Positions 1 through 5,051 of a stretch of DNA of 5,051 nucleotides are shown here, piece by piece. The position numbers and the translations under genes were made by a program. How positions within the stretch are numbered: the first letter of the stretch is position 1; the number at the start of each line of letters is the position of its first letter. Source of the stretch: a virus. Lineage: Duplodnaviria > Heunggongvirae > Uroviricota > Caudoviricetes. Where the stretch lies: the IMG/VR virus record IMGVR_UViG_2563366929_000004. The stretch is one strand, 5' to 3'. The notes below the pieces were generated by a model. It had not been told where the DNA came from. It was given only the letters and a program-made list of their open reading frames with translations, and searched no databases.

Positions 1-36
1 AGATAAAACACTCTCCAGGAAACCCGGGGCGGTTCA
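1..36 (+). mobile_element. Right terminal inverted repeat of an IS3-family insertion sequence (IS629-like); the element body lies left of the window
   Basis: The reverse complement of 12..36 (TGAACCGCCCCGGGTTTCCTGGAGA) matches 23 of 25 positions of 4846..4870 (TGAACCGCCCCGGGAATCCTGGAGA), which sits just upstream of an IS3-family orfA. Assignment to IS629 rests on recalled termini, not a search. Confidence 0.7.
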
Positions 37-803
37 ATACGGGAGAACTCATAACCGCAGTCATGACATCTGCCGGAATAGTTCGATTGAATTTGTTTTA
101 GCGCCGGATACAGTTCGCGGAATAATGCCTGTGAGCGGTTGGCATAATCCCATAGCCATACAAGGCTGTTTGCTTCTTTTGCAGAAAGCTCGTTGGTTTT
201 CTTCTCTTGTTTGCCGATGAACTCACCTTCAAGCACTACCCTGTGGATGTACTCTACTGCTTGTGGTATCTGAGATGCATCAAGCTCTTCAATACTTTCC
301 ACATTGAAACGCTGATGAATCATTGCATAAGCTTCTGGGTACATTAGATGCTTTTTGCTGACTAGCATATTTACAGCATCACGAAGCGGAGTCCTGTCAT
401 CAACAGATGTTTTCTTCCGTGCATTTGCTGCCTCTCCCTTTGTCCAGTAGTCATGCAGCACAGTAAAGCATTCTTCCTGGTACTGAATCAGTTTATCGCG
501 GATGTCAGCACGAACTTTCTCAGGGTTGATGCTGAACAGCCATCCATTTAACTTCTTCAAAGGAAGGCAGAGTAGCTTACGAAGCTTACCATCAGCGGCA
601 ACCATGTTCATATGAACACAGTTGAATTTGCTAATCTGCTTCATGAGTTTTGTTTGCTGCGTTGACCAGCTCATTCCGAGGTTTTCAACGATTGGCTTCA
701 TCGCAACATATGCAACTCCGGCAGCCATGGCGGTGATAATTTGCTGACCGTTGAATGGCACGTAAGAGGTGTTCACTGCTTCTAAAATTGCTATACTATT
801 CAT
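37..803 (-). CDS. ant: Phage antirepressor, P22 Ant-like; 3' end interrupted by the IS at 36/37, and the frame reads on into the IS
   Basis: ATG at 803..801 with GGAG about 9 nt upstream. The open frame runs to the window edge (translation starts [46 protein letters not shown]). It is not in the ORF track because no stop lies in the window. N-terminus recalled as Ant-like; position downstream of arc and divergent from mnt supports this. Confidence 0.75.
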
Positions 804-884
804 GTTGGTTTTTCTCCACGGATTTACCGACAACCGAAGCCCTGACTGTTCCAGCAGTTGGGGCTTCACTGTTTTGATTTCTTT
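804..884 (+). ncRNA. Candidate sar-like antisense RNA covering the ant ribosome-binding site and start codon
   Basis: Extended -10 (TGcTATACT, 789..797) on the + strand just inside the ant 5' end. An imperfect hairpin (836..867, GAAGCCC/GGGCTTC core plus wobble-extended stem) followed by the T-rich ACTGTTTTGATTTCTTT lies about 30-80 nt downstream. P22 makes an antisense sar RNA at the equivalent position. The 804..1035 arc-ant spacer has no ORF longer than about 10 codons on the minus strand. Confidence 0.35.
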
Positions 885-1035
885 GCCGCATCAAGCATCA
901 CTTCTGAAAACGTGCGCTTGCCACTGAATACTCTTTCTCTTCTCAATTTTTCGTTCGTGCCAAATGATTCGCCATGAACAAAATTTGGTCTTAAAATGGT
1001 AATCGCAATCTCTTTGACTACTGCATCCAAGCGAA

Positions 1036-1188
1036 TCACACCGTTACCCCCTCTCTCTTCAGGCTGTCTATCAGGCGCTTGATAACCTCTGAGTTAAACG
1101 ACCTGCACTCTTCCTTTGCCCTGCTACCGATAGCATCCTTTAACGACTGCGGCATCCTTACCAAAATCTTACTTATTTCTTTCTCCAT
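1036..1188 (-). CDS. arc: Arc-like ribbon-helix-helix transcriptional repressor (50 aa)
   Basis: ATG at 1188 is preceded by GGAGGG 5 nt upstream. The translation MEKEISKILVRMPQSLKDAIGSRAKEECRSFNSEVIKRLIDSLKREGVTV resembles P22 Arc (the RSxNSE motif and KxEG C-terminus). The ORF-track start at 1224 is a TTG extension with no RBS. Confidence 0.8.
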   Translation of the reverse strand: MEKEISKILVRMPQSLKDAIGSRAKEECRSFNSEVIKRLIDSLKREGVTV

Positions 1189-1224
1189 GTTACCCTCCAC
1201 GCAAACAACTCTTTTCGAATACAA

Positions 1225-1290
1225 AAGATAGCAAAGTGAGTATATCTAGTCAAAATTTTTTTGCATACACTTTGCTATCAAATTGAATAC
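1225..1290. promoter_or_regulatory. Divergent arc/ant and mnt promoter-operator region with a perfect 12-bp inverted repeat
   Basis: GATAGCAAAGTG (1227..1238) and its exact reverse complement CACTTTGCTATC (1268..1279) are separated by 29 bp. On the minus strand, -35 TTGACT (1253..1248), a 17-bp spacer and -10 TATCTT (1230..1225) overlap one arm. On the + strand, TTGCAT (1261..1266) and TATCAA (1276..1281) are weaker candidates around the other arm. Confidence 0.5.
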
Positions 1291-1302
1291 CAAAGGTGTT
1301 AT

Positions 1303-1551
1303 ATGGCAAAGGGTGTGTCAATTTCTCCAACTACGGTAAGAATCCCTGAATCTTTACGCGAGGCTCTTGCTGTCAGAGCATCAAAAAATGGTCGCTCTGT
1401 TAACTCCGAGATCGTCATGATTTTGCAAGCCGCGATTGATGAAGATAGGTCGCCAAAGTCAGTTGAGTCATTTGCTCAGCAAGAAGCTGATAAATTCAAA
1501 GAGGCGCTACTTGAGACGCTAAAGACCATGTATGCTAAGGATGAAAAATAA
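1303..1551 (+). CDS. mnt: Mnt-like ribbon-helix-helix repressor (82 aa)
   Basis: ATG at 1303 with AAGGTG 5 nt upstream. MAKGVSISPTTVRIPESLREALAVRASKNGRSVNSEIVMILQAAI... aligns by eye with P22 Mnt, including a similar C-terminal helix (...LLETLKTMYAK). It is divergent from arc. The ORF-track start at 1261 is a TTG extension. Confidence 0.8.
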   Translation: MAKGVSISPTTVRIPESLREALAVRASKNGRSVNSEIVMILQAAIDEDRSPKSVESFAQQEADKFKEALLETLKTMYAKDEK

Positions 1552-2087
1552 TGCTGCACACAATTCATTTCTTATGCCCTGTTAACACTGCCACTGTTGG
1601 GCAACTTCAGAACCACTGTCTCACCGCATTATCTCAAGGCGCAACTGAATTAAATATCCATATATCAAGTCAGGGAGGGGAAACTGCTGCTGGCTTTACT
1701 GCGTATAACTTTCTTAAGTCACTCCCTGTTACCGTTAGAACTCACAACATAAGCAATGTTGAATCCATAGCTAATATCGTTTTCCTGGCTGGCTCAGAAC
1801 GTTTCGCAAACCCATTATCAAGATTCCTGTTACATCCTCTATTATGGTGCTTTGCCTCCCCAGCCGCCGACCATGCCAGATTGAGAGAGTACGGGAAATG
1901 CCTCGATAACGATCTTGATCGCTTCGTTGAGACGTTCAATATCGACATCGGAACCCATATTAGGTGGGCATCCCTGATAGCAGACTCGACCATTTTGGAT
2001 GCTAACAAGGCTCTTGAGCATGGCATAATTAATTCCATAAAAACTGCAAGGCTGGCATCCAATCAGGCAAACTGGTGGGTTGTTTGA
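1551..2087 (+). CDS. ClpP-fold (S14-like) serine peptidase homologue, 178 aa
   Basis: The ATG overlaps the mnt stop (TAATG), with AAGGA about 9 nt upstream. By eye, ...LNIHISSQGGETAAGFTAYNFLKSLPVTVRTHNISNVESIANIVFLAGSERFANPLSRFLLHP... aligns with the E. coli ClpP core (YINSPGG...GQAASMGAFLLTAG...RVMIHQP). The candidate catalytic Ser (ESIAN) and His (LLHP) are conserved; an Asp lies near the expected position. Confidence 0.7.
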   Translation: MLHTIHFLCPVNTATVGQLQNHCLTALSQGATELNIHISSQGGETAAGFTAYNFLKSLPVTVRTHNISNVESIANIVFLAGSERFANPLSRFLLHPLLWCFASPAADHARLREYGKCLDNDLDRFVETFNIDIGTHIRWASLIADSTILDANKALEHGIINSIKTARLASNQANWWVV

Positions 2088-2110
2088 TGGGTAAATCATG
2101 ATTACTCCTT

Positions 2111-2138
2111 ATAAAAAACCCACCTGACGGTGGGTTTA
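2111..2138. terminator. Bidirectional Rho-independent terminator between convergent genes
   Basis: The stem AACCCACC (2117..2124) / GGTGGGTT (2129..2136) with loop TGAC is flanked by an A-tract (2111..2118) on one side and a short T run on the other. It sits between the ClpP-like stop (2087) and the YafO-like stop (2136). Confidence 0.6.
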
Positions 2139-2585
2139 GTCAAACATAGTGTTTCTAAAGTCTCTCGCATACCCTGCTAACACTCTCATTCTATTATGAT
2201 TGTTAGCAGACATGTGAGCTACAGGATGAAAAAGAGCAATCAATGAATACCTGTTCTCATCAAAAAGATTTTGTGCATAAACGAGAGCGGTATTGGATGT
2301 TTTATGCCACTGCAACTTTTGCGGTGTGCTGATATCTGTGCCATTTTTTATTGGCTCAAATTTATTTTCACCAATTGCTAAATGAAGGTGCATAAGGCCT
2401 GCATCTTCAATATCAGGAGGTCGATGATAAGAGGTGTCTCTGCCAAAATAGCTGGGCAACGTTCCCGTAGACTTGTAGATGATAAAATCATCTACAAGTG
2501 TTTGTTTTAAATCAGGAAACTCAACAAAAACCGGGGAGAAAAAATAGTCAAAACTATCCTGATTATATTCCACGGTTACTTGCAT
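2136..2585 (-). CDS. YafO-family toxin homologue (ribosome-dependent mRNA interferase family), 149 aa
   Basis: ATG at 2585 with GAGGT 6 nt upstream. Blocks ...DDFIIYKSTGTLPSYFGRD..., ...LMHLHLAIGENKFEP... and ...ALVYAQNLFDENRYSLIALFHPVAHMSANNHNRM... match recalled E. coli YafO segments (FISYKRDGVLPDIFGRD, HIHLANENNPFPP, LVYCQGAFDEQAWLLIAILKPEPHKLARDNNQM). Not verified by search. Confidence 0.7.
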   Translation of the reverse strand: MQVTVEYNQDSFDYFFSPVFVEFPDLKQTLVDDFIIYKSTGTLPSYFGRDTSYHRPPDIEDAGLMHLHLAIGENKFEPIKNGTDISTPQKLQWHKTSNTALVYAQNLFDENRYSLIALFHPVAHMSANNHNRMRVLAGYARDFRNTMFD

Positions 2586-2593
2586 GTTTTACC

Positions 2594-3160
2594 TCAGTGG
2601 AAGTTACCAGAGTGAAACACACGAGTCCCGTGCTCAGCAAGCGCACGCAAACCAGCCATATCTACGGAACTATCAAAAACAACCGGAACACATGAGCGTT
2701 GTTTAATAAGACTATTCAGGTTGGTTACGGCAGATCTGGCATCAGCAACAACGATATAGATATCTCTTGCGATCTCTTTAAAATCAGCAGAAGCTTCTTT
2801 GAATACCGATTTCATTGCCCCTTCAAGTCCTCTCAATTGATGCTCTATCAATCGAGACTTTTCTGGTTCAATGATAGACAACACATTGTCTACATTCTCA
2901 TCGGTAGCGTTTGCAAGAACACGATAAGCGTATTTCAGCATTCGAGACAATTCTTTAATCGAAGACACCGCCTCATGAAGCTCATCATTAGCCCGTTCAC
3001 TGCTGAATGAGGATTGATGGTAAGCGTGCTGAACGTTATCAGTAACAACCACCTCACAACTGAACGCAGAAGCTTGCTGTAATAGCAAACCTATTGCGAC
3101 TCCAGCTTTGGCAGCGTTCAAGCTAAACATTTCATCAATCCCATTAGTCTCATTGCTCAT
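2594..3160 (-). CDS. Hypothetical acidic 188-aa protein, upstream partner of the YafO-like toxin; family unknown
   Basis: ATG at 3160 with AAGGAGG 5 nt upstream. The ORF-track start at 3190 is a TTG extension. Its TGA stop (2596..2594) lies inside the toxin RBS (TGAGGT), leaving an 8-nt gap. No YefM/Phd, RHH or HTH signature is recognisable by eye. Confidence 0.65.
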   Translation of the reverse strand: MSNETNGIDEMFSLNAAKAGVAIGLLLQQASAFSCEVVVTDNVQHAYHQSSFSSERANDELHEAVSSIKELSRMLKYAYRVLANATDENVDNVLSIIEPEKSRLIEHQLRGLEGAMKSVFKEASADFKEIARDIYIVVADARSAVTNLNSLIKQRSCVPVVFDSSVDMAGLRALAEHGTRVFHSGNFH

Positions 3161-3227
3161 ACAAACCTCCTTCTTATCGGAGATTATCAATAGCTATGCA
3201 TCCATTGAATACACGCTATGCGCAATA

Positions 3228-3256
3228 AGTTTACGTCACGTGATATCATTATGCAA
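3228..3256 (-). promoter_or_regulatory. Putative promoter of the 188-aa/YafO-like operon with palindromes in the spacer
   Basis: On the minus strand, -35 TTGCAT (3256..3251), a 17-bp spacer and -10 TAAACT (3233..3228). The spacer holds overlapping palindromes TCACGTGA (3236..3243) and TGATATCA (3241..3248). A direct repeat GCTATGC (3193..3199 and 3215..3221) lies downstream. Confidence 0.4.
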
Positions 3257-3335
3257 CCACCGTTCTATCACCGACTAACTTTACTCCCACTCCTATACAT
3301 CATCTGGTATCCTGCGCAAAACTAAGGAGGTTGGT

Positions 3336-3686
3336 GTGAATGCTCAGTCTGTCATCATGGTTTTCCTTGGGCTGATTGTCGCAAAACTATATCCAGACTG
3401 GTGGAAAGGGGCATTAGCTACTGTCGCCATCTATTTGCTTTTATCCATCGTTAAGCGATCACTCGCTGAGACCGTAAATCAAGCAAAACGTTTCTCATTT
3501 AAGAGTTTAATAAACTATGTTACTGGGCTTATTTTTTGCCTTTCAATTCTGATCGCTTCGGCTTTTTTGCCCGTATCAATAGCTAATTTTTTTGGCGCAC
3601 CATATGAGGTAGGTTATCTATTCTCTGTTTCCTGTCTTGCCATTGCTCTTCTTTACCTGTGGACGAGATCAAAGAATAAAAATTAG
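3336..3686 (+). CDS. Small integral membrane protein (116 aa, about 4 predicted TM helices), function unknown
   Basis: GTG start at 3336 with AAGGAGG (3324..3330) 5 nt upstream. Four hydrophobic stretches (SVIMVFLGLIVAKL, ALATVAIYLLLSIV, LINYVTGLIFCLSILIASAFL, VGYLFSVSCLAIALLYLW) and a basic C-terminus (RSKNKN). Divergent from the toxin operon. Confidence 0.65.
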   Translation: MNAQSVIMVFLGLIVAKLYPDWWKGALATVAIYLLLSIVKRSLAETVNQAKRFSFKSLINYVTGLIFCLSILIASAFLPVSIANFFGAPYEVGYLFSVSCLAIALLYLWTRSKNKN

Positions 3687-3703
3687 CCATCCGTGGCTGC
3701 CAG

Positions 3704-4845
3704 TTATTGAGCTTCTTTTTGTGATGCCTGTGCGACTCTGGTGAGCGATTGTGTGACCGTACTGATCGCTCTGTCATATGCTGTGCTACCTTTTGGCGTA
3801 TTTGCCAGACGTAACAAGGCATTTCGTATAACAGGGCTTTCGTATGCCTTCGCAGCTCCTCCTACGACACCAGCAGCAGGAACAACAAACGCAGCCGTTT
3901 TTAGCATCCCCGCTAATACTGCTGCGTTTATGATGCCACCACCAACTAACAATCCATAAAGCTGCTGACCATTTAAGTTTTGAACGTTCGCTTTTGCCGC
4001 GTGTCTTGTATCGTTGAGGTATTTAATAACGCCGTCCAGTTCCTTTCCATGTACGCCTTTAAAGAAAGTTGCTGATTGCTTCCTGTTCCGGTGTAACGCA
4101 TTAATAAACTTTTCAACACTAATATTTCCAGACGGATCAGTCGCCTTATCTACAGCATTCTGAACTATGGCTGCTCGTGCGTTTTGCCTACCATTGTCAT
4201 CCAGAAGCCTGTAAAGCTGAGAACGTTCTGATGGGTTTTGGCTAAAAACGAGTTTTGTTACATCCTCAGGTGTAGCCTTGCCGCTGGCTATTGCCTTTTG
4301 AACGCGCGTTCTTCCCATCATGTCATTGAATCTAGCCCATGAGCGATCAACCCTAGACATATTGGCAGCTTCTTCTGAGCCTAGTTTTTGGGATACTGCT
4401 TTTTTCATATCCGCTGTATATGCCTTGTAGACAATATCGCTGGCTTTCTGGAGCGTGTCTTTATCAACAGTCTCGTTTGAATTCATGAACCGCTTTCGAA
4501 GGTCAGTTCTGTTTTCTCTCGCCAGACGCAGGTCATTGGGTCCGCTGGTGATATCGTCTTTAAATTGCTGCAAGACTTTTACCGCGGCTCTATCCTGAGA
4601 TTTGCCCGGGCGGCTTAACACGGCAATCTGATTGTCGATAGCTTTTACCGTGTTTGAGAGATCGACAGGGGTATCCCCCATAGCGTCAATTATGCGGTTA
4701 TATCGCTTTCCTGCTGCCTCAATGAATTTTTGTTGCCCTTTAGTCGCAGATTCATAAAGCTGTTTATCAGAAATGCCACCCAGACCATCGCTAAATGTTC
4801 TGACTAAATTTTCTCGTGCTTGTTGTTGATTCAGCCGATTCTTAC
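3704..4845 (-). pseudogene. 5'-truncated gene for a large phage protein (possibly a gp16-like DNA-ejection protein), interrupted by the IS at 4845/4846
   Basis: The frame stays open from 3704 up through 4845 and into the IS inverted repeat; the first in-frame stop upstream (4871..4873) lies inside the IS. The first in-frame ATG is at 4681, the 325-aa ORF in the track. The C-terminal part has a Gly/Ala-rich hydrophobic stretch (LYGLLVGGGIINAAVLAGMLKTAAFVVPAAGVVGGAAKAY). The product call rests only on position relative to the immI genes. Confidence 0.5.
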
Positions 4846-5051
4846 TGAACCGCCCCGGGAATCCTGGAGACTAAACTTCCTGAGAAAGAGGTAAACAGGA
4901 TGACTAAAAATACTCGTTTTTCCCCCGAAGTCCGTCAACGGGCAGTCCGTATGGTTCTGGAAAGTCAGAGCGAATATGACTCACAATGGGCGACAATTTG
5001 TTCCATTGCTCCAAAGATTGGCTGTACGCCGGAGACTCTGCGTGTCTGGGT
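4846..5051 (+). mobile_element. Left end of an IS3-family insertion sequence (IS629-like), running off the window
   Basis: Terminal repeat TGAACCGCCCCGGGAATCCTGGAGA at 4846..4870, followed 29 bp later by the orfA start. It is the inverted counterpart of 12..36. Confidence 0.8.
4900..5051 (+). CDS. IS3-family transposase OrfA (IS629-like), N-terminal part; partial
   Basis: ATG at 4900 with AGAGG about 10 nt upstream. Translation [50 protein letters not shown] matches the recalled IS629/IS1203-type OrfA N-terminus with its helix-turn-helix region. Confidence 0.85.

Follow-up and report, generated by a model that had tools for sequence, protein, structure and literature searches.

The window, as we call the whole 5,051-nt stretch of prophage DNA analysed here, begins with one end of an insertion sequence and closes with the opposite end of a second, and a phage immunity region lies between them. 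How did the two elements come to bracket this region, and what have they done to the prophage? The initial annotation had taken both edges for inverted-repeat ends of one IS629-like type in the same orientation, and had named two independent insertions and a recombinant structure as the possibilities to be told apart. Our analysis indicates that the window is very probably the immunity-I/cargo block of a CUS-3-type, P22-like prophage at argW in E. coli K1, eroded by IS629 through two deletions. Two public E. coli assemblies, L006 (GCA_964048445.1) and L011 (GCA_000408305.1), contain the window in one piece at 100% identity. The full context comes from L006, the sole gap-free assembly behind it (no Ns); L011 has Ns within the right IS and an outer flank unlike that of L006.

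By homology over 36 and 206 nt, the window edges are assigned to IS629, with a chance match excluded. E. coli chromosomes contain full 1310-bp elements, annotated as 'IS3 family transposase, programmed frameshift', whose ends match both segments at 100% identity, and the terminal repeats at the two window ends agree at 23 of 25 positions (TGAACC...GGTTCA). The reverse complement of window positions 1–36 reads TGAACCGCCCCGGGTTTCCTGGAGAGTGTTTTATCT, and the window from 4846 on reads TGAACCGCCCCGGGAATCCTGGAGAC... The bulk of the left-edge copy lies to the left of the window; from the right-hand copy, the first 152 nt of orfA (ATG at 4900) are the only part of that gene inside the window. IS629 encodes overlapping orfA (HTH_Tnp_1, 108 aa) and orfB (rve, 295 aa) with a programmed −1 frameshift. 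The PGAP annotation of IS629 copies carries, along with the 'programmed frameshift' label, an AL1L pseudoknot. The full L006 copy (1310 bp) is 99.5% identical to the 'IS3 family IS629' features in LC567824.1 and LC567828.1. This genome holds three IS629 copies in all, every one identical, and the two that bracket the window, taken in window orientation, are one identical 1310-bp string. The element type and the shared left-to-right reading direction recognised from the edges alone are thereby confirmed.

Table 1. Features of the window, with coordinates, strand, and supporting evidence.
Feature	Coordinates	Strand	Evidence or remark
IS629, right terminal 36 bp (IRR end)	1..36	+	100% match to IRR end of full 1310-bp copies
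ant' antirepressor gene, cut after codon 255 of 300	37..803	-	Pfam P22_AR_N 3e-45, P22_AR_C 6e-22
sar antisense RNA of ant leader	804..870	+	Full-model match to Rfam RF00262, E 3e-17, 83.9 bits (gathering score 43)
Conserved phage ORF of 57 aa, located between arc and ant; annotated hypothetical	866..1039	-	PHROG 17642, 1.3e-43
arc-like ribbon-helix-helix repressor gene, 50 aa	1036..1188	-	Pfam Arc 5.1e-12; PGAP 'Arc family DNA-binding protein'
Perfect 12-nt inverted repeat, GATAGCAAAGTG / CACTTTGCTATC, 29 nt apart	1227..1279		Repeat search
mnt-position ribbon-helix-helix repressor gene, 82 aa	1303..1551	+	Pfam Arc 9.5e-11, FitA-like_RHH 2.1e-8
ClpP-fold serine protease-like cargo gene, 178 aa	1551..2087	+	Pfam CLP_protease 2.2e-11; PHROG 94
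YafO-family toxin-like cargo gene, 149 aa	2136..2585	-	Pfam YafO_toxin 3.4e-22
188-aa gene directly upstream of yafO-like gene	2594..3160	-	PHROG 8416, 2.2e-96; no Pfam match
Small hydrophobic protein gene	3357..3686	+	109 aa from PGAP start; 116 aa from GTG at 3336
gp16' ejection-protein gene	3704..4845	-	PHROG 770 'DNA transfer protein' 1.9e-114, profile positions 272-667
Second IS629, left terminal 206 bp (IRL + orfA start)	4846..5051	+	100% match to IRL ends of full copies

Both phage genes that abut the IS ends are truncated. Intact ant measures 903 nt (300 aa), of which the window retains 767 nt (803 down to 37), and the P22_AR_C match breaks off at profile position 56 of 73. The ant' frame continues through 13 IS-encoded codons to give a 268-aa product, with a stop 9 nt outside the window, which bears out the in-frame run into the IS described at first reading; PGAP labels the fragment 'incomplete, missing C-terminus'. 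At the opposite edge, gp16 (2013 nt and 670 aa when intact) has lost its first 871 nt, as its missing 5′ end had suggested, and keeps 1142 nt, that is, residues 292–670 plus 2 nt of codon 291 (PGAP: 'injection protein, missing N-terminus'). Comparison with intact homologues places the breakpoints at ant codon 255/256 and gp16 codon 291. In annotation terms, ant' and gp16' are pseudogenes, while the 268-aa product that fuses Ant to the IS is an artefact created by the junction.

The segment between the copies is undamaged. Window positions 36–4845 (4,810 bp) are 100.0% identical to S88, APEC O1, and more than 15 other complete genomes in which this stretch is free of IS, in agreement with the earlier view that the arc/mnt/cassette segment is intact. 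Sar contains a terminator-like hairpin at 836–867. The 12-nt inverted repeat falls in the divergent arc/mnt intergenic region and, by position only, is a candidate operator pair. The mnt-like gene overlaps the clpP-like gene, its stop codon sharing sequence with the start codon of the latter, and the 188-aa gene is a possible partner or antitoxin of its yafO-like neighbor. The small hydrophobic protein, in its 109- or 116-aa form, had no match in Pfam, PHROG, or PADLOC; in P22 its slot is occupied by sieA, a likeness of position only (PMC10461980). PADLOC, run on six cargo and small proteins, the ClpP-like protein included, gave no credible defence-system match; its single match, ZorA (E 0.004), was dismissed.

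What is new here is that neither bracketing IS629 copy has a target-site duplication. In L006, the left copy is flanked by GTC and ATA and the right copy by TAC and TCA. Simple IS629 insertions do bear 3-bp duplications in sister genomes (AAC and GCC in FY26, GGA in L006 itself, AAG in L009, and AAC in L010). Mapped on the intact S88 prophage, the breakpoints fall at 5002/7977 on the left and 12785/~33506 on the right. The left copy stands in place of 2,974 bp. Gone with them are the 3′ end of ant and all of the endosialidase tailspike gene but its last 208 nt, which the IS joins to the ant breakpoint. At the right copy, ~20.7 kb have been replaced. The loss takes in the 5′ end of gp16, every virion, lysis, Q, and nin gene, and the 3′ part of dnaB, and the IS now links gp16 codon 291 to what is left of dnaB, its first ~570 nt; ejection, tail, head, and packaging genes are among those lost. 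Since duplications are absent and the joined sequences lie 3 kb and ~20.7 kb apart in the intact prophage, these are deletion junctions rather than simple insertions, and the missing parts of ant and gp16 are gone, not merely interrupted. The absent 3-bp duplication is the mark of a deletion junction and no argument against IS629 identity. Extending the copies in both window-bearing assemblies thus decided for a recombinant structure. The prophage, previously called probably defective, is certainly so, and the damage goes far beyond what can be seen in the window, since the whole set of virion, lysis, and late-control genes is lost.

In the mechanism we propose, IS629 would have inserted by copy-out/paste-in, and IS-adjacent DNA would then have been removed, either by RecA recombination between two same-orientation copies or by a one-ended, transposase-associated adjacent deletion. 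Either route would leave a single IS without a target-site duplication, and we consider the two about equally likely for these scars; the order of events and the route behind each scar are not readable from the end product. What is left is a non-inducible remnant made up of int, neuO, tail', ant', sar, arc, mnt, the cargo, gp16', dnaB', replication gene O, immC, and early-left genes. The breakpoints in sister genomes make up a small natural showcase in which IS × IS deletion, inversion, and nested deletions beside an IS all occur. L009 carries two direct IS629 copies, and L003 and L002 show the same structure minus the intervening 3,079 bp. L012 and L015 have a common IRL junction at S88 5311 and differ on the IRR side (8510 versus 8274), as nested one-ended deletions do, and L014 misses 6 bp beside its IS and has no duplication. 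Inversion in the same prophage is also seen among these genomes. The nearest RefSeq genomes (FDAARGOS_1301 and three more) share the window's left junction and have the right IS inverted and 4 bp deeper in gp16.

The remaining pair of 1310-bp direct repeats is a substrate through which the intervening 4.8 kb could be deleted or amplified, as the initial annotation had proposed. We infer that this potential is realistic, since the copies are 1310 bp long and 100% identical and L009 and L003 show such a deletion elsewhere in the prophage. For this pair, the capacity to recombine is a predicted one; no deletion, circle, or amplification product of this pair was found in the genome search, where none of 5,426 complete genomes covered at least 80% of the expected tail'-IS-dnaB' query.

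A further proposal, compatible with erosion by two deletions, is that selection or self-stabilisation lets the block outlast one round of IS629 erosion after another. The cargo genes could exclude other phages, for example, or the YafO-like toxin pair could serve as an addiction module. In all IS-eroded variants examined (L001–L003, L005–L007, and L009–L015), with at least five different left and at least eight different right breakpoints, the deletions stop outside S88 9519–11850, the interval of the clpP-like, yafO-like, 188-aa, and 116-aa genes. However, the block itself was the query that led to most of the loci, a strong ascertainment bias, the gene functions are predictions from sequence with no PADLOC match, and retention may simply follow from hot spots for IS629 in the tailspike gene and gp16. 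We regard retention by selection or self-stabilisation as unlikely, and as quite unlikely the narrower idea that the cargo core (ClpP-like, YafO-like with its 188-aa partner, and small membrane protein) is a self-stabilising or phage-excluding module. If true, such a module would explain why many independent IS629 erosions stop short of the core. The IS629 direct repeats might also make the core a mobilisable or amplifiable unit.

Readings that compete directly with the two deletions fare far worse. Two independent simple insertions, in ant and gp16 of an otherwise complete prophage, are very improbable. This prophage does acquire simple insertions flanked by 3-bp duplications, one of which, in L010, lies only 5 bp from the window's gp16 junction in the same orientation, but both L006 copies are free of duplications, and on their outer sides lie the 3′ end of the tailspike gene and dnaB instead of the remainder of ant and gp16. 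There is likewise scant probability that an assembly artefact misjoined a unique segment to IS ends across a repeat. Related strains do carry 12–27 IS629 places per genome, and the L011 gaps lie inside the IS; yet both junctions are internal to the window, two independent assemblies (one a gap-free chromosome) show each of them in identical form, and at least four RefSeq complete genomes (H3–H6) share the left one. Among the 5,426 RefSeq complete E. coli genomes, the whole window as one piece was absent and none carried its right junction. Finally, that an IS629-cassette-IS629 composite transposon brought the immunity/cargo block to its present site is hardly credible: two direct copies do surround a 4.8-kb payload, and IS3411, related to IS629, flanks Tn3411 as direct repeats, but the block sits in its native position and orientation between neuO/int and the immC/replication genes, as in IS-free S88, the outer flanks GTC and TCA differ and form no duplication, the block's 406 places are all chromosomal in prophage context, with none on plasmids, and no IS-bounded copy with a 3-bp duplication was seen at an unrelated locus.

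The eroded prophage resembles CUS-3 in its argW/intS site, neuO, endosialidase tailspike, P22-type immI (ant, sar, arc, and the mnt position), and ejection genes (PMC13001214, PMC10461980). The tRNA-Arg gene and intS adjoin the remnant in L001, L002, L006, and S88. In seven loci, a neuO-type acyltransferase gene with an AAGACTC array of 10 to 57 copies lies beside the tail remnant; this heptanucleotide is the repeat defined for the neuO O-acetyltransferase gene (PMC13001214). The endosialidase tailspike and P22-type virion genes are present in the intact relatives S88 and L008, whereas the window's own genome has the tailspike reduced to 208 nt and the virion genes deleted. As points of difference, this prophage has lost ~23.7 kb and carries three IS629 copies. 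'CUS-3' names the type here, as no record in the phage collection covers at least 80% of the block for comparison (phiv205-1 covers 44%). Genome counts taken as a gauge of how well the block is retained, for neuO (157), the block (51), and the coat-portal region (400), are confounded by mosaicism among P22-like prophages and support no conclusion.

The likeness to P22 immunity I extends to the order gene 16, sieA position, mnt, arc, ant, and tailspike, to sar as recognised by Rfam, and to ant, which is ~84% identical to P22 ant at the DNA level. Unlike P22, the locus has extra cargo between the mnt-like gene and gp16 (ClpP-like, YafO-like, 188-aa ORF, and 116-aa ORF), truncated ant and gene 16, and a gene 9 that is down to 208 nt, outside the window. 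The insertion sequence is the same element as IS629 of E. coli O157:H7 (99.5% identity, 1310 bp, orfA/orfB frameshift, and 3-bp duplications at simple insertions). In O157:H7 prophages it causes gene inactivation, IS-adjacent deletions, and inter-copy recombination, as here (PMC9943667). The setting differs in host, an extraintestinal K1 E. coli in place of EHEC, and in target, a prophage that is P22-like and not of the lambdoid Stx type.

IS629-flanked deletion scars are an ordinary, well-known route of prophage decay, and the significance of this case is small beyond bookkeeping; our literature search found no published account of IS629 decay of CUS-3. The prophage that modifies the K1 capsule survives in this lineage as a dead remnant, in which neuO, int, the two immunity regions, and some cargo genes are retained. 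IS629 is known chiefly from EHEC, and here it actively reshapes a prophage of extraintestinal K1 E. coli.

The window edges (1–36 and 4846–5051) carry opposite ends of the same insertion sequence: 1–36, reverse-complemented, reads TGAACCGCCCCGGGTTTCCTGGAGAG..., and the sequence from 4846 reads TGAACCGCCCCGGGAATCCTGGAGAC..., followed by an ATG at 4900. As the initial annotation had it, 23 of their first 25 positions match. Both are 100% identical to the termini of full elements in E. coli chromosomes, annotated as 'IS3 family transposase, programmed frameshift'. The full element spans 1310 bp and is 99.5% identical to 'IS3 family IS629' features in Stx-phage records; judged by sequence, it is IS629. 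Since an IRR end lies at the left edge and an IRL end at the right, the two copies share a left-to-right reading direction, the orientation originally proposed. A 100% identical copy also lies in a phage record ('int' region, Escherichia phage 21; H61).

The prophage belongs to the CUS-3 type of P22-like K1 prophages. Its locus contains argW (tRNA-Arg), intS, and an acyltransferase gene with a GAGTCTT/AAGACTC heptamer array, followed by the endosialidase tailspike, ant, arc, the mnt-position repressor, cargo genes, and P22-type ejection genes, and further on by P22-like late, nin, replication, immC, and early-left genes, ending at dsdC. The AAGACTC array is the neuO phase-variation repeat (PMC13001214) and ranges from 10 to 57 copies between genomes. 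Copy numbers that are not a multiple of 3 give phase-OFF (PMC13001214); with 10 copies, neuO of L006 (assembly GCA_964048445.1) would be phase-OFF. Pfam matches within the window are P22_AR_N/C, Arc (twice), CLP_protease, and YafO_toxin. The control region between the divergent arc and mnt genes contains a perfect 12-nt inverted repeat (GATAGCAAAGTG/CACTTTGCTATC), whose two arms are candidate operator half-sites. Strain S88 (L016) carries an IS-free copy of this prophage (~40.4 kb) that is 100% identical to window 36–4845. The arc/mnt/cassette segment is intact, as originally proposed.

Features of the window and of the compared E. coli loci (window position x corresponds to S88 position x + 7940)
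Feature	Sequence	Position	Strand	Detail
sar antisense RNA	window	804–870	+	Rfam RF00262, 83.9 bits, complete; directly upstream of truncated ant
sar terminator hairpin	window	836–867
arc/mnt inverted repeat	window	1227–1238, 1268–1279
mnt-position and ClpP-like genes	window	1303–2087	+
188-aa and YafO-family genes	window	2136–3160	−
Left-side breakpoints	S88	7750, 7977, 8274, 8510, 9519
Right-side breakpoints	S88	11850, 12288/12295, 12660, 12694, 12785, 12789, 12790, 12806
Clustered gp16 junctions	S88	12785, 12788–90, 12789, 12806–08		window equivalents 4845–4868
neuO array	L006	4588–4657		reverse-complemented
neuO array	L016	4399
neuO array	L001	3652
neuO array	L002	5559
neuO array	L013	7565
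neuO array	L014	7565
neuO array	L015	9565
Simple insertion, tailspike gene	FY26			duplication AAC
Simple insertion, clpP-like gene	FY26			duplication GCC
Simple insertion, early-left region	L006			duplication GGA
Simple insertion, replication gene	L009			duplication AAG
Simple insertion, gp16	L010			duplication AAC
Inverted gp16-side IS629	L002	12125–13434		window junction at 4846
Inversion between IS629 copies	L007	8504–16333
Alternative cargo	L004	11503–13045
IS629 copy	AF017626.1	731–2040

None of the 5,426 RefSeq complete E. coli genomes searched holds the window in one piece. Assemblies were retrieved through the 325-aa ORF of the truncated gp16 gene, and two contain all 5051 bases contiguously at 100% identity: L006, on the gap-free chromosome OZ040079.1, and L011 (GCA_000408305.1), on a scaffold with Ns inside the right IS. 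An assembly artefact at the IS junctions is unlikely, as both junctions lie inside the window itself and are present in two assemblies; at least four RefSeq complete genomes also have the left one.

The initial annotation had proposed inspecting the full IS copies for 3-bp target-site duplications and locating the breakpoints on uninterrupted homologues. Both bracketing copies in L006 are full length, the same 1310-bp string in window orientation, and the early-left region has a third, also identical. The flanks of the bracketing pair are GTC-IS-ATA (left) and TAC-IS-TCA (right), with no duplication at either, whereas simple insertions of the same IS in sister genomes show clean 3-bp duplications. 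Two simple IS629 insertions are thus contradicted by the L006 flanks. On S88 coordinates, the left copy joins 5002 to 7977, with 2,974 bp gone (136 nt of ant, a 100-nt spacer, and 2,738 nt of the 2,946-nt tailspike gene), and the right copy joins 12785 to ~33506, with ~20.7 kb gone (the first 871 nt of gp16, the gp20 and gp7 homologues, tail and head genes, portal, terminase, lysis genes, Q, the nin region, and the 3' part of dnaB). Because the prophage flanks on the argW and early-left sides keep their normal order, loss rather than relocation is the simplest reading. Arrival of the IS-bounded block as a composite transposon is contradicted by native synteny on both sides, and by the unlike outer flanks of the two copies; the block was found only on chromosomes, in this prophage context.

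The prophage is therefore defective, as first suspected, and far more so than the window alone could show; both predicted truncations also hold. The left copy leaves 767 of the 903 nt of ant (803 down to 37), whose frame runs 13 residues into the IS to a stop 9 nt beyond the window, a 268-aa fusion gene called in L003, L006, L009, and L011. The right copy leaves 1142 of the 2013 nt of gp16, encoding residues 292–670 of 670.

A single IS without duplication would result either from recombination between two same-orientation IS629 copies or from a one-ended deletion beside an IS. Sister genomes directly support both. For recombination, L009 has two direct copies, one of them in the replication gene, and L003 and FDAARGOS_1301 match it except that the 3,079 bp separating the copies are missing. 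For one-ended deletion, L012 and L015 share an IRL-side junction (S88 5311) with IRR-side ends at 8510 versus 8274, and in L014 an IS in gp16 lacks a duplication and 6 bp next to it are lost. Either route may have produced either window scar, and we assign neither. In L007 the whole immunity/cargo block is turned around with respect to the surrounding prophage, by an inversion between oppositely oriented copies of which one lies in the tailspike gene and the other in gp16.

IS-driven prophage erosion is textbook knowledge, best described for IS629 in O157:H7. Public genomes already annotate the structure as pseudogenes and IS3-family transposases, and it is known as a kind; no publication dealing specifically with IS629 decay of CUS-3 turned up in our literature search. 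The expected deletion product of the present pair, neuO-tail'-IS-dnaB', occurred in none of the 5,426 complete genomes searched. Given two identical 1310-bp copies in direct orientation, RecA-dependent 6.1-kb deletion, circle excision, or amplification are all plausible, and recombination between them is a reasonable prediction.

A 24-bp stretch of gp16 holds at least four different IS629 junctions, which come from different genomes and occur in both orientations; they adjoin CGGTTC, a copy of the final bases of the IS end (CGGTTCA); the cluster may be an insertion hot spot mimicking the IS terminus. Four RefSeq complete genomes have exactly the left junction of the window and carry an inverted gp16-side IS629, which sits 4 bp deeper in gp16 and adjoins the replication gene. 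Similar shifts of a few bp separate L001 from L014 at the clpP-like gene, where the orientations are opposite, and L013 from L006 in the tailspike gene, where the orientation is the same (4998 versus 5002). These offsets may reflect re-insertion beside a resident IS end.

Within the cargo, the mnt-position ribbon-helix-helix gene and a 178-aa ClpP-fold protease-like gene overlap by one base (TAATG), making a prophage-expressed repressor-protease operon likely; phage annotators name the ClpP-like homologue 'head maturation protease', which does not fit its location. A YafO-family toxin gene (Pfam 3.4e-22) follows the 188-aa gene (no known domain; PHROG 8416) after 8 nt. The two may form a toxin-antitoxin pair, unusual in that YafN-type antitoxins are much smaller than this upstream partner. 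PADLOC gave no defence-system match for the cargo and small proteins. The interval between the sieA-position and mnt-like genes is a mosaic cargo slot; the CUS-3-type locus L004 carries a P63C-domain protein and two small ORFs there. The window's block occurs in only 51 complete genomes versus 157 for neuO. IS-side breakpoints differ among the eroded variants seen (L001–L003, L005–L007, L009–L015), all of which keep S88 9519–11850, comprising the ClpP-like, YafO-like, 188-aa, and 116-aa genes, a pattern biased because the block itself served as the query that found most loci. This retention could reflect selection or toxin-antitoxin stabilisation.

Follow-up and report, generated by a model that had tools for sequence, protein, structure and literature searches.

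A probable sar antisense RNA gene and a likely small arc-coupled gene in the immI region of a P22-like Escherichia coli prophage

Does the DNA directly upstream of ant in this stretch encode an antisense RNA of the sar type, and what occupies the long interval that separates ant from arc? The window, by which we mean the whole 5,051-nucleotide stretch that was analyzed, covers the immI region, with mnt, arc and ant, of an E. coli prophage of the P22-like (Lederbergvirus) kind. Prophages of E. coli S88, APEC O1 and many other ExPEC strains match it at 100% identity over positions 36-4845, and the Lederbergvirus phage phiv205-1 does so at 99.7% over positions 700-1320. The gene order mnt / arc / (orf57) / ant is backed by Pfam, PHROGs and RefSeq annotation, and the genes concerned are the following.

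37..803, minus strand: ant antirepressor gene, cut short (Pfam P22_AR_N, 3e-45; ATG at 803-801).
866..1039, minus strand: orf57, 57 codons (from the ORF list; phrog_17642; annotated in S88 and phiv205-1).
1036..1188, minus strand: arc, for an Arc-family ribbon-helix-helix repressor, first in the Pant operon (Pfam PF03869, 5e-12; RefSeq).
1303..1551, plus strand: mnt-like Arc-family repressor gene, divergent from arc (Pfam Arc, 9.5e-11; phrog_2685, 1e-31).

The sar RNA has been known since 1987 and was among the first antisense regulators ever described. In P22 it is 68-69 nt long, and its promoter, Psar, is activated by transcription from Pant. Liao et al. 1987, Wu et al. 1987 and Schaefer & McClure 1997 reportedly established that sar made from Psar pairs with ant mRNA. 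The passages on sar in PMC13397905, PMC2629481 and PMC12111858 describe it as antisense to ant and as preventing ant translation, and the passage in PMC13397905 adds that small-RNA sequencing has picked up the P22 RNA.

When the whole window was compared with Rfam, sar (RF00262) was the sole match above threshold, at 804-870 on the plus strand, with a score of 83.9 bits that is nearly twice the gathering score of 43 (E 3e-17). The match spans the full model, positions 1-68 of 68. Over window positions 700-868, identity is 98.2% with Salmonella phage epsilon34 and 88.2% with P22. The homologous stretch of epsilon34 (NC_011976, epsilon34_gp72) is annotated as ‘sar, small antisense regulatory RNA’ and differs from ours at two positions within the RNA; the promoter annotated before it was located by similarity with P22 Psar. 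The Rfam match and the alignment to epsilon34 and P22 therefore suggest that the candidate is sar itself, an orthologue and not just an analogue of P22 sar. On sequence grounds, we put at about 0.93 the probability that the segment from 804 to about 872 on the plus strand encodes sar, the cis-antisense RNA of the P22-like immI region. The first-pass annotation had proposed a sar-type antisense RNA directed against the ant ribosome-binding site, and the Rfam score, the 98% identity to epsilon34 and the immI context all bear this out. The parts of the locus on which this reading draws are listed here.

804..872, plus strand: sar antisense RNA (Rfam match 804-870; 3’ end placed within the U run 871-876).
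789..797, plus strand: Psar extended -10 TGCTATACT (TGcTATACT; hexamer TATACT at 792-797), within ant codons 3-5.
804..831, plus strand: stem-loop I, with a 6-bp outer stem 804-809/826-831 (MFE fold).
836..867, plus strand: stem-loop II, the intrinsic terminator hairpin, with 14 bp and the 4-nt loop UCCA (terminator scan and folding).
868..884, plus strand: T-rich terminator tail ACTGTTTTGATTTCTTT, whose minus-strand bases encode the last codons of orf57, KKSKQ and the stop.
812..818, minus strand: ant Shine-Dalgarno region (GGAGAAA, 10 nt before the ATG), fully within sar.

Sar at this locus is already known biology, and the correction concerns annotation: sar is present but unannotated in the S88/APEC O1-type prophage and in phage phiv205-1. 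Among 5426 complete E. coli genomes, 340 match the segment 780-1060 over its sar part or more, and 93 carry at least 80% of the sar-plus-orf57 segment.

We analyzed the putative promoter in the 5’ end of ant. An extended -10, TGcTATACT, had been pointed out on the plus strand just inside ant, and it is present at 789-797, in ant codons 3-5. The pattern TGNTATAMT has this single match in the window, with 0.30 matches expected by chance. The hexamer lies at the usual 7-nt distance from a start at G804, and the 44 nt upstream of that position (760-803) are identical to epsilon34 and one base off P22 in a three-way alignment. The -35 region is poor (GTGTTC, 2/6 matches), so the strength of the promoter would rest on the extended -10. 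Among the matches listed, TGnTAnnnT is kept in nearly all divergent ant alleles, with few outliers, such as those at the loci L067 and L085.

Homology to P22 and to the Rfam model places the likely start of the RNA at G804 and its probable 3’ end at about 870-876, for an expected length of about 67-73 nt. The first-pass annotation had given the transcript as about 804..884; the start fits, and the implied 81 nt exceeds the expected length. The same annotation had described a terminator-like hairpin with a T-rich tail, and this structure was recovered at 836-867 with a tail reaching to about 884. Our scan found it to be the single terminator-like site in 600-1400, with the T tail on the plus strand only. 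The hairpin is predicted to be stable, folding by itself at -22.0 kcal/mol (z -5.2), and the RNA 804-884 folds at -32.4 kcal/mol (z -5.8), a value that none of 200 shuffled sequences reached. On the minus strand the hairpin folds at -16 kcal/mol with no T run behind it and therefore should halt plus-strand transcription only; the Pant and late transcripts, accordingly, should read through into ant. In stem-loop I the anti-Shine-Dalgarno CUCC (814-817) spans an inner 3-bp stem (813-815/820-822) and the apical loop (816-819).

We scanned IMG/VR with the sar hairpin and retrieved at least 120 loci, 113 of them usable. All 32 distinct sar 5’ halves from related loci, among the matches listed, form a stem that begins at nt +1. 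They do so with 13 different arm pairs, such as GUUGGU/ACCGAC, GUCAAUA/UGUUGAU, GUCGU/ACGAU and GCUAG/CUGGC; in the shuffle control, 9% of sequences reach four consecutive pairs from nt +1. The distinct 5’ halves go with different ant alleles. RNAalifold, applied to a MAFFT alignment of 17 divergent sar alleles, returned the invariant terminator stem only and no covariation; we used per-sequence folds with the shuffle control because MAFFT cannot cope with the divergence and the many indels of the 5’ halves. Stem II was tested in a second scan by a promoter/ant-start motif that is blind to the hairpin, which was needed because the first set of loci had been retrieved through the hairpin itself. 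The canonical hairpin occurred in 95 of the 128 matches to this motif, and most of the others had altered hairpins in which a change in one arm is compensated in the other (for example GAGGCC...GGCCUC), in every case with a T-rich tail behind them. About 10 chance matches in unrelated phages were left out.

The predicted RNA is antisense to the leader and ribosome-binding site of ant within an mnt-arc-ant immI region, its putative promoter lies within the ant 5’ end and is homologous by sequence to P22 Psar, and of its two stem-loops the 3’ one is a Rho-independent terminator on the sar strand. P22 sar has the same antisense position directly upstream of the ant start in immI, the same extended -10 within ant, and the same two-stem-loop shape with the anti-Shine-Dalgarno in stem-loop I and the terminator as stem-loop II. 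From +1 to the end of the hairpin, 60 of 64 nt are identical between the two RNAs. The substitutions in the window are C for A at 819, C for T at 828, which turns a G-U pair of P22 into a G-C pair, and two changes in loop II at 851 and 853. The 3’ tail is unlike that of P22 (ACUGUUUU... versus AACUUUACG) and richer in U (ACUGUUUUGAUUUCUUU versus AACUUUACGCG). The two loci differ further in the gene that ends at the terminator, which is orf57 in the window and arc in P22, and in ant, which is cut short in the window genome, unlike in P22.

The ant Shine-Dalgarno GGAG (817-814) is the complement of the sar CUCC. With a start at G804, the RNA would thus extend over the ant Shine-Dalgarno and begin right beside the start codon, without covering it. 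The first-pass annotation had the RNA lying over both the ribosome-binding site and the start codon of ant, of which the first part stands and the second does not. We propose that RNA polymerase would start at the extended -10 of Psar (789-797), within the first codons of ant, and that transcription would initiate at G804, directly beside the ant start codon, and end at the intrinsic terminator formed by the 836-867 hairpin and the U run. The product would be a two-stem-loop RNA of about 70 nt, perfectly complementary to the ant mRNA leader, Shine-Dalgarno included. Pairing of sar with ant mRNA made from Pant or from the late promoter would block ribosome binding, and the block of ant translation would leave less antirepressor able to inactivate the prophage repressor. 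The transcript, its exact ends and repression at this locus are inferred from the work on P22.

The proposed mechanism has to be weighed against the state of the target gene. The ends of an IS3-family element, whose terminal sequences at the window ends we take to resemble those of IS629, lie at both margins of the window:

1-36: right end of the IS3-family element.
4846-5051: left end of the IS3-family element and start of its orfA.

The element cuts ant at about codon 256 of 300, so that the last 45 codons (135 nt) are gone and the match to P22_AR_C is confined to profile positions 1-56 of 73. It also cuts a gene of the P22 gp16 ejection protein family, of which the N-terminal part is gone. 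The ant gene of S88 is intact (903 nt), and homology to S88 begins at window position 36. The two E. coli genomes that match best, FY26 and FDAARGOS_1301, lack the exact IS arrangement of the window. Since ant is cut by the IS, sar may be a leftover without purpose in the host genome, that is, sar by descent and a functionless relic in a segment bracketed by IS3-family elements. The two IS ends, the loss from ant and the interrupted gp16 homologue speak for this account, as does the same truncated ant in FDAARGOS_1301, which RefSeq marks as a pseudogene. However, sar, its promoter and its terminator are intact and identical to those of the intact prophages S88 and APEC O1 and of the viable phage phiv205-1, and if a relative with the same ant leader superinfects, its ant mRNA could still be a target for sar in trans. 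We regard loss of function in this host as a serious possibility, though the less probable outcome; it concerns this host only and leaves the identity of the element as sar untouched.

We also analyzed the DNA between arc and sar. The first-pass annotation described an arc-ant interval of about 230 bp with no ORF longer than about 10 codons, and this did not hold, as the 57-codon orf57 lies there at 866-1039 on the minus strand. The orf57 frame begins with a GTG that shares bases with the arc stop codon (GTGA) and stops at a TGA within the base of the sar hairpin. The phrog_17642 profile matches orf57 over its full length (positions 2-57 of 57, 147.8 bits, E 1.3e-43), and the gene is annotated as WP_000620145.1 in E. 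coli S88 (PGAP) and as QGF19908.1 in phage phiv205-1. The noncoding gap between orf57 and ant is 62 nt; in P22 and epsilon34, arc and ant are 68 nt apart. What had appeared to be an unusually long arc-ant spacer is a gap of roughly P22 length plus a small gene that makes up the extra 170 bp. The gene next to sar on the upstream side is not arc but a 57-codon gene that is probably coupled to it in translation; in epsilon34, arc itself adjoins the terminator and the end of the arc CDS is the end of sar. Homology to P22 and epsilon34 ends at 868/869, right after the hairpin, and thus the extra DNA is a mosaic insertion, with arc on one side and the sar terminator on the other.

The same interval was compared across the 113 usable loci, and the counts that follow hold among the matches listed. 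In 59 of the 113 loci an Arc-family gene ends 0-33 nt from the hairpin, which is the P22 arrangement, and about 49 have a small non-Arc ORF beside the hairpin. The Arc gene lies just upstream in about 45 of these roughly 49 small-ORF loci, nearly always overlapping the ORF by 4 nt. The interval ORFs are 40-89 codons long, have their TGA stop in the hairpin base, and fall into eight clusters without detectable mutual similarity that represent at least seven unrelated families (examples are at L005, L006, L014, L017, L049, L051 and L060). One singleton is probably itself a ribbon-helix-helix protein. The 60-aa ORF of L060 passes the Pfam zf-C4_ClpX threshold (43 bits against 27), and related alleles, of the L014/L017 family, match zf-C4_ClpX weakly. 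A link of these ClpX-like mini-proteins to ClpXP proteolysis is conceivable, and a ClpP-like gene follows mnt in the phage type of the window. The Arc proteins encoded upstream of the interval ORFs always end in ...SLKREG(I/V)x(V/I) and are of three DNA-binding types.

The Rfam sar model scores above threshold beside the 73-aa and 89-aa interval ORFs and beside the K. aerogenes and metagenomic copies of orf57. At the K. aerogenes locus (L128, GCA_014901995.1), an orf57 homologue with 86% identity lies between arc and a sar homologue (Rfam, 62.6 bits), and the antirepressor encoded downstream has a KilA-N N-terminal domain in place of P22_AR_N. Different types of antirepressor are therefore found in company with sar and its terminator. 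We observed separately that at one locus (L033) the Arc gene ends 33 nt from the hairpin and the gap holds 25 nt of the orf57 3’ end (ACTGTTTTGATTTCTTTGCCGCATC), which looks like a deletion derivative that lost orf57.

A second alternative is that the window has a new sar-like RNA at the end of a long noncoding arc-ant leader, so that the 57-codon ORF would be no gene and the extra 170 nt would be regulatory RNA. The comparison of orf57 with the K. aerogenes copy gives this idea some footing, as 3 synonymous and 8 non-synonymous codon changes, among 11 substitutions only, show no sign of purifying selection. Variants of orf57 with frameshifts and with a 15-aa duplication exist, AlphaFold2 gave a low-confidence model from a 6-sequence alignment (pLDDT 54, pTM 0.26), and orf57 has no Pfam match. 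The relatives of orf57, from E. coli and Klebsiella aerogenes, fall into 10 clusters with identities of 78% or more. On the other hand, orf57 stays open over the 11 substitutions, the two remaining frames of its strand are interrupted by stops, and the full-length phrog_17642 match and the PGAP annotation agree with a gene. Seven further ORF families, unrelated to it, have the same junctions, and among them is a clear zinc-finger protein of the ClpX type. We consider the noncoding-leader explanation improbable.

The idea that the hairpin mainly serves the minus strand, in processing or stability of Pant or late mRNA, or is a recombination linker with plus-strand transcription incidental, is very improbable: the hairpin does occur with many different flanking sequences among the matches listed and does also fold on the minus strand, but G-U pairs make it much stabler on the plus strand (-22 versus -16 kcal/mol), the T-rich tail is on the plus strand only, the extended -10 is found at a fixed upstream distance in nearly all ant alleles among the matches listed, and P22 sar is an experimentally characterized transcript according to the literature cited in the sar passages of PMC2629481.

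The conservation of both borders of the interval is the pattern expected from exchange via linker sequences. We tentatively propose, at a little under even odds, that the DNA from the arc stop to the sar terminator is a dedicated cassette site in the Pant operon of P22-like phages, apparently undescribed before, of which the 57-codon gene is one cargo. If so, recombination would use the arc 3’ tail and the sar terminator as linkers, and the cargo would be expressed together with Arc and Ant right after infection and could provide accessory functions such as exclusion or counter-defence. The arc-sar interval would also be a convenient place to search for small phage accessory proteins that are expressed at infection. 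The ‘ant moron’ of Villafane et al. 2008 (PMC2629481), as its account of the moron has it, includes the prophages of APEC O1 and UTI89, and the window is this same region in the APEC O1-type prophage. The moron is described there as being in rapid genetic flux, which anticipates the cassette idea; the passages on the ant moron describe no gene between arc and ant and no cassette-like exchange between arc and sar.

Upstream of arc, the intergenic region shared with the mnt-like gene contains the following elements.

1225..1253, minus strand: candidate Pant promoter (TTGACT, 17 nt, TATCTT with TG; promoter scan).
1227-1238 and 1268-1279, no strand assigned: perfect 12-nt inverted repeat GATAGCAAAGTG / CACTTTGCTATC, arms 29 nt apart.

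The place of the candidate Pant matches that of Pant/Pmnt in epsilon34. The inverted repeat falls in the space that separates arc from the divergent mnt-like gene, where it overlaps the predicted Pant. By its position, the 1227..1279 repeat probably provides candidate operator sites for an Arc/Mnt specificity type unlike that of P22.

Beyond the mnt-like gene lies one further gene on the same strand.

1551-2087, plus strand: gene for a ClpP-family protease homologue (Pfam CLP_protease, 2e-11).

Its ATG overlaps the stop codon of the mnt-like gene (TAATG), so the prophage probably expresses it together with the maintenance repressor. A bidirectional terminator at 2115-2144 (AAACCCACC...GGTGGGTTT) separates this ClpP-like gene from a convergent toxin gene. 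Weak Rfam matches to sroH, GABA3 and HCV, all below threshold, were rejected as candidates, and those to sroH are merely this terminator. The toxin gene, of the YafO type II family, lies at 2136-2585 on the minus strand, and 8 nt upstream of it is a 188-aa gene at 2594-3160, also on the minus strand. The 188-aa gene has no Pfam match and possibly encodes a non-canonical antitoxin or partner of the YafO-family toxin.

Follow-up and report, generated by a model that had tools for sequence, protein, structure and literature searches.

The immI region of phage P22 is a textbook case for ribbon-helix-helix repressors and, to our knowledge, the only version of immI that has been studied. The immI regions of P22 and epsilon34 carry one palindromic Mnt operator (O_mnt) and one Arc operator (O_arc), with a gap of 90 bp and overlapping promoters (PMC2724298); because the promoters of P22 overlap, one Arc operator governs both of them. 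P22 Mnt binds as a tetramer to the 17-bp palindrome AGGTCCACCGTGGACCT. As cited in PMC3413123, Knight and Sauer (1989) found that the first 9–10 residues of P22 Arc and Mnt determine DNA specificity. Cooperative binding of a dimer of dimers is usual in the ribbon-helix-helix class (PMC2724298, PMC3413123, PMC3325190).

In P22-like genomes, the ‘ant moron’ lies between the genes for ejection proteins and the gene for the tailspike, and many types of it have been noted, without operator description (PMC2629481). The mnt-arc-ant locus of the E. coli phage Kapi1 differs from that of P22, and mnt was undetected in the lysogen in a 2026 transcriptome (PMC12922286). A search of the literature gave no description of a layout of paired mirror operators, and a literature search by protein accession found nothing. 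The present work concerns the stretch of 5,051 nucleotides from the IMG/VR virus record IMGVR_UViG_2563366929_000004, referred to in its full length as the window, and the inverted repeat between its two divergent repressor genes.

Genomic context

The window is an immI region (mnt / arc / sar / ant) of a P22-like (Lederbergvirus) prophage of E. coli. Bases 36–4850 match a prophage of E. coli ATCC 11775 except for one base; this prophage adjoins tRNA-Arg and intS, and in its annotation the immI module sits between the DNA-transfer and tailspike genes, which is also its place in P22. A PHROG DNA-transfer protein is encoded in the window at 3704–4849. The gene ant, 97.5% identical to ant of epsilon34, is truncated at its 3' end by an IS end at 1–35, and base 35 is where the match to the ATCC 11775 prophage ends. 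The features of the region are listed in Table 1.

Table 1. Positions of genes and of observed, candidate and putative regulatory features in the window
Feature	Position	Strand	Remarks
ant (antirepressor)	1–803	-	Pfam P22_AR_N 3.4e-45, P22_AR_C 2.9e-22
sar antisense RNA	804–870	+	Rfam RF00262, 83.9 bits (gathering score 43), E 3e-17
57-aa ORF	866–1039	-	
Arc-like ribbon-helix-helix gene	1036–1188	-	50 aa; first gene of the arc-ant operon; Pfam Arc PF03869 5.1e-12
Conserved 80-bp regulatory block	1217–1296		Both arms, promoter, A/T tract
Putative outer left sub-site (weak)	1217–1225	-	GAATACAAA, read as TTTGTATTC; one turn of the helix outside the left arm
arc/ant promoter (Pant-like)	1225–1253	-	-35 TTGACT 1253–1248, 17-bp spacer, TG, -10 TATCTT 1230–1225
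Left arm, GATAGCAAAGTG	1227–1238		7-bp core CAAAGTG at 1232–1238
A4T7 tract between the -35 hexamer and the right arm	1252–1262		Nearly invariant in all four types
TACACT hexamer, one candidate mnt -10	1266–1271	+	Invariant in 20 distinct sequences of four types; without matching -35
Right arm, CACTTTGCTATC	1268–1279		7-bp core CACTTTG at 1268–1274
18-bp near-palindrome, candidate two-part right operator	1268–1285		Right arm and second core CAAATTG (1279–1285)
TG-n-TATCAA, other candidate mnt promoter element	1273–1281	+	
Mnt-like ribbon-helix-helix gene	1303–1551	+	82 aa, C-terminal extension; Pfam Arc 9.5e-11

The locus shares with P22 and epsilon34 the gene order and orientation, the sar RNA and a homologous ant (84–97% nucleotide identity), and with P22 the presence of two divergent ribbon-helix-helix repressors. 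The sar antisense RNA spans the ribosome-binding site of ant, and a GGAGGG ribosome-binding site precedes the Arc-like gene. P22 Arc variants and AmrZ are the best solved relatives of the Arc-like protein; for the Mnt-like protein it is P22 Mnt (1mnt; E 2.3e-6, residues 12–73, including part of the C-terminal extension). The divergent pair of Arc-like and Mnt-like ribbon-helix-helix genes assumed in the original prediction is confirmed by Pfam, Rfam and the solved relatives and lies upstream of sar and ant. Unlike P22, the window contains extra genes, namely, the 57-aa ORF, a ClpP-like gene and a YafO-like gene.

The inverted repeat and the arc/ant promoter

The left arm is the exact reverse complement of the right arm, and both are located within the 114-bp gap between the divergent Arc-like and Mnt-like genes. 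The perfect 12-bp inverted repeat with centres 41 bp apart, as described in the original prediction, is therefore real; 29 nt separates the arms, and perfect pairing ends at 12 bp, with no extension in either direction. When the 114-bp intergenic region was shuffled with its dinucleotides preserved, 7 of 2000 shuffles contained a perfect inverted repeat of 12 bp or more; for the whole window, with arms at most 100 nt apart, the figure was 13 of 300. Taken alone, the 12-bp repeat is moderately unusual; it is notable through its position in the regulatory gap. One further such repeat, of 13 bp, is present in the window at 2471–2499, within a gene.

The arc/ant promoter is the sole match of a scan with the sigma-70 consensus, agreeing at 9 of 12 positions and having the TG extension. 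The left arm, at -9 to -20, overlaps the 17-bp spacer and four bases of the -10 hexamer, as had been predicted, and the right arm is situated 50–61 bp upstream of the predicted arc/ant start (-50 to -61). No plus-strand promoter for mnt passed the consensus scan, so that the predicted overlap of the right arm with a candidate mnt promoter is plausible only; the candidates TACACT, TATCAA and the P22-homologous TATCTA were all poor as promoter elements. On the arc/ant strand the A4T7 tract reads AAAAAAATTTT directly upstream of the -35 hexamer; it resembles an UP element, and may act as one and bend the DNA.

The geometry of the arc/ant promoter is the same as in P22 and epsilon34, and the promoter is identical at 21 of 29 positions to the stretch annotated there as Pmnt/Pant and arcO. 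The gap, in contrast, is 114 bp long versus 90 bp in P22, with about 27 extra bp (the A4T7 tract and the right arm) between the -35 hexamer and mnt, and the overlapping Pmnt of P22 (TTGAGA-17-TATCAT) is not kept. Neither a 17-bp palindromic O_mnt at the arc/ant start nor a symmetric 21-bp O_arc with TAGA boxes is found in the window, where two mirror-image sites lie around the -35 hexamer instead. The view that the layout differs from that of P22, with its single O_mnt and single O_arc, was accordingly correct.

Immunity types and covariation of the arms

Related loci were gathered from phage records, E. coli genomes, viral contigs, metagenomes and one Serratia genome. Types A, B, D and E have the promoter core AGTCAAAATTTTTTTG in common and align to the window without gaps (20 distinct sequences; Table 2); a fifth type, C, and P22/epsilon34 are without this core. 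Scans of viral and metagenome contigs with DNA patterns revealed no immunity types besides A, B, D and E and a D2 variant.

Table 2. Arms and repressor N-termini of the four immunity types
Type	Occurrence	Left arm	Right arm	Arc N-terminus	Mnt N-terminus
A	Window, many E. coli, Serratia	GATAGCAAAGTG	CACTTTG(C/A)TATC	MEKEISKILVRMP	MAKGVSISPTTVRIP
B	O157:H7, O145:H28, phage 611R6	CGTATCACTGTG	CACTGTGATATC	MEKEVSRILVRMP	MTKVRDIAPYSVRMP
D	L129	AGTATCATCGTG	CACTGTGATATC	MMRKDVVDCIVRMS	MPKIKVRDISPYGVRMP
E	L130–134 and others	TACTACACCGTG	CACTGTGTAGCT	MKVRDIAPLGIRIP	MKGARDISPLGIRIP

The geometry is constant: in all four types the left core (CAAAGTG, CACTGTG, CATCGTG or CACCGTG) is located 9 bp before the -35 hexamer (AGTCAA), the right core (CACTTTG or CACTGTG) starts 14 bp past it, and the core starts are 36 bp apart, around the invariant -35 hexamer and the nearly invariant A4T7 tract. 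When the arms of the 20 distinct sequences are treated as a stem, 85.8% of positions are complementary, and 5 of the 12 position pairs vary on both sides and are still complementary. The covariation score of 0.351, compared with 0.149 ± 0.023 for shuffled data (none of 500 shuffles reached 0.351) and at most 0.12 with a slid partner, reflects few independent events, namely about three transitions between the types. The central position of the core is unmatched in 13 of the 20 sequences, which a protein site of the form CAC-N-GTG would lead one to expect and a stem would not. Because complementarity and covariation extend across the 20 sequences, the alignment indicates that the arms are the same site written twice in mirror image and evolving together.

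Conservation within type A

Among the 27 distinct type-A contexts, the repeat is perfect (12/12) in 4 and matches at 11 of 12 positions in 23, in which the variant is the right arm CACTTTGATATC (n = 19) or the left arm GATATCAAAGTG (n = 3) or GATAGCAAAGCG (n = 1). The two sites had been taken to be identical, which holds for 4 of the 27 contexts and fails for the other 23. No compensating double variant restoring the perfect repeat was found in the 27 contexts, and the perfect 12/12 match is incidental, not conserved. As the variants affect single arms and no double variant occurs, position 5 of the arm takes G or T independently on each side, which speaks against a hairpin and in favour of a protein site where this position is read loosely.

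Of 5426 complete E. coli genomes, 96 carry the type-A region, and 53 of these do not differ from the window over 1210–1300. A scan of species-representative genomes with an alignment of Arc gave Serratia as the one usable relative. In this genome of Serratia marcescens (L013) the block 1217–1296 is identical at 75 of 80 positions (94%), with identities of 10/28 (36%) in the leader, 63% in the arc CDS and 75% in the mnt CDS at the DNA level in its surroundings; the left arm is kept at 12 of 12 and the right arm at 11 of 12 positions, and the Arc and Mnt proteins are of type A. Since even the first 60 nt of mnt are only 70–77% identical, the conserved block reflects constraint and not recent transfer.

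Organization of the candidate operators

Pseudo-palindromic cores of 7 bp recur every 10–12 bp in the regulatory block, at 1225 and 1235 on the left and at 1271, 1282 and about 1294 on the right, and 3 of the 6 matches of the pattern CAMNKTG in the 5-kb window fall within 1232–1285 (at 1232, 1268 and 1279). The outermost left element, 1217–1225, spans the predicted arc/ant start, forms a direct repeat with 1285–1295 and is the mirror counterpart of 1279–1290; these relations weakly suggest a putative operator sub-site. The mirror symmetry of type B takes in the two sub-sites as well. One possibility is that the operator on each side has two parts and accommodates a dimer of dimers; another is that every core, flanks included, represents a single operator of the Mnt type.

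The 18-bp near-palindrome on the right, CACTTTG(C/A)TATCAAATTG, is self-complementary at 14 of 18 positions in the window and at 16 of 18 in the commonest variant; a match this good or better has a chance of 0.23 in the first case and of 0.025 in the second. As proof of a two-part operator the palindrome was rejected: the 14/18 of the window is without significance, which is reached only by the 16/18 of the variant. No equivalent of the 17-bp palindromic O_mnt was found near 1210, and 17-mers centred at 1235 and 1271 have 2 and 3 of 8 symmetric positions, respectively, versus 8 of 8 in P22 O_mnt. An alternative dyad at 1276.5 scores 7/9.

The protein likely to read the arms

Comparison of the types bears on the choice between the two candidate proteins. 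Types A and B have a common Arc strand, (K/R)ILVRMP, and Arc with R7 (K7R) occurs together with type-A arms in the variants L032, L033 and L195. The Mnt strands of A and B differ (SPTTVRIP versus APYSVRMP), and so do their arms (CAAAGTG/CACTTTG versus CACTGTG). Between types B and D the Arc strands differ (RILVRMP versus DCIVRMS), the Mnt strands are similar (APYSVRMP, SPYGVRMP) and the arms are near-identical. In type E, Arc and Mnt have the same reading strand. Owing to the contrasts of A with B and of B with D, the classes of arms (A; B and D; E) coincide with the classes of Mnt and not with those of Arc (A and B; D; E), a link drawn from two or three independent contrasts between types for an operator that physically adjoins the 5' end of mnt. 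These correspondences make the Mnt-like protein the most likely reader of the arms. The idea in the original prediction that one protein reads both arms, put forward without naming which of the two, fits the comparison, in which the arms co-vary over the four types and track the N-terminus of the Mnt-like protein.

The cores also recall the operator of P22 Mnt. Its centre, CACCGTG, is the 7-mer of the type-E core, the pattern CAC-N-GTG is found in the cores of B and D, and CACCGTG and CACTGTG of the relatives match the centre of O_mnt. In the cores of the window, CAAAGTG and CACTTTG, one half departs from CAC-N-GTG, at the place where types B, D and E hold CACTGTG, CATCGTG or CACCGTG. In type A the departure from CAC/GTG is confined to the outer half of each core, which a symmetric dimer would not lead one to expect.

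Residues with roles in the P22 proteins are Arg2, His6, Asn8 and Arg10; the N-terminal arm of the Mnt-like protein of the window is without an arginine aligning with Arg2 of P22 Mnt. The reading strands of the window differ from those of P22 in both proteins (KILVRMP versus PQFNLRW in Arc; SPTTVRIP versus PHFNFRM in Mnt). Further differences from P22 Mnt are the number and place of the sites, two in the window (-9 to -20 and -50 to -61) and one in P22, centred just downstream of the arc/ant start, and the half-changed cores with poor internal symmetry.

Alternative explanations

A different assignment, which we consider unlikely, makes the arms half-sites for the Arc-like protein, acting alone or sharing them with Mnt, with Arc silencing arc/ant and mnt together, much as P22 Arc represses both divergent promoters (PMC2724298). 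The left arm lies in a stretch homologous to the Arc operator of P22 and epsilon34: the segment annotated as arcO/Pant is identical at 21 of 29 positions, the arm itself at 9 of 11 to the left half of P22 O_arc, and the whole operator at 14 of 21. Homology of position alone would assign the left arm to Arc; like an Arc operator, this arm lies within the -35/-10 interval of the arc/ant promoter, and the right arm lies outside it. The shared reading strand of Arc and Mnt in type E means that shared sites occur in the family, and the strand K-L-R of Arc is like K18-V20-R22 of AmrZ, which binds GGC-AAAAC-GCC, reminiscent of AGCAAAG (PMC3325190). The types speak against this assignment, since A and B have the same Arc reading strand and different arms, those of type B being without GCAAAG, and B and D have different Arc strands and the same arms. 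The AmrZ analogy (K-V/L-R reading GGC..GCC) was rejected, as type B, with the same Arc strand, has no GC in its arms. A symmetric Arc operator of the P22 style at the homologous position was likewise rejected: dyad symmetry is lacking (3/10) in the 21-mer that corresponds to O_arc, which in place of inverted TAGA/TCTA boxes holds the non-symmetric, non-complementary CAAA/TATA. No operator for the Arc-like protein was identified anywhere, and the reading of the arms as paired Mnt operators is therefore incomplete. A search for elements common to A, B and the D2 variant L181 and absent from D and E brought none to light; L181 combines a control region of type D with an Arc of the A/B class, and it is an unclean test for an Arc operator because its mnt is frameshifted.

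Looping had been raised earlier as a possibility; one tetramer or higher oligomer would bridge the arms and loop out the roughly 29-bp segment with the -35 hexamer, which we judge improbable. A distance of 41 bp between arm centres corresponds to 3.9 turns, the spacing is invariant over the four types and the A4T7 tract between the arms could bend the DNA, but the conserved 7-bp cores are 36 bp, or 3.4 turns, apart and hence out of phase, and the loop would measure 29–36 bp. All protein-mediated loops known to us are far longer than this. Moreover, the partner sub-site 10–11 bp from each arm could fill the second dimer of a P22-Mnt-like tetramer without bridging, and the invariant promoter and A/T tract between the arms explain the invariant spacing equally well; with cores so phased and a local partner at each arm, the looping suggestion is unsupported. 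Still less probable is that the repeat consists of two back-to-back promoters with a common extended -10 element (TG-C-TATC..), its arms being read by no repressor. TGcTATC does occur in each arm when read towards its own gene, on the left as the TG-extended -10 TATCTT of the arc/ant promoter, which such an element does explain, and on the right as TGcTATCAA. The right-arm hexamers (TATCAA, TATCAC and TAGCTA), however, are without the near-invariant T at -7 in every type, so that a promoter role alone fails to explain the conservation of the right arm; the scan gave no plus-strand promoter, and the CAC/GTG part lies outside promoter elements yet is the best conserved and co-varying one. A terminator or attenuator formed by hairpin pairing of the arms, whether as a stem in RNA (mnt transcripts or read-through from the late operon) or as a cruciform in the DNA, is very improbable and was rejected. 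The 12-bp stem folds in silico (z-scores of -3.2 and -1.7 for the plus and minus strands, respectively), and a short U run follows it on the minus strand; against this stand a loop of about 29 nt, a stem mismatch in most relatives without a compensating double variant in the 27 contexts, the central position unpaired in 13 of 20 sequences, pairing at only 8–9 of 12 positions in types B, D and E (counted by hand) and the absence of a terminator call in the scan. A repeat arisen by chance, without function, deserves hardly any credence: the frequency in whole-window shuffles would allow it, but the lower frequency in intergenic shuffles, the footprint in Serratia and the covariation across types all oppose it.

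Proposed regulation by the Mnt-like repressor

On balance, the arms are probably matching candidate operators for the Mnt-like repressor encoded at 1303–1551, mirrored around the -35 hexamer of the arc/ant promoter. The left arm, probably together with the weak sub-site 1217–1225, would be occupied in the lysogen by this protein, which by homology to P22 Mnt is probably a tetramer made up of two DNA-binding dimers. Occupancy of this left operator would cover the promoter from -20 to about +2 and block RNA polymerase, and because the promoter would be covered, the antirepressor would not be made. The proposed role agrees with that of P22 Mnt, which likewise represses the promoter of the antirepressor in lysogens.

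A second copy of the protein would bind the right arm together with the adjacent core 1279–1285. This site would lie over the weak mnt promoter, formed by either TACACT (1266–1271) or TG-n-TATCAA (1273–1281), and beside the UP-like A/T tract; its occupancy would probably limit the expression of mnt itself (negative autoregulation) and may strengthen the repression of arc/ant. From comparative sequence analysis we infer that the protein binds, in what oligomeric state it does so, where the mnt promoter lies and which way regulation runs at the right arm.

The cores at a spacing of 10–12 bp resemble the arrays of short boxes, one helical turn apart, of other ribbon-helix-helix repressors (Arc, CopG, MetJ, ParG and AmrZ), and would suit the cooperative binding known from this class. 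Unlike these arrays, the window has two pairs arranged as a dyad of roughly 70 bp around the -35 hexamer.

Significance

The two-site layout is most likely a new form of a well-known phage switch, and not a new kind of system or mechanism. The variant is common in E. coli (96 of 5426 complete genomes), and prophages of O157:H7 and O145 have the related type B. It is conceivable, and we propose it tentatively, that these loci represent a distinct and widespread immI architecture of enterobacterial prophages, both P22-like and lambdoid (O157/O145), in which one repressor specificity is written twice, mirrored around an invariant promoter core. New immunity types would then arise by swapping N-terminal reading strands between the Arc and Mnt scaffolds with matching, symmetric changes of the two arms, and the Arc and Mnt of type E would be competitors for one set of sites. 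A prediction for the variant is that a change of one or two bases, from CAAAG to CACAG or CACTG, in both arms, combined with a swap of the N-terminal strand of Mnt, would convert immunity A to B.

The layout may help to explain how both antirepressor-driven induction and cross-talk between prophages are restrained in pathogenic E. coli. Its main value, if the proposal is true, would be that of a natural specificity series for ribbon-helix-helix proteins, in which the family would illustrate how their reading strands specify DNA sequence.

Apparent exchange of DNA-reading strands

In the loci of immunity type E (L130-L134, L139, L168 and L173 among the related loci collected for comparison), the Arc-like and Mnt-like proteins carry a near-identical N-terminal reading strand, RDI(A/S)PLGIRIP, while in type C (L008-L010 and L063-L094) the strand of P22 Arc, PQxNLR, is found on the Mnt-like protein. 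The Arc-like and Mnt-like scaffolds appear to have swapped reading strands.

The immI module of type B is flanked by tail genes L and K (C40 peptidase) in the genomes of O157:H7 EC4115 (L006) and O145:H28 RM12761 (L007); these modules are located in lambdoid prophages rather than in a P22-like genome. The arc gene is shortened to 36 aa in O157:H7 EC4115.

Additional arm-like and palindromic sites

Two degenerate copies of the arms of the 12-bp inverted repeat in the arc-mnt intergenic gap were found near the mnt start, one of which, TATGGCAAAGGGT, lies within coding sequence, so that its conservation is ambiguous. The near-palindrome where arc/ant transcription is predicted to begin could represent a third operator; at this position types B and D contain the perfect palindromes TTGTGAATCACAA and TGTGATATCACA.

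Features annotated in the immI region and its flanks
Feature	Coordinates	Strand	Location or evidence
IS3-family ends, TGAACCGCCCCGGG..	1-35 and 4846-5051		both window ends
sar antisense RNA gene	804-870	+	Rfam RF00262, 83.9 bits
57-aa ORF	866-1039	-	between arc and sar/ant; PHROG 17642 match
19-bp near-palindrome (7/9), TCTTTTCGAATACAAAAGA	1210-1228		predicted arc/ant start
Degenerate arm copy, AATACCAAAGGTG	1286-1298		left-arm orientation; over mnt ribosome-binding site
Degenerate arm copy, TATGGCAAAGGGT	1302-1314		left-arm orientation; over mnt start codon
ClpP-like serine protease gene	1549-2087	+	Pfam CLP_protease 2.2e-11
AAACCCACC-tgac-GGTGGGTTT	2116-2137		between convergent ClpP-like and YafO-like genes
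YafO-family toxin gene and 188-aa ORF ahead of it	2136-3160	-	YafO Pfam 3.4e-22; 188-aa ORF PHROG 8416
Perfect 13-bp inverted repeat, ACTTGTAGATGAT aaa ATCATCTACAAGT	2471-2499		within YafO-like ORF

Gene content and insertion sequences

The sar gene is located immediately upstream of ant, an arrangement also present in P22 and epsilon34. The 57-aa ORF, which overlaps the arc stop codon, is absent from P22 and is annotated in phiv205-1 and 611R6.

Beyond mnt, the ClpP-like gene begins 1 nt inside the mnt stop codon (TAATG); both genes are probably on one transcript, and the protease gene would therefore be expressed in the lysogen. The sequence at 2116-2137, just beyond it, looks like a two-way terminator. 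The YafO-family gene and the 188-aa ORF may represent a toxin-antitoxin or defence cargo pair within the immI moron.

The IS3-family ends, the right-hand one containing an HTH_Tnp_1 ORF from 4900 onwards, interrupt ant at its 3' end, and also the DNA-transfer gene. These insertions are absent from the near-identical prophage copy of E. coli ATCC 11775, and the left junction is present in strains such as FDAARGOS_1301 and B20123. The 4.8-kb immI segment of the source genome is therefore IS-bracketed, and its prophage is defective.

Follow-up and report, generated by a model that had tools for sequence, protein, structure and literature searches.

A Truncated ClpP-Like Gene Behind the mnt Repressor Gene of P22-Like Prophages: A Probable Moron for an Accessory ClpP Isoform

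We analyzed a 5,051-base stretch of viral DNA (the window) in which a ClpP-like gene (positions 1551–2087, plus strand) directly follows the mnt repressor gene of a P22-type immI region. Our results indicate that this gene is probably a prophage moron and that its product, an N-terminally truncated ClpP of the S14 family with 178 amino acids, would be an accessory isoform acting together with the ClpP of the host. Many E. coli strains, APEC O1 and S88 among them, have chromosomal prophage DNA that matches the window at 100% identity. In S88, this DNA belongs to a P22-like prophage beside tRNA-Arg and intS, and the region is flanked by the tailspike gene and the DNA-ejection genes.

A map of the window built from the ORF, Pfam, and Rfam readings reveals a complete P22-type immI region (ant, sar, arc, mnt) in which the interval from mnt to gene 16 contains extra cargo. 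The ant gene (3–803, minus strand; P22_AR_N and P22_AR_C domains in Pfam), whose 3′ end is cut off by the window, adjoins the sar antisense RNA (804–870, plus strand), which matches Rfam RF00262 over its full length (83.9 bits against a gathering score of 43, E = 3e-17) and contains a terminator-like hairpin at 836–867. The 50-aa arc gene (1036–1188, minus strand; Pfam Arc, 5.1e-12; labeled “Arc family DNA-binding protein” in S88) diverges from mnt and is followed by orf57, a 57-aa ORF (866–1039, minus strand), and then by ant. The mnt-like gene (1303–1551, plus strand) encodes an 82-aa ribbon-helix-helix repressor (Pfam Arc, 9.5e-11; FitA-like ribbon-helix-helix, 2.1e-8). The divergence of mnt from arc and ant, the presence of sar, and the Arc-family matches of both small genes are those of a P22-type immI, and the S88 annotation agrees. 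A first-pass annotation of this DNA had placed the peptidase as the second cistron behind a Mnt-type repressor in an immI region, and the Arc-family, P22_AR, and sar matches confirm that the region is genuine. At E ≤ 0.1, the window Mnt showed no match to Pfam PF11423 (Repressor_Mnt), which is matched by the Pectobacterium ortholog and, weakly, by the Providencia ortholog; P22-Mnt-like proteins are found among the other alleles that precede the same peptidase gene.

By analogy with P22 immI, the 114-bp region between arc and mnt (1189–1302) probably contains the operators and promoters. The repeat search and promoter scan found a perfect 12-nt inverted repeat there (1227–1238 and 1268–1279) around a leftward promoter-like site (1253→1225), and Pmnt was not located by the consensus promoter scan. 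Past the ClpP-like gene lie a G+C-rich hairpin identified by folding (AAACCCACC-TGAC-GGTGGGTTT; 2116–2137), a YafO-family toxin gene (2136–2585, minus strand; Pfam and ORF reading), the gene for its 188-aa partner upstream of it (2594–3160, minus strand), a gene for a 116-aa membrane protein (3336–3686, plus strand), and a gene 16 homolog broken near 4845 by an IS3-family element. The sieA gene of P22-like phages sits between genes 16 and 9, and one described P22 clone contains sieA together with orf59a and mnt (PMC10883804). We considered the 116-aa membrane protein as a SieA and dropped it, as it does not have the FxRYPxEAxxFNK motif taken from the same paper.

The mnt gene starts with the ATG at 1303, extends over 82 codons, and ends with TAA at 1549–1551, and the peptidase ATG occupies 1551–1553. 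Direct reading and the ORF list both confirm the overlap of stop and start that had been noted in the first-pass annotation, with one base shared (TAATG). A Shine-Dalgarno-like AAGGA is present at 1537–1541, 9 nt 5′ of the peptidase ATG. The zero-distance junction is the same in the listed E. coli and Pectobacterium copies. Translational coupling of the peptidase to mnt is plausible from this layout, with the overlap absent in Providencia.

To which family does the 178-aa protein belong? It matches Pfam CLP_protease (PF00574) at 44.4 bits (cut-off, 20.2; E = 2.2e-11), with residues 24–165 aligned to model positions 37–180 of 182. CLP_protease was the sole family found; S49/SppA, NfeD, and crotonase gave no match in the Pfam scan at E ≤ 0.1, and the ClpP-fold placement proposed earlier therefore holds. 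The NCBIfam matches were to ClpP or ClpP-like head-protease models only, all of them well below the cut-offs: the ClpP models scored 19–40 bits against cut-offs of 228–361, and NF045542 (head maturation protease) scored 49.3 bits against 120. The top PHROG match was phrog_94, “head maturation protease” (7e-21). No defense model of PADLOC-DB 2.0 matched the peptidase at E ≤ 0.1, and a scan of five neighbors likewise returned nothing relevant. Furthermore, the AF2 monomer model (pLDDT 90.6) superimposed in Foldseek on 9uxt_A with a TM score of 0.93 (rmsd 1.6 Å) and on E. coli ClpP with a TM score of 0.82. Similarly, a sequence search of the PDB gave one outstanding match, 9UXT (E = 1.6e-35 over residues 3–175), with the ordinary ClpPs at E = 2.5e-7 or weaker. 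Judged by these matches, the protein forms a divergent branch of S14. The gene is labeled either “ATP-dependent Clp protease proteolytic subunit” or, as in the GenBank record of the phiv205-1 copy, “head maturation protease”; both of these routine labels are mislabelings.

The first-pass description of a trimmed ClpP core with candidate catalytic Ser and His residues was borne out. Ser72 (codon 1764–1766), His95 (codon 1833–1835), and the SSxGG loop are invariant in our 28-sequence homolog alignment, and the two residues align with the catalytic Ser and His of M. tuberculosis ClpP1 and with Ser73 and His96 of 9UXT. The expected triad thus stands as to its Ser and His, but its third, acidic member has no counterpart: no acidic residue is conserved, and in the HMMER alignment the column of the catalytic Asp of M. 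tuberculosis ClpP1 is a gap between Ser147 and Thr148. Ser147 aligns with Pro151 of 9UXT, and the homologs have Ser or Ala at that position. Asp146 was considered as the third residue and rejected, being present only in the closest relatives and aligning with a non-catalytic Asp of M. tuberculosis ClpP1. The N-terminal axial loops and gate, which make the contact with ClpX or ClpA, are absent; the first model position matched in Pfam is 37, and the AF2 model opens directly on the first β-strand (E2–7). The single usable dN/dS, obtained against the Pectobacterium ortholog (dS was saturated in every other comparison), was 0.077, which shows that the gene is functional and under purifying selection.

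The structure 9UXT is that of PpClpP1 from Pseudomonas plecoglossicida, an N-terminally truncated ClpP with a “triad” of Ser73-His96-Pro151 that requires the Ser and the His but can do without its third residue (PMC12900304). Cryo-EM and AUC showed that PpClpP1 is a homotetradecamer with an axial pore of 42.7 Å; it hydrolyzes Suc-LLVY-AMC, with a peptidase activity 13-fold lower than that of its canonical paralog, does not bind ClpX or ADEP, and by itself degrades neither casein nor GFP-ssrA (PMC12900304). Together with the canonical ClpP (PpClpP2), it forms a stable hetero-tetradecamer in which the canonical ring provides the contact with ClpX and whose activity exceeds that of both homo-complexes (PMC12900304). 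Deletion of the homologous gene in P. plecoglossicida affected growth and motility, and prophages are not mentioned in that paper (PMC12900304).

The window protein has all the sequence-level hallmarks of the PpClpP1 type: the two proteins are of similar length (178 and 183 aa), both are without the axial N-terminus, their Ser and His residues align, and the third position is non-acidic in both, with Ser147 replacing Pro151. On the other hand, they are only 38% identical in the structural alignment, and the Pseudomonas-group genes lie in the ordinary chromosome (with a PLD-type synthase, DUF72, and a CheB/CheR kinase), whereas the window gene is a prophage cassette on the mnt operon. The first-pass term “stand-alone” for the peptidase is now doubtful, as its closest characterized relative needs a mixed complex with canonical ClpP, plus ClpX, before it degrades any protein.

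The pairing of the peptidase with mnt is not confined to the window. A search of 5,426 complete E. coli genomes found the peptidase gene in 176, among them APEC O1 and S88, which are APEC and neonatal-meningitis strains. About 128 of these matches were at least 95% identical, and the sampled ones adjoin a gene labeled “Arc family DNA-binding protein”; a further 48 of these genomes have a variant of the gene at 60–80% identity. Only six GenBank phage records contain it. The order mnt, then clpP-like gene, recurs with the one-base overlap in a Pectobacterium P22-like prophage (80% amino acid identity) and with a spacer of 27–30 nt in a Providencia prophage (66%), and the lambda-like siphovirus PhiR12_1 has an ant-mnt-clpP block located between its tail genes K and L. 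A survey of the adjacency, which the first-pass annotation had suggested, thus found it in E. coli, Pectobacterium, and Providencia. Among the 80 best IMG/VR loci, a Mnt gene lies directly upstream in 33, and remnants of the arrangement are present in three more (L136, L139, and L151). Together with L138, these three are prophages in which only truncated remnants are found, and the prophage therefore does not need the peptidase gene.

Peptidases 97–100% identical in amino acid sequence to that of the window follow Mnt proteins that are 100, 61, 53, 44, and 38% identical to the window Mnt, so that at least five Mnt alleles precede a nearly identical peptidase. In a sliding comparison with seven other loci, DNA identity rose to ~100% at window positions 1470–1546, depending on the allele, and fell at 2100–2140. 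With the P22-type Mnt alleles, the conserved DNA begins only ~5 nt 5′ of the peptidase ATG. The right edge of the conserved block coincides with the hairpin at 2116–2137, between the convergent clpP-like and yafO-like genes; this hairpin folds at −18 to −18.8 kcal/mol (z of about −2.8 to −3.0) on both strands and is followed by a U-run on the minus strand. The promoter/terminator scan had missed it because of its T-run rule, and folding confirmed it. Because the Mnt alleles are shuffled and the DNA edges are sharp, we conclude that the clpP-like gene is a discrete mosaic “moron” cassette (1470–2140, plus strand), consisting of the gene itself, the last 5–80 nt of mnt, and the hairpin. The cassette is found spliced onto the end of mnt in locus after locus, and it has no promoter of its own, as the DNA shared with some Mnt alleles extends only ~5 nt 5′ of the ATG.

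The gene also occurs without mnt. In 43 of the 80 best IMG/VR loci, no Mnt is present and the peptidase gene stands alone, and the same is true of most genomic loci of homologs with 44–75% identity, which lie in lambdoid, Mu-like, and other prophages. The most common of these Mnt-free slots is directly past the lysis genes Rz/LysC, on the strand opposite to the late genes, and was seen in Leclercia, Serratia, and Klebsiella, in the second variant from E. coli, and in no fewer than 21 of the IMG/VR loci. The bor gene of lambda occupies this position after Rz. Other slots are the early region of a Proteus prophage, the inside of a Mu-like tail cluster in Pantoea, and a site between lysis and tail-fiber genes in Chromobacterium. 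In the Pseudomonas putida group and in many species of Massilia, more distant relatives (39–46% identity) are surrounded by ordinary chromosomal, non-prophage genes; these neighborhoods were read by Pfam scans of selected long ORFs, as clustering of the ORFs was swamped by spurious high-GC ORFs. When clustered at 50% identity, the family numbers 524 clusters with a cut-off of E ≤ 1e-10 and only 8 with E ≤ 1e-30. Judging from these neighborhoods, the family is largely prophage-borne in Enterobacterales, and the peptidase gene is a mobile single-gene moron of many prophages and not a dedicated partner of Mnt. The alternative raised in the first-pass annotation, a lysogen-expressed moron, fits all of the context data: the single-gene slots, the orientation opposite to the late genes, and the cassette on mnt.

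When would the peptidase be made, and with what partner? Mnt of P22 is the lysogenic maintenance repressor. Since a promoter would not fit into the cassette and Mnt of P22 acts in lysogens, we predict that lysogens of P22-like prophages almost certainly express the peptidase, as the last cistron on the mnt transcript. By analogy, weak support for expression here comes from the “Gally” paper on LF82, in which mnt of an E. coli P22-like prophage was transcribed and was induced in macrophages; no Clp gene is mentioned there.

The following mechanism is offered as a model, which as an overall picture we consider somewhat more likely than not. The moron cassette on the end of mnt would become the second cistron of the Pmnt transcript and would probably be translationally coupled. 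Its product would be an N-terminally truncated accessory ClpP isoform, with the Ser72-His95 pair and without the third acidic residue, and by homology with PpClpP1 it may form heptameric ClpP-type rings with an open axial pore. Alone, these would be weak peptidases on which neither ClpX nor ClpA could dock. Most likely, the ring would stack on a host ClpP ring to form a hybrid to which the ATPase (ClpX or ClpA) gains access through the host ring, and ClpXP/ClpAP proteolysis would consequently be altered in the lysogen. The oligomeric state, the weak activity, and the pairing with host ClpP are all modeled on PpClpP1. Hetero-assembly with E. coli ClpP is an extrapolation, because the identity to PpClpP1 is only 38%, and we place its chance slightly below even. 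An effect on host physiology is hinted at only by the Pseudomonas mutant, whose growth and motility are impaired. A bolder version, which we put forward tentatively and regard as rather less likely than the hybrid itself, is that the phage ring caps the host ClpP heptamer in lysogens, giving a one-sided, open-ended hybrid ClpXP/ClpAP that reprograms proteolysis for the benefit of the prophage.

Could the peptidase instead be a dedicated component of the immunity switch, cleaving Mnt (or Arc or Ant) and thereby setting ant expression and induction? In the ImmR/ImmA switches of ICEBs1 and phage phi105, the gene behind that of the repressor encodes a protease and is transcribed with it, and the two form an obligate pair; ImmA belongs to an unrelated metalloprotease family with another fold. 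The first-pass annotation had drawn this comparison, and the co-oriented, overlapping genes and the recurrence of the pairing in three genera agree with it. In several alleles, moreover, the last 12–26 Mnt residues travel with the cassette and could be a shared recognition tail. However, nearly the same peptidase (97–100%) is found behind Mnt alleles whose identity to that of the window is only 61, 53, 44, and 38%, the P22-type alleles share only the last ~5 nt before the ATG, the homologs with 44–75% identity have no Mnt, Arc, or Ant nearby, and the characterized homolog PpClpP1 degrades no protein by itself (PMC12900304). With at least five Mnt alleles, a conserved block that starts in the last mnt codons, and Mnt-free homologs, the peptidase is swapped among repressors and mostly has no repressor neighbor at all. 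The analogy thus fails its defining test, owing to the allele shuffling and the many Mnt-free contexts, and we consider a protease dedicated to the neighboring repressor very unlikely.

The remaining readings concern what the moron does. One is that the protease serves superinfection exclusion or acts as an anti-phage effector; by itself or together with host Clp, it would destroy a protein of an incoming phage or trigger abortive infection. Its place between mnt and gene 16, in the gene 16–gene 9 stretch where P22 has sieA, and the adjoining YafO-type toxin pair would fit a defense role equally well; the slot past Rz/Rz1 on the strand opposite to the late genes is typical of lysogen-expressed accessory genes, and a spread over unrelated prophage backbones is typical of defense morons. 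Nevertheless, PADLOC offered no family match, our literature search found no link of the family to defense, the homologs of the Pseudomonas putida group and Massilia lie in the chromosome among housekeeping genes, and deletion of the P. plecoglossicida homolog affects growth and motility (PMC12900304). We therefore judge exclusion unlikely as the explanation, although, as a reading of the biology, it could coexist with the hybrid-ClpP mechanism. An autonomous, gate-less peptidase, whose open-pore homo-tetradecamers trim peptides and unfolded chains with neither host ClpP nor an ATPase, would account for the missing N-terminal gate and has a precedent in the PpClpP1 homo-tetradecamers, which have a 42.7 Å pore and hydrolyze Suc-LLVY-AMC (PMC12900304). 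It seems improbable as well, in that PpClpP1 alone is weak, leaves casein and GFP-ssrA intact, and gains activity in the mixed complex (PMC12900304). Finally, the gene might be a functionless relic of a ClpP-type prohead protease from another phage, as its best phage-family matches are head maturation proteases (phrog_94, 7e-21; NF045542, 49 bits), the phiv205-1 copy is so annotated in GenBank, and truncated copies exist. This reading is hardly credible in view of the dN/dS of 0.077, the invariance of the Ser and His across genera, the score far under the head-protease cut-off (49 versus 120), and the gene order, as in none of the loci examined does the gene sit between those for portal and capsid. 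To our knowledge, P22-like phages mature without a prohead protease.

An accessory ClpP acting with host ClpP, our preferred reading, can be compared with several known systems. Canonical ClpP (MEROPS S14; E. coli ClpP, 1YG6) shares with the window protein the fold (TM 0.82), the Pfam family, the Ser/His pair, and the SSxGG oxyanion-loop motif, but the two are only ~20% identical, and the window protein is without the axial loops that contact ClpX/ClpA and without the catalytic Asp. In two-isoform ClpP1P2 systems (Listeria, 4RYF; M. tuberculosis; P. plecoglossicida), a weak, atypical isoform gains function when it is stacked on a canonical ring, and ClpP1P2 structures are among the fold and sequence matches of the peptidase; the difference is that here the atypical isoform would be supplied by the prophage and the canonical ring by the host. 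The phage head-maturation proteases (NF045542, PHROG 94) are likewise phage-borne ClpP-fold serine proteases that lack the N-terminal gate, whereas the window gene lies outside the portal-protease-capsid module and occupies immI or moron positions in every locus inspected. The positions and orientations of the gene match those of prophage-expressed accessory genes in moron slots (the P22 sieA region, PMC10883804; the lambda bor position), but what the gene delivers is a ClpP isoform, not a lipoprotein or an exclusion protein of the membrane, and in P22-like phages it is promoterless and spliced onto mnt.

The family thus has one representative that is already characterized, PpClpP1. Searches of the literature for prophage- or phage-encoded ClpP, ClpP-like anti-phage proteins, and WP_000903306 returned nothing on this gene, and we found no prior description of the Enterobacterales family as a prophage moron in lysogen-expressed slots, including the precise splice onto mnt. 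The 2026 work on PpClpP1 is reframed accordingly, as its “divergent ClpP1” belongs to a family that is largely prophage-borne in Enterobacterales.

If the protein is instead a simple accessory peptidase, the outcome is still a useful correction to the annotation and a clear case in which a moron has been spliced onto the operon of a repressor. Phage-supplied ClpP isoforms are a testable hypothesis, and to speak of a new kind of system would take functional data. ClpXP and ClpAP control phage and host regulators such as lambda O, the Mu repressor, antitoxins, RpoS, and SOS proteins. If proteolysis is indeed reprogrammed by the phage ring, superinfecting-phage replication or regulatory proteins might, for example, be removed faster, or induction might be tuned. 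The proteostasis machinery would then be the target of lysogenic conversion, and in the literature searched we did not find such a role for any prophage gene. A phage ClpP isoform that joins the host protease would, if true, represent a new route of lysogenic conversion and a natural, trans-encoded ClpP1P2.

The sar antisense RNA lies at 804-870 (+), flanked by ant and a 57-aa ORF. It matches Rfam RF00262 over its full length (83.9 bits) and includes its terminator hairpin (836-867). The ORF (866-1039, -; phrog_17642, function unknown) overlaps the start region of arc with its end, and P22 itself is not known to carry an ORF like it in its arc-ant interval. Upstream of mnt, a perfect 12-nt inverted repeat at 1227-1238 and 1268-1279 (GATAGCAAAGTG / CACTTTGCTATC), with 29 nt between its arms, encloses a leftward promoter-like site, TTGACT-17-TATCTT (1253->1225). 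A third copy (80%) at 1303-1317 overlaps the mnt start codon. These three copies are candidate Mnt or Arc operators, and their spacing is unusually wide.

On the minus strand at 2136-3160 are a YafO-family toxin gene (YafO Pfam, 3.4e-22) and, 8 nt upstream of it, the gene for a 188-aa protein that matched no Pfam or NCBIfam family and only phrog_8416. No YafN-type antitoxin precedes the toxin; the two genes may form an atypical pair in the moron slot, of either toxin-antitoxin or defence type. The pair is missing in other carriers of the clpP-like cassette, which comprises the clpP-like gene, the mnt 3' end and a hairpin. The interval from the toxin pair to gene 16 encodes a predicted membrane protein of 116 aa (3336-3686, +), and a P22-like prophage of Pectobacterium (L086) carries a 125-aa homologue (5e-27) at the equivalent position. 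The 116-aa protein does not contain the SieA motif given in PMC10883804.

The gene 16 homologue (DNA-ejection protein) is broken by an IS3-family element at ~4845-5051, which probably leaves the present prophage copy defective; the matches of E. coli S88 and APEC O1 to the window end at 4845. The mnt-clpP cassette is intact despite this interruption.

In some other P22-like prophages from IMG/VR (L136, L138, L139 and L151), the clpP-like gene is truncated or interrupted; in L139, only its last 68 codons persist as an ORF, ~1.5 kb from mnt. Elsewhere in IMG/VR, two or three tandem Mnt-like genes precede the same clpP-like gene (L110, L112), which suggests stacked immunity alleles. Furthermore, the lambda-like siphovirus Escherichia phage PhiR12_1 (L083) has ant, a small ORF, mnt and the clpP-like gene as one block (2525-4537) between the tail-tip genes K and L, and therefore an immI-type module has transferred to a different phage backbone.

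The Klebsiella homologue (L093-L095) is annotated at 238 aa, but it aligns to the family only from an internal Met onwards (MIHTVHF...), ~52 residues from the annotated start, and so the extra N-terminal stretch probably reflects a miscalled start codon. Genes of the type of PpClpP1, the closest solved relative, occur in many Massilia species (L005-L059) and in many putida-group Pseudomonas and P. aeruginosa PA7 (L041-L082). Because these copies sit in non-prophage chromosomal neighbourhoods, the PpClpP1-type family has a vertically inherited branch in addition to a prophage-borne one.

Follow-up and report, generated by a model that had tools for sequence, protein, structure and literature searches.

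The window, the whole 5,051-nt stretch of DNA analysed here, is part of a degraded P22-like prophage with cargo (1551–3686) sitting between gene 16 and mnt (Table 1). Its positions 36–4845 are 100% identical to E. coli S88 and to APEC O1 (prophage APEC-1), with tRNA-Arg/intS of ExPEC/APEC E. coli as the host site, and the same 4.8 kb was found inside an intact P22-like prophage of S88 (locus L002), where the gene order of tailspike, ant, arc, mnt, cargo and gp16 places the interval between homologues of gene 16 and gene 9. The virion genes of the prophage were removed by IS3-mediated deletion, the N-terminal part of gp16 being gone through the IS, and the cargo is still present. Open reading frames were found where an earlier note on this DNA had placed genes, from the ClpP-like gene through to gene 16, and the P22 gene order given there (gene 16, sieA, mnt, arc, ant, gene 9) is correct save for ORF59.

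The core of the immI region is recognisable, as had also been stated, with Pfam matches assigning the arc and mnt products to the Arc-family ribbon-helix-helix proteins and with ant sharing 84% DNA identity with that of P22. The 57-aa ORF between arc and ant is absent from P22, and sar includes a terminator-like hairpin (836–867). The mnt gene is the first of a two-gene operon that has the ClpP-like gene as its second; in another P22-like E. coli prophage, the mnt operon was strongly expressed in macrophages (preprint 10.1101/2022.10.28.514194).

Table 1. Features of the window, with the evidence for each.
Position	Strand	Feature	Evidence or remark
1..35		IS3-family element end; truncates ant, outside the cargo	annotation of locus L003; matched thousands of times across E. 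coli genomes
36..803	-	ant (antirepressor), C-terminal end cut by IS	P22/epsilon34 ant DNA identity 84–97%; RefSeq "phage antirepressor Ant" in S88
804..870	+	sar antisense RNA of immI	Rfam RF00262, 83.9 bits, E = 3e-17
866..1039	-	57-aa ORF between arc and ant	phrog_17642, 1.3e-43; annotated in S88
1036..1188	-	arc	Pfam Arc, 9.6e-12; RefSeq coordinates via L002
1303..1551	+	mnt-like ribbon-helix-helix repressor	Pfam Arc, 1.4e-10; placed as in P22 and epsilon34
1551..2087	+	N-terminally truncated ClpP-family peptidase, 178 aa	PF00574 (CLP_protease), 44.4 bits, 2.2e-11
2116..2137	.	Hairpin at the convergent ClpP-like/YafO-like junction	AAACCCACC-tgac-GGTGGGTTT; fold energy -16.2 and -17.6 kcal/mol
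2136..2585	-	YafO-family toxin, 149 aa, second gene of pair	PF13957 (YafO_toxin), 78.9 bits, 3.4e-22; phrog_1651, 1e-47
2594..3160	-	188-aa all-helical partner, putative antitoxin	strong ribosome-binding site; 8 nt upstream of YafO-like gene
3228..3256	-	Candidate promoter of the toxin operon (predicted)	TTGCAT, 17 nt, TAAACT; below scan threshold
3305..3338	+	Conserved leader TGGTATCCTGCgCAAAACTAAGGAGGTTGGTGTG	extended -10-like motif, ribosome-binding site, GTG start
3336..3686	+	116-aa membrane protein, four hydrophobic helices, sieA position	hydropathy; AF2 helices, low confidence
3685..3698	.	Short hairpin between membrane gene and gene 16, weak candidate terminator	minus-strand scan match
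3704..4845	-	P22-gp16-family DNA ejection protein, C-terminal part	phrog_770, phrog_29117; RefSeq "P22-gp16 family" in S88
4846..5051		Second IS3-family copy, end; inverted orientation	annotation of locus L003

The ClpP-like peptidase and the YafO toxin pair

The ATG of the ClpP-like gene overlaps the stop codon of mnt (TAATG at 1549–1553) and the gene was therefore assigned to the mnt operon, with no sign of the promoter of its own that had been claimed for it. Mnt and the peptidase are probably translationally coupled, and in a lysogen the peptidase would be made from Pmnt. The protein passes the Pfam gathering threshold for PF00574 (20.2 bits), and the match begins at profile position 37 of 182, so that the N-terminal axial loops that dock ClpX/ClpA are absent. 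Ser72 and His95 are invariant across 27 homologues, with the third catalytic (Asp) position being variable. In prophages of Klebsiella, Proteus and Chromobacterium, homologues stand by themselves, on the strand opposite to lytic genes, and this solitary occurrence disposes of a constant, toxin-antitoxin-like pairing with a ribbon-helix-helix gene, which we had considered.

PpClpP1 of Pseudomonas plecoglossicida (PDB 9UXT), a relative of this family whose structure has just been solved, is 40% identical to the ClpP-like protein over the full length, end to end (E = 1.6e-35), and shares with it the N-terminal truncation, the catalytic Ser and His and the lack of a conserved Asp. It carries a Pro at the Asp position yet is active, albeit at a low level, and forms a tetradecamer with a pore of 42.7 Å that does not bind ClpX and that makes a mixed complex with canonical ClpP; phage-borne or prophage relatives go unmentioned in the structure paper (PMC12900304). 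A prophage origin of PpClpP1 itself was rejected, as the gene is conserved throughout the P. putida group and one flank is partly syntenic there. Unlike this conserved chromosomal paralogue, the ClpP-like family described here has spread as solitary cargo of Enterobacterales prophages, and its member in the window is fused into the mnt operon. Because PpClpP1 is chromosomal and not phage cargo, any transfer of its function is by analogy, and on that analogy the ClpP-like protein would most likely be an open-pore tetradecamer with a Ser-His active site, which would offer no docking surface for ClpX or ClpA, and which may mix with host ClpP and so alter proteolysis.

Between the convergent ClpP-like and YafO-like genes lies a hairpin with a T-run on the minus strand, which can be read as a putative two-way terminator. 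The shared bidirectional terminator of the earlier note stands as far as a hairpin (-16 to -18 kcal/mol) between convergent genes is concerned. The sequence from 2096 to 2137 is 100% identical in a related locus (L024) next to unrelated cargo, which makes the hairpin a conserved mosaic junction as well. A second hairpin (2471–2499), inside the YafO-like gene, is probably not a signal, as the conserved peptide VDDFIIY accounts for its core and distant homologues lack the hairpin.

The YafO-like protein passes the gathering threshold for PF13957 (25 bits) and falls below the NCBIfam equivalog cut-off for K-12 YafO (79 vs 153 bits), and its gene is strongly constrained (dN/dS 0.03). YafO of the K-12 system (PF13957) is a BECR-fold mRNA endonuclease (PMC11980606). 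For the 188-aa protein encoded upstream, no Pfam or NCBIfam family, DNA-binding domain or known antitoxin domain was found, and its AF2 model is helical, with generic helical bundles as fold matches. Its family is small and phage-restricted (23 representatives at E ≤ 1e-3 among 1.84 billion), and in every locus examined, in P22-like, lambda-like and Pseudomonas phages, a gene of this family lies directly upstream of a YafO-family gene, with a spacing of 8 nt in most loci and of 16 nt in PhiR40_1; the two genes are closely linked and remain paired whatever their surroundings. The upstream partner of YafO on a Klebsiella phage-plasmid shows no detectable relation to the 188-aa family.

As in YafN-YafO of E. 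coli K-12, the toxin is a member of Pfam's YafO family and the partner gene comes first with the toxin gene tightly behind it, but the partner is a 188-aa helical protein instead of a ~97-aa Phd/YefM-type YafN. This would be a YafO subfamily that pairs with a helical partner of ~180 aa, and it is found almost only in temperate phages. The middle position of the cargo would be a toxin-antitoxin-type operon transcribed towards mnt, encoding first the helical 188-aa protein and then a YafO-family mRNA endonuclease that the former may neutralise. In other prophages the middle cargo is a SocA/Panacea antitoxin with a partner gene; in phiv205-1, Emek and E. coli 01_3327, such PanA/Panacea pairs (SocA-like, PF13274) fill this position with unchanged orientation, but their proteins are unrelated to the YafO pair, making them an allelic alternative and not a homologue.

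The membrane gene and the leader shared with sieA

Separate promoters had been claimed for the cargo modules, but a consensus promoter scan of the divergent spacer (3161–3335) found none, and what it contains are candidates in the form of weaker motifs conserved across four related loci. One of these, the candidate promoter of the toxin operon, has hexamer cores (TTGC and TA-ACT) that are invariant in the four loci at an overall identity of 70–75%.

On the other side of the spacer, the 34-nt leader is 97% identical to positions 4389–4422 of P22 (locus L004), a segment that ends in the sieA start, and at least five unrelated envelope ORFs, SieA included, are plugged in behind this one conserved leader. 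The 116-aa gene is always convergent with gene 16, ends 18 nt from the gene 16 stop and is inherited together with the 3′ half of gene 16. It resembles P22 sieA (Leavitt et al. 2024, PMC10883804) in position, orientation, distance to the gene 16 stop, leader and start codon, and likewise encodes a small polytopic membrane protein, the four hydrophobic helices noted earlier being evident from hydropathy. The two proteins differ in length (116 aa vs 164 aa for SieA) and lack sequence similarity, with BLASTP giving no real alignment (E = 0.29); the 116-aa protein also matched no family. SieA has a conserved C-terminal cytoplasmic motif, FxRYPxEAxxFNK, and both its function and escape mutants in gp16/gp20 are documented (PMC10883804). 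This motif is absent from the 116-aa protein, which ends ...LLYLWTRSKNKN right after the last helix. Its AF2 model (pLDDT 58) is too poor for fold comparison.

The membrane gene therefore does sit in a sieA-equivalent slot, as proposed; it does not stand there "instead" of sieA in an unrelated layout, since the leader and the GTG start are the same and the gene is inherited with gene 16. It would encode an inner-membrane protein whose expression relies on the leader and start codon used for SieA in P22, the gene being linked to the type of gene 16, and the most likely role of the protein is, as for SieA, to act at the envelope on phage DNA that is entering. The short hairpin behind it has a fold energy no better than that of shuffled sequences.

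Assortment, function and alternative readings of the cargo

Comparison with related P22-like prophages, which have other genes in the same gene 16–mnt interval, bore out the suggestion that this interval is accessory and highly variable, and thus not a conserved core with the same genes everywhere. Among 5,426 complete E. coli genomes, the ClpP-like gene was present in 128, the toxin pair in 55 and the membrane gene in 229, with all three present in 51, and the breakpoints are sharp (1530/1531, 2112/2113, 2137/2138 and 3299–3340). The single cassette of ~2.1 kb that had been proposed gives way to three modules which occur separately. Relative to one natural variant (L023), with mnt and the toxin pair and without the ClpP-like gene, the latter is a discrete 582-bp indel (1531–2112), and another variant (L022) combines the ClpP-like gene with a Panacea pair and the same membrane gene. 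Base composition, which had been put forward as a check, differs marginally between cargo and flanks (41.8% vs 44.5% GC, chi-square p = 0.06), with the ClpP-like gene (45.1%) equal to the flanks and the YafO-like gene (37.8%) the only one standing out; composition was dropped as a criterion for foreignness, since the prophage as a whole has a mosaic make-up and is richer in AT than its host.

Positions 1551–3686 are thus probably the cargo part of an "ant moron", made up of three adjacent positions that are each exchanged by themselves, by recombination that would take place at short conserved junctions. The variable region itself is no discovery, as it was named in 2008, in a paper that counts the APEC O1 prophage among its examples, and described as subject to rapid gene flux, with ten types in sixteen genomes (Villafane et al., PMC2629481). 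The locus agrees with that description in lying between gene 16 and the tailspike gene, in its mnt-arc-sar-ant core and in a gene content that varies among relatives. The extra genes were left there as unrelated boxes of unknown function, whereas our analysis identifies the three modules, shows with counts that they assort independently, and adds the breakpoints and the leader shared with sieA. As the region has been known since 2008, the finding raises no new question, and the locus is ordinary in kind, with a moderately interesting, uncharacterised cargo; it does provide three cheaply testable hypotheses for anonymous "hypothetical" genes of a prominent pathogenic lineage (S88, APEC O1 and relatives).

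Expression of the cargo in lysogens, as the earlier note assumed, is a fair reading, because the layout suits expression apart from the late operon, and the cargo may have an exclusion or defence effect. Should the toxin pair and the leader-borne envelope proteins indeed exclude phages, the locus would amount to a small natural collection of exclusion genes, matched to the types of gene 16. The defence-predictor check gave no significant match to a known defence system, with PADLOC (PADLOC-DB 2.0) returning no match or noise only (E ≥ 0.004) for all four cargo proteins and nothing usable for the alternative cargo.

This lack of a PADLOC match would also suit a cargo that is selfish or phage-serving rather than a host defence, which we consider unlikely as a whole. 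The toxin pair would then be an addiction module that prevents loss of the prophage, or of what is left of it, from the chromosome, the ClpP-like protein would tune the immI circuit or induction (for example via turnover of Ant, Arc or the repressor), and the membrane protein would serve the phage's own DNA entry or lysis. Persistence of the cargo after the loss of the virion genes, the coupling of the ClpP-like gene to mnt in 128 E. coli genomes and the inheritance of the membrane gene with the gene 16 type agree with this, but ClpP-like homologues elsewhere are unlinked to immI genes, and no cargo gene is needed for the lytic cycle, because many P22-like phages lack each of them. P22 sieA, which occupies this position, has a proven role in exclusion and is dispensable for growth (PMC10883804).

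Also improbable is a joint reading in which the truncated ClpP, produced along with the maintenance repressor, would by analogy with PpClpP1 co-assemble with host ClpP and rewire ClpXP/ClpAP proteolysis, so as to stabilise lysogeny or cripple superinfecting phages, and in which the 188-aa protein would represent a new class of phage-sensing antitoxin that frees YafO upon infection; if true, one locus would contain two undescribed mechanisms of prophage defence or lysogeny control.

That the ClpP-like gene, toxin pair and membrane protein form one horizontally acquired defence island, moving and working as a single anti-phage system, is very improbable and largely refuted by their distribution. 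The three do occur together at 100% identity in 51 genomes and are tightly packed with shared hairpins, but these genomes are near-identical, fitting clonal descent, and the modules are far commoner alone. The two natural variants described above, the solitary ClpP-like homologues of other prophages and the presence of the toxin pair by itself, unaccompanied by the other modules, in tail clusters of lambda-like type all speak against a single unit.

There is hardly any chance that the ClpP-like gene is a displaced prohead (head maturation) protease amid decaying filler: it matches phrog_94 ("head maturation protease", 7e-21) and the NCBIfam ClpP-related head maturation protease (NF045542, 5e-13) and is so annotated in phage phiv205-1, but the NF045542 score (49.3 bits) is far below the 120-bit cut-off, the bacterial truncated ClpP matches much better, the gene is not part of the head gene cluster, to which it is antisense, and P22 builds its heads without a protease, recycling the scaffold. 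Purifying selection acts on all four cargo genes (dN/dS 0.03–0.39, with synonymous sites saturated), which are for this reason real genes and not decaying filler.

The variable interval between gene 16 and mnt

The gene calls of the earlier note were confirmed by the ORF list and by family searches (see table), and window 36–4845 had a 100% match in an intact P22-like prophage, which occupies the tRNA-Arg/intS site of E. coli S88, APEC O1, ATCC 11775 and their ExPEC/APEC relatives. Two inverted IS3-family copies have cut ant and gene 16 in genomes such as FDAARGOS_1301, with deletion of the virion genes. At L003, a genome locus with IS annotation, the IS3-family copies are found at 4056–5269 and 10167–11380 in inverted orientation; this genome lacks all virion genes as far as the replication gene, with immI (the mnt-arc-sar-ant region) and the cargo retained between the IS copies.

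Features of the window (coordinates on the given strand)
Feature	Position	Strand	Remarks
IS3-family ends	1-35 and 4846-5051		
ant	36-803	minus	
sar antisense RNA	804-870	plus	Rfam RF00262, 83.9 bits
57-aa ORF	866-1039	minus	phrog_17642
arc	1036-1188	minus	
Perfect 12-nt inverted repeat	1227-1238 and 1268-1279		GATAGCAAAGTG / CACTTTGCTATC
mnt	1303-1551	plus	
ClpP-like gene	1551-2087	plus	Pfam CLP_protease, 2.2e-11
Hairpin with T-run	2116-2137		T-run on minus strand
YafO-family gene	2136-2585	minus	Pfam YafO_toxin, 3.4e-22; convergent with ClpP-like gene
Perfect 13-bp hairpin with T-run	2471-2499	plus	within YafO-like gene
188-aa ORF	2594-3160		5' of YafO-family gene, 8-nt gap
Spacer			175 bp, between 188-aa and 116-aa ORFs
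TTGC and TA-ACT cores	3256-3251 and 3233-3228	minus	17 nt apart
Shared leader	3305-3338		TGGTATCCTGCgCAAAACTAAGGAGGTTGGTGTG
116-aa ORF	3336-3686	plus	four hydrophobic helices
P22-gp16-family ejection protein, C-terminal part	3704-4845	minus	

Within immI, sar overlaps the start region of ant and the final codons of the 57-aa ORF. This ORF, located between arc and ant, is lacking in P22, and its place is taken by ORFs of 66, 74 or 80 aa in related prophages, so immI itself contains a small variable position, the fourth. The perfect inverted repeat flanking the divergent arc/mnt promoter region may be operator-related.

The proposal that the interval between gene 16 and mnt is variable among P22-like prophages was upheld by comparison with related loci. 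In the orientation of the window, P22 has the order mnt, ORF59, sieA and gene 16, and the epsilon34 interval contains two unrelated genes. The mnt and ClpP-like genes of phiv205-1 and E. coli 01_3327 are 98–99% identical to those of the window, with a different pair in the middle, while Salmonella prophages carry the 188-aa/YafO pair (54–65% protein identity) in the same place with other neighbours, and with no ClpP-like gene in the interval. The further suggestion that the cargo (1551–3686) is a single cassette did not hold, as the modules also occur apart and have sharp breakpoints: among 5,426 complete E. coli genomes, the ClpP-like gene was present in 128, the toxin pair in 55 and the membrane gene in 229, with all three together in 51. 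Each combination is seen among natural variants; one (locus L023) has mnt and the toxin pair without the ClpP-like gene, and another (locus L022) combines the ClpP-like gene and a Panacea-domain pair with the same membrane gene as the window. Pairwise blastn placed breakpoints at 1530/1531 and 2112/2113, the ends of a clean 582-bp indel holding the ClpP-like gene, as well as at 2137/2138 and within 3299–3340, and the 42-bp stretches 2096–2137 and 3299–3340 were found again, 100% identical, beside unrelated cargo.

Composition hardly set the cargo apart from its surroundings. The GC content was 41.8% for the cassette versus 44.5% for the flanks (chi-square p = 0.06), a marginal difference that comes close to none at all, the outcome named in the earlier note as one that would refute its reading; the ClpP-like gene (45.1%) is at flank level, and only the YafO-like gene stands out as low (37.8%). 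We gave preference to the comparative evidence, since composition is a poor test in a mosaic phage.

The observation in the earlier note was largely correct and its general interpretation sound, but the region is an already known kind of feature. [quoted passage not shown] (2008), who distinguished ten types among sixteen genomes, with six genes each in the APEC O1 and UTI89 prophages (PMC2629481), and the phage L genome paper again called the same region very variable. Furthermore, sieA is present in only 22 of 66 P22-like phages (Leavitt et al. 2024, PMC10883804). Our literature search found no paper on the three cargo modules themselves; the present analysis adds the division into three slots, the identity of each module and the leader shared with sieA.

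The ClpP-like gene behind mnt

The ClpP-like gene had been regarded as a separate unit, but its ATG overlaps the stop codon of mnt (TAATG, 1549–1553), which makes it the second cistron of the mnt operon. The protein aligns along its entire length with Pseudomonas plecoglossicida PpClpP1 (PDB 9UXT) at 40% identity. PpClpP1 is an N-terminally truncated homotetradecamer with a 42.7 Å pore, in which Ser and His are essential and the third residue is dispensable; it has low peptidase activity and does not bind ClpX, and together with canonical ClpP it forms a mixed complex that is more active (PMC12900304). Among 27 homologues of the window protein, Ser72 and His95 never change, and the Asp position varies. 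The window protein is likely to be an active oligomeric peptidase, and a role in defence seems improbable.

Homologues with 52–60% identity stand alone, in antisense orientation to lytic genes, at three kinds of site, namely between the lysis genes and the small terminase or other packaging-module genes of Klebsiella lambdoid prophages, in a Chromobacterium myovirus prophage, and adjoining the N gene of Proteus lambdoid prophages. They behave as classical morons, with no constant partner gene. In the P. putida group, PpClpP1 itself belongs to the chromosome and is conserved, with 88–100% identity across the 80 loci retrieved (L034–L113) of 236 relatives, and its left flank was partly syntenic and non-phage in appearance in the twelve loci compared. 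This makes the phage copies relatives of a bacterial paralogue; prophages go unmentioned in the PpClpP1 structure paper (PMC12900304).

The phiv205-1 gene (L001 3501–4037) is annotated as 'head maturation protease', a label that was unsupported (49 bits versus a 120-bit cut-off), and RefSeq WP_000903306.1 is named 'ATP-dependent Clp protease proteolytic subunit'. Both names overstate the sequence, since the protein lacks the N-terminal ATPase-docking region and falls below the head-protease cut-off.

The 188-aa/YafO pair

The 188-aa family is tiny: an index of 5.8 billion proteins contains six clusters of it, and exhaustively searching 1.84 billion gave 23 representatives at E <= 1e-3. A YafO-family gene was located directly downstream of every member with context examined, and the pair was found in P22-like prophages at the same position as in the window, in lambda-like tail clusters (locus L020 and HK639), in Pseudomonas temperate phages and in E. 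coli phage PhiR40_1. YafO itself is an mRNA endonuclease of the BECR fold, encoded after its antitoxin (PMC11980606). The conserved part of the 188-aa family is the C-terminal motif F.S..DM.GLR.LA.HGT.VF.SG.FH, and the modelled protein is an all-helical bundle with generic structural neighbours only; no solved relative was found for either this protein or the YafO-family toxin. The toxin is much better conserved than its partner (89% versus 65% amino acid identity, dN 0.07 versus 0.25, window 2136–3160 versus L006 6001–7025); the partner may be under relaxed constraint or under diversifying pressure.

At the same position, phiv205-1 and Emek have a SocA/Panacea antitoxin (PF13274, 4.4e-14) with a 160-aa partner, and hence the middle position alternates between toxin-antitoxin-type pairs. 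We consider that the 188-aa/YafO pair probably constitutes a working toxin-antitoxin system; for such a putative system, abortive infection and addiction are about equally plausible functions. The ~179-aa partner of the YafO toxin in PhiR40_1 (L114 222–761), annotated as 'YafM antitoxin', falls within the 188-aa family as a distant member (hhalign 96.8%), and the partner in a Klebsiella phage-plasmid (L116) had no detectable relation to it.

Four loci show ~80% conservation in the spacer preceding the toxin operon, with invariant TTGC and TA-ACT cores, and the shared leader contains an extended -10-like TGgTATCCT; judged by sequence, these are candidate promoter elements. The hairpin at 2116–2137 is stable with a good T-run on the minus strand, and was missed by the terminator scan, probably because the stem extends into the flanking A/T runs and consumes part of the T-run. 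The second hairpin lies antisense to the toxin gene and probably arises from the coding sequence rather than acting as a signal, as its 9-bp core is dictated by the conserved peptide VDDFIIY and is absent in HK639 and L020.

The membrane gene in the sieA position

Both P22 sieA and the 116-aa gene converge on gene 16, their ends lying 23 nt and 18 nt, respectively, from its stop codon. The leader of the 116-aa gene is 97% identical to the P22 sequence finishing in the sieA start codon, and 95% identical to the sequence preceding epsilon34 gene 14. At least five unrelated ORFs, all envelope-directed, are located downstream of this leader: SieA, the 116-aa protein, a 62-aa protein with two membrane helices, epsilon34 gp14 with one N-terminal helix, and a 111-aa protein with a signal peptide.

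The 116-aa family was detected in E. coli, Edwardsiella, Yersinia and Salmonella, always at the sieA position, even in prophages without immI, and the gene is inherited as one block with the 3′ half of gene 16 (95% identity in loci L027–L031, 70% in Yersinia). SieA stops DNA entry, with escape mutations in the C-terminal parts of gp16 and gp20 (PMC10883804). The 116-aa protein is not homologous to SieA and lacks its conserved motif, and we only tentatively suggest that it may exclude P22-like phages. The match of the leader up to the P22 sieA start argues for GTG 3336 as the true start codon, aligned with that of sieA and preceded by the same ribosome-binding site, and the RefSeq start (ATG 3357, 109 aa) has probably been placed 21 nt downstream of it.

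Follow-up and report, generated by a model that had tools for sequence, protein, structure and literature searches.

A small predicted membrane protein in the sieA slot of P22-like prophages as a candidate DNA-entry exclusion protein

The 116-aa gene analyzed here lies in a 5,051-nt stretch of viral DNA (the window, i.e., the whole stretch that was analyzed), occupies the place that sieA has in phage P22, and is preceded by a nearly identical leader. Its product is predicted to be a four-helix inner-membrane protein and is not a detectable homologue of SieA, as judged from sequence and profile comparisons. At a probability of about 45%, we favor the interpretation that it may be an analogue of SieA, although not a homologue, and may block the entry of DNA. 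Among the explanations weighed below, such a SieA-like block is the likeliest, because the gene sits in SieA's socket behind SieA's leader, its product has a comparable predicted topology, and its linkage to ejection genes is constant.

Genomic setting of the 116-aa gene

Positions 36-4845 of the window are 100% identical to a prophage of Escherichia coli S88, whose site adjoins tRNA-Arg and yfdC, and the same segment is also present in APEC O1 and further strains. The S88 prophage is P22-like (it carries P22-type coat, gp4, gp10, gp7, gp20, gp16 and tailspike genes), and the window spans its interval from gene 16 to the tailspike gene (Table 1). This interval was named the "ant moron" by Villafane et al. 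(PMC2629481), and the 2008 map of the region already drew 'unique' genes there in the APEC O1 and UTI89 prophages (PMC2629481). The order in P22, in the same orientation, is ant, arc (-), mnt, orf59, sieA (+) and gene 16 (-). Hence, P22 sieA shares position and strand with the 116-aa gene, both being on the far side of mnt/arc/ant and convergent with gene 16, with a stop-to-stop gap of 17 bp for the 116-aa gene and 22 bp in P22. Comparison of the S88 and P22 maps likewise placed the gene between the homologues of genes 16 and 9, adjoining gene 16.

Table 1. Features of the window and of the 116-aa gene product (residue numbers refer to the 116-aa form)
Feature	Position	Strand	Basis or remark
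IS3-family ends	1-35 and 4846 onward (to 5051)		
ant	to 803	-	
sar antisense RNA, immI region	804-870	+	Rfam RF00262, 83.9 bits
57-aa ORF	866-1039	-	
arc	1036-1224	-	
mnt-like gene	1261-1551	+	
ClpP-like 178-aa gene	1551-2087	+	
YafO-like toxin gene	2136-2585	-	
YafO cassette (YafO-like gene, 188-aa partner gene, upstream region)	2138-3299	-	phiv205-1 comparison, L005-L008
188-aa partner gene, upstream of the YafO-like gene	2594-3160	-	
sieA-slot leader TGGTATCCTGCNCAAAACTAAGGAGGTTGGTGTG	3305-3338	+	33/34 columns invariant in four-gene comparison
Shine-Dalgarno sequence AAGGAGG	3324-3330	+	sequence; 5 nt ahead of GTG
116-aa gene, stop codon included	3336-3686	+	GTG start; predicted four-helix inner-membrane protein
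Hydrophobic helix 1, residues 3-19	3342-3392	+	hydropathy, AlphaFold2
Hydrophobic helix 2, residues 23-39	3402-3452	+	hydropathy, AlphaFold2
Central loop, residues 40-61, 5 Lys/Arg, predicted cytoplasmic	3453-3518	+	hydropathy/charge
Hydrophobic helix 3, residues 62-78	3519-3569	+	hydropathy, AlphaFold2
Hydrophobic helix 4, residues 92-108	3609-3659	+	hydropathy, AlphaFold2
Short hairpin AGCCATCCGTGGCT between the two convergent stop codons	3685-3698	.	sequence
gp16-type DNA-ejection protein, C-terminal part	3704-4845	-	PHROG 770/29117; RefSeq 'P22-gp16 family phage DNA ejection protein'

The two flanks of the window are directly oriented ends of IS629/IS1203-like (IS3-family) elements: within ant there is the right end of one copy, and within the gp16 gene, which is cut by the IS at 4846, there are the left end and orfA of another. 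The two ends thus outline a composite-transposon-like unit that encloses the whole ant moron. The gp16/IS junction of the window was not found in any complete E. coli genome of the collection. Since the sar RNA is present, the IS in ant seems to be the only lesion in the arc/ant control circuit.

Start codon and family of the 116-aa protein

The ORF on the plus strand, with its GTG start and strong ribosome binding site as described in the initial annotation, was borne out by the ORF list, the sequence and the comparison with relatives. GTG 3336 is the first possible start downstream of an in-frame TAA (3276-3278). All close homologues keep the Shine-Dalgarno sequence, either in full (AAGGAGG) or as GGAGG; in the copies from Yersinia and Edwardsiella and in further E. 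coli copies the GTG is kept with it, including cases in which the more distant upstream DNA is unrelated. RefSeq (WP_011703616.1) gives a 109-aa form from the internal ATG 3357, which cuts helix 1 (in the window and in locus L001, 10258-10587), and some gene callers lengthen relatives to 129-130 aa from upstream ATGs. In the homologue P0006, Met8 is replaced by Ile, so that the RefSeq start is missing there, and the four remote homologues (37-40% identity) all open with MNxQ at the aligned position. Taken with the conserved Shine-Dalgarno sequence and GTG, these features make the 116-aa form the best-supported start, and the RefSeq 109-aa start is probably wrong. The dN/dS values (0.15 for the comparison with Yersinia, 0.35-0.52 for those with close copies) indicate a real gene under purifying selection.

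The family is narrow, as 5.8 billion non-redundant proteins contain 24 clusters of it at 90% identity. When 1.84 billion representatives were searched exhaustively with an HMM, only 7 family proteins came up, and a profile search of the 5.8 billion proteins added solely the chimeric P0037. All members with an organism name come from Enterobacterales and all are annotated as hypothetical. At least 1,000 recorded contigs encode precisely this 116-aa sequence, and the gene is carried by 227 of 5,426 complete E. coli genomes (about 4%), including the ST95 K1 ExPEC/APEC strains S88 and APEC O1. When 50,697 phage records were searched by tblastn with the 116-aa protein no match was obtained, and a literature search by protein accession found nothing. 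The 131-aa P0037 (L033, 1695-2090) has only its first 23 residues (MQGQTIIIILLGLIVAKLYPDWW) in common with the family; the remainder is a different multi-helix body, and its gene is also convergent with a gp16-like gene. Hence, helix 1 and the AKLYPDWW turn behave like a module that can be separated from the rest.

Predicted membrane architecture

The four hydrophobic helices that had been proposed were recovered by hydropathy, and AlphaFold2 also gave four, at low confidence. In a simple hydropathy script the four segments had 17-residue Kyte-Doolittle means of 1.76-2.46, and four such segments were found in every family member. The AlphaFold2 helices were at residues 3-18, 23-47, 55-85 and 90-115, with a pLDDT of only 58 and 62 for the two alignments used. 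Helix 1 ends with the family-invariant K17-L18-Y19-P20, and helix 4 is followed by the basic tail RSKNKN (the protein ends in LYLWTRSKNKN). The Lys/Arg residues are concentrated in the central loop (five) and the C-terminal tail (three), with none in the two short loops; the other members have the same charge bias, their short loops being nearly free of Lys/Arg. From this distribution a topology with both termini in the cytoplasm is predicted. The extramembrane loops would be very short (3, 22 and 13 residues).

Searches against curated models gave no assignment. There was no match for the 116-aa protein in Pfam or PHROGs at E <= 0.01 or in PADLOC at E <= 0.1, and NCBIfam gave just two far-sub-threshold matches to membrane proteins (the best at 17.6 bits against a cut-off of 200). 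The best Pfam score was to Phage_holin_3_6 (E 0.065, under its cut-off). No significant match to a curated model of holins, RexB-like proteins or other catalogued phage membrane or defence proteins was obtained, and a sequence-profile search of the PDB gave no match. A Foldseek comparison with BFVD returned nothing below E 0.59, and its top 'holin' labels were discarded as meaningless.

Comparison with SieA

The 116-aa protein and SieA are alike in the near-identical upstream leader, Shine-Dalgarno sequence and GTG start of their genes, in being small polytopic inner-membrane proteins (predicted here for the 116-aa protein), and in being carried by P22-like prophages of Enterobacterales. The predicted four helices, basic central loop, basic tail and cytoplasmic termini match the published topology of SieA types B and C; across its types, SieA is an integral membrane protein that has 3-4 transmembrane helices and ends in the cytoplasm. 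In contrast, the 116-aa protein is shorter (116 aa vs 162-212 aa), its central loop has 22 residues vs about 55, and the gp16 subtype of its family is distinct from that which accompanies SieA types A and B.

No homology was detected at the sequence level. BLASTP of the 116-aa protein against P22 SieA gave a non-significant E of 0.29. The family profile was then compared by hhalign with a SieA alignment of nine type A sequences and the type B sequence of prophage HS1 (located in E. coli HS), and the probability was 1%, falling to 0.2% with a more diverse family profile. The conserved cytoplasmic C-terminal SieA motif FxRYPxEAxxFNK (PMC10883804) is clear in the type A and B alignment and absent from the 116-aa protein, as its cytoplasmic tail has just 6-8 residues. 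The local copy of Pfam is without the SieA model PF26849 (P22 SieA itself matches nothing in it), so that the Pfam result is silent on SieA. A segment of the protein, KRFSFKSLINYITGL, resembled SieA KFSPxxFENRITDA and was rejected, since the likeness was gone once remote members had entered the family profile. The earlier proposal of a SieA-like protein at this position thus stands in part: slot, orientation, leader and GTG match those of P22 sieA, but SieA homology is not detectable and the motif is absent. Hence, an exclusion function is suggested by position and architecture and not by membership in the SieA family.

The 2024 SieA paper described three SieA types, with most P22-like phages being without sieA; in the survey of Leavitt et al. 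(2024), sieA was present in just 22 of 66 P22-like phages, and the authors could not account for the exclusion of phages with widely differing ejection proteins by SieA proteins that themselves differ widely.

A common leader serves unrelated genes

The 34-bp leader is common to the window gene, P22 sieA, epsilon34 gene 14 (a homologue of hkcB) and an unannotated 62-aa ORF of phiv205-1. The four leaders are identical, GTG included, save at the N, and the likeness among the four genes ends directly past the GTG. The leader holds the sequence TGGTATCCT (TGnTATCCT, 3305-3313), which may be read as an extended -10-like element, together with the Shine-Dalgarno sequence and the start codon. A promoter scan found no sigma-70 site upstream on the plus strand. 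In P22, sieA with 85 bp of upstream DNA suffices for exclusion (PMC10883804), so that the expression signals there should lie in or near the leader, and we infer that the 116-aa gene is expressed from its leader as well. A literature search for PsieA gave nothing beyond the 2024 SieA paper and unrelated papers. At the other end of the gene, the hairpin between the convergent stop codons is terminator-like on the minus strand, with a T-run after it, and related hairpins are found at the same junction in L003, L004, L005 and L027.

A scan of IMG/VR for the exact leader gave at least 120 stretches, 118 of them with complete occupants. These 118 listed occupants fall into 12 unrelated families; by number of loci among the matches listed, they are HkcB-like proteins with one helix and a coiled coil (27), a 129-aa secreted protein (24), a 62-aa protein with two helices (12), SieA type A (9), a 75-aa protein with two helices (9), a 109-aa protein with one helix and a coiled coil (8), the 116-aa family (6), a 106-aa protein (6), a 149-aa protein (5), a 99-aa protein with a signal-like N-terminus (5), a soluble 140-aa protein (5) and a 68-aa protein (2). 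At least one hydrophobic 17-mer was present in 108 of the 118 listed occupants, and 5 more had a signal-like N-terminus as judged by eye, which suggests that the slot specializes in small envelope proteins. HkcB of HK620, its epsilon34 counterpart gp14 and the 62-, 75-, 106-, 109-, 129- and 149-aa families share with the 116-aa protein the leader, the gene-16 junction, the small size and the envelope targeting, but their sequences are unrelated and their architectures differ (single-pass with a coiled coil, two-helix hairpins, secreted). No description of a shared leader across non-homologous occupants was found in the literature searched. As a non-assembly gene between genes 16 and 9, at a site of variable occupancy and with its own leader and Shine-Dalgarno sequence, the 116-aa gene fits the definition of an ant-moron gene, and it would be transcribed independently.

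Two of the other occupants are of separate interest. The phiv205-1 ORF of 62 aa (MN340231.1, ~12548-12736; L027, 4537-4725) has two hydrophobic helices, stands behind a sieA-type leader and is convergent with a gp16 homologue; the same family occurs in 12 IMG/VR contigs among the matches listed. The 129-132-aa protein with an N-terminal signal peptide (strain D72, L030, 2540-2938; 24 IMG/VR loci listed) is among the commonest slot occupants and is found behind both versions of the leader and on several gp16 types.

The YafO-like and ClpP-like neighbors

The initial annotation had considered the 116-aa protein as a membrane component of the adjacent toxin module, sharing a divergent control region of 145 bp with it. 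The figure of 145 bp holds only up to TTG 3190, where the longest ORF of the 188-aa partner starts; the gap is 175 bp to ATG 3160, which is the RefSeq start and is preceded by its own AAGGAGG. Furthermore, the presumed shared control region is really the junction of two cassettes, with about 36 bp of sieA-slot leader and about 139 bp of the YafO cassette. Phage phiv205-1 shows identity to the window as far as 2137 and then from about 3297-3300 onward, with two unrelated genes between these points, and in four E. coli contigs (L005-L008) the YafO cassette is absent and the ClpP-like gene is 55 bp upstream of the membrane gene on the same strand. These borders, together with the absence in L005-L008, define a separate cassette of 1.16 kb.

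Consistent co-occurrence of the membrane gene with the toxin pair was not observed either. In the 5,426 complete E. coli genomes, the YafO pair was present in 55, all of them with copies at least 99% identical and of one lineage, and the two were side by side in only 51 of the 227 genomes that carry the 116-aa gene, these 51 representing one near-clonal prophage lineage. The pair was not found in any other context of the 116-aa family that was examined. A YafO homologue is present in phage HK639, yet no phage record, that of HK639 included, encodes the membrane gene. That the 116-aa protein might be the membrane part of a 188-aa/YafO-like module under a shared divergent promoter region is suggested by the local geometry only, i.e., two divergent genes 175 bp apart, and with the cassette borders (2137/2138 and ~3299/3300) and the poor co-occurrence set against this geometry we find this explanation scarcely credible.

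A membrane partner of the ClpP-like 178-aa protein, in an NfeD-like split membrane protease, would agree with the arrangement in L005-L008 and with the fact that only the YafO cassette separates the two genes in the window. The ClpP-like gene, however, is absent in the Yersinia, Edwardsiella, satellite-island and remote-homologue contexts, and it is also present in phiv205-1 with the unrelated 62-aa occupant, so that this role is very unlikely. The ClpP-like and YafO partner readings were both rejected on co-occurrence.

Some features of these neighbors merit mention in their own right. The YafO-like toxin is paired with the 188-aa upstream protein (phrog_8416, no Pfam match) and not with a short YafN-type antitoxin, and a distant copy is present in Escherichia phage HK639. 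The ClpP-fold gene and the mnt-like repressor gene overlap at the stop of the latter, so that the two may be translationally coupled; phage records label the ClpP-fold product 'head maturation protease', although its gene is part of the ant moron and remote from the head genes.

Association with one gp16 subtype

A convergent gp16-like gene was found 16-23 bp downstream in each of the 33 family loci examined, among them those of Yersinia and Edwardsiella and relatives with as little as 37% identity; this set takes in the 25-locus set, the E. coli loci L029 and L031, six IMG/VR copies and L033 (P0037). The gp16 was of one subtype in all 32 typed loci, the gp16-like gene of L033 being left out of the typing. 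Members of this subtype are 61-100% identical to the C-terminal half encoded in the window and are of one type over almost the full length, whereas the P22 and HS1 gp16 proteins, the partners of SieA types A and B, have only about 30% identity to it. No description of the tie of an occupant family to one gp16 subtype was found in the literature searched.

The association is one-way. The same gp16 subtype also accompanies the 106-aa occupant in the isolated phage N7 and the 132-aa secreted protein in E. coli strain D72, and the S88-type subtype is present in about 405 complete E. coli genomes vs the 227 with the 116-aa gene. Among the IMG/VR matches listed, the 116-aa family was on S88-type gp16 in 6 of 6 loci, SieA on P22/HS1-type gp16 in 9 of 9 and HkcB-like occupants on epsilon34-type gp16 in 23 of 24, and several other occupant families were on two or three gp16 types. 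The occupant-gp16 association is therefore a tendency and not a rule, in a sample that is redundant and with kinship ignored.

These data bear on whether the 116-aa protein could serve its own ejection proteins, either as an immunity protein or chaperone that shields the membrane of the producing cell against the membrane-active gp16 of this subtype or as a factor that this gp16 needs. That the gene keeps exclusively to one gp16 subtype, even among deeply diverged members, would agree with such a role, as would the travelling of the gene with gp14/gp7/gp20/gp16 in islands without head genes. Since the same subtype occurs with unrelated occupants, however, gp16 does not need the 116-aa gene, and the antisense orientation of the gene relative to the late operon would be poor for co-expression with gp16. 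We consider a role of this kind improbable.

Possible function of the 116-aa protein

In the mechanism that we propose, the 116-aa gene would be one of the alleles that P22-like prophages have at the sieA slot, and the slot would be a small moron with a conserved leader, from which it is expressed in the direction opposite to the late operon. A prophage or a satellite island would express the protein against incoming P22-like phages, and the incoming DNA would be stopped when it crosses the inner membrane, by interference with the gp16/gp20 ejection-protein conduit or its membrane docking, as SieA does. This exclusion role would have been reached without detectable homology to SieA. Small phage- or prophage-encoded inner-membrane proteins that block DNA entry after adsorption are known from other systems, such as T4 Imm and HK97 gp15, which differ from the 116-aa protein in the number of helices and in the injection machineries that they target, and to which no homology came up in the searches run.

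Several observations count for exclusion: the position and orientation of P22 sieA, 33 of 34 leader bases, a topology like that of types B and C, the single gp16 subtype, the slot with its 12 families of envelope proteins among the matches listed, purifying selection, and the satellite-like islands, which place the gene beside Abi and other variable genes. Against it count the lack of SieA homology, the absent motif, loops that leave little surface for protein contacts, no carrier among the 50,697 phage records and no sigma-70 site on the plus strand; in addition, the gp16 linkage could be plain adjacency. The other occupants of the slot also count against it: they include single-pass proteins with a coiled coil, periplasmic proteins and even soluble ones, so that occupancy does not fix function. 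Among the slot occupants SieA is the one that has been tested, and it blocks DNA entry at the inner membrane; mutations with which P22-like phages escape this block map to gp16 and gp20.

The protein might instead be an envelope-acting moron product with another job, i.e., an abortive-infection or depolarising effector, a protein directed at another phage class, or one that changes the host envelope, with no P22-type block of DNA entry. In keeping with this, function is known for SieA only among the 12 unrelated slot families (matches listed), the 116-aa protein has no homology to any Sie protein, its faint and non-significant holin-like Pfam scores have an E of about 0.07, and the ant morons are said to 'have non-identical functions' (PMC2629481). 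Such a job would leave aside the leader, position and topology shared with SieA and the strict linkage to ejection-protein genes in two kinds of mobile element, and the presence of the gene in about 4% of complete E. coli genomes and on at least 1,000 contigs argues against a lone toxic effector. We regard another envelope function as quite possible, although not as the most probable outcome.

A broader proposal is that the sieA slot may be a conserved expression socket, defined by its fixed leader and gene-16 junction, in which at least 12 unrelated small envelope proteins are swapped, each tending to one gp16 type, and that the 116-aa family may be an exclusion protein matched to S88-type ejection proteins that also rides with gp14/gp7/gp20/gp16 in satellite islands without head genes. 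As a whole we advance this proposal as doubtful. If other P22-like phages do fill the socket with non-homologous membrane proteins, DNA-entry exclusion may be near-universal in the group. If exclusion by the 116-aa protein is true, this four-helix form, which has hardly any surface outside the membrane, would offer a minimal system in which to ask whether the block requires gp16, gp20 or a host protein, for example YajC. Because the gene is common, including in strains S88 and APEC O1, it could also affect the host range of P22-like phages in phage therapy.

Satellite-like islands that carry the gene

Besides the prophages, the gene and its relatives were observed in satellite-like islands of about 17 kb (L032, 10264-28740, in E. 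coli EC-10 at tRNA-Thr; L010-L014, L029-L031 and L004 (Edwardsiella)). No satellite with its own ejection proteins was found in the literature searched. The islands encode an integrase, an AlpA-type HTH protein, AntA/B, Ash, a TOPRIM-DUF927 primase, PerC and Abi, and they also carry P22-type gp14 (DUF2824), gp7, gp20, gp16 and the slot gene, whereas genes for head and tail are missing. Three or more chromosomal sites serve for their integration.
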